A stretch of 63,886 nucleotides of DNA, filler included, from Acidimicrobiia bacterium (GCA_029210695.1; 3 parts of 3 records of this genome joined end to end with filler, not necessarily neighbours in it); one strand, 5' to 3'; positions 1-63,886 are shown, counted from the whole stretch's first letter. Notes: a model not told the origin generated them from the sequence alone. Translations and numbers: made by a program.

Positions 1-70
1 CAATCCGGCCCACCCGACCCCGATTCAACCCCCAAAACCACCACCAGCCAACCGAATCGGTGGATCCAGG
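1..70. mobile_element. Possible right end of an IS (IS1380-like terminus ...GGTGGATCCAGG)
   Basis: C/A-skewed non-coding tract ending in GTGGATCCAGG followed by CTAAG, at the start of the window. Resembles IS1380-family ends as I remember them; no transposase in the window. Confidence 0.35.
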
Positions 71-244
71 CTAAGGGAGAGGGGACCTCGGATACCGCCC
101 ACCTCGGTCAAACCTTATCTGTCTTATCGCGCCAACGCATAAAAACCCGCTCAGTCATCCGCGGAGTAGTCTCAGCGCGTACGTGGCAATAACAGGGGAA
201 CCATCCCGGCGGCTATGGATGACGATGAACCCGAGGGAGGCGAC

Positions 245-1441
245 ATGAAGCGCCTGATAGCCATCGTTGCGGTGAGCCTGGTGGCGGGTGCGTGCGGATC
301 TACTGCACCGACGACCTCCACGGTCGCACCGGCGGAGACCCCGACCACCACATCGACAACTCCCGGCCCGACCACCACCCTCGCCCCGATCGTGGCGGAT
401 GAAACTGCCCCGTGGTTCGGTTCGTCGCTGGCCGCCGGCGCAGTTGACCCGGTGCTGGTCGAGCAATGGAGCAATGCAGACAACCGGGGATGGTGCTCGG
501 CGCTCTTTCCTGCCGACGTGAACACGGTGACAGCCGACGGCCGTATCCGTTCGGCGAACTTCGGTGGTGGCTGGGCAGTCGCCTGGGACCGCGACGGTGG
601 CCCGGGGCGCGAGCCGACGGGTACTTACTGCTCCGACTGCGGGCGGGGAGCGTTCGGCATTGCCGGGACGGGGTTGCGAGCGATCGGCGACGAAGCTTCC
701 GCAGCTGCCGGTTCCCTCACCTGGTCCGACGGGAGTATCGGTGGGTTTGGACCCGAAGGGGGCGTCGATGCCCTGGACGGCGCTCCGATTCTGATGAACC
801 TGCTCATCGCCGGTGAGGGATGCGTATACAACGTCTGGTCGTTCCTAGGCGAGGAGCACCTGCTGTCGCTGACCAGAGACCTGCGCTTCGTGGAAACCCT
901 GCGTGGAGAACCAACGCTGTGGCTCAGCGAACTGCCCCCGACAGATGTCGTTGCTCTCGGCTCCCCCCCATGGGATGAGGCACCGCTGCCCCGATCGGCC
1001 CTGCCGGAAGCCGCCTACCTCGAATGGGAGGGCGAAGCCGGCGCACCGGCCGGTTGCCCCCTCCTCTATTTCGCCGACCTTGGTGCTGCGGAGGGGGCTT
1101 CCATCAGGCGAGCTGCCAACGAGGGTGAGATGCTGGTCGCCTGGGATCTCCCATCAGGACCCGGACATGAGCCTTCCGGCGAACCGTGCGAGGACTGCGG
1201 GCGCGGAGTGATCGGGTTGGGAACCTTCCAGACCAGCATCCGGGGTAGCGGCCTTCCGGCTGCCTACCAATGGGACGACGGCAGCATCGGCTGGACGTTT
1301 GCCGAACCGTACTCGTATGGCGTTGAAGCGACGGTCAAGGTCGCCGACTTCGATTGCAGCTACTGGCTCTGGTCACACCTGGGTAAGGAGCACCTGGAAT
1401 ACCTGATGGGGCAGCTCCGCAGGGTCGAGGGACTTCCCTAA
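245..1441 (+). CDS. Lipoprotein of unknown function with two tandem Cys-containing repeat domains
   Basis: GAGGGAGG RBS before ATG 245; signal peptide with AGA-C lipobox; Thr/Pro linker; duplicated motifs CxDCGRG, WxDGSIG, CxYxxWSxLGxEHL. Confidence 0.8.
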   Translation: MKRLIAIVAVSLVAGACGSTAPTTSTVAPAETPTTTSTTPGPTTTLAPIVADETAPWFGSSLAAGAVDPVLVEQWSNADNRGWCSALFPADVNTVTADGRIRSANFGGGWAVAWDRDGGPGREPTGTYCSDCGRGAFGIAGTGLRAIGDEASAAAGSLTWSDGSIGGFGPEGGVDALDGAPILMNLLIAGEGCVYNVWSFLGEEHLLSLTRDLRFVETLRGEPTLWLSELPPTDVVALGSPPWDEAPLPRSALPEAAYLEWEGEAGAPAGCPLLYFADLGAAEGASIRRAANEGEMLVAWDLPSGPGHEPSGEPCEDCGRGVIGLGTFQTSIRGSGLPAAYQWDDGSIGWTFAEPYSYGVEATVKVADFDCSYWLWSHLGKEHLEYLMGQLRRVEGLP

Positions 1442-1866
1442 TCGACGTCGGGTTTGCCGCGCAACCGTTTCGTCTGTGCCCTCCGCCGCTTTGACTCGAG
1501 CCGCCGCCGCCTGGCCGCCTTGGATGGTTTGGTGGCGCGCCGCTCCGGCGCAGGTGGCCGGGCGGATTCGCCGAGGAGGACGGAGAGACGCCGTCTGGCA
1601 AGCTGACGGTTTCTCCATTGTGAGCGAGTCTCGTCGGCGACCACGATCAGCGCTCCGCCGACGAGCCGGTGCTCGAGCCGTTCGATCATCCGCTGTTTGA
1701 GTGCGTCATCGATGGAAGCGGTGGCGACGAGGTCGAAGCGCAGTTCCGCCCGCGTGTTCGATCGATTGGCATGCTGGCCGCCTGGTCCACCGGAGGGTGT
1801 GAACGTCCAGTTCAACTCGTCGTTCGGGATGACGATCTGCGCGTTGACGACCAGATCGTCGCTCAC
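1438..1866 (-). CDS. arfB: Alternative ribosome rescue peptidyl-tRNA hydrolase ArfB
   Basis: SGGPGGQHAN (GGQ) motif, RSQxRNR, basic C-terminal tail; 142 aa. Confidence 0.92.
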   Translation of the reverse strand: MSDDLVVNAQIVIPNDELNWTFTPSGGPGGQHANRSNTRAELRFDLVATASIDDALKQRMIERLEHRLVGGALIVVADETRSQWRNRQLARRRLSVLLGESARPPAPERRATKPSKAARRRRLESKRRRAQTKRLRGKPDVD

Positions 1867-3296
1867 GTCGACTGCCGATCCTCAATAAACGCCCGGACAA
1901 CCTCGCTCCTGGCCACCTTGCCGAGCGAGTTGTGGGGCAACTCGTCGGTGAAGTGCCACTTCCTCGGCACCTTATAGCCGGCGAGATGCTGGCGAACCAG
2001 CGCCTCGAGGTTCCGGGCAGACACCTGCTCCGGGTCGGCCACCACGGCAGCCACCAGGATCTCTCCCCATTCCGGATCCGGCAGCCCGACCACCGCTGCT
2101 TCCCGCACATCGGGATGATCGAGGAGGATGTGTTCGACCTCGACCGGATGGATGTTCTCCCCCCCGCTGATGATGAGGTCGTCGCTCCTCCCCATGACTG
2201 TGAGCCGTCCTTCATCGTTGAGCCGGCCGAAATCGCCGGTTCGGAGCCACGCCGACGGCAGATGAGCAGGCTCGCCGACGTAGCCGGCCGAGACCATCGG
2301 CCCGTGAATCTCGATATGCCCCGGCTGGCCGGGCCGCAGCCGGTTGCCGGCTGCCGAGGTCACCCGCAGGTCGACCGAATCGAGGGGTGGCAGTGCGAGG
2401 CTCGGCTCGAGGCCTTCGGAAATCGGCAGGGTGGCGATTTGTGAGGTCGTCTCGGTCATGCCGTAGGTGGGCAGCACGGGCAGATGCGCACGGGCGGAAC
2501 GATCGAGCAACTCCTGGGTGGCCGGACCGCCGCCGAGCAGCACCGCCCGCACCCCCCAGTATGGCCCCGGCTCGATATCGAGGATCCTCTCCAGCATGGT
2601 GGCCACCAGAGAGGCGAGGGTCACCCTGCCCTCTCTCATCAGCAATCCGGCCCTGGCCGACTCGAAACGCGGCTCGAGTACGACGGCACTCCCCTGCCGG
2701 GCGGAGCGGACGATGATCGACCAACCTCCGACGTGAAACAGCGGGAGCACCGTCAACCAGCGATCCTCCCTGGTATGCGCCAGGTGTTTGGCAGAGGCGG
2801 CCGCCGAGGCTTCGAAGTTGCCCCGGCTGAGCTTCACGCACTTCGGTTGCCCGGTTGTGCCGGAAGTGAACATGACCATGTAGCCATCGTGGGGCGGCAT
2901 TTCGTAGCGGGGGTCGATGTTTCCTTCCGCCAGGCCGTGCAGAGGAAGGGTCTCCAGGTCGAGCGTGGGAGCATGTACCGACGACAACACCATCGTGGCG
3001 CCGGCGCGCCGGATGAGAGGTTCGACCTCTTCTTCAACCAGGCGAGTATTCAACGGCAAGACCAGCGCACCTGCCCGCGGTACGGCCAGCATCGCCACCA
3101 CCGTGTCGAGATCGTTCTCTCCCCACACGGCGACCACATCGCCACGTTGAACGCCGGAATCCCTCAACGCTCCAACGGCGCGGCATACCCGGCCCTCAAC
3201 CTCACCGAACGAATAGGTTTGGGCAGGCGTGATCAGGAACGGGTCATCCGGGGCTCGCTCCGCTGCTTGCATGAGCCAATCGGCGTATTGCTGCAT
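1863..3296 (-). CDS. menE: o-succinylbenzoate--CoA ligase
   Basis: AMP-binding motifs FTSGTTGQPK, YGMTET, TGDFG, GGENI, YKVP; lies in men cluster. Confidence 0.88.
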   Translation of the reverse strand: MQQYADWLMQAAERAPDDPFLITPAQTYSFGEVEGRVCRAVGALRDSGVQRGDVVAVWGENDLDTVVAMLAVPRAGALVLPLNTRLVEEEVEPLIRRAGATMVLSSVHAPTLDLETLPLHGLAEGNIDPRYEMPPHDGYMVMFTSGTTGQPKCVKLSRGNFEASAAASAKHLAHTREDRWLTVLPLFHVGGWSIIVRSARQGSAVVLEPRFESARAGLLMREGRVTLASLVATMLERILDIEPGPYWGVRAVLLGGGPATQELLDRSARAHLPVLPTYGMTETTSQIATLPISEGLEPSLALPPLDSVDLRVTSAAGNRLRPGQPGHIEIHGPMVSAGYVGEPAHLPSAWLRTGDFGRLNDEGRLTVMGRSDDLIISGGENIHPVEVEHILLDHPDVREAAVVGLPDPEWGEILVAAVVADPEQVSARNLEALVRQHLAGYKVPRKWHFTDELPHNSLGKVARSEVVRAFIEDRQST

Positions 3297-3338
3297 GAAG
3301 ACGTAGAGTATCGGCGCTTGGCGAGGAGATGACCAACC

Positions 3339-4217
3339 ATGGTTTCAGAACTGTTCGACACTTCAGTTTGGGCACAGGTGCCAAAGCTCGAATTCTCAGA
3401 CATCACCCTCCACCGGACCCTGGAGGGCGGGACGGTCCGCATTGCCTTTGATCGAGCCGAGGTGCGCAATGCGTTCCGGCCGCAGACGGTCGATGAGCTC
3501 CACCGGGCATTTGAGTATGCCCGGATGACACAGGAAGTCGGAACGATCCTGCTGACTGGCAACGGCCCATCGTCCAAGGACGGCGGATGGGCCTTCTGCT
3601 CGGGCGGCGACCAGCGTATCCGCGGCAAGGACGGCTACCAATACGAAGACGGTTCAACGGGTCCGGGCCGATTGCACATCCTCGAAATACAGCGGCTGAT
3701 CCGCTTCATGCCGAAGGTGGTGATCGCAGTAGTTCCGGGATGGGCGGTTGGTGGTGGCCATTCGCTGCACGTGGTGTGCGACCTGACGATCGCCAGTCGC
3801 GAACACGCCGTCTTCAAACAAACCGACGCGGATGTCGCTTCCTTCGACGCCGGGTTCGGCTCTGCCTACCTCGCCCGCCAGGTCGGACAGAAACGGGCTC
3901 GCGAGATCTTTTTCCTCGGGCGGGACTACTCGGCCGACGAAGCCGTGGCCATGGGCATGGCGAATGCCTCGGTGCCCCATGCGCAACTCGAACAAGTCGC
4001 ACTCGAATGGGCGGAGGAGATCAACGCCAAGAGCCCGACCGCCATCATGATGTTGAAATATGCCTTCAACCTGCCGGATGACGGTCTCGTCGGCCAGCAA
4101 CTGTTTGCCGGTGAAGCAACCCGGCTGGCGTACGGCACCACCGAAGCACGCGAGGGTCGGGACGCCTTCCTCGAGAAGCGGAACCCGGACTACTCGAAGT
4201 TCCCAAGACACTTCTGA
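3339..4217 (+). CDS. menB: 1,4-dihydroxy-2-naphthoyl-CoA synthase (type II, QTD Asp variant)
   Basis: VRNAFRP, FCSGGDQRIRG, GGGHSLHVVCD, FKQTDADVASFD motifs. Confidence 0.96.
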   Translation: MVSELFDTSVWAQVPKLEFSDITLHRTLEGGTVRIAFDRAEVRNAFRPQTVDELHRAFEYARMTQEVGTILLTGNGPSSKDGGWAFCSGGDQRIRGKDGYQYEDGSTGPGRLHILEIQRLIRFMPKVVIAVVPGWAVGGGHSLHVVCDLTIASREHAVFKQTDADVASFDAGFGSAYLARQVGQKRAREIFFLGRDYSADEAVAMGMANASVPHAQLEQVALEWAEEINAKSPTAIMMLKYAFNLPDDGLVGQQLFAGEATRLAYGTTEAREGRDAFLEKRNPDYSKFPRHF

Positions 4218-5104
4218 TGGATCGGCGTCGAGCGTGGTGGCAAGCCGGGCGGCCCCACACCCTCCCTGCCGCGGCCACCCCGGTGCTGGTGGGAGCCGGC
4301 CTGGCGGCCGGCGATGGAGCGTTCCGCTGGGGACCGTTCTTCGCCGCCATGCTGGGGGCTCTGGCAATTCAAGTGGCAGCCAACTTCACCAACGATCTTT
4401 CCGACGCCCGCAAAGGGGCCGACACCGACCAGCGCATCGGTCCGCAGCGGATGGTCGCCACCGGGATCATCTCCGAGCGAGCGATGCTTTCGGCAACCGT
4501 GGCGGCCTTTGTCGTGGCCTCGGCGGCCGGCGTCTATCTGATCATCGAGGCGGGGTGGGTCATCGCTCTGGTCGGCCTCCTTTCGATCCTGGCCACCATC
4601 GGATACGTTGGTGGCCCACGACCCTACGGGTACCGGGGCCTGGGTGAGGTGTTCGTGTTCGTGTTCTTCGGACTCGTCGCCACCGTCGGAAGTCGCTACG
4701 TCCACGATCGGACCGCTCCGCTCGACGCCTGGTTGCTCGCCATCCCGATCGGCTTTCTCGTCACCGCCATCCTCGTCGCCAACAACGTGCGAGACATCGA
4801 GACGGATGAAGCAACCGGCAAACGGACGCTGGCCGTGATTCTCGGGCGGGCCCGCACGAGGACCCTGTTTGCCCTGCTGGTGTTCGGATCGTTCGTTGCC
4901 ATCGCATTGTTCGGTTTGGCCGGATGGACCGCCGCCCCGACCATGCTGGCGGTCTTCCTGGCGCCGTTCAGCGCCGCCCTGGTCAGGACGGTGTACACCA
5001 GAACGGAAGGCCCCGCCCTCATCCGTGTGCTCAAAGGCACCGCCCGCTTGCACCTCCTGGTCGGTCTGGTGCTGGCAGCCGGGGCAGCTGTAGGAACGGC
5101 CTAG
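4217..5104 (+). CDS. menA: 1,4-dihydroxy-2-naphthoate polyprenyltransferase
   Basis: RPHTL, NFTNDLSDARKGAD, NNVRDIETD...GKRTLAV motifs; multiple TM helices; coupled to menB. Confidence 0.93.
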   Translation: MDRRRAWWQAGRPHTLPAAATPVLVGAGLAAGDGAFRWGPFFAAMLGALAIQVAANFTNDLSDARKGADTDQRIGPQRMVATGIISERAMLSATVAAFVVASAAGVYLIIEAGWVIALVGLLSILATIGYVGGPRPYGYRGLGEVFVFVFFGLVATVGSRYVHDRTAPLDAWLLAIPIGFLVTAILVANNVRDIETDEATGKRTLAVILGRARTRTLFALLVFGSFVAIALFGLAGWTAAPTMLAVFLAPFSAALVRTVYTRTEGPALIRVLKGTARLHLLVGLVLAAGAAVGTA

Positions 5105-5159
5105 GCATACACCTCCTGCCTGCTTTAGTGTGGCGTCGAAACCACCGGGAGGAACTGCG

Positions 5160-5681
5160 TTGGCTTCGGATCTGGAACATCTCATCGCCCGCAACGAGCA
5201 GTGGGCGGAGAAGTTCGACAAGGGCGATCTGCCCATCAAAGCGAACCTGCCCGTCGCGATTCTGAGCTGCATCGACCCCCGCACCTCCCCGGTGCATTTC
5301 TTCGGCCTCGACGTCGGCGACGCCCTCATCATGCGCACCGTAGGCGGGAGGGTCACGGAATCGGTCGAAGCCGAACTTGCCGTACTCTGGTTCTTGATGG
5401 GAAGACTTGCCGGCCGTGAGCCGGTGCTGAGCCTGGCCGTAATACATCACACGGATTGCGGGATGCAGAAGATTGCCGGCGACGAGGCAAGAGCGGCACT
5501 CACCGAGCAACTGGGGACGGACCGCTACAGCACCCTCTACCCCGCTCCGGACCCCGAGATCAGCGTTCGCACCGACGTCGAACGCCTGCGGACCTCGCCA
5601 ATGGTGCCGGCTGCGTTGACGGTCACCGGTCACGTATACGACGTGCATTCAGGAGTCCTGCACACCATCGTTGGTACTTGA
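5160..5681 (+). CDS. Beta-class carbonic anhydrase (small, clade D-like)
   Basis: CIDPR and HHTDCG zinc-ligand motifs, GGRV; GGAGGA RBS before TTG 5160. Confidence 0.85.
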   Translation: MASDLEHLIARNEQWAEKFDKGDLPIKANLPVAILSCIDPRTSPVHFFGLDVGDALIMRTVGGRVTESVEAELAVLWFLMGRLAGREPVLSLAVIHHTDCGMQKIAGDEARAALTEQLGTDRYSTLYPAPDPEISVRTDVERLRTSPMVPAALTVTGHVYDVHSGVLHTIVGT

Positions 5682-5687
5682 GCCGGA

Positions 5688-6491
5688 TCAGACCGGCCCG
5701 GGAGGGTTTCTCAAGAACTTTCGGACCAGGGCACCGACGGCTGCCGGAACCTCGCCGATGAGGCTATGCCCGGCGCCGGCGATGACCTCGAACCGACCGT
5801 CTTGCACGGTGGCGGCCATCCGGTTCGCCGCCTCGCAGTAGCGGGCATCGTTTTCCCCGGCGATGAACAGCACAGGCAGTTCGATGCCGGCGATCGCCTC
5901 CCCGACGTAGTCCTGCACCCCCTGCCCCATCCCGCGCAGCGCCGCAGCCAGTCCCGCCGCGGTGTTCTCCATGCGTCGCGCTCGATCGAGTTCCTGCCAC
6001 CAGGTGGACCTCCGGCGAAGGCCGGCGAACATGGGGAGGTCCAGCCACTCGGTGAGGAAGGTCGCCAGACCGACGCGTTCGATCAGTGCGGCCAGCTCGT
6101 CGTCGGCCAGGCGCCTCGCCTCTCTTTCATCGCGATCAGCCACGCCGGGCGACGTGGAGACGAGCACCAGGCGGCTGATGAGTTCGGGTCGGGTGAGCGC
6201 CAGGTGGAGTGCAACCCGACCACCCTGTGAGTAGCCGACAACTAGTTTGGGGGAGCCGGTTGCTTCGATAACGGCCGCGATTGCGGATTCTGCGGCGCTC
6301 AGCGAGACCGGATCTGCGATGGTTAGTCCATGACCCGGCAAATCGGGGGCAATGAGCGGGCCGACGAAGGTGGCGAGTTCCTCGAAGGATCCGCCGTGCT
6401 GGGAAAAGCCGTGCAATGCGACGATCGGGGCCGGTCCGGCACCAAAGCGCCGGACGTTCACCATCCCGTTCTCGAACGCCAATGTCTCCAC
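5688..6491 (-). CDS. menH: 2-succinyl-6-hydroxy-2,4-cyclohexadiene-1-carboxylate synthase (alpha/beta hydrolase)
   Basis: LHGF, DLPGHG, GYSQGGR, AGH motifs; men cluster; GTG start chosen to avoid overlap with menD. Confidence 0.85.
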   Translation of the reverse strand: METLAFENGMVNVRRFGAGPAPIVALHGFSQHGGSFEELATFVGPLIAPDLPGHGLTIADPVSLSAAESAIAAVIEATGSPKLVVGYSQGGRVALHLALTRPELISRLVLVSTSPGVADRDEREARRLADDELAALIERVGLATFLTEWLDLPMFAGLRRRSTWWQELDRARRMENTAAGLAAALRGMGQGVQDYVGEAIAGIELPVLFIAGENDARYCEAANRMAATVQDGRFEVIAGAGHSLIGEVPAAVGALVRKFLRNPPGPV

Positions 6492-6513
6492 CGGGGGTAG
6501 TCTGGCCGTCCTG

Positions 6514-8220
6514 ATGCGCACTTCCAACCGCAACTATGCAGCCACTGTGCCTTTCGTCGAAGCCCTGGTCCAACTCGGCCTCCAGCACGTGGCGATAACG
6601 CCGGGGTCGCGGAACACCCCGCTGGCATACGCGTTCGCCGATCATGAGGGAATCGAGGATTCGTCTCATCACGATGAACGCTCGGCGGCTTTTTTCGCAC
6701 TGGGAATGGCCAGGGTTACACAGCGGCCGGTAGCGTTGGTCTGCACCTCCGGCACCGCCGCTGCTGAGTACTTGCCGGCCATCGTCGAGGGCCGCAACGC
6801 CCGCATACCCCTCATTGTGATGACGGCCGACCGCCCGCCGGAAACACGCGACGTCGGCGCCCCGCAAACGATCGACCAGCACGGAATGTACGGCCGGGCC
6901 GTCAAGTGGTCGTACGAGGCGCCCATCCCCGAAGCACGCCGGGAAATCATCGCCGCTTACACGGCGCTGGCCGGCCGGGTCTGGTCGGCCGCCCTGGAAG
7001 TCCCGATGGGACCGGTCCACTTGAATCTCCCGTTCCGTGAACCGCTGGCTCCCGTGCACATTCCCGGCGAGGTTCCGTCGGATCTCCCTCCGCCGCGAAT
7101 GCCGTCGTTTTCTCCGGCACCGCCGGTGGCGCCGAGTGCGGAGTTAGTCGAGCAGATTTTCCGATCGATCCAGTCCGGCCGGACGATGATCATCGCCGGG
7201 CCCAATGATGATCCGGCTTTCGCGAAACCCGCCGCAGATCTGGCCATGAAGGCGCGGCTACCCGTGATCGCCGACCCGCTGTCCGGGCTCCGGGCCGGTT
7301 CCCACCATCTCGCCAACGTGATCACGACCGGTGATTGGCTCGCCAGACGGGGCGACCTGGACGGCCAATTGAGGCCGGATTTCATCATCAGGTTCGGGGC
7401 GCCGCCAACGTCGAAGGCGCTGACCACATGGATGGCCGACCAGGCGGACATCGAACAGGTGCTGTTCGATGAGGCAGGGTGGCGTGATCCGGGAGCATCT
7501 GCGGCACAACTGATTCGCAGCGACTCCGCCACCGCGGCAACCGTCCTGGCGGCGCGCATGAATGAACCGGGAACGGAAGCCTGGGTCGAGCAGTGGCGCC
7601 ATGCCGAAGCCTCGATCGATATGCAACTCGACGTCCCGTTTCCTTCCGAGCCTGCGATCGGGCGAGCGCTCCACGATCATCTGCCCGACGGGTCCGCCCT
7701 CTTCGTCGCTTCATCGATGCCGATCAGGGTCCTCGATGCCTATTTCCGAACGGTCGAACGCGACATTTCGATCTACGGCAACCGGGGAGCGAACGGCATC
7801 GACGGCCTGCTCTCGTCTGCACTTGGAGCGGCGGTTGGATCGGGTCGACCGACCTACGTGTATCTCGGCGACATCTCCTTCCTCCACGATCTCACCGCGC
7901 TGGCCACCATCGTCCGGATGAACGTTCCCCTCACGGTGCTGTTGGCCAACAACAACGGCGGCGGAATTTTCAATCTCTTGCCGCAAGCCGAGTTCACCGA
8001 GTACTTCGAGCGGCACCTCGGCACACCGCACGGCCTCGACTTCGGCAAGATCGCGGACGCCTTCGGCCTCGACCATCAGATTCCGCAGACGTCCGGCGAA
8101 CTCGGAGCATCGATCGCCACACCTGCCTCCACTGCCCGTGTCATCGAGGTGCAGACAGACCGGACCGAGAGCGCCGACCTCATCCGCTCGATGTGGAAGA
8201 AGGTTGCGGATAGCGCCTGA
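6514..8220 (+). CDS. menD: SEPHCHC synthase (ThDP-dependent)
   Basis: PGSRNTPL, DERSAAFFALG, CTSGTAAA, NRGANGIDG, GDISFLHD, NNNGGGIF motifs. Confidence 0.96.
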   Translation: MRTSNRNYAATVPFVEALVQLGLQHVAITPGSRNTPLAYAFADHEGIEDSSHHDERSAAFFALGMARVTQRPVALVCTSGTAAAEYLPAIVEGRNARIPLIVMTADRPPETRDVGAPQTIDQHGMYGRAVKWSYEAPIPEARREIIAAYTALAGRVWSAALEVPMGPVHLNLPFREPLAPVHIPGEVPSDLPPPRMPSFSPAPPVAPSAELVEQIFRSIQSGRTMIIAGPNDDPAFAKPAADLAMKARLPVIADPLSGLRAGSHHLANVITTGDWLARRGDLDGQLRPDFIIRFGAPPTSKALTTWMADQADIEQVLFDEAGWRDPGASAAQLIRSDSATAATVLAARMNEPGTEAWVEQWRHAEASIDMQLDVPFPSEPAIGRALHDHLPDGSALFVASSMPIRVLDAYFRTVERDISIYGNRGANGIDGLLSSALGAAVGSGRPTYVYLGDISFLHDLTALATIVRMNVPLTVLLANNNGGGIFNLLPQAEFTEYFERHLGTPHGLDFGKIADAFGLDHQIPQTSGELGASIATPASTARVIEVQTDRTESADLIRSMWKKVADSA

Positions 8221-8248
8221 GGCGTACGCCGACGGGGTCGGCCGGGTT

Positions 8249-9559
8249 TCACGCCTCAGTGAGGAGAGAGAGCATCGGGCCGAACTTGAGTCGCGTTTCT
8301 TCGAGCTCTGACTGGGGGTCCGAACCTGCCACTATGCCGGCGCCGGCAAACATCCGGGCGGTCGCCCCTCGCACGAGAGCACATCGCAATGCCACTGCGA
8401 CTTCGCCGTCTCCGTCCGAATCGATCCAGCCGATGCCGCCTGAATACCAGCCTCGATCGATCCGCTCCAGCTTGCCGATCATGGCGACCGCTTCGTCCTT
8501 CGGTGACCCGCCGACGGCAGGCGTCGGATGCATGGTTTCGACGACGTCGAGAATGCCCAGATCCGATCGCAGGCCGCCCTGGATGCGCGTTGACAGGTGC
8601 TGCACGTTGGCCATCCGGCGCAGCATCGGTGTGGTCGGAACCGAGAGATCCGACATCAATGGGCGTAGCCTGGTCGCAATGTCGTCGATCACGATCCGGT
8701 GCTCGAGCCGGTTTTTGGCGCTCGCCATCAGCGCCTCCCCCAGTGCCCGGTCTTCGTCCTCACCTGCGCCGCGTGAGGTCGTTCCGGCCAACGGCTCCGA
8801 GGTCACCAGTGAATCACGCACGGATGCCAGCAGCTCCGGCGAGGCGCCCACAAACGCGTCATCTCCGGCCTCCCACGCGTAGGCGAAGCACCCCGGATAT
8901 CCCAGGCGGAGCCTGGCCGCGAGATCAAACGGATCCGCCGTCACATCTGAGGTGACCAGTACGGACCGGGCGAGCACCACTTTCTCGACGGCACCTGCCT
9001 GGATCGCGGCCAGAGCTTCCTCGACCGCCTCCACCCACTCACCGGGAGCCGGGACCGATTCGATGGTCCGGTCGGCGGCATGGCGACGGGACATCGGAAC
9101 AGGTCGTCGGAGACTCCGCAAAAGAGCGAACACCCCGGACGAGTCACCGTCTTGCACGGCGACGATGAGCTTCGTCGATTCACCTTCCCGCACAACAGTG
9201 GCCGCCGGGAGCACGAGCCGGGTCGGACCGAACCGTTGCCACTCCTCGCTGTGGGGGCCGTCCGCTTCGAACGAGTACCCCAGCACGAATCTGGCGCCGG
9301 GGAGGTCGGGTAGTTGCGGGGCCAGTCGCCGCAATCTGCCTTCTCCCGATGAAGCGCCTGCCTCCCACGCCGATCCAACGGCACCCACCTCGACACCGCC
9401 GGGCCGGCCGAAGTAGACCGCCAGCCCGACGAGATGGTGAGCAGCTCTCACGAACACGAGCGGGTCGATATCGAAATCGACAGACGCGACAGTCCACGAG
9501 GCATCGCCATCGTCCAGCGCGGCTTCCAGTTCGGCGAGAATCGGTTCGGGAATCAACAC
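8249..9559 (-). CDS. menF: Isochorismate synthase
   Basis: KVVLAR, GASPELL, LAGT, KNRLEH, HPTPAVGG, AGAGIV, EETRLK chorismate-binding motifs. Confidence 0.9.
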   Translation of the reverse strand: MLIPEPILAELEAALDDGDASWTVASVDFDIDPLVFVRAAHHLVGLAVYFGRPGGVEVGAVGSAWEAGASSGEGRLRRLAPQLPDLPGARFVLGYSFEADGPHSEEWQRFGPTRLVLPAATVVREGESTKLIVAVQDGDSSGVFALLRSLRRPVPMSRRHAADRTIESVPAPGEWVEAVEEALAAIQAGAVEKVVLARSVLVTSDVTADPFDLAARLRLGYPGCFAYAWEAGDDAFVGASPELLASVRDSLVTSEPLAGTTSRGAGEDEDRALGEALMASAKNRLEHRIVIDDIATRLRPLMSDLSVPTTPMLRRMANVQHLSTRIQGGLRSDLGILDVVETMHPTPAVGGSPKDEAVAMIGKLERIDRGWYSGGIGWIDSDGDGEVAVALRCALVRGATARMFAGAGIVAGSDPQSELEETRLKFGPMLSLLTEA

Positions 9560-9602
9560 AGTCCAAAGATTCTACGTTCGTTCCGGCACCACGAGAACCC
9601 GA

Positions 9603-10454
9603 TCATCCAGGCGCACCGTCCACAATGAACTGTGCGATGAGATCGGCCACCCTGGCCGGCTGCTCCATCGGGAGGAAATGACCGGCGCCGGACACGACAG
9701 TCGCCGAGGCTTGCGGCATTCGAGAGACCAGATCGTCCACGAGGGGGCGGATGTGCGTGGTCGAGAACTCGCCGGCGAGCAACAGGACGGGAACCTCGAT
9801 CTCTCCAAGCCTCTGATACGCACCGTGTGCGCCGCCCCCGCGATAGACGTCTGCCTCGTGCTCGGGCCGACAACGCAGCACCCATTGACCCTCCTGCGCT
9901 AAGAGACCACCGGAGACATACGCCTTCAAAGCGCGTTCGTCCCACTGCCTGAACACGTGCTTTTCTGCGAAGTTCTGAAACGCGTCGTCTGGCGAAGGAA
10001 AGGCGTTGCGTCTCCGTAGGGCAGCCTCGACGAGCGGATTGTCGAATCGGCCAAACGGAGGGGGGAACATGATCGGCTCGATGAGGATGAGACGGTCGAA
10101 CGTTCCTGGGCGCTGGATCTCCGCCATGGCCAGCGAGGCGCCGCCCATTGAGTGGCCTATGCCGACGAGGCTCTCCGCCTCGAAACCGTCTGCCACCGCC
10201 AGTGCATCGCCGGCGAAATCCCACCAGTCGAACGGTGGCTGACCCGGATCCGATCGTCCGTGGGCCCGGGCATCCCAGGCAACGATCGCGTTATCGAGGT
10301 TGTGTCGGAGGTGCTCGACGACCGGACTCCACACCTCTTTGCAGAAACCGGTGGCGTGAGCGAGCAGGAGGCCGGTTCCGATTTTGCCGGGCCACCTGAG
10401 GGCGGCGAGGTCACCTCCTGCTCCGTGCAGCGTCACCGCTTCCGGATCAGGCAC
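9603..10454 (-). CDS. Alpha/beta fold hydrolase
   Basis: HATGF, GHSMGG nucleophile elbow, GHFLPME; GTG start overlaps the upstream stop. Confidence 0.85.
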   Translation of the reverse strand: MPDPEAVTLHGAGGDLAALRWPGKIGTGLLLAHATGFCKEVWSPVVEHLRHNLDNAIVAWDARAHGRSDPGQPPFDWWDFAGDALAVADGFEAESLVGIGHSMGGASLAMAEIQRPGTFDRLILIEPIMFPPPFGRFDNPLVEAALRRRNAFPSPDDAFQNFAEKHVFRQWDERALKAYVSGGLLAQEGQWVLRCRPEHEADVYRGGGAHGAYQRLGEIEVPVLLLAGEFSTTHIRPLVDDLVSRMPQASATVVSGAGHFLPMEQPARVADLIAQFIVDGAPG

Positions 10455-11058
10455 CGACGTGGTTGTTGATTCCTTCGAACGAGTCGATGAAGTTGCGGAG
10501 GTCCTTCTCGGTTCCGGGATCGGAGGCATCGTCGAAGTAGTAGGCACGGCCCCACGCTACCGCGGCGCCGACCCGGGAGACTCCGTCGGCGTCGACGATC
10601 TCGGCGTAGGGGAACATCAGCACGTTGTCGCCCTCATAATCGGCCAGAACTGAACGCAGCATGGCCGTCAAATCCTCGCAGCCATCCGGGCAGTTGTAGG
10701 TCAGTGCGACTCCTCCGTCTTCGAGGTTGTGCACATAGGCTTCCGGCGGGACCTGCTGGTCGTATTCCTGCCAGGCGACCAGGTTGCCAAGGTGTGGTCC
10801 GGACGATGGAGGCGAGCTGTTGTAGGGGATGTGGGCCTGGTCGACCGTAGCCAGGTGATCGTTGCCAAGGCTATCGAAGGTAGTCCAGGGTGGCTCAGGG
10901 GCGAAGAGTATCCAGGCAGCACCAACTCCCAGCAGACCAACCGCCGCCACCGCCACGATCATCATCCGGCGACGATCTGCAGCCTGCTTGCGCGCCGCTT
11001 GTTCCGCTGCTTTTTGCTCTCGCTCTTGCAGGAGCCGCTTTCCACGCGCCCTGGCCAT
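10447..11058 (-). CDS. DUF3105-like membrane-anchored protein
   Basis: Single TM, PPSSGPH, VHNLEDG, YNCPDGC, AWGR motifs. Confidence 0.75.
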   Translation of the reverse strand: MARARGKRLLQEREQKAAEQAARKQAADRRRMMIVAVAAVGLLGVGAAWILFAPEPPWTTFDSLGNDHLATVDQAHIPYNSSPPSSGPHLGNLVAWQEYDQQVPPEAYVHNLEDGGVALTYNCPDGCEDLTAMLRSVLADYEGDNVLMFPYAEIVDADGVSRVGAAVAWGRAYYFDDASDPGTEKDLRNFIDSFEGINNHVGA

Positions 11059-11113
11059 AGATCCCCTCGGTGTCGATCGGGGAATCGTAACCGTTCCCGA
11101 AATATGTGGGGGC

Positions 11114-11767
11114 CTACTGAACCGATCGCTGGTCGTCGACCTCGAAGTCGAGTTCGCTTTCGAGGCGAACGACTCCATCGAGACGGCGTGTCAGTTCCTC
11201 CAGGAGACGCGTATCGCTCTTGGTCGGCAGCGTCCCCTGCAGCGTGACGATTCCGTCGGCGACCGTGACGTCGACAACGCCGTCTTCGAGGAAGAGGATA
11301 CGGCGAATGACATCCTCACGGATCTCGTCCTCGATCACATCGTCCGGCCGCGCGAATGCGGCAACAACGTCGGCCCGGCTGATCACCCCGCGCAGTCTCC
11401 CCTCCGAGTCAACTACCGGAAGTCGCTTCACCCCGTGATTGACCATCACCCGAGCAGCCTCGGTCAAGCTGGCTTCCGGATAGATGACGAAGGGATCGAG
11501 CGTCATCGCCTGTTCGACCGTCTCAGCCTCAGCGACCTGCGGTTCATTGAAAAGAGCATCGAGCAGGCGACGCCGGCGTGGTTCTGACCGGCCGGCCTCC
11601 CGTGCGAGGAAGTCGGCCTCGGTGATGATGCCGATGATTTTCCCATCCTCGTCGAGGACCGGCAGGCCACTCACGCCAACATCGGTCATCGTGCGGGCTG
11701 CCTCCTTGAGGCTCATGCCGGGCGTTACCGTCACCACTTCGGTTGTCATGAGGTCCAGGACACGCAC
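11114..11767 (-). CDS. CBS-pair plus BON domain protein
   Basis: Two CBS repeats (SGLPV..GIITEAD; KRLPVV..GVISRAD) and C-terminal BON (VTVADGIVTLQG). Confidence 0.88.
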   Translation of the reverse strand: MRVLDLMTTEVVTVTPGMSLKEAARTMTDVGVSGLPVLDEDGKIIGIITEADFLAREAGRSEPRRRRLLDALFNEPQVAEAETVEQAMTLDPFVIYPEASLTEAARVMVNHGVKRLPVVDSEGRLRGVISRADVVAAFARPDDVIEDEIREDVIRRILFLEDGVVDVTVADGIVTLQGTLPTKSDTRLLEELTRRLDGVVRLESELDFEVDDQRSVQ

Positions 11768-11871
11768 TTCATGCTCCCTTCAGCCATGTCTGCCTGAGAT
11801 CCAGCTCAAGGCCATCCTCGGCACTTAGCTGCACATATCTGTGAGGGTAATCGGGGCGAGGCACCGGCCGG

Positions 11872-12540
11872 TCACTTCCCGACCCACGCCTCGGGCGGGT
11901 ACTCCTGCTCGCGACGGGCGGCCAATCGGGCGGCGTAGGCGGCGGCCTCGCTGCGCCGGCTCATCTCGAGTTTGGCGAGGAGATTGGAGACGTAGTTCTT
12001 CACCGTCTTCTCTGCGAGGAACATCTGCTCGGAAATCTCCCGATTGGTAAGGCCATCCGCGATGTGATCCAGGATCTTGCGTTCTTGCGGCGTGAGGCGG
12101 GCAAGGAGGGGGTCGTCTGGTTCGTCCCCCCGAAGCTTGCGAAAAAGCCGATCCGTCATCTCTCCGTCGAGCAGAGATTCTCCCGCTGCCACTTTGCGGA
12201 TGTTGTTGACGAGATCGTGAGAGTCGATGCGTTTCAGCACGTACCCGGAAGCGCCGGCGACAATGGCCGACATCAGGGCTTCCTCATCGGCATACGACGT
12301 GAGCATCAACACCTTGACGGCAGGCCAGCGGGAGCGGATCTCCCGGCAGGCTTCGACACCCGAGCCATCCGGCAGGCGGACGTCCATCACCACGACCTCA
12401 GGCGATGCATAGCCCACTCTCCGTACCGCCTCGGCCACGGATCCTGCTTCGCCGACCACCTCGAAATCCTCCTCGGCCTCGAGGAGAGCTTTCAAACCTT
12501 GACGAACGATCTCGTGATCATCGACAACCACTATGCGCAA
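11872..12540 (-). CDS. DosR/DevR-like NarL-family response regulator
   Basis: VDDHEIVR, MDVRLPDGSG, LTPQERKIL..GLTNREI..LAEKTVKNYVSNLLAKL; AGGAG RBS before TTG 12540. Confidence 0.9.
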   Translation of the reverse strand: MRIVVVDDHEIVRQGLKALLEAEEDFEVVGEAGSVAEAVRRVGYASPEVVVMDVRLPDGSGVEACREIRSRWPAVKVLMLTSYADEEALMSAIVAGASGYVLKRIDSHDLVNNIRKVAAGESLLDGEMTDRLFRKLRGDEPDDPLLARLTPQERKILDHIADGLTNREISEQMFLAEKTVKNYVSNLLAKLEMSRRSEAAAYAARLAARREQEYPPEAWVGK

Positions 12541-12573
12541 AGTGTTACTCCTGGACTCCAGGCTAATCGGAAT

Positions 12574-12623
12574 GGGACTTTCGACCCTGGTACTTGTTCC
12601 CCGACTGCACCGACCAAGGTCCC
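12574..12623. promoter_or_regulatory. Two DosR-type boxes between the divergent regulator and kinase genes
   Basis: GGGACTTTCGACCC (12574-12587) and CCGACCAAGGTCCC (12610-12623) resemble GGGAC-N4-GTCCC. Confidence 0.65.
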
Positions 12624-12662
12624 GAGTTCGGAAGAACGCGTGTTTCGGGATATCCTCACGCC

Positions 12663-13778
12663 ATGGTCGACGCAACGCTCCCAGCGAGCAGACTCGCCCA
12701 AATGGTAGAGGGTGCAGCCGCGGTCGCCGGGCAGACCGATCTGACCGCCGTCCTGTGGACTACCGTCGAGACTGCGATGGATCTGACGGGGGCCACGTAC
12801 GGTGCGCTGGGGGTCATCGGCGAGCACGGCACGCTCATTCAGTTCCTCCACGTGGGAATTGACCCCGACCTCACTGCCCGGATGGGTGACCCTCCCCGCG
12901 GCCGCGGGGTTCTCGGCACCATCACCCGCGTTGCGAAGACGGTCCGGGTGGACAAACTCTCCGACCATCCCGATTACGTCGGATTCCCCGATCATCATCC
13001 GTCGATGGAGACGTTCCTAGGTGTTCCCATCAAGATCGGCGATTCCGTGTTTGGAAACCTCTATCTGACCGAGAAGCCGCGGGGATTCACCCTCGATGAT
13101 GAGGCGCTGGTCGAAGCCCTGGCTGTCATCGCGGGATCTGCGATCTCCACCGCCCGCCTCCAGCGACGACTCAGAAGAGTCGCCGTTGTGGAGGACCGCG
13201 AGCGCATCGCCAGGGATCTCCACGACGCCATCATCCAGGACCTTTTCGCCGTCGGGCTTTCATTGCAGGCTCTCGCGCAAAGCATTCAGGACGAAGTCGC
13301 CCGTGGAGGACTCGATGAGGCGGTCGGGCGGCTCGACGACTCCATCGCGGCGCTGCGCCGCTACATATTCGACCTGAGGCCGCCCGTTTGGACGCGTCGC
13401 AATCTCCGCCTGGAGCTATCCGATATGGTCGGACAACTCGCCGGGCCGTACGGTGCAGACGTCGAGGTGCGGGTCTCGAGCGGAGCAGCCGACCTGGCGG
13501 GGACTACGGTGGACGACGCCCTCCAGATGATCCGCGAGGCGCTCAGTAACGCACTGCGGCACTCCGGAGCAACGACGATCTCGGTCAGCATCGAAGAAGC
13601 TGCCGACCGCGTCCTCATCACGGTATCCGATGACGGTGACGGGTTCGATCCAACCACTGTTCAAAAAGGCATGGGACTGGACAACCTGCGCTCGCGAGCC
13701 GACAAGGCGCGGGGCACCACCACGATCAACACATCGCCCGGTGAGGGCACAACGGTGCTGATCAGCCTGCCGCTCTGA
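12663..13778 (+). CDS. DosS/DevS-like GAF sensor histidine kinase (single GAF domain)
   Basis: GAF motif VGFPDHHPSMETFLGVPI..GNLYLTEK; ERIARDLHD H-box; EALSNALRH and DDGDGF ATPase motifs. Confidence 0.9.
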   Translation: MVDATLPASRLAQMVEGAAAVAGQTDLTAVLWTTVETAMDLTGATYGALGVIGEHGTLIQFLHVGIDPDLTARMGDPPRGRGVLGTITRVAKTVRVDKLSDHPDYVGFPDHHPSMETFLGVPIKIGDSVFGNLYLTEKPRGFTLDDEALVEALAVIAGSAISTARLQRRLRRVAVVEDRERIARDLHDAIIQDLFAVGLSLQALAQSIQDEVARGGLDEAVGRLDDSIAALRRYIFDLRPPVWTRRNLRLELSDMVGQLAGPYGADVEVRVSSGAADLAGTTVDDALQMIREALSNALRHSGATTISVSIEEAADRVLITVSDDGDGFDPTTVQKGMGLDNLRSRADKARGTTTINTSPGEGTTVLISLPL

Positions 13779-13793
13779 GCTGACGGCCTGCTG

Positions 13794-13883
13794 CCGCGGT
13801 TCCAGGTTCCAGGTTTTGAGTTCCAACCGGTCCAACTCCGTATGCGAAAGCTCGTCCAAAGAACCTAGAACCTAGAACCGCGG
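13794..13883. repeat. Palindromic heptamer element, copy 1: (GGTTCYA)n ... (TAGAACC)n
   Basis: ggttcca ggttcca ggttttg agttcca at 13798-13825; aagaacc tagaacc tagaacc at 13859-13879; closed by CCGC/GCGG. Confidence 0.7.
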
Positions 13884-13904
13884 GCCGCTCGAAGAGCGGC
13901 CCGC
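13880..13904. terminator. GC-rich hairpin between convergent genes
   Basis: GCGGGCCGCTC-gaa-GAGCGGCCCGC, 11-bp perfect stem. Confidence 0.6.
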
Positions 13905-14386
13905 TAAGAGTTGATGATTTCTTTCTCGGCCGGTCCGTTCGCCGGCGCCAATGCCGACGCAATGCGGTCCATGAACGCCTTCACGCTGGCCTCGGCGACG
14001 CGGTGTAGGAGGGCTCGATCGAGAACCTCACCTACCGGCCCGAGCGGCGGGTCGTAGGACCCGCGAAAGGTGAGCTGAGCTCGCGACGATCCAAGTGGCG
14101 CCACGATCAGATCTGCCAGCATTCTCGGGAAGAGACCGGGCGAACCTGTGGCGTCCCACATGAGCGGGATCGTCGTGTGCGCATGGGCCCGAATCGGTTC
14201 GCCAACGTGGAGGGACACCTCTTTGGCGAGCAGTGGCGTGTTTCCTACCGCCAGTCTCGCCCGGATGTCCTCGCCGTCGCGGTAGGCTTCCGAAGCCCAC
14301 GCGCCGAGTTCCTCGAATCGCTCGAGGAGTTCCCGTTCCACCTTCCGGAACGGACGGTCGACGTAGACGAAGTAATAAACGAACAA
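13904..14386 (-). CDS. Hypothetical protein (possibly SRPBCC-like fold), DosR-box associated
   Basis: Coherent ORF (GLFPRMLADL..GSYDPPLG..LHRVAEASVKAF); TTG start at 14386 inferred. Confidence 0.7.
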   Translation of the reverse strand: MFVYYFVYVDRPFRKVERELLERFEELGAWASEAYRDGEDIRARLAVGNTPLLAKEVSLHVGEPIRAHAHTTIPLMWDATGSPGLFPRMLADLIVAPLGSSRAQLTFRGSYDPPLGPVGEVLDRALLHRVAEASVKAFMDRIASALAPANGPAEKEIINS

Positions 14387-14443
14387 TCTGTTGTTTGCCT
14401 CTTCTGGTCCCGCAACCTTCCCACGCTGCCGCGGAAACGGGTA

Positions 14444-14457
14444 GGGACCTATGTCCC
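14444..14457. promoter_or_regulatory. DosR-type box
   Basis: GGGACCTATGTCCC, an exact GGGAC-N4-GTCCC palindrome in a divergent intergenic region. Confidence 0.7.
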
Positions 14458-14501
14458 CCAGTGCCCGCCGAACCGCACGCCTCTCCACCACAGGGACGGA
14501 T

Positions 14502-14517
14502 ATACTCGGGGGGGTAT
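14502..14517. promoter_or_regulatory. CsoR/RicR/CstR-family operator candidate
   Basis: ATAC-TCGGGGGG-GTAT, i.e. TAC/GTA flanking a G-tract, 30 nt upstream of the DUF302 gene. Confidence 0.55.
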
Positions 14518-14546
14518 TCAATTCTGACTGCTGAAAGGACACATGA

Positions 14547-14948
14547 ATGGAACAGCGACCCTATGGGCTACGCGTCGTGCTCGAGGCCGGACTCGAGGAG
14601 GCAGAAGCACGGACCCGCGTCGCGCTGGCCGCCGAGGGCTTCGGTATTCTCACCGAGATCGATGTCAAAGCGACCCTCAAACAGAAAATCGACGTTGATC
14701 GGCCGGGGTACAAGATTCTCGGCGCCTGCAATCCCCCACTTGCCAACCGTGCCCTCAACGCAGATGAGGAGATCGGCTTGCTTCTCCCCTGCAACGTTGT
14801 CGTCTACGAACACGGGCCCAGCACGATTGTCGAAGCACTCGACCCCGGCATCATGAGTTCCGTCACCGATGCGCCGGAAATGGTGGAGATCGCCGCAGAG
14901 GCGCGGGCGAGACTGGCGAGAGCGATGGAGAGCCTGGAGGCCGGATAG
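14547..14948 (+). CDS. DUF302 domain protein
   Basis: GFGILTEIDV, YKILGACNP, IGLLLPCNVVV motifs. Confidence 0.9.
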   Translation: MEQRPYGLRVVLEAGLEEAEARTRVALAAEGFGILTEIDVKATLKQKIDVDRPGYKILGACNPPLANRALNADEEIGLLLPCNVVVYEHGPSTIVEALDPGIMSSVTDAPEMVEIAAEARARLARAMESLEAG

Positions 14949-14973
14949 GCGATAGGCGAAAAGCAACCCGCGT

Positions 14974-15024
14974 TTCTCCCCCACGGGACGTGGGGGAGAT
15001 GCCGAGTCTCCGACGCAGAGGGGG
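14974..15024. repeat. REP/BoxC-like palindromic unit
   Basis: TCTCCCCCACG-gga-CGTGGGGGAGA followed by GAGGGGG; a related CTCCCC..GGGGAG hairpin lies at about 42134-42151. Confidence 0.4.
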
Positions 15025-15040
15025 CAATCGCACCGCGACG

Positions 15041-15084
15041 GACGCGGCGAAGCGAGGATCTTCAGATCCTCGCTTCGTTGCGTC
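15041..15084. terminator. Long hairpin, likely bidirectional terminator
   Basis: GACGCGGCGAAGCGAGGATCT / AGATCCTCGCTTCGTTGCGTC (two G-U pairs) between convergent genes. Confidence 0.65.
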
Positions 15085-15087
15085 GTA

Positions 15088-15591
15088 CTAGATGAAGATG
15101 ATCTGGGCTCCATCGGACAACTCCATGAAGTCGGACGCCGAGATGACGTCGTCGACCTCATCCCAGAGATCTTCCTTCTTGAGGCCCAACATGTCGTAGG
15201 TCAGGCGACAGGCCCAGAAGTGGGCTCCGGCGTCGGCGACCATTTGCATGAACTCCCTATGCGGCGGCACATCGAGTGCCTTCATCTCCTTGTGCATCAT
15301 GCTGGAGGCGAACGCCGTCATCCCGGGCAAACCGGCCAGCATGTTGGCCATGCCGATGTCGGTGCCTGGGATCTTCATCGACGGGTTGGCTACCGGTGAG
15401 ACCTTCAACTTGTCCATCCGGCGATCGATGATGGCGTCCATCCCCCAGAACGTGAAGAACACGTGGAGGTCGATTCCTTCACCGATAGCGGCGTTCCCGA
15501 GGACCATGGCGGCAGTCGCCCATTCCATGGTGCCCTTGCTCACGATGATGCAGAGCTTCCGATCTCCACCATCGTCATCAAATTTCGGCAC
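15088..15591 (-). CDS. DsrE/DsrF/DrsH-like (DsrE2) sulfur-carrier protein
   Basis: SKGT, VFFTFWG, WACRLT (conserved Cys), AQIIFI C-terminus; GAAGGAG RBS before GTG 15591. Confidence 0.88.
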   Translation of the reverse strand: MPKFDDDGGDRKLCIIVSKGTMEWATAAMVLGNAAIGEGIDLHVFFTFWGMDAIIDRRMDKLKVSPVANPSMKIPGTDIGMANMLAGLPGMTAFASSMMHKEMKALDVPPHREFMQMVADAGAHFWACRLTYDMLGLKKEDLWDEVDDVISASDFMELSDGAQIIFI

Positions 15592-15614
15592 TGAGTGTGC
15601 TCCTTCCCTCTCGA

Positions 15615-15932
15615 CTACACGCAGCCGGTTGGCTTCTGCAGACCGGATACGTACGACATCTTCTTGGCAGGCTTCTTCGGGAAGAGCTTGTAGAGGTCCT
15701 TCGTCGGAACTCCGGCCAGCGTCGACACGCGGCGCAGCGTGGCGGTTTCGCCTTGCGCTTCGTAGTCGGAACGCAGGAAGCGAATGACCTTCCAATGCTC
15801 CTCGGTGAGTTCGTCCAGGCCGATCTCCTTGCCGAGCGCCGGGGCGAGTTCCTCGGTCCACTGGCCCGGATTCGTCATGAATCCCTCTTCGTCGACGTCG
15901 AGTTCAACGCCGCCAATCAATTCGGTTGCCAT
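15615..15932 (-). CDS. TusE/DsrC-family sulfur relay protein (single C-terminal Cys, TusE type)
   Basis: DEEGF..W, HWKVI, LYKLFP, GLQKPTGCV; lacks the second DsrC Cys. Confidence 0.9.
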   Translation of the reverse strand: MATELIGGVELDVDEEGFMTNPGQWTEELAPALGKEIGLDELTEEHWKVIRFLRSDYEAQGETATLRRVSTLAGVPTKDLYKLFPKKPAKKMSYVSGLQKPTGCV

Positions 15933-15953
15933 GGGTTTCTCCCTTTCTGAGCG

Positions 15954-16652
15954 TTACTGCTCTGGTTGTTCTGGTAGATCTCCTGCGACAGACCGCAGAG
16001 CGCCGAGCGCCCGCGCCATGCCTCGTTTCACCGCCGGGTCCCGCATCTGCTTGAGGAGCCCGAACAGCGAAATGTCTTCAGGTACTTCTTGTTCACGGAC
16101 GTTCGAAGCCGTGTTGCGGAGCATCGTCATCACCTGCGGTTGCGTCATCTCGCGCACTGCCTGGAGGATGAGCACGACGTTGTCGCCGAGCGCATTCACG
16201 TCTTCTTTCGTGAACGACGTGACGACGTTGTCGACGACCCCGAGTGAACTCCTGACGAAATCGAAATAGCCTTTGCGCTCATACTCATCGAGCGCATTCA
16301 TGAGTTTGAGCGAAACATCACCGGTGATCGGTTGGATCTCGACAAATATGTCCATCAGGCTCTCGAGCTGATCGAGCATCTTCTCGAGGTTTCCTGTGTT
16401 GCGGACCAGACGCTTGATCAGGTGACCGAGGTCTTGAATGCTGACGTACTGATCCACCTCGGCCAGTTGACGGACGGCGAGACCGTACATGTCACCGGCC
16501 AAGGGCGTGACGTCGGCCAGCAGCTCGTCCCACCCCTGCCGGCGGCGCTTCGACTCGATGGCTTGTTCGGTCAGGTATTCGACCTGCACCGTGAGGCGGT
16601 CGAGCTTCTCGTTGAGCTCTGCAATGGTCGCTTCTGCGTTGACGGTTGTCAT
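15954..16652 (-). CDS. DUF1641 domain coiled-coil protein
   Basis: C-terminal SLFGLLKQMRDPAVKRGM motif; next to SQR. Confidence 0.8.
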   Translation of the reverse strand: MTTVNAEATIAELNEKLDRLTVQVEYLTEQAIESKRRRQGWDELLADVTPLAGDMYGLAVRQLAEVDQYVSIQDLGHLIKRLVRNTGNLEKMLDQLESLMDIFVEIQPITGDVSLKLMNALDEYERKGYFDFVRSSLGVVDNVVTSFTKEDVNALGDNVVLILQAVREMTQPQVMTMLRNTASNVREQEVPEDISLFGLLKQMRDPAVKRGMARALGALRSVAGDLPEQPEQ

Positions 16653-16656
16653 CGTC

Positions 16657-17895
16657 TCAGCTCCACTTCCCGGCCATCGTCATGTGTGCCGTCACCGGCA
16701 TCTCTTTGCCTTTTAGGAGCACGTTCCAGTAGATCCAACGGAACATCATCTTGCCCCAGTGGTTCATCTCCGATTCCTGGAGGAGAGAGAACGGCCCGAC
16801 TCCCGGCAAGGGGTACTTACCCGGCAGGGGCTCCGTGTCGTAGTTGAAGTCGATGAGGAGGCCCTTGCCGTGACCGGACTCGATGAAGCAGTTGGCGTGG
16901 CCGTCAAATGTCTCAACCATGTCAAGCCCATCGACGTAGCGCAGGAAATTCTCGAGCCAGACCTCAACGGCGAAGTGCGCAACGGATCCGGCCTTGGAAG
17001 TCGGCAGGTCTGCCGCGTCACCGAGGGCGAAGATGTTGTCGTACTGCGTTGACAGGAACGTTCCCTTGTCGACGGGCACGTGATTGAGTTCATCACCCAG
17101 CCCGGACCTGGCTACGAAGTCGGCGCCCATGTTGACCGGAACCGTGACCAGCAGGTCGTATTCGACTTCCTCCTCGTCGTAGGCAATGAGCTTGTTGTTC
17201 TCCGCATCGACGCTTTCCACCACGAAGTCGGCAACGAGATGGATCTTCTTCTCGTCGAGCATTCCGCCCAGCGCCCGGGAGGCGATCGGCTTGGTGAACG
17301 CACCGGGGAGGGGGGTTACATAGTGCAGTTCGACCTCGTCGCGGATGCCCTGCTCGGATGCCCACCAGTCCGCCAGGAAGATGAACTCGAGCGGCGCAAC
17401 CGGGCACTTGAACGGCATCTCCATGATGTTCATCACGAGCTTGCCGCCCTTCCAGCTGCGCAGAAACTTCTGCAATCGGAGTGCACCCTCGTAGGTGTAG
17501 AAGGTATGGACGTTATCCGGCATGTTGCCGTCTTCGTCAGTGAGGCCCGGCGTCTCTTCGAGGCGCGGATGCGTCCCGGTGGCAATGACGAGATAGTCGT
17601 AATCGAGCCAGCGGTCACCTTCGACGATCTTGACCCGATTGTTCTCGGGGTCGACGAGTTCGATCTCCGACGTGATCATTTTGATCCCGGATGGAATGAA
17701 GTCCCGCTTGGCCTTGATGACGTCGTTGCGCCCGTAGATCCCGAACGGGATGAACAAGAACCCCGGCTGGTAGTAGTGGGTTTCGTCTTGATCGACGATC
17801 GTGATATCCCACTCACCACCATCGAGGTGATGGCTCAGCTTGTTGACGACCATCGTGCCGGCAGTGCCGGCGCCGAGGACGAGCAGCTTTCTCAT
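16657..17895 (-). CDS. sqr: Sulfide:quinone oxidoreductase-family flavoprotein
   Basis: GAGTAG FAD motif, HYYQPG, KCPVAPLE and FDGHANCF catalytic Cys pair, ALGDA, SKAGSVAH. Confidence 0.88.
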   Translation of the reverse strand: MRKLLVLGAGTAGTMVVNKLSHHLDGGEWDITIVDQDETHYYQPGFLFIPFGIYGRNDVIKAKRDFIPSGIKMITSEIELVDPENNRVKIVEGDRWLDYDYLVIATGTHPRLEETPGLTDEDGNMPDNVHTFYTYEGALRLQKFLRSWKGGKLVMNIMEMPFKCPVAPLEFIFLADWWASEQGIRDEVELHYVTPLPGAFTKPIASRALGGMLDEKKIHLVADFVVESVDAENNKLIAYDEEEVEYDLLVTVPVNMGADFVARSGLGDELNHVPVDKGTFLSTQYDNIFALGDAADLPTSKAGSVAHFAVEVWLENFLRYVDGLDMVETFDGHANCFIESGHGKGLLIDFNYDTEPLPGKYPLPGVGPFSLLQESEMNHWGKMMFRWIYWNVLLKGKEMPVTAHMTMAGKWS

Positions 17896-18683
17896 TGATG
17901 CTCCTTGGTTGGTACAACCGCGCCGGCCAGCGTCGCAATGGCGTCGAGTTTGGCGAGGTGATTTGTTCGTTCATTGGCGATCTGTGACAGCATCTGCGCC
18001 ATGCGCGGCAGATAGGACAACACGTTGCGGCGACTGGTTTCGTCGAGGCGGAACACATCGTGCACGTGGCTCTTCACCAGATCCGGGGCTACACCGAAGG
18101 CCTCCGCGATGGTCTCGAGTTCATCCGCAGCAGGCGGCCAGACATCCGGTGCGATTCCGCCGACGAGCACCATGCCTTTCAGTTCCGATCCGACCCGGAC
18201 GAAGCTCCGTGCGCACAACAGGCCCATGTGGCTGGGCAGGAAGCGGGGTTGCAGGTCGGCTTCATCGGCGAGGCGCTTCCAGCTCACCACACACCGGGCG
18301 ACTGCGTCATCGGTCTGGTTGATGGCGTCAAAGAGGCCGCACGGATTTGCCGCTTCCGAAATCGGTCGTCCGTCCATGTCGGTCACGACGACCATCACTC
18401 CCAGCAGTTGTCCGAGTAGTTCGGCCATGTCGTCGACGTACTCACGCGGCAGCAGGCCGGCCAGCGATCCATCGACAGACTGGATGAGGTTTCCCAGTTC
18501 AGGCGTCTGGGACGGTGTCGCCGTCTGTGCACCCAGCCAGTTGTTGATCTGCTCGGAGGGGAACCGCCACTGTCTTCCGACTTTGATCGCCGGAAGCCGG
18601 CCCGTTTCTGCCATCCGATATATGGTCGAACGATCGACCTGAAGGATGGCCTGGAGATCCTTGGCGGTGAGCAGCGAAGTCAT
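17892..18683 (-). CDS. Excisionase/MerR-like (HTH_17) DNA-binding domain fused to a PocR sensory domain
   Basis: N-term LLTAKDLQAILQVDRSTIYRMAETGRLPAIKVGRQWRF; C-term PocR-like VTDMDG..NPCGLF..C..HMGL; coupled to sqr. Confidence 0.8.
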   Translation of the reverse strand: MTSLLTAKDLQAILQVDRSTIYRMAETGRLPAIKVGRQWRFPSEQINNWLGAQTATPSQTPELGNLIQSVDGSLAGLLPREYVDDMAELLGQLLGVMVVVTDMDGRPISEAANPCGLFDAINQTDDAVARCVVSWKRLADEADLQPRFLPSHMGLLCARSFVRVGSELKGMVLVGGIAPDVWPPAADELETIAEAFGVAPDLVKSHVHDVFRLDETSRRNVLSYLPRMAQMLSQIANERTNHLAKLDAIATLAGAVVPTKEHQ

Positions 18684-18714
18684 CGCAGTGCTCCTGCCAA
18701 GTGCCCTTCAGCGG

Positions 18715-18879
18715 GCTTCCGCATGTTCTGCATACCCTGCAGATTACGTTCTGCCGGAGCTTGTGAAGTAGAGCACAAGGTCCCATACCCGGGGACCTTG
18801 TGCCTCACTGTGCGGACAATGCCGACAATGCACCTAGTGCAGAAGGGTTGGATGCATGTCATGCAGAGCGTGCCGCTCG
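18715..18879. promoter_or_regulatory. Operator region: 9-bp periodic TGC-N6 arrays flanking a 12-bp inverted repeat of Dos-like half boxes
   Basis: TGC at 18811/18820/18829/18838 and 18853/18862/18871 (+) and 18741/18732/18723 (-); GCACAAGGTCCC (18773-18784) / GGGACCTTGTGC (18792-18803). Confidence 0.6.
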
Positions 18880-18948
18880 ATCCAGATCAAAGGAGGTCCA
18901 GAATGGCTCGCCCAACTGCGTCCTCGCCACCTAGGATTCTCAGTAGCG

Positions 18949-19893
18949 ATGACACTGCTGTGGATCGTTGCCGGCATCATCGGGCTGGTGCTGGCGCTCG
19001 CCGCCAGCCGGCGGGCAGTACACCACGCTTCAGCACTGGCATTCGGCAGCCGACTTCCTCCTTTCGTGATCGGCATCAGCTTGCTGGCGATCGGGACGGA
19101 CCTTCCTGAGATCGCCAACTCGGTCATCGCTTCCCTCCGGAACCGGGGCGATCTCAATGTCAGTGACTCGATCGGGTCGGCAGTCACCCAGGTGACGCTG
19201 GTGCTCGGATTGCTCCCCTTGATCGGCGGCGCCTTCGTGGTCGGGCGGCGCCGGGTGCGGTTGATCGGTGGGCTGATCGTGGCGGCGCTGGTGCTCGGGG
19301 TGGCGCTGGTCGCCGACGGACATCTGAGCCGAATCGACGGACTGGCGCTGCTGTCCGGTTGGGTGGTCGCTTCGGCCGCGATCTGGCGCTTCGCGCCCCC
19401 CGCCTCGGGCCCGGACCTCCCCGTCCCGGTTCACGGGAAAGGCAAGCACGTTGTATCGGTTCTGGGGGCGCTCGCCGTGGTCGGTGCGGGCGCCTGGATC
19501 GCTATAGAAGCACTACTCAGAATCGCCGAGCTCATCAATGTTCCGATCTATATCGTTGGATTCCTGGGAGCGTCGCTCGGCACCTCCCTCCCCGAGTTGA
19601 TCGTCGATATCACCGCTCTGCGTGAGGGACAAACCGATCTGGCCGTCGGCGACGTGTTCGGATCGAGCCTCGTGGATGCCACCCTGTCGATCGGCATTGG
19701 ACCCATCGTGGCCCCGACCGCCATCACAGCCGGATTGGCCATACGAGGTGGCCTGGGGGCTGTGGTCGCCGTGGTCGCCGTGACTCTTGTCCTGGGCATT
19801 CGAAAGCGCCACACCCGGCTCACCGGGATCATCCTTCTGCTGATCTACGCGGCCCTATACGTACTGCTGGTGAGCGCGATCGATCTTCATTGA
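18949..19893 (+). CDS. Sodium:calcium antiporter family protein
   Basis: Duplicated alpha-repeats GTDLPE and GTSLPE; about 10 TM helices. Confidence 0.88.
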   Translation: MTLLWIVAGIIGLVLALAASRRAVHHASALAFGSRLPPFVIGISLLAIGTDLPEIANSVIASLRNRGDLNVSDSIGSAVTQVTLVLGLLPLIGGAFVVGRRRVRLIGGLIVAALVLGVALVADGHLSRIDGLALLSGWVVASAAIWRFAPPASGPDLPVPVHGKGKHVVSVLGALAVVGAGAWIAIEALLRIAELINVPIYIVGFLGASLGTSLPELIVDITALREGQTDLAVGDVFGSSLVDATLSIGIGPIVAPTAITAGLAIRGGLGAVVAVVAVTLVLGIRKRHTRLTGIILLLIYAALYVLLVSAIDLH

Positions 19894-19950
19894 TGCAGGC
19901 ACCGACAATCAAGGATCGGAGGGTGTCTCCGTTCTGACTAGCGTTGCCGT

Positions 19951-20142
19951 ATGGATTCTGCAATCATCGCCGCGCTGGTTCCCCTGGCCATCTTCGTCGT
20001 CGCCTGGGTCGGGTATTGCTGGTACGACATCTCGCGTCGCACCGTCCGCCACCTCCCGAAGTGGGCCTGGGCGCTCATCTGCCTCCTGTCCGTGCCGGTC
20101 GGCGGGATCGTCTACCTCCTTTTGGGGCGCGAACCCAAATGA
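19951..20142 (+). CDS. PLDc N-terminal-like small membrane protein
   Basis: DI..R.LPKWAW..I..PVGGIVYLLLGR; ATGA overlap with the ABC ATPase. Confidence 0.8.
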   Translation: MDSAIIAALVPLAIFVVAWVGYCWYDISRRTVRHLPKWAWALICLLSVPVGGIVYLLLGREPK

Positions 20143-21017
20143 TCACGACGACCTCGCTCACCAAGGCCTACGGATCCCGACACGCTCTCGATGATGTCTC
20201 GGTTTCTGTTCCAGACGGCTCCGTCTACGGCCTCGTTGGCCCGAACGGCGCCGGAAAGACGACTCTGCTCGGGATCCTGGCCGGACTCCGCCGCCCCACT
20301 TCGGGGTCCGTCGAAATCGGTGTCCCCCGGGAACGGCTGGCCGTGCTTCCGGATACCCCGCAATTCGAGCCCTGGTTGACGGCTCGCGAGGTGGTCGATC
20401 TGTCCCGCAACCTCTCGGCTCCGGAGGTTCCTCCGGCCAGGGTCGAAGAAGTATTGATCGAGGCCGGCCTCGAGGAGGCCATCAACGTGAGGGTCGGTGG
20501 ATTCTCGAGAGGAATGCTGCAACGCCTCGGATTGGCAGCCACCGTCATCGGCAACCCCCAGGTGCTCCTACTCGACGAACCCAGCGCCGCACTCGACCCC
20601 GCCGGACGCCGGGAGGTGCTCGATGTCGTGACGCGACTGCGCGGCCGGGCCACCGTGATGTTCTCCAGTCACATATTGAGCGACGTGCAGGAGGTGTGCG
20701 ACACCGTCGGCATCCTCAGGGACGGCCGCCTGCTCTTCGAGGGAGCGCTCAACGACCTCCTCGTCGGACGGGCCGGGATCATCTATCGAATCCGACTGCG
20801 GGAACCGCATGAACGGCTCGTCGCTTCACTTCAGAATGCGTCCTGGGTGGGTTCTGTCGAGCAACTGGCTCCGGGCGACCTCAGGGTGACCGCCAGCGAT
20901 CCAGGAGTGGCCGAACGCAACCTCATCAAGGTCCTGGCCGATGCAGAGGCGGTCGTGATCTCGGTCACTCCGGAAGGAGCTGATCTCGAGGACGTCTTCC
21001 TGGAGCTGACCTCATGA
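20139..21017 (+). CDS. ABC transporter ATP-binding protein
   Basis: GPNGAGKTT, FSRGM, LLLDEP, SSH motifs. Confidence 0.93.
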   Translation: MITTTSLTKAYGSRHALDDVSVSVPDGSVYGLVGPNGAGKTTLLGILAGLRRPTSGSVEIGVPRERLAVLPDTPQFEPWLTAREVVDLSRNLSAPEVPPARVEEVLIEAGLEEAINVRVGGFSRGMLQRLGLAATVIGNPQVLLLDEPSAALDPAGRREVLDVVTRLRGRATVMFSSHILSDVQEVCDTVGILRDGRLLFEGALNDLLVGRAGIIYRIRLREPHERLVASLQNASWVGSVEQLAPGDLRVTASDPGVAERNLIKVLADAEAVVISVTPEGADLEDVFLELTS

Positions 21018-21741
21018 ACCTCTGGAGACTCGAGTGGCTGCGCATGACCCGGACCAGCCGTTGGATAGCGATCTTCGCCGTCTTCATGTTCTTCGGGATC
21101 ATCGGACCGCTCTCGGCTCGCTACATCGGCGAGATCGTCGAGCAGTTTGGCGGCGGCATCGAGGTGTCGTTCCCCGAACCGACGCCGGCAGACGGCATCA
21201 TGCAGTACTCGGGCAACGTCCAGCAGTTGGGGCTCCTCGTGCTGATCATGGTCGCCGCCGGCGCTCTCACCATCGAATCCCGCTACGCACACGGGTTGGC
21301 AGCACGGCTCGCCTGCTGATTCCTCGCTACGTCGTTGTGGCAGGAACCGGGGTCATCGCCTTCGTCGCCGGCACGCTGCTCGCCTGGTATGAGACGGTCG
21401 TGCTGATCGGACCGCTCGACGCCGGCGCCATGGCCGCCGGTATGGCTTTCGGCAGTGTGTACCTGCTGTTCGCCGTGGCCGTGGTGGCATTTGCCGGATC
21501 CGCGCTCAAGAACGTCCTGCCGACCGTGATCGTAACGCTGACGGTGCTGCTCCTCCTCCCGCTCTTCGGGCTGATCCCGGTTGTTGAGGAGTGGCTCCCG
21601 AGTCACCTCGTGGGAGCGCTCGACGGGCTCGTCAGAGGCGGAGAGGCGACGGACTTCATCAAATCCCTCGTGGTGACCCTGGCCGGTACGTTGGCGCTGC
21701 AGTATGGGACAATACGACTGCTGGCGCGCCGCGAACTCTGA
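21014..21741 (+). pseudogene. ABC-2 permease split by a frameshift near 21280
   Basis: N-half in the frame of 21014-21319 (..ALTIES); C-half (LRTRVG..RREL) in another frame ending at 21741. Confidence 0.75.
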
Positions 21742-21809
21742 CCGCATGCTCTTGACGAGAGGGCCCGACAGCGCGATAGTTCACGCACAGTGGTCGAAGG
21801 GGACGCAGA

Positions 21810-22331
21810 GTGAAGACCTTGAAAGGAAAGATCGAGATGAGCGGCGGCGCCCGCGCCGCCGCCGCGGTCACGATCGACGAGACCACCCTCACCCTGACCG
21901 CGGAAGGTGAACACCTCGGTTCGTGGGGATTCGATGCCGTCGCCGTCCGTCGCACCGCCAGCGACCGGTTCGTCCTCGATCTCGTCGACGAGAGCCTGAT
22001 CTTCATCGCCAACGACCCGATCGACTTTGCCTACACGGTCCCCAAGTGGATCGAAACGCACCAACCGAAGAAGAAGAGCGGCGTCCGGAAACGGGTCAGT
22101 CAGGGCAAAGAGAGCCTCATCGCCCGGATCGAGAACTCCGGAGGGCGGCGCAGGGCGCAGAAGCTCGCCAGATCGACGGAACACGTTCACGCATGGCGGC
22201 AACAGGCTCTACCGGGAGGGCTCATCAGAAGGGTCTGCACTGAGTGTGACCACGTGTCGATCGACCTGCGCGATGCTGAGCTGCCGGAAGAGCAGGTGGC
22301 GGAGCCGCCGCGACCGTCCATCAGCCACTAG
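21810..22331 (+). CDS. Hypothetical protein with C-terminal HxH..CxxCxH putative Zn motif
   Basis: GAAGGGGA RBS; HVHAW..VCTECDHVSID. Confidence 0.65.
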   Translation: MKTLKGKIEMSGGARAAAAVTIDETTLTLTAEGEHLGSWGFDAVAVRRTASDRFVLDLVDESLIFIANDPIDFAYTVPKWIETHQPKKKSGVRKRVSQGKESLIARIENSGGRRRAQKLARSTEHVHAWRQQALPGGLIRRVCTECDHVSIDLRDAELPEEQVAEPPRPSISH

Positions 22332-22419
22332 CAGCCCCGTCCTCATCAATTCGTCGCAACCAGCGACGTGCCGGCGGACCATGTGACTACCGTGACGTCA
22401 GCCATTCAGGAGTCATCGA

Positions 22420-23268
22420 GTGATCGTCGACAGCTACCGGTTTCTTCCCCGCAGTTTCCGTCCCATCTACGAAAACCCCGAACCACACGGCTCCAACCAG
22501 GTCTGGGCATCGTTCGAGAAACGATTGAGCGACAGTCGCATTGCCATCCTCACGTCATCAGGAATGTACCTCGAGGAAACCCAGCAGCCGTTCGACCTCG
22601 AACGGGAGAGAGCAGAACCAACCTGGGGCGATCCGAGCTTTCGCGTGATTCCGTCACCGGTCGACCAAATCGGTCTTGCGCACCTGCACATCAGTCACGA
22701 TGACATCCTCGCCGATCCAAACATCGCACTACCGGTCGACCGGTTGGCGGAACTGACCAGGAGCGGCATCGTCGGTGAGATCGCACCCCGGCACATCTCC
22801 GTCATGGGGTTCCAGGGGACCAGCCTGGAAGGCTGGCGTGACATCGCCGCCCCCGGGATCATCGATCTCCTCCACGAAGACGAAGTGGATGGGCTGATCC
22901 TCGCTCCGGTCTGACCGGACTGTTGTAAGAACGTGCCCGTGCTGGCACGCTGGATCGAAGCAGCCGGAATCCCCACCGTGGTGGTCACGATGATGCCCGA
23001 CCTCGCCACAAAGCTGCACACACCCCGGACGGTTGGTGTGGAGTTTCCGTTCGGGCACCCGTTTGGACTTCCGCATGAACCCGCCATGCAGCATCGCGTG
23101 CTGGGCGAAGCGCTCCACGTGCTGGCCGGAGCAGACCGCTTCGGGACGAGGATCGACGTCGATCTCGAATGGCCGGTACCCCGCAAAGAGGCTTACCGGA
23201 ACTGGCAGCCGGCGGAGCCGAGCCCAATCGTCCAGTGGTGGATAAGCCAGGGTGCGCTTGACAGGTAG
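22420..23268 (+). CDS. Selenoprotein, glycine/sarcosine/betaine reductase selenoprotein B (GrdB/PrdB)-like, Sec at UGA 22912-22914
   Basis: ORFs 22420-22914 and 22933-23268 are in frame; the join reads LAPV-U-PDC (UxxC) then ARWIEAAGIPTV; GDPSFR, DPNIALP and PFGHPFG family motifs; hairpin at 22932-22949. Confidence 0.85.
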
Positions 23269-23277
23269 GCTGGCGCC

Positions 23278-23551
23278 ATGCTCGATCATCTCTGGGCAGG
23301 CTGGCGATCAACCTACGTAACATCCATCGACGACCACCCGGAGTCTTCGTGCCTCTTCTGCCGTCTTCCGGATGAAGCCGACGAGGATGCCCTGATACTC
23401 GAGCGTTCGTCCCTCGCCTATTCCGTGCTCAACCGGTATCCGTACACGACCGGACACCTGATGGTGACTGCCTATCGCCACGTGGCGGGTCTGTCTGAGC
23501 CGACCAGCGAAGAACGCAGTCAGATGTGGAACCTCATCGTCCGGGCCGAAG
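23278..23551 (+). pseudogene. HIT-family (Ap4A phosphorylase-like) hydrolase, 5' part interrupted by an IS
   Basis: LWAGWR..Y, CLFC, LNRYPYTTGHLMV; similarity stops before the HxHxH motif, where TGTCG begins. Confidence 0.8.
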
Positions 23552-23627
23552 TGTCGCCCGCCAGCGGGATGGGACCACCTTGAGATGAGTTTCGCCAGGG
23601 GGATGGGACCACCTGCTCGCCAGTGAT
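23552..23627. mobile_element. IS21-family-like terminal region, cut by the gap
   Basis: Starts TGT; 22-bp repeat CGCCAGsGGGATGGGACCACCT at 23559-23580 and 23593-23614; partial third copy before the gap. Confidence 0.7.
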
Positions 23628-23727
23628 NNNNNNNNNNNNNNNNNNNNNNNNNNNNNNNNNNNNNNNNNNNNTTAATTAATTAANNNNNNNNNNNNNNNNN
23701 NNNNNNNNNNNNNNNNNNNNNNNNNNN
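23628..23727. other. Artificial contig spacer
   Basis: 100 nt of N containing TTAATTAATTAA (stops in all six frames). Confidence 0.98.
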
Positions 23728-23729
23728 GG

Positions 23730-23867
23730 CGCGGTGTTGCAGCCCATCACTGGTCGTTTGGTCCGATGCCGCCGATCGAAGGCGTTTCGGACGCCGACCT
23801 CGAGGCAATCGTCGTTTTTGTTCGGGATGCACAGGAACGGGAGGGATTCGAGCCGTACCCGCCGTGA
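23730..23867 (+). CDS. C-terminal part of a class I cytochrome c (5' end lost in the gap)
   Basis: Reads RGVAAHHWSFGPMPPIEGVSDADLEAIVVFVRDAQ, with the MP distal-ligand motif; absent from the ORF track. Confidence 0.7.
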   Translation, partial: RGVAAHHWSFGPMPPIEGVSDADLEAIVVFVRDAQEREGFEPYPP

Positions 23868-23985
23868 ACGGGACCGCCATCATCGGGAGAGCGTGGTGAA
23901 GCTGATGATCGTCGGACTGGTTGGCGGTGAGGGAGAGGCGCGGCCCCGTGCAGTTCAGGGATCGCCCTCCGCGATGGAGAGATAG

Positions 23986-24069
23986 GCTCTGCTGGTAGCC
24001 GAGCCGGGTGTCGCGATTGGGGCCGGAACCAACGTCGCCAAAGAGTCCGCAGATCGGCGTCGTGATCGT
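23986..24069 (+). pseudogene. Relic of a P1B-type ATPase hinge motif
   Basis: ALLVAEPGVAIGAGTNVAKESAD resembles ALAxADVGIAIGAGTDVAxESAD; preceded by a stop and followed by a frameshift. Confidence 0.55.
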
Positions 24070-24957
24070 CTAGGCGGCCAGGGGCTGCGTCACCATTCGC
24101 CGCCGTCGCGCCAATCCGCTGCCCGTGTAGATCGCCAGCGCGATCCACACCAGCACGAAGCCGATCAGGCGATCCCTGCCGACGACCTCGTCGTACACGA
24201 ACACACCGATCAGGAACTGCATGGTCGGAGCGATGTACTGCAGGATGCCGATGGTCGAAAGCGGAATCCGGGTGGCGGCTGCTCCGAACAGCAGCAACGG
24301 GAGGGCCGTCGCCAATCCGGCCAGCAGCAAGAGAACCGTGGTGCGAGTCCCCGCAACGCCGAACGAACTCGATCCTCTGACGGCCAGGACGACCAGGAAT
24401 GCCAGTGCCGGGATCAGCACCAGCGCAATCTCAACGGTCAGGCTCTCGAAGGGGCCGAGCGCCAACATCTGCTTCTTCAGGAACGCATACAGAGCGAAAC
24501 TGGTGGCCAGCACGAGGGCGATCCACGGAACCGAACCGACCGTGATCGTCATGTAGACGACGCCGGCTGCGGCCACTCCGATCGCCAACCACTGAGCGGG
24601 ATCGAGACGCTCCCGCAGGATCATCACGCCCAGCGCCACGTTCAAAAGGGGATTGATGAAGTACCCAAGGCTGGCTTCGACGATGTGGCCGTTGTTGACG
24701 GCCCAGATATACGTCGCCCAATTGACGGTGAGCAATGCGCCGGCGATGAGCAGCCGGATCACCGACCGGCGGTTGAGACTACGGATCTGCGGCCAGGACC
24801 GGCGGATGCCGACCAGGGCGGTGAGCAGCACCATAGACCAGACGATCCGATGGGCGAGGATTTCGACTGCGCCGACCGTCTCGAGAGCTTTCCAGTAGAT
24901 CGGGAGGATTCCCCAGAGCAGGTATGCCGAGACGCCGAGCGCCATGCCCCGGTTCAT
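24070..24957 (-). CDS. rarD: EamA family transporter RarD
   Basis: YLLWG..PIYWK, EILAHRIVWS, EASLGYFINPL, GILQYIAPT motifs. Confidence 0.93.
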   Translation of the reverse strand: MNRGMALGVSAYLLWGILPIYWKALETVGAVEILAHRIVWSMVLLTALVGIRRSWPQIRSLNRRSVIRLLIAGALLTVNWATYIWAVNNGHIVEASLGYFINPLLNVALGVMILRERLDPAQWLAIGVAAAGVVYMTITVGSVPWIALVLATSFALYAFLKKQMLALGPFESLTVEIALVLIPALAFLVVLAVRGSSSFGVAGTRTTVLLLLAGLATALPLLLFGAAATRIPLSTIGILQYIAPTMQFLIGVFVYDEVVGRDRLIGFVLVWIALAIYTGSGLARRRRMVTQPLAA

Positions 24958-25029
24958 ACGCACAAATCCATTTTCTCCGCAATGCAATGGCGCGTCACGC
25001 GCCACAGTATTGCGGAGAAATCCTGGGGG

Positions 25030-25230
25030 TCAGTCGTCGCCGTTCAGATTGCGGCCGTTGACCTCAGCCGGCTGTTCGCCCAGGAGGCGGCCCCTGAACG
25101 TCCCGGCCGAGCGGATGAATAGGACGGACGGGAGACCATCGGCGAGTTCCTCGATGCGACGGGCATAGTCAGCTTCGTCTCCTTGCGCGGTGGCGCGCAG
25201 GCCCATCAGAACGACGTCTGCGTTCTGTGA
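25030..25230 (-). pseudogene. C-terminal relic resembling a bacterial cation-chloride cotransporter
   Basis: SQNADVVLMGLRAT..YARRIEELADGLPSVLFIRSAGTFRGRLL; preceded by an in-frame TAG, no 5' part. Confidence 0.5.
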
Positions 25231-25422
25231 CTACTCATCGAGAGGGATACGAAATTCGCATTTCGCTAAGGAGTCCGGGTGCCAATTGCCAAGTGCCAAT
25301 TGCGTGTAGCTCGCCTTCCCGCCAACTCCTTGATAACTAGTCATCATGTGTGTGCGCGCAACAACCCGCGGGTTTTCTGCCGACTTCCCGATATCCAATC
25401 CATAGATCTGGGAGGTCTGAGA

Positions 25423-27216
25423 GTGAACGAAGCTCGTTCGGTCAAGTGGGAAGGAACGCGCCGCTGGTATCTGGCGGTGCTGCTCGTGGTGGCGATGATC
25501 GCCGCGCTGGTCACTCCGATGCCTTCTTCGGCGGATGATTCGCCGTTGCTCCAGGTGATTGTTGAGAAGACGAGCGGTGCCGATGGTTCGGTTGAACAGC
25601 TCGTCGAGATGCTGGGCGGCACCGTCCTGACCGACCTCCCGATCATCAACGGCTTCTCAGCTCAATTGCCGGCCGCCTCTGTCTCCTCCCTCAGAACCAA
25701 TCGGTCGGTCTCAAACGTCACGTTGAATGATTCAATCCAGTTGACCAACGCCGGGTGGGGCGATGCCTCGAGCCTTGGTGCCTATAACCCGAACACCTTC
25801 GATGGATCGATGTACCGGGTGGCGGAATCGATCATCAAGGCGACCGATTATTGGAATACGGGATATACGGGTGCAGGCATCGACATCGCGTTGATCGACT
25901 CAGGGGTAGTCCCGGTCGAGGGCCTGCTTCAACCCGGCAAGGTCGTAAACGGTCCCGACCTGTCGTTCGAATCACAGGCCGACAACCTTCGCTACCTGGA
26001 CACGTTCGGCCACGGCACCCACATGGCCGGCATCATCGCCGGGCGAGACACCGGCGCCGCGATTACTAAATCCAACACCTCGTCGTTTCTCGGGGTGGCG
26101 CCGGGGTCGCGTATCGTCAGTCTGAAGGTGGCCGATGCCCATGGCGCCACCGATGTTTCACAGATCCTGGCTGCCATCGACTGGGTCGTTCAGCACCGCA
26201 CCGACAACGGGATGAACATACGGGTGCTCAACCTCTCATTCGGCACAGACAGCACCCAGAGCTACACCCTCGACCCGATTGCGTTCGCGGTCGAGCAGGC
26301 CTGGAACGCCGGCATCGTGGTGGTGGTCGCTTCCGGCAACGACGGAAACAGTGCCCGCTTGCGGAACCCGGCCGCCGATCCATTTGTCATCGCGGTCGGA
26401 TCATCTGAGAGCGCCAAGTCCAGGGCCGCGCTCTCGAGTGTGATGGACTTCTCCAACTGCGGGACCCAACAACGGCACGTCGATCTGGTCGTTCCCGGCC
26501 AATCGATCGTCAGCCTACGGAGCCCGGGTTCCACTGCCGACACCGACTTCCCGAAGGCACGAGTGGGAAGCCGGTTGTTCCTCGGTTCCGGCACGAGCCA
26601 GTCGGCGGCGATTGTGTCGGGGATGGCCGCTCTCATTCTCGATGAGCGTCCCGGCGCCACGCCGGATCAGGTGAAGGCACTGTTGATGGGCTCGACTCTC
26701 AACCTCAAGAAGGCTTCGAGCCTCTGTCAGGGCGCCGGCGTACCGACGCTGGACAAGGTGCTGGGCAAATCGAACCCAATCGCGGTGCAGAGCTTCCAGC
26801 CGTCGACCGGGACCGGTTCTCTCGAATCAGCCAGAGGATCGAGCCGCATCTACGACCAGGGCGCCCCACTGGTGGGAGAGCAGGACATCTTCGGTATGCC
26901 GTGGGACGGCCAGACATGGGCGCAGGCTTCGGCCGCCGGCTTTTCCTGGTCGGGAGGCAGTTGGAACGGATCTCAATGGACGGGCCTGTCGTGGTCCGGC
27001 CTGTCATGGTCCGGTCTCTCGTGGAGCGGCTTGTCGTGGTCCGGTCTTTCGTGGAGTGGTCTCTCGTGGAGCAGCCGGCTGTGGAGTGATGCGACCTGGT
27101 CGGGCCTGTCATGGTCGGGTCTCTCGTGGTCCGGTCTCTCCTGGAGCGGCCTCTCCTGGAGTGGCAACGTGTGGCACGGAGTGAGCTGGGACTCGGCCCG
27201 CCCCGGGTTCCTGTAA
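25423..27216 (+). CDS. Secreted S8 (subtilisin/AprX-like) serine protease with Trp pentapeptide-repeat tail
   Basis: Signal peptide, I9-like prodomain, IDSG / GHGTH / SGTSQ triad, ASGN; GGAGG RBS before GTG 25423. Confidence 0.92.
   Translation: MNEARSVKWEGTRRWYLAVLLVVAMIAALVTPMPSSADDSPLLQVIVEKTSGADGSVEQLVEMLGGTVLTDLPIINGFSAQLPAASVSSLRTNRSVSNVTLNDSIQLTNAGWGDASSLGAYNPNTFDGSMYRVAESIIKATDYWNTGYTGAGIDIALIDSGVVPVEGLLQPGKVVNGPDLSFESQADNLRYLDTFGHGTHMAGIIAGRDTGAAITKSNTSSFLGVAPGSRIVSLKVADAHGATDVSQILAAIDWVVQHRTDNGMNIRVLNLSFGTDSTQSYTLDPIAFAVEQAWNAGIVVVVASGNDGNSARLRNPAADPFVIAVGSSESAKSRAALSSVMDFSNCGTQQRHVDLVVPGQSIVSLRSPGSTADTDFPKARVGSRLFLGSGTSQSAAIVSGMAALILDERPGATPDQVKALLMGSTLNLKKASSLCQGAGVPTLDKVLGKSNPIAVQSFQPSTGTGSLESARGSSRIYDQGAPLVGEQDIFGMPWDGQTWAQASAAGFSWSGGSWNGSQWTGLSWSGLSWSGLSWSGLSWSGLSWSGLSWSSRLWSDATWSGLSWSGLSWSGLSWSGLSWSGNVWHGVSWDSARPGFL
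26947..27189 (+). repeat. 15-bp coding tandem repeat (WSGLS)n
   Basis: 17 TGG codons at exact 15-nt spacing; synonymous variation among copies. Confidence 0.95.
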
Positions 27217-27232
27217 GTCAGTCGTAACGATG

Positions 27233-27261
27233 GAAGCCCCCGGCACCTCCCCGGGGGCTTC
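27233..27261 (+). terminator. Intrinsic terminator candidate
   Basis: GAAGCCCCCGG / CCGGGGGCTTC 11-bp stem after the protease stop. Confidence 0.65.
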
Positions 27262-27409
27262 TCCGCGTTTCTAAGTCCGGCAGTGCCTATTGCCCATTGC
27301 GTCTTGCCTTCTGCCGCCGCGCTCCCACCTCCCTGTTGATCTCGCTGCGCGCAAGCCCTTGCCGTAAGATCGTGCCCGCCGGTGGAGACCATTCGAACGG
27401 GAGTCGTAC

Positions 27410-28804
<1,395 letters not shown>

Positions 28805-28827
28805 GGACGTCGCAGCAAGCTGCGACT

Positions 28828-28914
28828 GGTTCTAGGTCATGAGTTCTAGGTTCTGCGTGTCTCCGAGCTGACAGGGACCGGAGAATCAGAACCTACAACC
28901 CAGAACTCAGAACC
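28828..28914. repeat. Palindromic heptamer element, copy 2
   Basis: ggttcta ggtcatg agttcta ggttctg ... cagaacc tacaacc cagaact cagaacc. Confidence 0.7.
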
Positions 28915-28949
28915 TGAGGTCGCGATAACGGATACCGGCGCTTCGTCTT

Positions 28950-29579
28950 CTAGAGGCTGAAGCTCTCTCCCCAGGAGAGCGGTACGAACTCGATACCGGA
29001 TTTGGCCAAAACGTTCTTTGCCATGCCGTTGATCCAGCTGCGTCCTAGTTCGCTCAGGTAGAAGTCATGGATTGGGATCGCCTGCCGAGGGGCAAGTCGT
29101 CGGGCGAACTCCATCGACGCAGTCGTGGAACCCCAAGGGATGAGCAGCGGCAATGCCAGAACCGGTGCCGAAGTGGTGAGTTGGTAGCTGTCTCCAGGGT
29201 GCGTGAGAACACCGGCCACCGTAAACGCCCGATTTGGTGGTGCTGTTCCCATCGGAGTGGTCTCATGAAGGACATCTTCATGACTGACGCCGGTCGGGTC
29301 TTCGGTTATCACCGCTATCTCGTGGGGGGCCAGCAAGTCGGCCACGGCCTGATTGGAATACATGGTGACGTCGGTGCCGCGGTCTATGAGCCAAGCCAAG
29401 AACTCGGGCTTCACGTGGTCGCCGTGTTCATGGGTGATCAGGACCCGCTGAATGTCGCCGAGCGATTTGAGATCGAACTCTCCAGTGTCGAACGTGTGGA
29501 AACCGGGGTCGAACAGAGTCGTGCCTGCGTCCGTCGTGACGGTGAGGCAAGAGTCGGTGAGGCGTCGAATGGTGGTCAT
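28950..29579 (-). CDS. MBL fold metallo-hydrolase
   Basis: DPG, THEHGDH, HPGDS, PIHD motifs. Confidence 0.88.
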   Translation of the reverse strand: MTTIRRLTDSCLTVTTDAGTTLFDPGFHTFDTGEFDLKSLGDIQRVLITHEHGDHVKPEFLAWLIDRGTDVTMYSNQAVADLLAPHEIAVITEDPTGVSHEDVLHETTPMGTAPPNRAFTVAGVLTHPGDSYQLTTSAPVLALPLLIPWGSTTASMEFARRLAPRQAIPIHDFYLSELGRSWINGMAKNVLAKSGIEFVPLSWGESFSL

Positions 29580-29597
29580 GAGTTGCGACCCTACTTG

Positions 29598-30119
29598 CTA
29601 GTTGAGGATTTCGGCCGTGAAACGCTCGATCGTGACCTTGCTTCCCGGACTCAGTCCCGCTTTGCGAGTGGCGAGCTCCAGCTGTCGTTCCGGGCTATCG
29701 ATACCCGGAATGGCGGGTAATAGAAGTCCGCGCCGTCCGCCGCGTCCGGTGACGATGACGCCGTACGTCTCCGGGTCGAGATCTTGGGGACCGTCGACAG
29801 CCTCCGGTGGATCGAGCAGGTACACCGTCACGTCGAGATCCTCCACCTCGTCACGGCGCAGCGGCGGAAACCTGGGATCGGCGGTTGCCGATGAGACTGC
29901 CGCCCCGGCGACTTCCTTCGCCAGCGACCCCGGCCTGAGATCGAGCCGGCCGATGCACCCTCTGAGTTCGCCATCGACTCCGCTGATCGACGGTTTGTGC
30001 AAAGAGACGAATACACCCCACGGTGCCCGGTCTGTTTCGACGGTGGGCGCAGTTCTCGTTTCCCCGGCGACATGAGTTCTGATCGCGTTCCGGGCCACCT
30101 CGACGAGCGGATGTGCCAT
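29598..30119 (-). CDS. amrA: AmmeMemoRadiSam system protein A (AMMECR1 family)
   Basis: GVFVSL, LRGCIG, DPRFPPL, GLLLP motifs. Confidence 0.92.
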   Translation of the reverse strand: MAHPLVEVARNAIRTHVAGETRTAPTVETDRAPWGVFVSLHKPSISGVDGELRGCIGRLDLRPGSLAKEVAGAAVSSATADPRFPPLRRDEVEDLDVTVYLLDPPEAVDGPQDLDPETYGVIVTGRGGRRGLLLPAIPGIDSPERQLELATRKAGLSPGSKVTIERFTAEILN

Positions 30120-30159
30120 CTTTGAATCATGCCACAGGGTGGCGGCGTAGGGTGAGTGT

Positions 30160-30948
30160 ATGGAGATGACGGTGCGGCCGCCGGCAGTGGCAGGGAGCTT
30201 CTATCGCGGCACCGAGGATCGTCTCCGCAACGCGGTCCGGGACATGCTGCGGGCAGCCCATCCAGTCGAGCCCGGAGTCTCGCCGCGAATGGTGATCGTG
30301 CCGCACGCCGGCCACATTTACTCGGGGCCGGTTGCAGCCGTCGCCTACAGGCTGCTGGGCCGGGAGCTTCCGGCGCGAATCGGGCTCATCGGACCCTCCC
30401 ATTTCGTGGGTTTCGCAGGACTGGCGGCCCCGGCACATGGGGCAATGGCGACGCCGCTGGGAACGATCCCGGCCGACTCTGTCCTTGGCGAACTTGTCGA
30501 CGGTGCGCTTGCGCACCGCTCCGAACTGGCTCACCTGCGCGAACACTCGTTGGAGGTGCAGCTTCCGTTTCTCCAGGTGCTGTTGGAGGACTTCACCGTT
30601 GCGCCGCTCCTCACCGGCGACGAGGATCCCGGGCCGGCCGCCCGGGCCGTCTCCACCATGCTTGACGCCGGTCTGTTCATCGTGGTGAGTTCCGATTTGT
30701 CGCACTACCACGACCACGAAACGGCCCAACGCCTCGACCGGGTTACTGCTCAGACCATCGTCGATCTGCGCGAATCCGAACTCGATCGGTTCAGCGCCTG
30801 CGGAAGGACGGCGGTGCGAGGAGTGCTGCGGGTCGCCGCCGATCGCGGGTGGGGTTGCGAACTCCTCGACCTCCGTACGTCGTGCGACACCGCCGGATCG
30901 CCCGATCGTGTCGTTGGCTACGGCGCCTTCGCGCTCGGCCCGGCCTGA
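30160..30948 (+). CDS. amrB: AmmeMemoRadiSam system protein B (Memo family)
   Basis: RPPAVAGSFY, PHAG.IYSG, GPSH, EHSLEVQLPFL, SSDLSHY, VVGYGA motifs. Confidence 0.93.
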   Translation: MEMTVRPPAVAGSFYRGTEDRLRNAVRDMLRAAHPVEPGVSPRMVIVPHAGHIYSGPVAAVAYRLLGRELPARIGLIGPSHFVGFAGLAAPAHGAMATPLGTIPADSVLGELVDGALAHRSELAHLREHSLEVQLPFLQVLLEDFTVAPLLTGDEDPGPAARAVSTMLDAGLFIVVSSDLSHYHDHETAQRLDRVTAQTIVDLRESELDRFSACGRTAVRGVLRVAADRGWGCELLDLRTSCDTAGSPDRVVGYGAFALGPA

Positions 30949-30969
30949 CGATCCGGTGTGGGCCGGATC

Positions 30970-32034
30970 TCAGCGGGCACTGAGGCGGACTGGTAGACGC
31001 CGCGATCCCCACGATCCCGGCGTCGGTTCAAACACTCCGGAGCAGGCGGTCCCGCACCTATCGCACCGCCCCTGCTCGTCGAGGTTCCACGCACCCAGCT
31101 TGTACCAGTCACGCTCGATGAGCACCGATCCACACTGGTGGCACCGGGTGGCTTGGCCGCTCGGGTCGTGGACGTTGCCGGTGTAGACGTATTGCTCTCC
31201 GTTGTCGATGGCAATCGCCCTCGCCCTAGTCAGCGTCGGGGCCGGCGTCGACGGGCGGTCCATCATCTTGAAGTCGGGATGAAAGGCAGTGAAGTGATGG
31301 GGGATGTCGGAGCCGAGATTCGCAACGATCCAACGAGTCATCTCATTGAGCTCCGCCTCCGAATCGTTGAGATCGGGGATCAGGAGCGTGGTGATTTCGA
31401 ACCAGACATCGGTCTCGTGACGAACGTAACTGAGCGTGTCGAGGACCGGCGCCAGGCTTCCGGCGCAGGTTCGATGATAGAAATCCTCCGTGAACGCCTT
31501 GAGGTCGATGTTGGCGGCATCCATGTGGTCGTAGAACTCCCGGCGCGGGGCGGGATTGACGTAGCCGGCCGTGACCGCCACGGTCTTGATGCTCCGCTCC
31601 CGGCAGGCCTCCGCCACGTCGATCGCGTACTCGTGGAAGATGACCGGATCGTTATAGGTGAACGCAACGCTCCGGCAGTCGAGGTCGGCCGCCACCTCGG
31701 CGATCCTTTCAGGTGATGCCTCATCGGCCAGCACGTCATTGTGCTTTGCCTTGGAGATGTCCCAGTTCTGACAGAAGCGGCAGGCCAGGTTGCATCCGGC
31801 CGTGCCGAACGAGAGCACGGGTGTGCCGGGCAGGAAGTGGTTGAGGGGCTTCTTCTCGATCGGATCTACGCAGAATCCCGAAGAACGTCCATAGGTCGTG
31901 AGCACGATCCGGTCGTGGTCCCTGGCTCGCACGTAGCAGAGACCCCGCTGCCCTTCTCGCAGTTTGCAGAAACGCGGGCAGAGGTCGCATTGCACGCGTC
32001 CGTCCTCGAGCGCGTGCCAGTACTTCGTCTGCAC
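30970..32034 (-). CDS. amrS: AmmeMemoRadiSam radical SAM enzyme
   Basis: CDLCPRFC, DPIEKKPL, CNLACRFCQN (CxxxCxxC), YTGNV; GTG start at 32034. Confidence 0.95.
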   Translation of the reverse strand: MQTKYWHALEDGRVQCDLCPRFCKLREGQRGLCYVRARDHDRIVLTTYGRSSGFCVDPIEKKPLNHFLPGTPVLSFGTAGCNLACRFCQNWDISKAKHNDVLADEASPERIAEVAADLDCRSVAFTYNDPVIFHEYAIDVAEACRERSIKTVAVTAGYVNPAPRREFYDHMDAANIDLKAFTEDFYHRTCAGSLAPVLDTLSYVRHETDVWFEITTLLIPDLNDSEAELNEMTRWIVANLGSDIPHHFTAFHPDFKMMDRPSTPAPTLTRARAIAIDNGEQYVYTGNVHDPSGQATRCHQCGSVLIERDWYKLGAWNLDEQGRCDRCGTACSGVFEPTPGSWGSRRLPVRLSAR

Positions 32035-32206
32035 GTTCGCTTCTCGTTCCGTGGGGGTGATGGGTCCACCTCCTCTCGTACGTCTCAGTGTCGCGCAAAA
32101 TGTGGCCGGACGCCCGTGAACACGATTCGCGCTCTTCTGCTTCACCCGCCCGGTTCTCGGGAGGTGGTCGCCGAGGTGCTCGCACTCGAATCGTCGCCGG
32201 TGGCCT

Positions 32207-33307
32207 CTACCAGTCCTCGTCGGAGATATCGGGGGGCGCCACTGTTGGCCGGCGCGCCGACTCGCGCGTGCTTCGTTTGGCGGTCTGACGTTCCAGCCGG
32301 CCGAGTTCACCGTCGAGGTCGCGGTAGCTATCCAGCCGCCGTTCCTCGAGCCGACCGGACTCCACCGCCTCTCTGACTGCGCAGTCGGGCTCGTTGGTGT
32401 GCCGGCAGTCGCGGAATCTGCAGGAGGCGGCAAGGGAGGTGATGTCGTCAAATGCACTCGCGAGCCCTTGTCGGGAGCCCCAGACACCGACCTCACGCAA
32501 GCCGGGCGTGTCGATCAACACACCTCCGCTCGCCAGGGGGATCAGATCCCTGGACGTCGTCGTGTGTTTGCCTTTGCCGTCTCCACGCCGGGTATCTCCC
32601 GTGGATTGAACCTCGTCACCGGCCAGTCGATTGACGAGACTCGACTTCCCGGTCCCGGAAGCACCGATGAGCGCCACGGTGGTCCCCGGCCCGATCAGCG
32701 AGTCGAGCCGGTCAATGCCTTCACCTGTGACGTTGCTGACGGGCAGCACTTCGACACCGGGGGCGAGTTCCTCGAGTTCGAAAACGGTGTCGTCCACATA
32801 GTTGCGTTCGACGAGGTCCAGCTTGGTGAGCACCAGGAGCGGCCGCGCTCCGCTCTCCCATGCAATCACCAGGAACCGTTCGATTCGCCCGGGTTGGACC
32901 GGCCGATCGAGTCCGTGGACGATGCCGACCCGATCGAGATTGGCTGCCAGAACCTGAACGGTCGGACGCCCATCCCCGGCCGATGGGTCGCTCCGAAGGA
33001 TCGCCGTGCGGCGCGGAAGGATTGCCTCGACGACCTCACCCTCGTCCGGATCCGGGCGGACTACGACCCAATCGCCGGTGATCGGAGTTCCGGATTCGGC
33101 GCCGGAAGGGGTTTCGTCGCGGGACATCGGCACCCTGGTTGTTCCGCGCCGGATGGCCACCAATGAGCTGCCACGGTCCACGCGCAACACCCGGCCCGGG
33201 AGACGGTCTGGTCCATCGAATTCGCGGTAGAGGGCTGCGATCGCTTCGTTCCAGCCGAGCCGGACGAGGGGGTCGCCGGCGGATGTGTGGGGCGGCGATG
33301 ATTGCAT
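32207..33307 (-). CDS. rsgA: Ribosome small subunit-dependent GTPase A
   Basis: Circularly permuted TKLD, GASGTGKS, HTT, DTPG; CRFRDCRH..EPDC Zn site; GGAG RBS before ATG 33307. Confidence 0.93.
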   Translation of the reverse strand: MQSSPPHTSAGDPLVRLGWNEAIAALYREFDGPDRLPGRVLRVDRGSSLVAIRRGTTRVPMSRDETPSGAESGTPITGDWVVVRPDPDEGEVVEAILPRRTAILRSDPSAGDGRPTVQVLAANLDRVGIVHGLDRPVQPGRIERFLVIAWESGARPLLVLTKLDLVERNYVDDTVFELEELAPGVEVLPVSNVTGEGIDRLDSLIGPGTTVALIGASGTGKSSLVNRLAGDEVQSTGDTRRGDGKGKHTTTSRDLIPLASGGVLIDTPGLREVGVWGSRQGLASAFDDITSLAASCRFRDCRHTNEPDCAVREAVESGRLEERRLDSYRDLDGELGRLERQTAKRSTRESARRPTVAPPDISDEDW

Positions 33308-33357
33308 GTGTTCGTACTCCTGGGAATGAGGGTACTCCGACAAGAAAGACGCGCCGT

Positions 33358-33426
33358 TCAGACGGCGACGGGCGAGTGGAGCACCCGGTGAACGTTGTGC
33401 AGCAGTGGGGCGGGGGTGGTTCTCAT
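33358..33426 (-). CDS. Putative 22-aa leader peptide upstream of rsgA
   Basis: AAAGGAG RBS, then ATG: MRTTPAPLLHNVHRVLHSPVAV; ends 50 nt before the rsgA start. Confidence 0.5.
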   Translation of the reverse strand: MRTTPAPLLHNVHRVLHSPVAV

Positions 33427-33672
33427 TGGGTTCTCCTTTCTCGCTCGTGATTCCGGCAGCATATCGGAGCCGCCCGGCCGCCGAAAGGGGTCATTGACTA
33501 GTCCGTTCATCGTTGGCGCTCCGGGACTACGGGCTCCGCGCGCGGTCTTTCGCCTCTGGTATCGCGGCTTCGATAGGCGCATCGTGGGGTTTGGAAGGGG
33601 CTGTCCGCTCGGCACGCGCCGCGCGGTCGATCTCTTCTGCATTGACCCGACGGGGAGGAACCTGAAGGAGTC

Positions 33673-36600
33673 ATGCAAATGAGAAGGGGCAAGCTGCTGA
33701 TTGTGGCCGTGATCGTGGCCATGTTCATCCCGACCGCCGCGCTGGCCAAACCGCCTGCGGTTCCGGCTGGTCATGACGTTGAGATCACGCTGCTGCATAC
33801 AAACGACTTTCACGGTCGACTCGAGGCCGACTCGAGCGGCCGGGGCGGCTCGGCCAACATCGCCGGTGTCGTCAACAGCATCAGGGCGGATGTTGGAGCC
33901 GGCAACGTTGCTTTGCTGGACGCCGGAGATGTGTACTTTGCGGCGCCGGCAATCTCCCAACTCCTGATGGGGGAGAGCACTATCGATGTCTACAACATGT
34001 TGGGATATGACGTCGCTACATTCGGCAACCACGAGTTCGACAAAGGTCAACTCGAGTTGGCCGACCGAGTCGCCCAGTCTGATTTCCCCTGGTTGGGTGC
34101 CAACGTCGTGCTGGCAAGCACGGATTGGGATCTTCCGGAATGGGCTCAGCCGTACGAGCTGCTCGAAGTCGGCGGGATCACGCTCGGCATCCTCGGCCTG
34201 GCCGGCGAGGAGACACCTGAGGTAACGCTGCTGGGTACCACGGCTGGTCTGGTCTTCAAAGATCTGACTGAAACGATCGAGTACTACTACGACGAGGTGA
34301 TGGCGCAAGCCGACGCCATGGTTGTGCTGGTGCACATGGGCACTGCAGATAGCGGACCGTACAAGGGCCTCACGACTGTGGCCCAGGAACTCATCGACGC
34401 CGGCAAGCCGGTCGACCTGATGATCGGCGGCCACCAGCACCAAAGACTGGATGCGCCTGTGTACGTTGGTGAGACGGCCATCGTGTCCGCCGGTTACTAC
34501 GGGCGGTGGTTGGGCCAGGTGGACGTATCCATCAACACCGCCACCAAGAAGCTGACGGTCGATTCCTATCAGCTCCATACGATCCTCGAGGAATCCTCCG
34601 TTTCGAAGCTCATGGCCTCGGTCCAGGGCCTCTATGACGACGGCGAGATCATCGGCAAGGGCGTGCTCAACAGCCTGCTCAAGAAACTCGGAAATGCACA
34701 GACCGCCCTCACCCGTGACAACGGAAGAGTTGCAGGCAATCTCCTGAAGGCATTCATCAACGAGGTGACCGCGCAACGCGGGAAGGCCATCAGCGCGGAG
34801 GCGGCAGACTCGTTGCTCGCCGATGCGAGTTGGATACTTGCCAACACAGACCTAGACGTGGCCGCCAGAGTGGCCTACTGGGCCGACGTAGTCGCGCCGA
34901 TTGTCAATCAACCCGTTATCGAATCCAACATCGACCTGACCCGTGACTACAACGGCGAATCGCTCATCGGAGACATCGTCACCGATTCCATGCTGTGGAA
35001 GGCCGACGAGTACGACGACGGCGAGGTCAACGGTTCGGTGGATATAGCGTTCACCAATCCCGGTGGTTTGCGGGCGGACATCGTGAACCCAGGGGGGACG
35101 TACCCCTTCACGGTCACCTGGGGCAACACTTTCGACGTGCTGCCGTTTGGCAACACCCTGTACATGATGGACCTGACCGGAGCGCAGATCCAGACTCTGC
35201 TCGACCAGTCGGCCAACCTGTATAAGGGAATTCTGCAGACGTCGGGTGCCGGCTGGTACTGGTACAACGATTGCGGGTGCAACACGCCGACGGCCTGGGG
35301 CGCGTACGGAGTCGAAATCGACGGTGCCCCGCTCGAGCGGGACACGGTCTACCGGGTGGTGACCAACAACTTCCTGGCCGGTGGTCAGGACGGTTGGACG
35401 ACCTTTGCAGCCGGCATCAATCGGTGGGATACCTACTACGACATGCAGCAGGGTCTGGTGGAGTACCTGGGGACCCTAGGCGATGGTGTCATCGACGCCG
35501 AGGACGTCCCGATGGATCGGATCATCCGTCTCGACGACGTCGTCACGATGCTGCACACCAACGACACGCACGGCAGTTGGGCGGCCGACTCCTACGGCGG
35601 TGGTTTCGCCTATCTGGCCGATCTGATCAAGAAGGAACGGGCGCACAATCCGAACGTACTTCTGCTGGAGGCAGGGGACACGTTTCAGGGGAATTCGTTC
35701 GCCTACTTCTTCAAGGATCGACTCGACAATCCGATCGCCGGAGGTTTGAACTTCCTCAATTACGACGTCATGACGTTGGGCAATCATGAGTTCAATTTCG
35801 GACCGGCGACCTTCGCAACCATGTTGGGCCAGGTCGACTTCCCGATCCTGGGCACGGTCAATCTGGACGACGACGGATCGTACGGGTTCATCAACGACCA
35901 CGTTGATGACTACATCAACCTGGTCGTCAACGGCAAGAAAGTGACCATCTTCGGGCTCACAAACCCGCGGGTATACCGGTACGAACTACCGACCAATATT
36001 CCAGGTCTGACCTTCTATCCGACAGACCAGGACAATCCGGACGCGATTGACCTACCAGGACTGATCGCGAATATCCAGACGAACGAAATGCCCGACCTTC
36101 TGGTTGGGTTGACCCACGTTGGTTACACACCGTACGGCGATGAGGTCGACAGCGACCTGAAGATCGCCGAGCAGGTATCCGGTGTTGACGTGCTCATAGG
36201 AGGGCACAGCCACTCGTTGATCAACCCGGCGGTTATGGTGTCTTCCGGGGCGAATCCCGACGGAACGCTGATCGCTCAGGCCCGGCGCTACGCCGGATAC
36301 CTGGGGCAGGTCAATGTCGGCTTCGTCGGCGACGAGATTGTCCTCCGCGAGGGGTTCCTGATTCCGACCAGTGAGGCGACGCCCGAACCCGGATTGAGCG
36401 CATATCTGGAGCCGTTCTTGGCTGAGATCGATGCGTACAACGCTACGGTCATCGGACAGACGGAAGTCCCGATCGATGCACTCCAGGCGTACACCCAAGA
36501 GACCAACGGCGCCAATCTGCAGGCGGACGCAGCGATCTGGGAGCTGTCCGACAAGGAAGGAGTCACACCGGACCTCCACCTTTCCGGCGCGATGTCGAAC

Positions 36601-37137
36601 CGCAAGGTGGCCGACGGAGCAACGCCGACCACACCGGCAACCTTGACCAAGGGCGACATGTTCAACCTGATGCCGTATGAGAACTCTCTCGTGGTGCTCT
36701 CGATGAACGGCCCGCAGATCAAGGAGGTCCTCGAGCGGGGCTACCGGAACTACTGGTTCTACAAGTACGATCCCGGCTACGGCGGCTATTCGCACTACAC
36801 AACCTGCATGCTGACCACGGATGCCGGCAACGTGATCACCTACAACGATCCAGGCGCAGGTACGCCACCGGATGGCAATAACGTCCTGTCGTTGAGCATC
36901 GATGGCAATCCCGTCGATCTCTCCGATGCCGGAACCTTCTATCTGGTGTCGACGGTCAATTACGTGGCTGCGGGATCGTGCAATTTCAACAACGCCGGCG
37001 ACACGATTTGGCCACTCGATCAGATCGCCTACGACACCCAGTTGTATGTGCGTGACTCGGTGATCAATTATGTGAACGCTCAAGTCGGGCCGATCGCGCC
37101 TGCGATCGAAGGGAGGCTGGTGTTCACGACACCGTGA
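33673..37137 (+). CDS. Secreted tandem 5'-nucleotidase/UDP-sugar hydrolase with a FIMAH-like insert
   Basis: Signal peptide; two sets of HTNDxHG, AGD, GNHEF, GGHxH plus two 5'-NT C-terminal domains (LPFGN, MPYEN). Confidence 0.9.
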   Translation: MQMRRGKLLIVAVIVAMFIPTAALAKPPAVPAGHDVEITLLHTNDFHGRLEADSSGRGGSANIAGVVNSIRADVGAGNVALLDAGDVYFAAPAISQLLMGESTIDVYNMLGYDVATFGNHEFDKGQLELADRVAQSDFPWLGANVVLASTDWDLPEWAQPYELLEVGGITLGILGLAGEETPEVTLLGTTAGLVFKDLTETIEYYYDEVMAQADAMVVLVHMGTADSGPYKGLTTVAQELIDAGKPVDLMIGGHQHQRLDAPVYVGETAIVSAGYYGRWLGQVDVSINTATKKLTVDSYQLHTILEESSVSKLMASVQGLYDDGEIIGKGVLNSLLKKLGNAQTALTRDNGRVAGNLLKAFINEVTAQRGKAISAEAADSLLADASWILANTDLDVAARVAYWADVVAPIVNQPVIESNIDLTRDYNGESLIGDIVTDSMLWKADEYDDGEVNGSVDIAFTNPGGLRADIVNPGGTYPFTVTWGNTFDVLPFGNTLYMMDLTGAQIQTLLDQSANLYKGILQTSGAGWYWYNDCGCNTPTAWGAYGVEIDGAPLERDTVYRVVTNNFLAGGQDGWTTFAAGINRWDTYYDMQQGLVEYLGTLGDGVIDAEDVPMDRIIRLDDVVTMLHTNDTHGSWAADSYGGGFAYLADLIKKERAHNPNVLLLEAGDTFQGNSFAYFFKDRLDNPIAGGLNFLNYDVMTLGNHEFNFGPATFATMLGQVDFPILGTVNLDDDGSYGFINDHVDDYINLVVNGKKVTIFGLTNPRVYRYELPTNIPGLTFYPTDQDNPDAIDLPGLIANIQTNEMPDLLVGLTHVGYTPYGDEVDSDLKIAEQVSGVDVLIGGHSHSLINPAVMVSSGANPDGTLIAQARRYAGYLGQVNVGFVGDEIVLREGFLIPTSEATPEPGLSAYLEPFLAEIDAYNATVIGQTEVPIDALQAYTQETNGANLQADAAIWELSDKEGVTPDLHLSGAMSNRKVADGATPTTPATLTKGDMFNLMPYENSLVVLSMNGPQIKEVLERGYRNYWFYKYDPGYGGYSHYTTCMLTTDAGNVITYNDPGAGTPPDGNNVLSLSIDGNPVDLSDAGTFYLVSTVNYVAAGSCNFNNAGDTIWPLDQIAYDTQLYVRDSVINYVNAQVGPIAPAIEGRLVFTTP

Positions 37138-37162
37138 CCCGACGGGATCACGGGTAATGGGC

Positions 37163-37190
37163 GAGGAGCCCCGCCCCGGCGGGGCTCCTC
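37163..37190. terminator. Hairpin between convergent genes
   Basis: GAGGAGCCCCGCC / GGCGGGGCTCCTC, 13-bp stem. Confidence 0.65.
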
Positions 37191-37191
37191 C

Positions 37192-38427
37192 TTAATCCCC
37201 GTTTTCGCGCGGGGATCCCCCCCTATACGGTGGGAATCCCGCGCGAGAACGGGTTTTGTGTTGCCAGAGGAGGGCCAGCAGGGTGGCGACTCCAAAGGTG
37301 AGCAACGCGCCCCACAGGCCCGATCCGTAGGAACCCTGCCGGTCGACCGACCAGCCGAGAATCGGTGGCCCGAGGCCGAGGCCGGCCAGGAACCCGAACA
37401 GCACCACACCCGAGGCCCCGCCGGACCGCTCATGACCGGCCATTTCCATCACGGCCAGCATTCCCACCGCGTTCCATGCGGTCGCTGAGGCACTGAGACC
37501 CAGGGCACCCACCCACAACAGCCACGCGCCACCCTTCGGGGCGGCCAGGAGCGCGCCGGCAAACACGACCGACAGGCCGGCTATCTGGATCAATGATCTG
37601 ATGTAGTCGGACGTTCGTTCGCTGTGACGGGCCCACAGGATCCGCGAGAAGAAGGCGACCAACCCTGCGAGGCCGGCGACCGACCCGGCCACCGCCACCG
37701 AGAGGCCAATCTCCTCCTCGCCGTACAAAGGGATGTAGGTGTTGACTGCCCCTCCGGCGAGTCCCATGAGGAATCCGAAAGCAGTCAGCCACAGCACCGG
37801 CGCCGACCACACCACGCGCGACGGGGTCTGCCGGGCCGGATCGTGGGCCGGATCCGGAGGGACGATCAGACGGATCCCGCCGAGCATGAGGAGCGAGATG
37901 CCGGCGGCGATCGCCATCGTGGTGCGCCATCCCCAGGCGAGCGCCCCGGCCGGCAGCAGCATGCCGGCCAGGAATACTCCAACCTGGACACCCGATTGCT
38001 TGACTCCCGTCACCGCCCCTCTGCGACCCAGGGGGATGTGAACCGAAATGAGCTTGTTGGTGCCCGGGTTCGCGGAAGCCTGGCCGGTACCGGTCAGAAT
38101 CCCTGCTGCGACTAGCCAGAGAAAAGATGGTGCGACCGCTACTGCCAGAAGGCCCACCCCGCTGATGACGAAGATTCCCGTCAGTGTCCTGCGACCTCCG
38201 ATCCGGTCGGTCAGTCGCCCGATACTCGGCGAAGCGATTGCGCCGACCACCGAGAACGCTGCCACGATCCAGCCGAACTCAGCCCGGGTGAGCGATAGGT
38301 CGTCGATGATGAACCTGGCCAGGACGGCGAAGGCTGGTCCGGCAAAGGTCGCAGCAGCCATCGCCGCTGCCATCAGGACGGTGAACCTGGTCCGATTGAT
38401 TTCGCCTGCTTGTCGCCCGGTCATCAT
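37192..38427 (-). CDS. MFS transporter
   Basis: GRLTDRIGGRR motif A; about 12 TM helices. Confidence 0.9.
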   Translation of the reverse strand: MMTGRQAGEINRTRFTVLMAAAMAAATFAGPAFAVLARFIIDDLSLTRAEFGWIVAAFSVVGAIASPSIGRLTDRIGGRRTLTGIFVISGVGLLAVAVAPSFLWLVAAGILTGTGQASANPGTNKLISVHIPLGRRGAVTGVKQSGVQVGVFLAGMLLPAGALAWGWRTTMAIAAGISLLMLGGIRLIVPPDPAHDPARQTPSRVVWSAPVLWLTAFGFLMGLAGGAVNTYIPLYGEEEIGLSVAVAGSVAGLAGLVAFFSRILWARHSERTSDYIRSLIQIAGLSVVFAGALLAAPKGGAWLLWVGALGLSASATAWNAVGMLAVMEMAGHERSGGASGVVLFGFLAGLGLGPPILGWSVDRQGSYGSGLWGALLTFGVATLLALLWQHKTRSRAGFPPYRGGSPRENGD

Positions 38428-38492
38428 GGCGACCTTACCGGGCGTGGCGGCAGCCGAAACGCTATGGTGCTGCCCAACCGGGAGGAGACCCA

Positions 38493-39155
38493 ATTCAAGG
38501 CGCAGACTTCACCCTGCTCGACCAGGCGGGCCAAACGTGGGCGCTTTCCGAACACCTCGATACGGCCCGGGTGGTGGTCTTCCTCCGAGGCGACTGGTGA
38601 CCGTACTGCAACGGACAGCTGGTCAGCTTGTCCAATCGGTACGGGGAGATCACGAGCGCCGGTGGCCGGGTCGTAGTCGTCACGGTCGATTCACCTCCGC
38701 AGAACGCCGCCATGATCGAGAAGCTGCAATTGCCCTTCCCGATTCTCAGCGACCCCGATCGGTCGCTGGCGATCGAGCCGTACGGCGTTGCCGATCCTAA
38801 GGATCCGCGCGAAATCGCCCGACCATCGATCTTCATCGTGACGCCGAACCGGGAACTCGTCTTCGGCGAAGTGAGCGACGATTTCGCGGATCGGGCGGCT
38901 GAAGAGGGGGTGGTGGCCACACTTCAGGACCTGGGGTTGCCACCGACCACGCCTGAGATGATCCAGGCGGGGCCGGCAGAGCCCGGCCCGAGGGCCATGC
39001 CGCTGCATGCCATGGAGCCGTACTTCCGGGGAGCGAAATTCGCCGTGACGGCCATGAAGCTGCGCCATCCCGGGGTAGCGGAGGATGCCGCGATCTACAT
39101 CGCCCAGATGGACCGGTACATCGAGCTGGTAAAGGAGCTGAGGGGCAAAGAGTAA
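38493..39155 (+). CDS. Selenoprotein, peroxiredoxin-like (AhpC/TSA) redoxin, Sec at UGA 38598-38600; probable ATT start
   Basis: In frame: IQGADFTLLDQ..VVVFLRGDW-U-PYC-NGQL..LPFPILSDPD..ARPSIFIV; SECIS-like hairpin at 38613-38633; GGAGGAG RBS 5 nt before ATT. Confidence 0.85.
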
Positions 39156-39172
39156 GAGGGGCCTTCGGCCCC

Positions 39173-39240
39173 GGTTCTAGGTTCCACGTTTTAGGTTCTA
39201 CCGGGGTCATGGCTCAGGTCAAGACCTAGAACTCAGATCT
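39173..39240. repeat. Palindromic heptamer element, copy 3
   Basis: ggttcta ggttcca cgtttta ggttcta ... caagacc tagaact cagatct. Confidence 0.65.
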
Positions 39241-39267
39241 GCTGCTGCCTCGCTAGCCTCCCGCCGG

Positions 39268-40173
39268 ATGCGCGATCTCGGCCCGATCTTCATAGACACG
39301 CTGGTCCCGGTGTTCCTCATCGTCGGGGTCGGCTACTTTCTGGGTCCGCGCCTGGAGATCGATGCCAGGTCGCTGGCCCGGGCGGCCTACTACGTGCTGG
39401 CACCGGCCTTCATCTTTGAGATCCTCTCGAAGGCCGACCTCGAGGCGGATGTGGTGCTGCGGGTGGTCGGCACGCTCACGATCACAACACTGGTTGGAGG
39501 ACTCGCAGCTCTGGCAGTAGGTAGAGCACTAGGCCGGCCCGCCAAGGTGACTGCCGCTTTGATCCTCGTTGCGGTCTACGGGAATGTGGGCAACTTCGGC
39601 CTGCCGATCATCACCTTCGCTTTCGGAGAAGAGGCGCTTCCACTCGCCGGCATCGCCTTTCTCACCGTCAATGCGCTTGCCTTTTTCATCGGAGTCACCG
39701 CCGCAACCTGGCACCGGTTGAGCCCGCTCCGGGCCGTGGCAATGGGCCTGCGCACTCCGGCACTGCTCGTTGCCCTGCCGGCAGTGCTCGTCAACGTCGG
39801 TGACGTGGATCTGCCCCTGTTCGCCGACCGTTCGATCGGTCTGCTGGCCAACGCAATGATCCCCGTGATGCTCATGACGCTCGGTGTCCAACTGGCCGCC
39901 ATGGGTCGACCTCAGGTCAATCGAGATGTGATGCTCGGGTCGGGCCTTCGCCTTCTCCTGGCGCCGGCCGTGACAGCTTTGCTCGTGGCGGGGTTCGGAC
40001 TCGATGGGGCTGACGCCGGCGTGACCATTGTTCAGTCGGCGATGCCGGCCGCCGTGTTCACGTCGATCATCGCCATCGAGCACGACCTGGTTCCGGATCT
40101 GGTGACTACCACCGTGTTGTTCACCACCCTGGCCAGCGCGGTGACTCTCACCGTTTTGCTGCTCTTCGTCTGA
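39268..40173 (+). CDS. AEC family transporter
   Basis: NVGNFGLP, IPVMLMTLG, AMPAAV motifs; about 10 TM helices. Confidence 0.9.
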   Translation: MRDLGPIFIDTLVPVFLIVGVGYFLGPRLEIDARSLARAAYYVLAPAFIFEILSKADLEADVVLRVVGTLTITTLVGGLAALAVGRALGRPAKVTAALILVAVYGNVGNFGLPIITFAFGEEALPLAGIAFLTVNALAFFIGVTAATWHRLSPLRAVAMGLRTPALLVALPAVLVNVGDVDLPLFADRSIGLLANAMIPVMLMTLGVQLAAMGRPQVNRDVMLGSGLRLLLAPAVTALLVAGFGLDGADAGVTIVQSAMPAAVFTSIIAIEHDLVPDLVTTTVLFTTLASAVTLTVLLLFV

Positions 40174-40238
40174 CGGATCTCACGTGAGTCGATTACCTCC
40201 GGGGGTCTGAGGGGCGCCCCACGGGTTGCCCTCCTAGG

Positions 40239-41456
40239 ATGCAGGTCATGACTTTCTCGATTTCGTCCTCATTGTCCGATCTGCTGCGCACGGCCCGGGA
40301 GTTCATCGATCAGGAGGTCATTCCGCTCGAAGAGGCCTTCCTCACGGGCACACCCGAAGACCTCGCTCCCGGGATTGCGAAGGCGCGAGCCAAGGCAGAG
40401 GCGATGGGAATGTGGGCGCCCGCCCTGCCGGAAGAGGTCGGTGGTGCCGGAATGTCGCTCGTCGAGTTTGCCCATCTCAGCGAGGAGCTGGGCCGCACTC
40501 CTCTCGGCCATTACGCCTGCAACGCACAGGCTCCCGACGTCGGCAATATGGAGCTTCTGCTCGGGTACGGCAGCGATGCCCAGAAGGAACAGTGGCTCGA
40601 GCCGCTGGTGGCCGGACGGATCCGGAGTGCTTTCTCGATGACGGAGCCCGGGCACGCCGGCTCGAACCCCACCTGGATGTCCACGACGGCCGTCCGGGAC
40701 GGCGATGAGTACATCATCAACGGCGATAAGTGGTTCTCTAGCAGCGCCGACGGCGCGGCATTCACCGTCGTGATGGCGGTAACCAATCCGGACGCCGAGC
40801 GCTACCGGCGGGCGAGCATGATCATCGTCCCGACCGAAAACCCCGGTTTCAAACGGGTCAGGAATACACCAGTGATGGGCGACGTCGGGCACGGCTGGTC
40901 GAGCCACGCCGAGGTGTCGTTCAATGACTGCCGGGTCCCGATCTCGAACCGTATCGCCGGTGAAGGCGAAGGATTTGTTCTGGCCCAGGCACGGCTCGGC
41001 CCCGGTCGGATTCATCACACGATGCGGTGGATAGGGATCTGCGAGCGCGCCATCGAGTTGATGTCGCGTCATGCCATCGATCGAGAACTGGCGCCGGGAC
41101 GGCCGCTGGCAACGCGACAGGTCGTACAGCACTGGATCGCCGACAGCCGGGCAGAAACCAATGCCGCTCGCCTGCTGGTGCTCGACGCCGCCCACAAACT
41201 CGAAACGGTCGGAAACAAAGCCGCACGCACGGAGATCTCCACGATCAAGTTCTTCGTCGCCAATACCCTCCAACGCGTGGTCGATCGGGCCATCCAGGTG
41301 CATGGTGGCCTCGGTATGACCGACTACACGCCTCTGGCGTTCTGGTATCGCCACGAGCGGGCCGGACGGATCTACGACGGGGCCGACGAGGTACACCGCA
41401 ACGTGGTAGCGCGTGCCGAGTTTGCCAAATACGGCGACGTCGACCTCCGGGGCTGA
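40239..41456 (+). CDS. Acyl-CoA dehydrogenase family protein
   Basis: APDVGNME, SAFSMTEP, INGDKWFSS, RLGPGRIHH, RIYDGADEVH motifs. Confidence 0.93.
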   Translation: MQVMTFSISSSLSDLLRTAREFIDQEVIPLEEAFLTGTPEDLAPGIAKARAKAEAMGMWAPALPEEVGGAGMSLVEFAHLSEELGRTPLGHYACNAQAPDVGNMELLLGYGSDAQKEQWLEPLVAGRIRSAFSMTEPGHAGSNPTWMSTTAVRDGDEYIINGDKWFSSSADGAAFTVVMAVTNPDAERYRRASMIIVPTENPGFKRVRNTPVMGDVGHGWSSHAEVSFNDCRVPISNRIAGEGEGFVLAQARLGPGRIHHTMRWIGICERAIELMSRHAIDRELAPGRPLATRQVVQHWIADSRAETNAARLLVLDAAHKLETVGNKAARTEISTIKFFVANTLQRVVDRAIQVHGGLGMTDYTPLAFWYRHERAGRIYDGADEVHRNVVARAEFAKYGDVDLRG

Positions 41457-41542
41457 CCAGAGATCGCTGTCTATACCGGCGACCTTGCTCAGAAATCCCT
41501 AGCATCGACCGTAGCCGAGACGCAGACGAGAGGGAGTGCAGC

Positions 41543-42028
41543 ATGCATACAGGCAGATTGTTCGCTTTGACCGGGGTGATCATTGGCATCATCGGTCTTT
41601 TCCTGAAGGCGCTCACCACCGACGGTGAGAGCCTCTTGCCCGCCTTGAACCAGGCCGATCCGGGGTTCCCCGACGGCATCCCGACGATCTGGGGCGGTCT
41701 CGACACATGGGCCCAGATCGTGGTGGTGATCATCATTATCACTGTCGTCGCGCTGGCGTTCTACGGTGCCAGGGCTGCAGCCATGGATCGAACCTCTTCA
41801 TTGACCGTGGCTGTGCTCGGCGCAGCTCTGCTGGCCTATGCGGTAGTGAAGTTCCTCGAGGCAGGTGATGAGGCAGACACCCTTCAGGCCGGTTTCGCAC
41901 AAGCTGCCAGTGGGGGCATGATCCCCGAGGCATACACGGTCGGCACGGGGATCGGATTCTTCATCCTGATCGTCGGCACGGTATTGGTGGTTGCCGGAGG
42001 CCTGAGCGGGCTACGCAGCAGCGAGTAA
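41543..42028 (+). CDS. Hypothetical 4-TM membrane protein
   Basis: GAGGGAG RBS; four hydrophobic segments. Confidence 0.7.
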   Translation: MHTGRLFALTGVIIGIIGLFLKALTTDGESLLPALNQADPGFPDGIPTIWGGLDTWAQIVVVIIIITVVALAFYGARAAAMDRTSSLTVAVLGAALLAYAVVKFLEAGDEADTLQAGFAQAASGGMIPEAYTVGTGIGFFILIVGTVLVVAGGLSGLRSSE

Positions 42029-42049
42029 CTCAAAGCAACGGAGACTCAG

Positions 42050-42085
42050 GTTGCCGGCTCGTCGAAGAGCCGGCAACTTCGTTTT
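42050..42085 (+). terminator. Intrinsic terminator
   Basis: GTTGCCGGCTC / GAGCCGGCAAC stem followed by TTCGTTTT. Confidence 0.7.
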
Positions 42086-42171
42086 GGGGCCTCTGGTCGG
42101 CTCTGAACCGTACAGACCGTCACCTGGTCGACCCTCCCCATCCTTTGGGGAGACCATCGACGGCGAGTAGC

Positions 42172-42756
42172 TCAACCGACCTCGACGCCCGCTCCGTGAA
42201 GTGCTGCAACCATTCGCTCACCGTCTCCGCTGGTCAGTTCGACGGCAGCCGTGTAACCCAACGGCACCCTGGTACGGAACCCGGCTGCGGTGGCGTCGAG
42301 AGCCGTGGCGCCGACGCAGTAGTCGAGGGCGAGACCGACGACGACGGCCGACACAATATCGTTTTGATGGAGAAGTCCGGTGAGCTCCGTCGGTGTCTCG
42401 GTACCCGTTTCCGGGTCGCGCATCGTGAATCCCGAGTAGCCGTCCTCACCGTTCGCGCCCTTGCGGACGGTCGGTCCGGCCACGATGAGACGCGGGTGCA
42501 GTTCAGCTCCCCACGATTCACCGACGCAGTGCACCGGCCAGATCCCGCCGTCCTTCTGAAAATGGGGGGTTGAGGCGGGGTGCCAATCCTGGGTGTAGAC
42601 CACGTAGGCACCGGCGGCCGCCGCCCGGATGATCTCGTGGTTGATGGCACTCACGATCTCCTCTCCGCCGCTCACGAACAAGCTCCCGTCCGGATCGGCG
42701 AAATCGTTCTGCATGTCGACGACGATCAAGGCAGTGGTGGATTCAAACGTGTGCAT
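42172..42756 (-). CDS. pncA: Nicotinamidase
   Basis: VDMQNDF, QDWH, WPVHCV, KG..YSGF, GLALDYCV motifs. Confidence 0.92.
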   Translation of the reverse strand: MHTFESTTALIVVDMQNDFADPDGSLFVSGGEEIVSAINHEIIRAAAAGAYVVYTQDWHPASTPHFQKDGGIWPVHCVGESWGAELHPRLIVAGPTVRKGANGEDGYSGFTMRDPETGTETPTELTGLLHQNDIVSAVVVGLALDYCVGATALDATAAGFRTRVPLGYTAAVELTSGDGERMVAALHGAGVEVG

Positions 42757-42792
42757 GGTTCCAGCCTACGTTCAACGTGTACAGTGCGCCGC

Positions 42793-44322
<1,530 letters not shown>

Positions 44323-44373
44323 GCCGGGGACGGCCGGGTTCTCGATGTCTCATTCGGCGGCCCCGCCGGGGGG

Positions 44374-45171
44374 TTACAACCCGGCGGCGAGTGCGGCGAC
44401 CAGCGTTCCGGCTCCGCCCTCGACCGGCTCACCGTGCCCGAACAGCACCGTATCGAACGTGAGTCCGGCCAGCTTTCTGACCGTTTCGTTGGCTGTCACC
44501 ATGTCTGAGGAGAAGTCCGGATTGGCGCCGGTCACGCCGCCGGCCGCTCCGTTGAGGGCATCCCCGGCAACCAGCACCCCGCCGGCCGGGTCGAGGACCG
44601 AGATGTGTCCATCGGTGTGGCCGGGCGTGTGGATGATCTGCAGACCGAACACCTCGTCACCGTCGCCGACGGCAACGATCGGCCGGGACGTCGGGATCTG
44701 TGAGATGTCCGCTTCACCCGCATAGGACGTGGCGGAGGCCGCGGCCGTCAGAACCGCCTCGGCGCTGCCGATGTGATCGTTGTGGCGGTGGGTGAGAATC
44801 AGATGCTCGACGTCTTCCCAGCCGAGCCCGACGGCGGTGAGTCCATCTTCGATATCGGGTGCGCTCCCGGCGACACCGGTATCGACGATGGCGGCCGATC
44901 CGGCGCGAATCAGGATGTAGGCCGAGACGAAACCGAGGTTCACCCGCCGGTAACGGACGGCCTCTGTGGTGGGAGCATCCGGTGCCGTCGACGCGACGGG
45001 CAGTTGCGTCGTCGGCGGCTCAAGAGGTTGGTCTGTCGTCGTCGGGTCGCCGGTGGTGGCGGTCTCTCCGGAATCTGAACAGGCGCCGAGACCCAGTACT
45101 GCGATGGCGAGTGACGTCGTCCCGAACCGGCGAAGAAACACCCGGCGGGTGAGCGGTCGGATGGTGGGCAC
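44374..45171 (-). CDS. Tat-exported lipoprotein, MBL fold metallo-hydrolase
   Basis: TRRVFL Tat motif, LGAC lipobox, THRHNDH, HTPGHT, AGDA, GHG. Confidence 0.85.
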   Translation of the reverse strand: MPTIRPLTRRVFLRRFGTTSLAIAVLGLGACSDSGETATTGDPTTTDQPLEPPTTQLPVASTAPDAPTTEAVRYRRVNLGFVSAYILIRAGSAAIVDTGVAGSAPDIEDGLTAVGLGWEDVEHLILTHRHNDHIGSAEAVLTAAASATSYAGEADISQIPTSRPIVAVGDGDEVFGLQIIHTPGHTDGHISVLDPAGGVLVAGDALNGAAGGVTGANPDFSSDMVTANETVRKLAGLTFDTVLFGHGEPVEGGAGTLVAALAAGL

Positions 45172-45229
45172 GCGATCCCCTCTCGATGAGAGACCGAGCG
45201 TACCCGGCCGGGCCCGGTACGGGGTCCGC

Positions 45230-45748
45230 CTATCGCATCCAGATACGGAGGGCGGCTTCGAGTTCGTCCGGACTCTGGGATCCAACCAGGATGTCCCGCC
45301 CGTCGAGCATGGTCAGGTAGACGCCCCCGGTCCCCTTCGCCAGGTACGCTTTCACGCCCCTGGCATACCGCACCCCCCAGCCCCCGTAGTCGCGAATCGG
45401 CCGGAACGCTCGAACCTCCGCCGTCGCGATACGGTCAAAAGTGATCCGCTTCGTCCGCATCGGGGCAAACCTGATGTGGAGGGCGTCCGCGTGGACTTCG
45501 GTGATGAGCTTGAGCGAGGCAAAGAGCCAGATCAGTCCTAGGCCGAACACGACGAATGCGCCTCCCACGATCGCCAGTGCGCCGTCAGACATCGGTGTTT
45601 CCCCCCACGGCTCCCCGCCGATGAGTTGCACGTAGATGCCGACGGTGAAGGCGAGGATCGAAGAACCGGCCGCTAGGACCACGAGCAACGTGATCCAGCC
45701 GGGGAATCGCTGCTCTTCCTCGAAGTAGGATTCGGTGTGATCGGTCAT
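45230..45748 (-). CDS. Membrane protein with C-terminal PH-like domain (DUF6141-like)
   Basis: FEEEQRF N-terminus, 2 TM, YGGWGVR, ILVGSQ motifs. Confidence 0.7.
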   Translation of the reverse strand: MTDHTESYFEEEQRFPGWITLLVVLAAGSSILAFTVGIYVQLIGGEPWGETPMSDGALAIVGGAFVVFGLGLIWLFASLKLITEVHADALHIRFAPMRTKRITFDRIATAEVRAFRPIRDYGGWGVRYARGVKAYLAKGTGGVYLTMLDGRDILVGSQSPDELEAALRIWMR

Positions 45749-45922
45749 ATCACCAGCAACGTAGCCGGACGTCTCAGGTGATGCCCGTGAGTTCGTGACT
45801 GCCCGGGGTCCCTACCGGGATGGCAGCCGAAACGATCGTTTGCCGGCGACAATAGATTCCTAGTGCGGTGACCACTCTGAGTGACTATGGTGGGACCCAG
45901 GCAACAAAAAGGGAGGCTGGCC

Positions 45923-47002
45923 GTGGCGGGCACAGTTGCATTGAAACGCGAACGTCATCGCAGGCGGCGCCTGTGGACGCTGGCCATCATTCTCGGGCCT
46001 ATCACCGTGTGGATGTACTGGCGGATCTTCAGTGGGGAGAGGCCGTGGCCGGGAGTACCGGACCTCGGCCCGGACGCGGCCTTCTGGCTGCCCGGGATCA
46101 TGCTCGTGGTTCTGCTCGGGTTTGTCCTGCTCGCCCCCATGCTGGTGAACGCCCGATCCCCGCACATCACGTTCCGACCTGAGGAGATCGATGTTTCGTT
46201 CGCGGATGTGCACGGCGCCGACCGCCTGAAGACAGAGGTTCGGCACACCCTCGACGTACTCCTCGACTACAAGCGATTCCGCGATGAGATGGGGGGAAGC
46301 CCCAGACGCGGCATTCTCTTCGAAGGGCCGCCCGGTACCGGGAAGACCTATATGGCGAAAGCGATGGCGGCCGAAGCGGAAGTTCCGTTCCTCTTTGTGT
46401 CGGCTACCGCGTTCCAGAGCATGTGGTACGGCATGACGGCACGAAAGATCCGGAAGTTCTTCAAGGATCTCCGCAAGGCGGCCAGGGCCGAAGGTGGCGC
46501 CATCGGTTTCATCGAGGAGATCGATGCGATCGGGCTGAGTCGGTCCGGCGTGAGTTCCCCGGCATCGGGGGCCACCCACTCACTCACGGTGAACAAGACG
46601 GGGATCAGCCAGGAAACCGGCGGCATGGTCAATGAACTGCTGATCCAGATGCAGAGCTTCGACACTCCTCCCTTCTCGTCGAAGGTGAAGGGGGTCTTCA
46701 CGGGCTTCCTCAATCGTTACCTCGCGCCCGAGAACCAACTGAAAAAGGACGCGCCCGAATACACCAATATCCTGCTGATCGCCGCCACCAACCGGGCGGC
46801 AGCCCTCGACCCGGCCCTGATGCGACCCGGTCGATTCGATCGGATACTCCACTTCGATCTTCCGAGCCGCACCGCTCGCCTGGCCTTGATCGACTATTTC
46901 CTCGACAAGAAGTCACATGCTGCGGAACTCGACGATCGGGAAGCTCGCGATGACCTGGCCGCGGCGACACTCGGCTATACCCCGGCCTCTCTCGAGCGAC
47001 TA
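45923..47002 (+). pseudogene. FtsH-like membrane AAA ATPase, interrupted by an IS
   Basis: 2 TM, GPPGTGKT, FIEEID, AATNR..LDPALMRPGRFDR; reading runs into TGTCG at 47003 before any protease domain. Confidence 0.8.
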
Positions 47003-47079
47003 TGTCGCCACCGGGTGAATACTGACCCTTTATCACCGCTCGAATTTTGACCCCCTCCTGGTCGGGTCCACCACTGATA
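47003..47079. mobile_element. IS21-family-like terminal region, cut by the gap
   Basis: Starts TGT; repeats CACCGGGTGAATACTGACCC (47009-47028) and CACCGCTCGAATTTTGACCC (47034-47053). Confidence 0.75.
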
Positions 47080-47179
47080 NNNNNNNNNNNNNNNNNNNNN
47101 NNNNNNNNNNNNNNNNNNNNNNNTTAATTAATTAANNNNNNNNNNNNNNNNNNNNNNNNNNNNNNNNNNNNNNNNNNNN
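47080..47179. other. Artificial contig spacer
   Basis: 100 nt of N containing TTAATTAATTAA. Confidence 0.98.
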
Positions 47180-47318
47180 GTAGTAACCATCAGATTGGCA
47201 GAGCCCTCCTAATCAACCGGGAACCCCTACACCCCGCTCAATTCCGAAGCGCCCGTTATCTGATGCGAAAGTAACACCTCAGCGAAGACGCCACTTGCGG
47301 AGCCAGGAGGACTCGAAA

Positions 47319-47786
47319 ATGGGGTGGGTTTCGTTTCTCGAGGACATTTCTGACCGACTCACTGATGATCTCCACCGCTTCCGAGAGGCACTCGAAAACC
47401 CAAGTATCAGCAGCGCTGAGTCGCTTCAACGTTCCAGGGCTCTTCTCAGTGCCTGCGAAGCCGTTCTGGCCAATATCGAGAAACCCCTCGAACTTGCGAC
47501 TGATCCACTGTTCGACATGGCGTATGAGATCAGCGAACTTGACCGGGAGAAGGCGAAGCTTGAGAGCGACATCGCCGACATGTCGAAACGGCGGGATCGA
47601 ATCGCCGATGAGCTTGATTTGCTGAAAGCTGATCGGACAGCGCTCCGCCTTGAGAAACGACGGTTGGAATTGGAGAAGGCGGCAGAAGAGCGCGAATGGA
47701 ACGAGCGACTCGCCGTCAACCTCGAAGCCGCATACGAGCTCTATTCCCCGCCAGACCAGGAGACGACCTACGAACCCGACCGTTGA
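47319..47786 (+). CDS. Hypothetical coiled-coil protein at the edge of the defence island
   Basis: AGGAGG RBS before ATG 47319; heptad-rich E/K/R/L C-half. Confidence 0.7.
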   Translation: MGWVSFLEDISDRLTDDLHRFREALENPSISSAESLQRSRALLSACEAVLANIEKPLELATDPLFDMAYEISELDREKAKLESDIADMSKRRDRIADELDLLKADRTALRLEKRRLELEKAAEEREWNERLAVNLEAAYELYSPPDQETTYEPDR

Positions 47787-47838
47787 CCTGCTGGGTTGGG
47801 GTAGACGTAGGGGTGTGCTTCTACGGCAGACGTATTTC

Positions 47839-48771
47839 TCAGAGAATCGTCAACTGCTCGGCAACGTCGGGGACCACCGGCGGCCACTCGCGGAAGATGT
47901 CATCCACAGATTTCACCTCAATCGCTCCACGCTTGCCAAGGGCTTCGTTACCCGGCCCCTCCCCGTCACCTCGCCAAACAAACACCGGGCAAAGGCCCTT
48001 CTTGAGAGCCTCGTCGGCCCCCGCCCAGGTTCCGCCCGACTCCACGTCAGAGGCGACCACCAGCACGGCATCACTGAGGGCATAGATGATCTTGTTGCGG
48101 CCCATCGCCGAACCGGGGGAGAACGGCGCGTTGGGATGCTGGATGGTGGCGAGCGTCATATTCCCGGCCGAGACCTGCTCGCGAACTTCTGCCTCCCGCA
48201 AGCGCCGCTGGAGGGAATCGGCAACTACCCCTACGACCGTTCCACCACTGAGAGCAGCGGCCACCATCGCCAACTGATCGACTCCCCGGGCCGCACCCGA
48301 AACAACCGGCACGCCGTGCTCGGTGGCCAGCCGGGCGGCGCTCCTGGCCACTTCCGCTCCCGCCTCGGAAACATTGCGCGATCCGACGATTCCCAAACCG
48401 CCGGCTTCGAGCAGGTTGAGGTCGCCCGCCACGAAGATGACCGGCGGGCAGATGTTGCCCAGCCGACTGCGCAACCGATCGGGGAATCGTTCGCTCATGA
48501 CCGTCACGGCGTTGATACCCCGGTTCTCAAGGTCTTCAAGCTGCAGAGCCAGCCCGGTTCCGCGGTCCAACAAATCAGCGATCCGCGCCGTCATTTCGGT
48601 GTCGACCGATTCGGGGGGACTCCGATAGAAGAGGTCGGCCGGCGCCATCTCTGCGTCTCGCAGGGCCCATCCGAGCTTGTTCCACTCCGTTGGGGGAAGT
48701 GAGGGGGCGTCGCTGGCGGCCACGCGGGTGGTGAGCAGCAGTACGGCTTTGTCGTCTTCTGTGAGCATCAT
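47839..48771 (-). CDS. DprA/Smf-like protein (RqlI-like)
   Basis: GIVGSR, VSGAARGVD, AMGRNKIIYALS, SGGTWAGA motifs; ATGA overlap with the RecQ gene. Confidence 0.88.
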   Translation of the reverse strand: MMLTEDDKAVLLLTTRVAASDAPSLPPTEWNKLGWALRDAEMAPADLFYRSPPESVDTEMTARIADLLDRGTGLALQLEDLENRGINAVTVMSERFPDRLRSRLGNICPPVIFVAGDLNLLEAGGLGIVGSRNVSEAGAEVARSAARLATEHGVPVVSGAARGVDQLAMVAAALSGGTVVGVVADSLQRRLREAEVREQVSAGNMTLATIQHPNAPFSPGSAMGRNKIIYALSDAVLVVASDVESGGTWAGADEALKKGLCPVFVWRGDGEGPGNEALGKRGAIEVKSVDDIFREWPPVVPDVAEQLTIL

Positions 48772-50840
48772 GACCAGTGGGAGGCGTCAGCGAGAACCAC
48801 AGGATACAGCGGCCCCGATCCTGCGCTCCGGAGGAGATACCCGGCCACCGTCAAAGTCCATCTCGACGAGACGATGTCATCGAGAAGCAGCCCGGGAGCG
48901 GTCGGTGGTGTGCCAGAGAGTTCCAGCCCGGCGATGGCATTGGCGGCCTGACGAAACGAATTCTGCATGGCCTTCTGTTGAGCGTTGTCGCGTTTGGCAA
49001 GCAGCGGAATATGAGTGATGCCCAGTCGTGCCGCCACTGCTGCGGCGAAGTCAGCGACGAGATGCGGACGTTTGAGCGACGGAATGTGGGTGATCCACTG
49101 GATTCCTTTGCCGTCGAGCCGTCCGGACACAATGTCGGCCAGCGCTTCGACCAGTTCGGGGGAGAACGATACATTGACGTATTTGCCGTCGTGGATTGCG
49201 TCGCCCCACACGGCGGAGCCGTAGCGGCAGAGGGCATAGCCTTCTTCGAGTTGGTACTCCTTGAGCTTCTCCAGCTGATGTTCCTGACTGAGGCCGGATG
49301 GCCATAATCTGCGTGGTTCAAGGGGGACGTGCAGTCGACCGAGATAGGCCTCTGCGGCGATCGCCATGTCCTTCGGAACCGTCGGGTCGAGCTGGTATCC
49401 CTCACAGTTGGCGCAGTGGCCACAGGGCTCCGGCTGCGGGTCGTTGAGGATCTCCGTCAGAAGCTCCATGTAACAGCTGTCGATTTCGGCGTAGGCCGTC
49501 ATGGCTGCCTGCTCGTTCCTGCGGGCAGCCGTAACTCCTTCGACCCGTTCCCGCGGGTAGGTCCACGGGTTGATCGTGCGCGACCAGTAGCCGTGGTCGC
49601 GTGCCACCACCTGCTCTACTTCAAGGATCTTGAGAAAGGCGGCGACCTTGCCCTCTCGTAGGTTCAGCCGCGCCGCGATCTGACCGAGTTTCAAAGGCTC
49701 CTGTGAAACCGCCGCCAGCACGGCGTCGGCCTCCTCTTCGGCGGGGAACGCAGTGGTAATGAAGAAATCCTGGATATCTGCGTCTTCTCGCCCCCGCATC
49801 AAGATCGCATACGCCTTGTCGAGCTGCCGACCGGCCCGGCCTACCTGCTGGTAGTAGAACACGGGAGATCCCGGCGCCTGGTAGTGAATAACCCACGCCA
49901 GGTCCGGTTTGTCGTAGCCCATTCCGAGTGCCGACGTGGCGACCACCACCTTGATGTCGTTTCCCGCCAGTTCCTCTTCGATCTTGAGCCGCACTTCATC
50001 GTCGTCTTGTCCGGAGTAGGCGGCAGCGGAGATACCCCGGCTGGTCAGCCAGTCAGCCACCGTGCGGGTAGCCGGCACGGTAAGGCAGTAGACAATCCCT
50101 GAGCCGGGCAGCTCGGGGATCGTCGCCGCCAGCCAGGCGAGCCGGTCGACCTCATTCGGCAAATTGAGCACGCCGAGGCGGAGCGAGTCTCGCTTCAACG
50201 GTCCCCGAAGTACCTGCAGGTGATCTCCAAGCTGCTCGACCACGTCGGCGATGACCCGGTTGTTAGCAGTGGCGGTCGTCAGCAGCACCGGCACCGTGCG
50301 AGGCAGCAAGGTGACGACCGTCTTGATCCGCCGGTAGTCGGGCCGGAAGTCATGCCCCCAGTCGGAGATGCAGTGAGCCTCATCTACTACCAACAACCCG
50401 ACCCGGCTCAGAACATCACCGAGCGCCTTTTCCCGGAACTCGGGGTTGTTGAGCCGTTCCGGCGAGATCAACAGCAGGTCAACTTCGTCCCGCTTCAGCT
50501 GCCCGTAGACCTCCGCCCACTCATCAGTGTTGGTCGAGTTGATGGTGGCGGCGTTCAGGCCGAGCGATTCGGCAGCCCGGATCTGGTCGCGCATCAGCGC
50601 CAGCAGGGGAGAGACGAGCAGCGTCGGACCTCCGCCCGCGTCGCGCAACATCCGGGTGGCGATGAAGTACACGCCACTCTTGCCCCATCCGGTCCGCTTC
50701 ACCAGAAGCAGCCGTTCGCGTCGCTCAACGAGAGCCTCTATCGCCTCAAACTGGTCGTCGTGGAATCCCGCACCAGGCCCCGCAAGGCTCTGCAGGTGGC
50801 CTAGTGCGATGTCGAAGGCGTCGGATTGTTCCTGGACCAA
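48768..50840 (-). CDS. RecQ-like helicase with C-terminal PRTase-like domain (RqlH-like)
   Basis: RTGWGKS, DEAHCISDWGHDFRP, QQVGRAGR, Zn CGHCANC, C-terminal LLDDIVSSRWTL. Confidence 0.9.
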   Translation of the reverse strand: MVQEQSDAFDIALGHLQSLAGPGAGFHDDQFEAIEALVERRERLLLVKRTGWGKSGVYFIATRMLRDAGGGPTLLVSPLLALMRDQIRAAESLGLNAATINSTNTDEWAEVYGQLKRDEVDLLLISPERLNNPEFREKALGDVLSRVGLLVVDEAHCISDWGHDFRPDYRRIKTVVTLLPRTVPVLLTTATANNRVIADVVEQLGDHLQVLRGPLKRDSLRLGVLNLPNEVDRLAWLAATIPELPGSGIVYCLTVPATRTVADWLTSRGISAAAYSGQDDDEVRLKIEEELAGNDIKVVVATSALGMGYDKPDLAWVIHYQAPGSPVFYYQQVGRAGRQLDKAYAILMRGREDADIQDFFITTAFPAEEEADAVLAAVSQEPLKLGQIAARLNLREGKVAAFLKILEVEQVVARDHGYWSRTINPWTYPRERVEGVTAARRNEQAAMTAYAEIDSCYMELLTEILNDPQPEPCGHCANCEGYQLDPTVPKDMAIAAEAYLGRLHVPLEPRRLWPSGLSQEHQLEKLKEYQLEEGYALCRYGSAVWGDAIHDGKYVNVSFSPELVEALADIVSGRLDGKGIQWITHIPSLKRPHLVADFAAAVAARLGITHIPLLAKRDNAQQKAMQNSFRQAANAIAGLELSGTPPTAPGLLLDDIVSSRWTLTVAGYLLRSAGSGPLYPVVLADASHWS

Positions 50841-51036
50841 AGCACTCCCCGTGTGATGCGTCCACTATGAACGACCAGAGTGACACTATCTGGACCGGTC
50901 GGCCTTTCTGGCGTTTCCCGTACAAGCGAACCGGCACCGCGGCGTTTGGCAATCAGGTCGATGACCGGATCATCAACCGACACGGGGAGCGGCAATCGAC
51001 TGGAATGGACGCAACCGATACGAGAGGGCACATCTG

Positions 51037-51252
51037 ATGGATGTCATCATTCGGGCGACGCCGGGTGTCACAACGTTTCATCTCGGCCGAAAGAGCTCCA
51101 TTTGTGGAGAGGTTTCGTTCGAGCGCCTCGAGGACAAACGAGTCGACCTGGCGCACGCTCGGCTCGAAGGGCGACGCCTATGTAGGAAATGCGCCCGGCT
51201 CGTGGCGCAATGGGTGGATGGCCTGACAGCAGAGATGAGTCGATCCGACTGA
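51037..51252 (+). CDS. Small putative Zn-binding protein
   Basis: GAGAGGG RBS; H..CG..CxxC pattern (FHL..ICG..LCRKC); 71 aa. Confidence 0.5.
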   Translation: MDVIIRATPGVTTFHLGRKSSICGEVSFERLEDKRVDLAHARLEGRRLCRKCARLVAQWVDGLTAEMSRSD

Positions 51253-51355
51253 CGCCCGAAGCCTGCAACCAGGGGAATCCGTCAGTCGCCACCACTACAG
51301 TCACGCATAGCGAGTAGGGGACCCACAGCCTGAATTCAGAAGTGGGGAGGACAGG

Positions 51356-52564
51356 GTGGCCTCGCAGATAGCGTGGCTTGATTTCTCTGAAGCAGAGCGC
51401 AAACGCGTCCTGGATGTGATCGGCATCTTCAACGAGTCCGACACCCGTGATGAGCTCGGCATCGGAGCAATCCGGGACACCTTCGCCGAGCTTCTGTTCC
51501 CCGGGACGAGCACCATCCAAACTCGCGCTCGCTACTTCTTCCTCGTTCCGTGGGTGTTCCTGGACCTTGAACGTTGGGGCACCACCAGCCGCCAAGCGCG
51601 CAGCAGGGCCCGAGACCGGGAGATTGGCGTGATCAGGGCGTTGGAGGCAGGCGGCGAATCGTCCGGAGTCATCGGCATCCAGGCCAAGTCCAAGCTGAAA
51701 CGTCTCCCCTCCAGTGTCTACTGGAGCGGCCTGAAGACGCTCGGCATCCGGCAGATGAGCGGCTCGATCGAGGACTACTTCCGCTCATTCGATGGGATCA
51801 ACCGGCTCGACCGCAACGTTCTCAAGTCCGATGACGGCGAACCGCTCGACCGAGCTCCAAGCTGGTGGCATCCTGGCCTGCCGGAGCCGCCCGACGACCT
51901 TCTCGAGAGTGCCGAACTCGCCCTCACCCGAGCCGAGGCGGCCTATTTGCGGGAACGTATCCTGACCATGGTCCCCGGTTCGATGCTGGCACACACCATC
52001 ACCGCCGATGCTCCCACAGGCATCGACTTCCCCTGGCAACATCCGAAGGTCGCTTCGTTCCCGGACCAGGTGAAGGAGTGGCTCGACCATGCCCGGCTTT
52101 TCTCAGAAGTAATCCAGGGCGCACCCCTGCTCTACAACCTGATGCTGGCTGAACGCTCCAAACGAGACGATCTCCAGGATAAGTTCTCAGAGAGGCTCGA
52201 CGACTGGGCTGCCGATCTTCGCCGGGATCGCCGGGCTCTCGACCGCTGGGATAAGGATCGGTTCTGGCGAATCGTCCAAGACGCCAACCCCAGGCTCCGA
52301 ACCCGTACCAAGAGGTTCACAGCGAAATGGATCGGGTACGCCCTCGACGAGCCGACCAAGATGGCAACCAACGACCCGGCCCGCCGGTTGATTCTCCGCC
52401 GGGAGATCGCCCTGAAGGGATCACAGGCCCGTCTCACGAACCAGCGTGCCCTCGAGAAGTGGAACGAGGCAGCCGGCACAGCCCCACTCAACTATCGGTG
52501 GCCGATTGCCCAGCGCATCTCCAACGACATCATCACCGGACTCGGCAGAGACGACGATGCTTGA
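51356..52564 (+). CDS. DUF6361-like protein (Azaca ZacA-like)
   Basis: WLDFS, DELGIGAIRD.F..LFPGTSTIQTRARYF, PSSVYW, LNYRW; first of three coupled genes. Confidence 0.75.
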   Translation: MASQIAWLDFSEAERKRVLDVIGIFNESDTRDELGIGAIRDTFAELLFPGTSTIQTRARYFFLVPWVFLDLERWGTTSRQARSRARDREIGVIRALEAGGESSGVIGIQAKSKLKRLPSSVYWSGLKTLGIRQMSGSIEDYFRSFDGINRLDRNVLKSDDGEPLDRAPSWWHPGLPEPPDDLLESAELALTRAEAAYLRERILTMVPGSMLAHTITADAPTGIDFPWQHPKVASFPDQVKEWLDHARLFSEVIQGAPLLYNLMLAERSKRDDLQDKFSERLDDWAADLRRDRRALDRWDKDRFWRIVQDANPRLRTRTKRFTAKWIGYALDEPTKMATNDPARRLILRREIALKGSQARLTNQRALEKWNEAAGTAPLNYRWPIAQRISNDIITGLGRDDDA

Positions 52565-54401
52565 TCCCACCGAGCGCAGCCTCCTGCTCGACGCCCTCCG
52601 CCCACCGGACGGCTACCGGCTCGACCGCGCCATCGGTACCACTTTCTCACTCGACCTCCAGGCACTCCTCATCGCCCCACTGGCCTTCGCCATGTTCGAC
52701 GCCGAAATGAGCGAAGACGGAGCACTCGACCCGATCGCCCTCCTCGAAGCCACCCGCCGGCACGCCAACCACATGAGCATCTTCTGCCAGGCCGGCCGCA
52801 TTTCCGTCCCCAAGTCCTATCAACGGATCTACACCCAGATCGAAGGCTCGGTGCACGGAGTCACCGCATCACATGCCGGCGGCATCTTTCACCCGAAAGT
52901 CTGGGCACTGCGCTTCACCGACCCCGGCGAACCAATGCGCTACCGCCTTCTCATCTTGAGCCGCAACCTGACCTTCGACCAGTCATGGGACACCGTCGTC
53001 CGTCTCGACGGTCAACGATCCGACACAGGTGACCGACGCGCCGCAGCCCGCCTCCAGAACAAGCCACTCGTCGACTTCATCCGCCGCCTTCCCCGCCTGG
53101 CCGGCAGCCCTCTACCGCTAGAAGAACGTGCAGCGATCGACGAGTTCGCCGCCCAGCTCCGCGACGTCGAGTTTGAGCGGCCAACCGGATGCAACAAGAT
53201 CCGCTTCATCCCGCTCGGCCTCGGCGGATCACATCGATCACCGTTCGTCGATGGACACCGGAGAGCCCTCGTCATCTCCCCCTTCCTGAGCGCCAATCTC
53301 CTCGCGCAGGTGACCCGCTCAGGCTCCGGGCACGTGCTCATTTCACGACAAGAGGCCCTCGACGAACTCGACCCCATAACACTCGCCTCTTTCGAACAGG
53401 TCTACGTGCTCGACTCGCCGGTCACCCCTGAAGACGACTCAACCGATGGCATCGAGCTGTCGGGACTCCACGCCAAAGTGTTCGTCCTTGACAAGGGGTG
53501 GCATGCCAGCGTCCTCGCCGGGTCGGCCAACGCCACAGACGCCGGCTTCGGCCGCAACGTCGAGTTCATGGTTGAACTCACCGGCGGCAAGGCCCGACTC
53601 GGCGTGAAATCAGTGCTGAACGAGGATCAAACCGAACCGGTATCACTAATCAACCTGCTCGTACCCTACGAATCACCCGACAACGCCCTTGTCGCGGAAT
53701 CGCCATCGGCTCACCTTGAACGAACGCTCGACCGTCTGCGTCACGCCGCCGGGGCCGTCCCGATCAAAGCAACAGTCACAACCTCTGAAGCCAGTGGCGT
53801 CTATTCCGTCCTGATCACCTCCGAGCAGCCACTCCTCGCATCCGACGAGCCCGCCACTCTCTCCTGCTGGCCGATCACCCTCGGCTCCGGACACCAGCAC
53901 CAGATTCAACCCGACGCCAATCTCGACATCACTTTCCCGCAAGTTTCGTTCGAAGCCATAACTTCATTCATCGCCTTCCAACTTGAGGCCTCCCACGATG
54001 GCAAGACCGGCCGGGTCCAGTTTGTGGTGAACGCCACTCTCGAAGGTGCGCCGGAAGATCGTCCGCAGCGGATCTTGTCCAGCATGCTCGACGACAAAGG
54101 CAAGGTGCTCCGCTATCTGCTGTTCCTGCTGGCCGACCCCGACGCACACCTCGGGGCGATCTCGCAGCTGCTCGCCGGAGGCAATCGAAGCGGCCCGGGT
54201 GAAAGCTCCCATCAACGTGTCGATGTCCCGCTGCTCGAAACGATGCTCGACACGCTTGCCAACAACCCCGATCGCCTCGATCCGATCGCCCGGCTGGTAG
54301 AAGACCTCGCGAAGACCGAGGAAGGGCGGCAACTCCTGCCCGACGGGTTCGAAGACGCCTGGTCACCGATCTGGGCTGCCCGACAGGAACTGCAGCAATG
54401 A
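52557..54401 (+). CDS. Phospholipase D-family putative nuclease (Azaca ZacB-like)
   Basis: TTFSLDL, FHPKVW..SRNLT and LHAKVF..GSANAT HxK motifs. Confidence 0.8.
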   Translation: MLDPTERSLLLDALRPPDGYRLDRAIGTTFSLDLQALLIAPLAFAMFDAEMSEDGALDPIALLEATRRHANHMSIFCQAGRISVPKSYQRIYTQIEGSVHGVTASHAGGIFHPKVWALRFTDPGEPMRYRLLILSRNLTFDQSWDTVVRLDGQRSDTGDRRAAARLQNKPLVDFIRRLPRLAGSPLPLEERAAIDEFAAQLRDVEFERPTGCNKIRFIPLGLGGSHRSPFVDGHRRALVISPFLSANLLAQVTRSGSGHVLISRQEALDELDPITLASFEQVYVLDSPVTPEDDSTDGIELSGLHAKVFVLDKGWHASVLAGSANATDAGFGRNVEFMVELTGGKARLGVKSVLNEDQTEPVSLINLLVPYESPDNALVAESPSAHLERTLDRLRHAAGAVPIKATVTTSEASGVYSVLITSEQPLLASDEPATLSCWPITLGSGHQHQIQPDANLDITFPQVSFEAITSFIAFQLEASHDGKTGRVQFVVNATLEGAPEDRPQRILSSMLDDKGKVLRYLLFLLADPDAHLGAISQLLAGGNRSGPGESSHQRVDVPLLETMLDTLANNPDRLDPIARLVEDLAKTEEGRQLLPDGFEDAWSPIWAARQELQQ

Positions 54402-57400
54402 AGAACCCCTACGACGCAACCGAAGTACTGGCCGGCCTCAAAGACTTCCAACGCAACACGGTCGACTACGTATTCGAGCGCATGCATGACGACAACGACC
54501 CGGCCATGCGCTTCCTGGTTGCCGACGAGGTCGGTCTCGGCAAGACACTGGTGGCCCGAGGACTGGTCGCCAAAACGGTCGAGCATCTCCAGCGAACCAG
54601 AGGCAAACGCCGCATCGACGTCGTCTACGTCTGCTCCAACTCCGACATCGCCGCCCAGAACATCCGGCGACTCGCCCTCCCTGGCTCCTCCGCCTACACG
54701 AAGGCAACCCGCCTTACGCTTCTGCCGCTCGAGTTGAAACGCTCGAGTGGCAGCCAGATCAACTTCGTAGCCTTCACCCCCAACACCTCCTTCAACCTGC
54801 GGTCCAGCATGGGCACGGCCACCGAGCGAGCCCTTCTGCATGTGCTGCTCACCGAGGCGTGGGGCAAGAAGCCGTTGAACACGAGCGGCGGCCGCCGGAT
54901 CCTCAAGGGATGGGTGAGCAAGCTGAGCGACTTCGAGTGGTACATCGGGTTTGTCCATCGTCGTCACATCGACCCCAAGATCGCCGCCAGCTTCGAAAGG
55001 GCCCTGCAACGGCACGACGCCAAGGAACGGCGGGCGGGTCGGCCGGGGCTGCGTGACCGGTTTGATGAGCTTTCGGTTCGATTCAGGTACGGGAAGAAAC
55101 ACCGACCCGACCAGGATTACCACGATCGAAACGCCCTCATCGGCGAACTGCGGCAGCTACTCGCCAAGGTCTGTCTGGACTCACTGAAACCAGACCTGGT
55201 CATCCTCGACGAGTTCCAACGGTTCCGGAACCTGCTCGAACCAACCAACGAAGCGGGAGAGCTGGCACGCGATCTCTTCGAGTACGGCAAAGTCCGGGTC
55301 CTGCTGCTGTCAGCTACCCCCTACAAGATGTACTCGCTGTCAGACGACCGTGACGACGACCACTATCGGGACTTCCTGCGGACCGCCCGGTTCTTGATGA
55401 ACGGTGAGGTCGGGGAGTTTGCCCGGCATCTGGAACAGTTCCGTCGAGCGCTATTCGAACGGGGTCAGGATGGCCGGCGGCAAGCCATCGAAGCCAAGTT
55501 GCAGATCGAGGCCCATCTCCGCAAGGTGATGGCCAGAACCGAACGCCTGGCGGTCTCGGCCGATCGCCGCGGCATGCTGCAGGAGCAAACCAACACGGGC
55601 ATCCATCTCGAACCTCAGGATCTCAAAGCCTTCCTGGCTACCACCCGGATCTCGCGGGCGCTCGGGGCCGGTAGCGCCGTCGAGTACTGGAAATCGGCGC
55701 CCTATCTCCTCAACTTCATGGACGGCTACAAGCTCATTCGTGAGTTCAACCAGGCCGGCCTCGACAAACGCAGCCGCACCTGGCGTTCCATTCGCCCACT
55801 CCTCGATGAAGAAGCCGGCCTGGTGCCGTGGGACCAGTACCAGGCATATCAGCGAATCGACCCGGAGAACGCTCGTCTGCGCGGCCTCCTCGACGCCACG
55901 ACCGGGGTCGGAGCATGGCAGCTGCTGTGGATGCCACCCGCACTGCCGTATTACGCACCCGGCCCACCTTTCAACGACCCCCGACTCGCCAACTTCACCA
56001 AACGCCTCGTCTTCTCAGCCTGGAATGTCGTTCCCAAAGTGATCGCCTCACTCGTCAGTTATGACGCCGAGCGTCACATGATGAACGGCGCCGGCGAGCC
56101 AGCCGAGAACACCCCCGAGGCTCGCACCCGCATCAAACCTCTACTCCAGTTCAAGACCAGCCGCGGCCAGTTCGGCGGCATGTCCACATTCGCACTGCTC
56201 TACCCGAGCCCGTCGCTGGCCCGCCTGGGCGACCCGCTGACCTTCGCCGCCAAAAAGCGAGCCGGCAGCCTGCCAGTCCCGGTCGAGGAGATGCTTGACC
56301 CTGTCGAACGACGCATTACCCAACAACTGCGCCCGCTCACGCGCACCGCCCCCAAGGACGGGCCCATCGATCAACGCTGGTACTGGGCTGCACCCCTCCT
56401 CCTCGACCAGAAAGCCGGACTCATCGAAGGCTGGTTCGGGCAGGATCGCATGGCCAGCCTGTGGATTAGCACCAACAGCCAGGATGAAGATGAGCCCGAC
56501 CTCGAGTCAGATACACCCGAAGGCACCACGTTCGCCGACTTCCTCGACTACGCCTGCTCCCTGATCCGTGGCCAAACTCACGACAGAACCGGACGAGAAA
56601 TCCGCCCACTCGGCCGCACCCCCGACGACCTCCCGGCGGTACTCGCCGAACTGGCACTGGCCGCACCAGGCAACGTCGCCCTCCGCTCCCTCACCCGCGG
56701 ACCCAACAGCGACAGCCTCCTCGAAGACACAGCCATCCGCAACGGCGCCGCCTCTATCGCCTGGGCGGTCCGCAACCTCTTCAACCTCTCCGACGTTCAG
56801 ACCATGATCCGCAACAACCTTCCCTACTGGCGCCAGGTAAACCGCTACTGCCTCAACGGCAACCTGCAGGCAATCATGGACGAATACGTCCACGTCCTCA
56901 GTGACTGGCTCGGCAGGGTCGACGGCAACCGGGCCGACGCCGCCGAGGAGATCGCCGCAGCCTGCCGGGAAGCCATCGGCCTCCGCACCGTCGGCTACGT
57001 GGCCCGCGACGTGGTCCCCGGCGAAAACAGGGGAGGGGATTACCGATTCCGCAGCCGGTTCGCCCTCCGCTTCGGCAACGAGAAAACCGAAGACAAGAAA
57101 GAACTCGAGAGAGCTTCTTCGGTGCGTGCCGCCTTCAACTCACCCTTCTGGCCCTTCGTCCTCGCCACCACGTCGATAGGTCAGGAAGGCCTCGACTTCC
57201 ACCTCTACTGCCACGCCGTCGTCCATTGGAACCTCCCAGGCAACCCGGTCGACCTCGAACAACGCGAAGGACGCGTCCATCGATACAAAGGTCACGCGGT
57301 CCGCAAGAACCTGGCTGCAAAACAGCGGAAGGCTGCTCTCTCGGGCGCCGCCAAGGACCCGTGGACGCAGGCGTTCGACTCCGCTGTCAAACAAAGACGA

Positions 57401-57664
57401 ACCTCAGAGAACGACCTCATCCCCTACTGGCTATATCCAATCGAGGGCGGCGCCACCATCGACCGTTACGTACCCAGCCTGCCGATGAGCCGGGAGATCG
57501 CTCGCCTGGCGGATCTGAAGAAGGCGCTCACCCTCTATCGCCTCGTGTTCGGCCAGCCCCGGCAGGAAGACCTCGTCGCCTATCTATTGGGGCAGGGCAT
57601 GGCGGCCGACGAGATCGAGAAGCTTGTTCAGGAGCTCCGGATCGATCTCACCCCACCAAGCTGA
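54398..57664 (+). CDS. SF2 helicase (Azaca ZacC-like)
   Basis: ADEVGLGKT, DEFQ, LSATP, FNSPFWP..TSIGQEGLDFH, EQREGRVHR motifs. Confidence 0.85.
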   Translation: MKNPYDATEVLAGLKDFQRNTVDYVFERMHDDNDPAMRFLVADEVGLGKTLVARGLVAKTVEHLQRTRGKRRIDVVYVCSNSDIAAQNIRRLALPGSSAYTKATRLTLLPLELKRSSGSQINFVAFTPNTSFNLRSSMGTATERALLHVLLTEAWGKKPLNTSGGRRILKGWVSKLSDFEWYIGFVHRRHIDPKIAASFERALQRHDAKERRAGRPGLRDRFDELSVRFRYGKKHRPDQDYHDRNALIGELRQLLAKVCLDSLKPDLVILDEFQRFRNLLEPTNEAGELARDLFEYGKVRVLLLSATPYKMYSLSDDRDDDHYRDFLRTARFLMNGEVGEFARHLEQFRRALFERGQDGRRQAIEAKLQIEAHLRKVMARTERLAVSADRRGMLQEQTNTGIHLEPQDLKAFLATTRISRALGAGSAVEYWKSAPYLLNFMDGYKLIREFNQAGLDKRSRTWRSIRPLLDEEAGLVPWDQYQAYQRIDPENARLRGLLDATTGVGAWQLLWMPPALPYYAPGPPFNDPRLANFTKRLVFSAWNVVPKVIASLVSYDAERHMMNGAGEPAENTPEARTRIKPLLQFKTSRGQFGGMSTFALLYPSPSLARLGDPLTFAAKKRAGSLPVPVEEMLDPVERRITQQLRPLTRTAPKDGPIDQRWYWAAPLLLDQKAGLIEGWFGQDRMASLWISTNSQDEDEPDLESDTPEGTTFADFLDYACSLIRGQTHDRTGREIRPLGRTPDDLPAVLAELALAAPGNVALRSLTRGPNSDSLLEDTAIRNGAASIAWAVRNLFNLSDVQTMIRNNLPYWRQVNRYCLNGNLQAIMDEYVHVLSDWLGRVDGNRADAAEEIAAACREAIGLRTVGYVARDVVPGENRGGDYRFRSRFALRFGNEKTEDKKELERASSVRAAFNSPFWPFVLATTSIGQEGLDFHLYCHAVVHWNLPGNPVDLEQREGRVHRYKGHAVRKNLAAKQRKAALSGAAKDPWTQAFDSAVKQRRTSENDLIPYWLYPIEGGATIDRYVPSLPMSREIARLADLKKALTLYRLVFGQPRQEDLVAYLLGQGMAADEIEKLVQELRIDLTPPS

Positions 57665-57699
57665 CCGCGGATGCGGATTTTGGGTAGCGTTGCCCTCGC

Positions 57700-58476
57700 C
57701 TAACAATCGAGGTCAAGCTGCTTCGAGTTGTCCACATCTAGCGCTAGCTGTTTGGTGGGTGTCTGAGGTAGGGCCCGCTGCTTGACGATTCCGACGACCA
57801 CCCGACCGCTCCCCTCGGTGAAATGCTCGAGGTGTGGGTATCCATTGCCTACACCAGTCGGCAGATCGAACATGAATAGCTCCGGCGCGGTAAGCGCCTC
57901 GCGAAGGTCGACTTCCATGGCGTTACGACCGACCAGCAGGGCATGAACCAGCCAAGGAAAGACCGCGGGTTCAACCCGTATCTGGTCGCCGGGCTTACTG
58001 GCCGAGTCGCCCTCCTCACCGTGGATCACACCAAAGGAGCGCAGCGTCCGGATGCTGCTCTGCGTGGCGACGTCGACGGCATTCCGATCGCCCCACTTGC
58101 CCTTCATGGCTGTGCGGAGCTGGCTTGTGTCGATCTCGTGCGAAAGGCCAATCCGGCGGCCAATCTCACCGCAGAGTTCACCAAAGAACGAGTAATTAGC
58201 AATCAAGACGCCCAGCTGCCACACCCGCACATCGCCATCCGCGTGTTCGGTCGCCCAGTCAACGAGCGGCTCCGCCCCCTTGGACGGCCGGAGCCAGCAG
58301 TGAGCCAACAACGTCGCTGTTTTTGAACGGCCAGTTTCGCTTTCGACTTCGTCTCGCAAGGCTATCTCCAGCAGCCGCCTTGCCTCGATCCATGGCTTGT
58401 CCATGCGAGCGATCCGCAGCGCCGTGCTCATCCACTCGGGAGTTACCGCACGATCGGGGAGACTTCGGTTACTCAT
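57700..58476 (-). CDS. brxA: BREX type 3 BrxA-like protein
   Basis: Last gene after pglZ with an ATGA overlap; DR..W, KWGDR..RTL..FG, PELF.F pattern. Confidence 0.65.
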   Translation of the reverse strand: MSNRSLPDRAVTPEWMSTALRIARMDKPWIEARRLLEIALRDEVESETGRSKTATLLAHCWLRPSKGAEPLVDWATEHADGDVRVWQLGVLIANYSFFGELCGEIGRRIGLSHEIDTSQLRTAMKGKWGDRNAVDVATQSSIRTLRSFGVIHGEEGDSASKPGDQIRVEPAVFPWLVHALLVGRNAMEVDLREALTAPELFMFDLPTGVGNGYPHLEHFTEGSGRVVVGIVKQRALPQTPTKQLALDVDNSKQLDLDC

Positions 58477-60290
58477 GGTTCGACCCTCACGAACGGAACG
58501 ATCATCTCGTCGAAGCTCAAACCGCCGTGGGTCACCCTCACACCATGGCGCATGCCATCCCTTCCCCAAGGGAATAATGCAAAATGACTTCCGGCGGGCA
58601 TGCCCGGAGGGTCCCACATGTCGCCTTCGGCTTTCGACTGCTCCCGCAAAGCCTCGGTTGGATACAGCCGAACTCGAGTTCCGACCAGGTCCACGGCGAG
58701 ACCTTCCATCGGGCGGCCGGACGGAACCACCTCAACGCCTCCGTGGTCGGCGGTGAACCAGACCTCGAAGCCGTCTCCGGACGCCCCTTCGACCAGCTCC
58801 CGGACGAAACCGTGCTTCAGCCAAGTCTGAACGTTGGCAGCGAACTGGGCCTCGCCCAGCATCTCGGATGTGTGCATCAATTCATCTATCGCTCTCACAA
58901 CAACTCCCACTACTTGCTCGGTGGGAAAGCGCGGCACCTCGATCGCCTGGATGCCCTCAATATTCTTATACCCGACGGATGTGACAGAAACGCCCTCGTT
59001 CTCCCAAAAGTGCCGCCACATGGCGCCCTCTTTCTTCGTATCTCCGAAACAATCAGAGAAGGTAAGCGGCAACGCACCGGCGAAGATCGCCTGACGGGAA
59101 ATCGGCGTGAGACTCGGGGCCATCGCCAGCACTCCGGAGGCATCGACGACCTTGAGGCCCGCTTCTCGCCTCAGCAACGACCAGCTCGAGAAGCCCATCC
59201 CATCGAAGACGACAAGCATGACCCGCTTGGCGTGGCCATCTCGCAGACGCCGGGCCAGATAGGGTGCGATCTTGTTGATCGTCTGCGGCCGGCCCGCCGA
59301 GCTGGTGAGCAACTTCCCGAAAGCGTTGTGAAGGAACTCACGGAATGCGTCGTCCCACGGTTGCCATGCCGCCCAGGACGCCCCTGACAGATCGGCGGTG
59401 TCGGGGGCACCCAGTGAGATCGCCAAACGAACCTCACCCCACCACTCAGCCAGGCGCAGCCATCCGGCGAGATCGACGGGTGCGCCTTCCATCGGCGGAC
59501 TCGCCAGCAGCGACTCAGCCACAGATGGCCACCCTGGATGGCTCACGCCAGCAACTGCCCACGCCGGAATCGACCGCTCCGCCAACACCGGCGAGAGCAT
59601 GCCGATGTGAAACAGCGCAGCAATGCGCGGTCCGATCCGCTCAAACAGCTCAGCCCATTCCGAGTCCGGTCCGCCGGCAACCCACGCTTCCCAGGCTGTT
59701 TGCAGTTGAGAGACATCGGGCGGGTCGAGCGCTAGGCCAGCCGCCAACGGATCGCGCAAACGATCGGCTATCACCGGCCACAACTCGGTCGGAACGGTCG
59801 GATCGGTACGCAGCCGAACGACCGCATCGAGCTCAGCGACTACCGATCCGCCGCCTGGCGGAAGCCGGACACCCCAAACCGCCTCCAACACCCGTCCCAA
59901 TGGATCGGCACCACCGGCGGCCGCTACCGCGACATCCTGAACCTCCTCTGGAAGCGCCAACACGACCGATCGGACCGGATCAGCCATAGCCAGCCGCACC
60001 CGTCCTACGTCTGCCCGCTGCTCGATGTCGAAAGGCAGCTGTCGAGGCTCTCGGAAATCATCAGACTGGACCACCATTACGAGCGGACGATCATCTAGCG
60101 GTCGGTGGCGACCTTCGATCTCGTACGACCGGCGCATCTCAAGCCAGTCAGATATGACGACGACATCCCCAACATCCGCCAGGTCAACCAGATCGGCCTC
60201 ACCAAGCACCCGATCCGGGTCGAGCACGATACGAATCGACGCCACCCCGCCAAGCACGGCGCCAAGCCGACTCGTCACCCACTTCCTCAC
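58473..60290 (-). CDS. pglZ: BREX-3 alkaline phosphatase-like PglZ
   Basis: VLDPD, LPFDI, VVFDGMG, PSLTPISRQAIFAG, TADHG, HGGLSFDEMIVPF motifs. Confidence 0.9.
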   Translation of the reverse strand: MRKWVTSRLGAVLGGVASIRIVLDPDRVLGEADLVDLADVGDVVVISDWLEMRRSYEIEGRHRPLDDRPLVMVVQSDDFREPRQLPFDIEQRADVGRVRLAMADPVRSVVLALPEEVQDVAVAAAGGADPLGRVLEAVWGVRLPPGGGSVVAELDAVVRLRTDPTVPTELWPVIADRLRDPLAAGLALDPPDVSQLQTAWEAWVAGGPDSEWAELFERIGPRIAALFHIGMLSPVLAERSIPAWAVAGVSHPGWPSVAESLLASPPMEGAPVDLAGWLRLAEWWGEVRLAISLGAPDTADLSGASWAAWQPWDDAFREFLHNAFGKLLTSSAGRPQTINKIAPYLARRLRDGHAKRVMLVVFDGMGFSSWSLLRREAGLKVVDASGVLAMAPSLTPISRQAIFAGALPLTFSDCFGDTKKEGAMWRHFWENEGVSVTSVGYKNIEGIQAIEVPRFPTEQVVGVVVRAIDELMHTSEMLGEAQFAANVQTWLKHGFVRELVEGASGDGFEVWFTADHGGVEVVPSGRPMEGLAVDLVGTRVRLYPTEALREQSKAEGDMWDPPGMPAGSHFALFPWGRDGMRHGVRVTHGGLSFDEMIVPFVRVEP

Positions 60291-62728
60291 GTCGTCACCT
60301 TGACGATCATTCGCGGAGTCACGACCGGGGCGCGCCAACCACCATCGGGGCGCAAGTCTTGGCATGCCCGGTAGGCGAAGTCCCGGCCCTTCATCTCAAG
60401 TTCCATGCGCAGTGTCTGATCCAGAACAGCCGTGCCGTTGAATGGTATTTGACGTTCGGCGAGCTGTATCCACATTCGCTCAGCCAGGTCGGGTCGCACG
60501 GATCCGTCCTCTGTCAGATACAGCGCCACGAAGTCTCGATCCGGGCCGGACCCGTCGGGTTTGACCTCCCACAGACTCCAGATGCCCCGCGTATCCCCGG
60601 CCACAACCGGCACCGCTTCTACGTGCGGGCTCTCCGACATTTCGTCGAGGATCTGCCCGATGCCGTCGGCTCGCCGCCCGCTCCACTCTTCGTATCGAAC
60701 GTAGGCCAGCTCAGCCCACTGCGCTGCGTCCGACCGTTTTGGCGTCGGAAGAGTTTGACCGGCCACCAGGCTGCGGAATGTCTCCTCGCCCTCAATCGCC
60801 AATCGAGCCTGTTCCTCCATCTCGTCGGTTTCGGTGTCGAGTTGGTCGGGATCTGTGATCGCAGCCACAAACAGCTGCTCAAGCGACCGATTGGATCCAA
60901 CCGTCTCCAGTATGTCGTCTCGTTTGTCGACTCCGAGCTGAGCAAGAATCGTGGCCAGCTTCTTCTCAAAGATCGTCAACACTCGCTCGTCTATCGAGTT
61001 TTCCATGACCAGGTTGAACGCTCGTACGGCGTGTTTCTGGCCGATCCGGTCCACCCGGCCGATCCGCTGTTCCACTCTCATCGGATTCCACGGCAGGTCG
61101 TAGTTGACAACCACATGGGCGAACTGAAGGTTGATGCCCTCGCCGCCGGCGTCGGTCGACACCAGAACCCGGGCATCGGTTCGAAACTCCTCTTGGGCGA
61201 TCCGTCGCTCTTCAAGATCAAGTCCCCCGTGAATGGACGCTGCGGCGACACCAGCCTGATCGAGGAGATCGAGAAGCATGTCTTGCGTCGCCACGAACTG
61301 CGTGAACACAACGAGTTTGAGCGATGGGTCGGATTCGTCGCGTTGCAGAGTGCGCAGCAAATCGAGGAGGTGCCGCGCCTTCGCGTCGGGGCCTTCGGCA
61401 ATCGCCCGCCGTGCGAGGTCGATGAGGATCTCGACCTCGGCTCGTTCATTTCCCCAGGCCGCACCTTTCGCCTGTTCCAATGCGGCGACTTGTTCTTCAC
61501 CGGTCAGGTCGCCCCATACTTCGGATCCTTCCGGGAAGAACCGGAGTTGGGCCTCGAACACCATGGCTGCTAGTCGGCGTTCGAGCGCGTCGTGCACTGC
61601 GGCCGTGCTTGAAGATGCCAGGCGCTGCATGAGTAGGAGGAGAAGGATGGCCCCGCCGCCACCTTCCCTCGTTGCCGCCTCGTAGCCGTGACGAACGTAT
61701 TCGGTGACGGCTTCGTATAGGCGCCGTTCGACCTGTCGGTCGCCATACGGCACCTGCTCGAGAGACGTGGTTCGGGGTAGGAACAGGGGTCGCCCCGACT
61801 GATCGACTGCCGACCGCTTCTCTGATCGAACCAGGTAGGGGCCGACGGTCGCCGTGGTCAACGGGATCGCATCAAGGAACCGCTTGTCGACCAAGCTCAG
61901 CAGCCGTGCGAACGCATCGGATTTTCCCGAGTGCGGGGTGGCCGACAGCAACAGCAGATGCCGGCATCGCTGTGAAAGAACACTCGCCAGCTCGTGACGA
62001 GCCACTCCTGGGGTGGCACCGGCCGCATGATGGGCTTCATCGATGATCACGAGGTCCCATTCGGCGTCGACGAGGCGTTCGAATCGCTCTTCATTACGAC
62101 GATCAATCTCCGCCGGATCCACTCCGGGCCGGTACCCGAGCGGCTTCACCGAATCGATGGAGCAGACCACCCGATCAAAAGCTCTCCACGGGTTGATACC
62201 AACATCGACTGGTACGCCCGATGGCCCGACGAGGGCGAACTCCTCGCCGAAACGGTCTCGCATCTCCGCTACCCATTGGAGTTGCACGCCTTTCGGGGCC
62301 ACCACCAGCACCCGATTGACCCGGCGTCGGGCTTTGAGTTCCGTGTAGATGAGCCCAGCCTCGATGGTCTTCCCGAGCCCTACTTCATCGGCCAGCAGCA
62401 GGCGGATCGGATCAACCGAGAGTGCTCGGTCGAGAACAGCCAACTGGTGTGGAAGCGGGTCAAGCAGACCCCGGGCGAGAGCCACCGGCTCACCCCGAGC
62501 CATGAGGTGCCCGGCTCGTGCGGCCGCAGATCGCCAAGCGACCTCGTCGGTCGACCAATCGCGCCGTCCCGGATCGAGCAGCTCTTCGACGGGTATCCAC
62601 TGCGGCGCTCCGTCAGCTGTCAGTGCTTCGACCGACTGGCGCCCCCAAAGCTCAGTCGAAGAGAGGATCCGGACGGTCTGCTTGGCAGTAGGCCAATACG
62701 CCCATCCACCAGGCTCGGCGCTGATCAT
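60287..62728 (-). CDS. brxHII: SNF2-like helicase BrxHII
   Basis: PLPHQ, LADEVGLGKT, DEAHH, SATPH, GGEGINLQ, EQRIGRVDRIGQ; lies between the MTase and pglZ. Confidence 0.85.
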   Translation of the reverse strand: MISAEPGGWAYWPTAKQTVRILSSTELWGRQSVEALTADGAPQWIPVEELLDPGRRDWSTDEVAWRSAAARAGHLMARGEPVALARGLLDPLPHQLAVLDRALSVDPIRLLLADEVGLGKTIEAGLIYTELKARRRVNRVLVVAPKGVQLQWVAEMRDRFGEEFALVGPSGVPVDVGINPWRAFDRVVCSIDSVKPLGYRPGVDPAEIDRRNEERFERLVDAEWDLVIIDEAHHAAGATPGVARHELASVLSQRCRHLLLLSATPHSGKSDAFARLLSLVDKRFLDAIPLTTATVGPYLVRSEKRSAVDQSGRPLFLPRTTSLEQVPYGDRQVERRLYEAVTEYVRHGYEAATREGGGGAILLLLLMQRLASSSTAAVHDALERRLAAMVFEAQLRFFPEGSEVWGDLTGEEQVAALEQAKGAAWGNERAEVEILIDLARRAIAEGPDAKARHLLDLLRTLQRDESDPSLKLVVFTQFVATQDMLLDLLDQAGVAAASIHGGLDLEERRIAQEEFRTDARVLVSTDAGGEGINLQFAHVVVNYDLPWNPMRVEQRIGRVDRIGQKHAVRAFNLVMENSIDERVLTIFEKKLATILAQLGVDKRDDILETVGSNRSLEQLFVAAITDPDQLDTETDEMEEQARLAIEGEETFRSLVAGQTLPTPKRSDAAQWAELAYVRYEEWSGRRADGIGQILDEMSESPHVEAVPVVAGDTRGIWSLWEVKPDGSGPDRDFVALYLTEDGSVRPDLAERMWIQLAERQIPFNGTAVLDQTLRMELEMKGRDFAYRACQDLRPDGGWRAPVVTPRMIVKVTT

Positions 62729-63886
62729 GACGGTGCGAGGCGGCGGGCGTTGTCGTAGTAGTAGAGAAGCGCCTCGTCCTCGACAAACGCGTCGTCGGGC
62801 AGACGCTTGCCCACGGCGACGATGATCGCGAAGTCCCGACGAGCCCACGCCTCCTTGAACCCGGCCCGCACCGCCTCGGACCGGAACCGATCCAACCGGC
62901 CCTTCCCCTCCCGATACGCCTCAAACTCCTTCAGCAACGAACGAGTACGCAACTTCTCCAAATCCTCCGACTTCTTCGGATCCGGCACATACCACCGCCC
63001 CGCACCATCCTGCAGAAACGACTCGTCCAAAAGGGCCCTCAACTCAGGTAGCGCCTCCCACTCCGGCAGACCCGCCTGCAACTCACCAAAGAACACCGGC
63101 TGAATCTCCGCATACGGACGAGGCTTACGCTTTAACAGCTGCCGCAGCCACTGCACCGCCGACTGCTCATTCGTGATAAACAGCTCGGCCTGAATCAGGT
63201 CCTTGACCGTCATCCGATGCCGTTCATACCCCTCAACCTGTTCGGAGAGGAAGTACATGTCATCCCGGACAGGGAACCGCTGCTCCAACCCTGAGTAGAA
63301 CTCGGCTGCGGTCAAGGGAACCGTCACCCCCCGATGCACGTGATAAGCCACCATCCGGTCATAGAGCCGATCAGCCATACGCTCCCGAACCACCCGCACC
63401 TCACCACGCACACCCTCAGACACTGCAAGGTGCGACAAATGCTCCCGAACAAACTCCCACGCACCATCCACTGTGCCCGCCACCAAAGAAAACCGCTCTT
63501 CGGTCTCCGATGACGGCTTGTAGGCAGAAATAATCAAGTCCCGCTTCACAGCATTCTTCGCTACTAGCTGCTGAAAGGTTCCTTGTTTCTTATCAAATAT
63601 CCGGGTGTCTGCGACCACGAACCCCACATTCGACAACGACTCTTGAATGGCAAGCCACACAGCGGATTGGGAGTTTGAGAACTCGACCGTCATCCACCGC
63701 CCGGGTTTCAGCACTCGATACAGTTCGGCGAAACAGGCTCCCATCAGTGACTGGTACTCAGGAAGCGTTCTCGGGACCACCTTGCTCTCATTGACAATGG
63801 CTTCCTGGTCGGTGTTTTCACGCACCCGATGCCAGGATTCATTCAGCAGCGCCAAGTCTGAGTAGTACTTATTGTGGCCGAACGGA
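62725..63886 (-). CDS. pglXI: BREX-3 DNA methyltransferase PglXI, 3' part (runs off the window)
   Basis: PFGHNKYYSDL at the window edge (probably the end of a DPPF motif), YRVLKPGRWMTVEF, DLIISAYK, EAVRAGFK. Confidence 0.85.
   Translation of the reverse strand, partial: PFGHNKYYSDLALLNESWHRVRENTDQEAIVNESKVVPRTLPEYQSLMGACFAELYRVLKPGRWMTVEFSNSQSAVWLAIQESLSNVGFVVADTRIFDKKQGTFQQLVAKNAVKRDLIISAYKPSSETEERFSLVAGTVDGAWEFVREHLSHLAVSEGVRGEVRVVRERMADRLYDRMVAYHVHRGVTVPLTAAEFYSGLEQRFPVRDDMYFLSEQVEGYERHRMTVKDLIQAELFITNEQSAVQWLRQLLKRKPRPYAEIQPVFFGELQAGLPEWEALPELRALLDESFLQDGAGRWYVPDPKKSEDLEKLRTRSLLKEFEAYREGKGRLDRFRSEAVRAGFKEAWARRDFAIIVAVGKRLPDDAFVEDEALLYYYDNARRLAPS

Follow-up and report, generated by a model that had tools for sequence, protein, structure and literature searches.

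We argue that the DNA analysed here carries two modules which are neighbours in one genus and are tied together by regulation across the order, namely a DosRS-type pair of sensor and regulator and a sulfide:quinone oxidoreductase (SQR) operon. Together they would serve sulfide detoxification at low oxygen, with electrons passing to menaquinone via a helical membrane plugin (HMP) tube and TusE acting as the sulfur acceptor; we put the probability of this reading at roughly 0.55. It draws on gene identity, operon conservation, three motifs, their spacing, co-occurrence and gene fusions, all of them read from sequence. The window, that is, the whole stretch of 63,886 nucleotides from an Acidimicrobiia bacterium (GCA_029210695.1), consists of three contigs joined end to end and is not one contig.

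The DosRS module

11114..11767, minus strand: CBS-CBS-BON protein (Pfam), adjoining dosR in most dosS loci
11872..12540, minus strand: DosR/DevR-like response regulator, best PDB match DevR 3c3w (E 5.6e-66)
12574..12587: DosR-type box close to the promoter of dosR, one mismatch, kept in the genus
12610..12623: weak DosR-type box ahead of dosS, two mismatches, kept in 5/5 other genus genomes
12663..13778, plus strand: single-GAF DosS/DosT-like kinase, best PDB matches the DosT/DevS GAF domains
13904..14386, minus strand: predicted START/SRPBCC-fold protein (model pLDDT 87.7; Foldseek)
14444..14457: strong DosR-type box in the gap separating the START gene from DUF302, exact GGGAC-N4-GTCCC
14502..14517: CsoR/CstR-type operator-like site preceding DUF302
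14547..14948, plus strand: DUF302 protein (Pfam)

Pfam matches agree with the genes that an earlier, sequence-only reading had named in this part of the locus (CBS+BON, Response_reg+GerE, GAF+HisKA_3+HATPase and DUF302). The EKTVKNYVS helix of the regulator is identical to that of DevR 3c3w. The kinase does carry the GFPxxHP motif ascribed to it (GFPDHHP from residue 107), and its His112, aligned to the motif His of DevS (presumably His149), is the predicted heme ligand; this residue and a DosT-like Gly50 are kept in 20/20 loci, the present one included. Pfam recognises one GAF stretch only (residues 25-161) and no second GAF domain. Judging by the proximal His, the kinase would be a member of the DosS/DosT heme-sensor type, with predicted heme binding and gas-dependent kinase activity. 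The sensor looks DosT-like, so that O2 sensing appears favoured over H2S sensing; since, in PMC9062744, sulfide acted on DosS and not on DosT, the idea of H2S as the signal acting via this kinase finds no support. As far as the accessible parts of PMC9062744 and PMC5069765 go, mycobacterial DosRST and Streptomyces OsdKR share with the window a DevR-like regulator, a heme-type GAF with the proximal His motif, and a box resembling AGGGCCGATCGGCCCT, whereas the sensor described here has one GAF instead of two and a DosT-like Gly at the Glu87 position, and no sqr operon appears among the targets in these parts.

Of the GGGAC-N4-GTCCC boxes proposed earlier, those at 14444 and 12574 are clearly beyond chance: a weight matrix built from 23 sites of other families yields 16.4 bits at 14442 and 15.7 bits at 12572, which ranks the two within the top 15 non-coding sites genome-wide, and the 14444 box scores 13.9-16.4 bits in 5/5 other genomes of the genus. 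The box at 12610, however, scores low, lying outside the 14 best on its contig, and the boxes upstream of the operon are weak when taken alone.

The sqr operon and its promoter

15088..15591, minus strand: DsrE2-like sulfur carrier (Cys128; PF13686)
15615..15932, minus strand: TusE/DsrC-like carrier with one Cys (Cys104) and a KPTGCV end (TIGR03342 above cut-off)
15954..16652, minus strand: DUF1641/HMP protein, predicted quinone tube (PF07849, residues 187-221)
16657..17895, minus strand: type III SQR, Cys form (NF049943; Cys164, Cys336)
17892..18683, minus strand: HTH_17 (BldC-like) + PocR regulator (Pfam; conserved Cys 115, 131, 157)
18720..18741: proximal TGCA repeats with a 9-bp period over the predicted start site, candidate HTH-PocR operator
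18741..18746, minus strand: predicted -10 hexamer (TAATCT), preceded at 22 bp by the DosR-type box
18761..18778: Rex operator-like site that overlaps with the DosR-type box, 21.5 bits, fourth best in the genome
18771-18784 and 18792-18805: weak tandem DosR-type boxes upstream of the operon, half-matches of 9.2 and 3.1 bits
18829..18865: distal TGCA repeats (18829, 18838, 18853, 18862)

The operon genes, too, are those listed before (DrsE_2, DsrC, DUF1641, Pyr_redox_2 and HTH_17+PocR by Pfam). The complete set of HTH_17-PocR, type III sqr, DUF1641, tusE and dsrE2 occurs in 68/105 related loci; where there is downstream room, tusE and dsrE2 follow sqr in 94/95 loci and DUF1641 is present in 89/95. 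In a phylum-wide sample, the corresponding figures are 21/29 for tusE-dsrE2 and 6/29 for DUF1641, and the operon is common in Anaerolineae. The whole 8 kb had been viewed as one system. A conserved dosRS-sqr cluster has to be rejected, with dosRS standing beside the operon in 3/4 other operon-bearing genomes of the genus and in 1/30 other genomes of the order outside it; the kinases in the vicinity of L048 and L055 are not orthologous, and in two further genomes a different SQR-type gene lies near dosS. Since gene adjacency is not conserved, whereas DosR-type boxes upstream of the operon are, the link between dosRS and sqr is the promoter. Electrons had been proposed to go to menaquinone made by the neighbouring men cluster; menaquinone is the likely acceptor, but men genes also adjoin dosRS in other families (L139, L140), and near most sqr operons none were found, so that their adjacency is no evidence for the operon.

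The box at 18769 (matrix position) scores 9.2 bits, a level reached by 5.1% of the 1509 promoters of the genome; because such scores are weak in themselves, the case for the operon-upstream boxes is made by conservation and position. A DosR-type box with at most one mismatch is found in 22/29 actinobacterial promoters, against 2.3 expected from shuffles. Boxes occur upstream of the operon in 27/33 dosS-carrying versus 0/3 dosS-lacking genomes, a comparison in which the negative control is three genomes and related genomes are not independent; a good box is absent from 6/33 dosS carriers. The conservation upstream of orthologous sqr operons, on which the sequence-only reading had staked this link, is thus observed. 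The first box (18771) lies in a conserved register shared with strong boxes of other families, the spacing from box to -10 is +21 or +22 in 14/29 promoters, and in one genus member the box reaches 13.4 bits. The operon boxes match the OsdR/DevR consensus (PMC5069765). By box, position and dosS dependence, the operon is a predicted member of the DosR regulon, its box being weak in this genome and the dosS dependence judged against three negative genomes. In Chloroflexota, the motif GTGAC-N4-GTCAC is found in 23/42 promoters versus 0.3 expected and would fit either a DosR-like or a CRP/FNR protein.

The layered control envisaged earlier gains support and appears richer than proposed, since a Rex operator-like site and TGCA repeats, both of which had been missed, accompany the DosR-type boxes. 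When scored with the Rex consensus given in PMC5355995, the other top sites of the genome lie at the rex gene and in front of the atp operon. The Streptomyces Rex regulon described in that paper has the same operator consensus and includes both of these targets; in the text examined, a sqr operon is not listed among them. The rex gene is confirmed in the genome, and Rex boxes occur in 19/29 and 25/42 promoters versus 0.0 and 1.2 expected. With an operator in its promoter and rex in the genome, the sqr operon would belong to the Rex regulon, binding being predicted. CRP/FNR is a less likely reader of 18761-18778 than Rex, because relatives show the form TTGTGAA-N4-TTCACAA.

The 9-bp TGCA repeats occur in 62/71 promoters with an HTH-PocR gene versus 0/26 without, and among the 1509 promoters of the genome this intergenic region alone has at least two repeat pairs. 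The three cysteines of HTH-PocR (115, 131, 157) are kept in 65, 71 and 65 of 71 homologues; in loci without HTH-PocR, as read by eye, an ArsR-like or MerR-like gene often stands there instead. With the BldC family, as portrayed in the abstract of PMC5859096, the regulator shares the HTH_17/MerR-like head, which may bind direct repeats head to tail; it differs in the fused three-Cys PocR sensor and in its predicted local action on repeats of 9-bp period.

Enzyme, predicted quinone tube and sulfur carriers

The flavoprotein is, by sequence, the SQR it had been taken for, and of type III: it scores 626.5 bits with NF049943 (cut-off 525), Cys164 and Cys336 are kept, their motifs KCPVAPLE and DGHANC are each present in 109/110 loci, and among solved structures mitochondrial SQOR is the nearest relative (E 1.5e-34); sulfide:quinone activity is predicted. 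Type III SQRs are described as the least known class (PMC10205796), and HxxU is listed as their Sec motif (PMC13188914). A selenoprotein form was rejected here, Cys336 standing in place of Sec although selA is present, and across 110 close loci no selenocysteine was found at the cysteines of SQR, TusE or DsrE2. In 7/29 phylum loci there is a TGA at the Cys336 position, and these Sec-bearing SQRs have no tusE-dsrE2 downstream.

The role of DUF1641 had gone unnoticed before. Its gene, the sole copy in the genome, directly follows sqr (89/95 loci); PF07849 scores 32 bits (cut-off 21), and profile matches include ForE1 8rqz (E 1.7e-6), YjlC (0.012) and Ncp (0.018). The monomer model is all-helical with low confidence, and a fold search with it gave nothing at E 0.001 or better; modelling SQR in complex with four copies of residues 90-228 gave a score of 0.02, uninformative either way. 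The protein belongs to the quinone-tube (HMP) family (PMC13433803), with a predicted tetrameric tube holding enzyme, quinone and lipid. The five of 412 positions that most clearly distinguish SQRs accompanied by DUF1641 from those lacking it all fall inside helix 376-384, among them E376 (89/94 versus 2/24), W380 (92/94 versus 5/24) and M384 (88/94 versus 4/24). On the tree, supported branches offer only 4 independent pairs for this co-variation (sign test p 0.25, underpowered), and several DUF1641-linked SQRs have no E376 (L012, L014, L042-L044), so the pattern is suggestive only as to docking on the tube. DUF1641 is missing from locus and genome in five relatives, as judged by a search without positive control.

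Previously characterised HMP complexes, Ndh-YjlC(Ncp), ForCE and Huc, are alike, in the accessible parts of PMC13433803, PMC13524794 and PMC8808070, in that the DUF1641 gene adjoins a quinone-reacting oxidoreductase whose C-terminal helix bears partner-specific residues; yjlC-ndh is also Rex-repressed (PMC5355995). Most HMP genes adjoin SQR genes, an adjacency already reported and considered ancestral, and Ndh docks on its own HMP via the C-terminal region (PMC13433803). SQR is the commonest and proposed ancestral HMP partner, whereas the complexes described in these parts of the three papers are those of formate dehydrogenase, hydrogenase and NDH-2, and none is an SQR-HMP complex. The window HMP differs in length (232 aa versus 140-186), with an additional N-terminal helical stretch, and in being co-encoded with sulfur carriers.

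DsrC proper, the partner of DsrAB, has two C-terminal cysteines. The window carrier, with a single Cys and no dsrA in the genome, was therefore filed as TusE-like; all complete TusE homologues among the matches listed end in KPxGC[VI]. The second carrier is labelled DsrE2-like because it matches PF13686 while scoring 106 with the DsrE2 equivalog NF047629 (cut-off 210). SQR-linker-TusE fusions were found as three proteins (identities to P0128 of 53% and 38%), one of the three being in RefSeq Mobiluncus. Among nine long TusE matches inspected, P0128 alone looked like a clean SQR fusion; most apparent fusions were rejected as frameshift artefacts. Rhodanese and dsrAB had been reported absent from the window: no rhodanese matches the three contigs and no dsrA the genome, but the genome as a whole gives 13 rhodanese matches and encodes, at G000:C133:20404-21531, a fused rhodanese-MBL protein carrying THLHADH, so that absence from three joined contigs says little. 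Searches for soxB, dsrA, NrfD/PsrC and cytochrome bd gave nothing above cut-off in the 97.85% complete genome, which has three COX1-family matches. No evidence was found for sulfur storage, which had been offered as another function.

Proposed mechanism and alternatives

The events can be envisaged as follows. The DosT/DosS-like heme sensor and DosR would answer low oxygen; the promoter would be switched on by activation through DosR~P combined with release of Rex, owing to high NADH, for instance under oxygen shortage or when sulfide inhibits heme-copper oxidases, and release of HTH-PocR, probably via its three cysteines, from the TGCA repeats over the start site. The type III SQR would then oxidise sulfide and pass electrons via FAD to menaquinone, reaching the quinone by docking its C-terminal helix on the DUF1641/HMP tube or, in tube-less operons, by binding the membrane directly. 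Sulfane sulfur on the catalytic Cys would move to the C-terminal Cys arm of TusE, on to DsrE2, and thence either into polysulfide/S0 or to a rhodanese-dioxygenase whose gene lies elsewhere. Here we infer each binding event, the complex with the tube, the route of the sulfur, the inducer and the catalytic direction. Several points count against this scheme: induction by high NADH fits poorly with feeding electrons to the quinone pool; a second DosR-like regulator in the genome, 59% identical, could read the DosR-type boxes; DUF1641 is dispensable, five relatives having none; and the direct data on sulfide induction concern another operon, with TusA and not TusE. That operon, MFUM_v2_0219-21 of Methylacidiphilum fumariolicum SolV (type III sqr, tusA, dsrE2), likewise joins SQR to two carriers including DsrE2, is about 1.7-fold up in sulfide and was read as detoxification (PMC10205796); it has TusA where the window has the TusE/DsrC-fold carrier, and the window adds DUF1641, a dedicated HTH-PocR regulator, and DosR and Rex boxes.

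Under anoxia the same machinery could run in reverse, TusE/DsrE2 delivering persulfide or polysulfide sulfur for SQR to reduce with HMP-tube quinol, an electron sink at high NADH. We hold this unlikely. Rex and DosR control both indicate anoxia and excess reductant, two dosS-lacking genomes (L141, L142) retain only a perfect Rex box, and the operon's frequency in Anaerolineae and its fusion in Mobiluncus, both largely anaerobic groups, point the same way, as does the TGA at the Cys336 position. Yet the Sec-bearing SQRs concerned are those with no tusE-dsrE2 downstream, the genome has no NrfD/PsrC match, and electrons leaving menaquinol at about -74 mV must run uphill to reach polysulfide at about -260 mV. 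M. fumariolicum produces H2S from S0 in anoxia, but the paper points to a hydrogenase for this production (PMC10205796). It is distinctly unlikely that DosR control is absent here, the weak box being a remnant while Rex and HTH-PocR regulate an ordinary membrane-binding SQR with DUF1641 as an accessory. The frequency of 9.2-bit scores, the overlap with the Rex site, a possible cause of box conservation in the genus, the lack of conserved dosRS-sqr adjacency and the many operons without DUF1641 would suit this view; the shared register, the 13.4-bit box of one genus member and the GGGAC half, which falls outside the Rex site, argue against it, as does the retention of DUF1641 in close loci. Least probable in our estimate is a supply line, in which SQR would generate persulfide on TusE/DsrE2 to feed biosynthesis (tRNA thiolation, cofactors) at low oxygen and detoxification would be secondary: TusE has the terminal Cys alone, as in biosynthetic TusE, and there is no dsrA, soxB or NrfD to use sulfur for energy, but no operon-linked biosynthetic gene was seen with the window proteins as queries, the regulators replacing HTH-PocR resemble persulfide or metal stress sensors, and a quinone tube suggests high flux.

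If low-oxygen detoxification through the tube holds, sulfide handling would join the DosR and Rex low-oxygen programmes in widespread Acidimicrobiia and, for Rex, in Chloroflexota too; a common DsrC-like gene in dsrAB-less genomes, mistakable for dissimilatory sulfur metabolism, would be accounted for; and an uncharacterised kind of sulfide-oxidising complex would become directly testable, with SQR residues 376-384, tube-less operons, TusE Cys104 with its natural fusions and three mapped operators as handles. More tentatively, and with some doubt, this may be an ancestral SQR-HMP complex, a soluble SQR on a quinone-filled tube or filament off the membrane, with the DsrC-fold arm, in place of a small thiol, as direct acceptor and a triple gate of oxygen, NADH and sulfur, which might reverse under anoxia as a persulfide-reducing sink in Acidimicrobiia and Anaerolineae.

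Among the remaining genes, CBS-CBS-BON accompanies dosRS and not the sqr operon in the dosS loci compared. The START/SRPBCC-fold protein, absent from the sequence-only reading, has a model matching START-fold proteins, including CoxG, at TM 0.3-0.5 (Foldseek), and is probably a lipid or quinone binder linked to dosRS. An estuary metatranscriptome contained 7% of the words, its contigs from relatives being mostly 90-95% alike and free of strand or level information, and it was left out of the argument. In five other Acidimicrobiia loci (L047, L051, L068, L077, L079), DUF302 follows dsrE2 in the same direction; the motif upstream of it, which we take to be of CsoR/CstR type, is one of two such loci in the genome and is recognisable in 6/6 relatives examined.

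The locus and its distribution

The locus lies on one of the three contigs joined in the window (G000:C131), and domain matches recover every gene that the sequence-only reading had named there; it is real and coherent. Its main elements are:

11872-12540 (-), DosR-like response regulator
12663-13778 (+), sensor kinase with one GAF domain and candidate heme ligand His112
13904-14386 (-), START-fold gene, tied to dosRS
15088-18683 (-), five-gene operon: HTH_17-PocR, type III sqr, DUF1641, tusE, dsrE2

The closest solved relative of the response regulator is DevR, the kinase GAF matches those of DosT and DevS, and relatives are labelled Acidimicrobiia or Actinomycetes. The flavoprotein, as had been proposed, appears to be a sulfide:quinone oxidoreductase (SQR): it passes NCBIfam NF049943 (type III SQR) and contains Cys164 and Cys336.

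Close SQR orthologues (at least 56% identity) occur in 38 of the 61 genomes of the order, its own included, and in many Chloroflexota. After removal of 5 duplicates from 110 loci, 105 remained, and 68 of these have all five operon genes; where there is room downstream (n = 95), tusE and dsrE2 are each present in 94 and DUF1641 in 89. In a phylum sample, 32 of 301 genomes match, and the 29 loci examined show tusE-dsrE2 downstream in 21 cases and DUF1641 in 6. From these counts, sqr-tusE-dsrE2 is the core, with DUF1641 and HTH-PocR optional. Seven of the 29 loci have TGA at the Cys336 position, all without downstream tusE-dsrE2. L160-L164, L171 and L173, all from one family of the phylum, form by visual inspection a clade of Sec-type SQRs; close by, on the other strand, lies tusA or a DsrC-like gene, and L160 also has an aprB-like gene. 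P0145, from the SQR protein family of the locus, is fused to two CBS domains.

The notion that the 8-kb cluster, dosRS included, is conserved as a unit did not hold. The operon adjoins dosRS in 3 of 4 other genomes of the genus that have it, and in only one of 30 genomes outside the genus that carry both (G030), counts in which fragmented assemblies can hide linkage; in the near-complete genomes G020 and G034, the distance exceeds 0.5 Mb. In two further genomes, a different SQR-type gene is located near dosS (L139, L140), so that sulfur genes recur in its vicinity; men genes flank dosRS there as well. A START-fold paralogue adjoins a second DosR-like gene (START-fold cases: L175, L177, L196), and a homologue directly precedes sqr in two operons that lack DUF1641; this protein might be an alternative quinone shuttle.

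Promoter signals and the sensor kinase

The proposed regulatory link between dosRS and the operon, while not borne out by gene order, is supported by promoter signals. The promoter set comprised 97 loci, 13 having been left out (7 because they were too short, 5 as duplicates and 1 because its gene was cut), and related genomes are not independent in any of the following motif counts. Of the actinobacterial promoters that have HTH-PocR, 22 of 29 carry a DosR-type box with at most one mismatch, where 2.3 would be expected. When each site or family was left out of training in turn, boxes of at least 9 bits (background 5.1%) preceded orthologous sqr operons in 27 of 33 dosS-carrying genomes vs 0 of 3 dosS-lacking ones; box conservation before such operons is what the earlier proposal had required. 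In 14 of the 29 promoters a TAnnnT hexamer follows the box at +21 or +22, and in 19 TGCA follows at +26/27 or +35/36. Of the boxes previously reported in the window, two (14444 and 12574) are strong; the other three (12610, 18771 and 18792) have low scores.

A Rex operator-like site is present in 19 of 29 promoters (0.0 expected) and in 25 of 42 (1.2 expected). The window's site (18761-18778), the fourth best of the genome, overlaps the DosR-type box; further high-ranking sites fall at rex and some 570 bp upstream of the atp operon. TGCA-N5-TGCA occurs in 62 of 71 promoters with HTH-PocR and in none of the 26 without, nor within ~1.5 kb upstream of 25 loci lacking the gene. Since BldC-type heads bind direct repeats (PMC5859096), these repeats are likely to be the autoregulatory operator of HTH-PocR. 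Three Cys are kept in the PocR domain.

Several further signals were seen. Chloroflexota promoters (L034-L081) carry a tandem palindrome, GTGAC-N4-GTCAC, before the same operon (23 of 42). An octaheme tetrathionate-reductase-family cytochrome (L136, G000:C66:17254-18952) is preceded by a weaker Rex-type site (15.7 bits). A CsoR/CstR-type operator-like site lies ahead of DUF302 (window 14502-14517), and a similar one ahead of sqr in L028, a locus with neither HTH-PocR nor dosS; a gene of the CsoR family, whose product has two Cys and lacks His, adjoins a rhodanese gene at G000:C109:32422 (L137).

In the kinase, all 20 of the 20 loci retain His112 and have Gly in place of DevS Glu87. The structure 2vzw is that of DosT, and Glu87 is a position of functional meaning for the DosS/DosT comparison. 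According to PMC9062744, sulfide acts on ferric DosS, not DosT. Given this and the Gly, oxygen sensing is the safer reading of the kinase, so that, of the hypoxia or H2S trigger once suggested, the former is favored; HTH-PocR is the more likely sulfide sensor.

The predicted quinone tube and proposed sulfur acceptor

NDH-2, formate dehydrogenase and hydrogenase are served by quinone-carrying tubes made of DUF1641 proteins, or helical membrane plugins (HMP) (PMC13524794 and PMC13433803); PMC13433803 also reports that most HMP genes adjoin SQR genes and that Ndh docks on its tube by its C-terminal region. The best match of our DUF1641 profile (58 homologues) is ForE1. The comparison set 94 SQRs with adjacent DUF1641 against 24 lacking it, with 13 left unclassified. 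Its five most discriminating positions are all inside helix 376-384, the region by which Ndh docks on its tube. A tree of 88 of the 131 rows, built with this helix left out, implies 11 or more changes in DUF1641 presence; at E376 sister rows never differ in the opposite direction, with only four supported independent pairs (p 0.25). These alignments are suggestive of a link between DUF1641 presence and the helix residues.

Thirteen longer relatives of TusE were retrieved, and nine of them were inspected. P0128 is a clean fusion of SQR, linker and TusE, whereas most of the other inspected matches were rejected as fusions, their sequences looking frameshifted. With P0128 as query, two more full-length fusions, P0134 and P0139, appeared among the best 150 matches; the P0139 cluster includes RefSeq Mobiluncus proteins and has 562 aa in 10 of the 15 members listed. 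Such a long linker would fit TusE as a swinging carrier visiting the SQR active site.

Possible function and genomic context

We favor, at a probability of about 0.55, low-oxygen sulfide detoxification: SQR would oxidise sulfide, electrons would pass through the tube to menaquinone, and sulfur would go to TusE and then DsrE2. Because the genome encodes heme-copper oxidases, bd oxidase not being found in it, sulfide would be expected to raise NADH and thereby lift Rex repression. Profile searches of the genome gave no match for dsrA, soxB or NrfD; an encoded rhodanese-MBL fusion could act as persulfide dioxygenase.

The same enzyme and tube might run in reverse, as an electron sink, which we consider rather unlikely. 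Slightly less credible still is an operon devoid of DosR input in the window's own genome, where the upstream box is weak but sits in the same register as the TAnnnT/TGCA spacing of other promoters. That the operon serves biosynthetic sulfur supply seems improbable. A sulfide-induced type III sqr-tusA-dsrE2 operon is already in print (PMC10205796), as is SQR-HMP gene adjacency (PMC13433803). A largely title-level literature search returned no description of Rex, DosR or TGCA control of the operon, of SQR-TusE fusions or of a purified SQR-HMP complex; SQR-HMP may already be treated in detail in the PMC13433803 supplements or Broc et al. 2025.

Other observations in the genome include two second sulfur loci, L132 (G000:C133:20404-22651; rhodanese-MBL fusion, ArsR, second DsrE2-like gene) and L133 (G000:C99:1060-3326; ArsR-rhodanese, DsrE-like gene, second SQR-like gene). 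A PrdB/GrdB-like reductase (window 22420-23268, +), read through one in-frame TGA (LAPV-stop-PDCC), is a probable selenoprotein, the joined frame scoring 120 bits on TIGR04483 vs 65 for its first half; a rhodanese-like ORF (L149, G000:C121:8473-9228, -), in which two TGA codons lie in frame at a distance of five codons, is probably a double-Sec protein, and selA is present. An ABC permease gene (window 21014-21741, +) is split into two frames (21014-21319, 21337-21741) by a frameshift or assembly error, and a subtilisin-like protease (window 25279-27216, +) ends in many WSGLS repeats.
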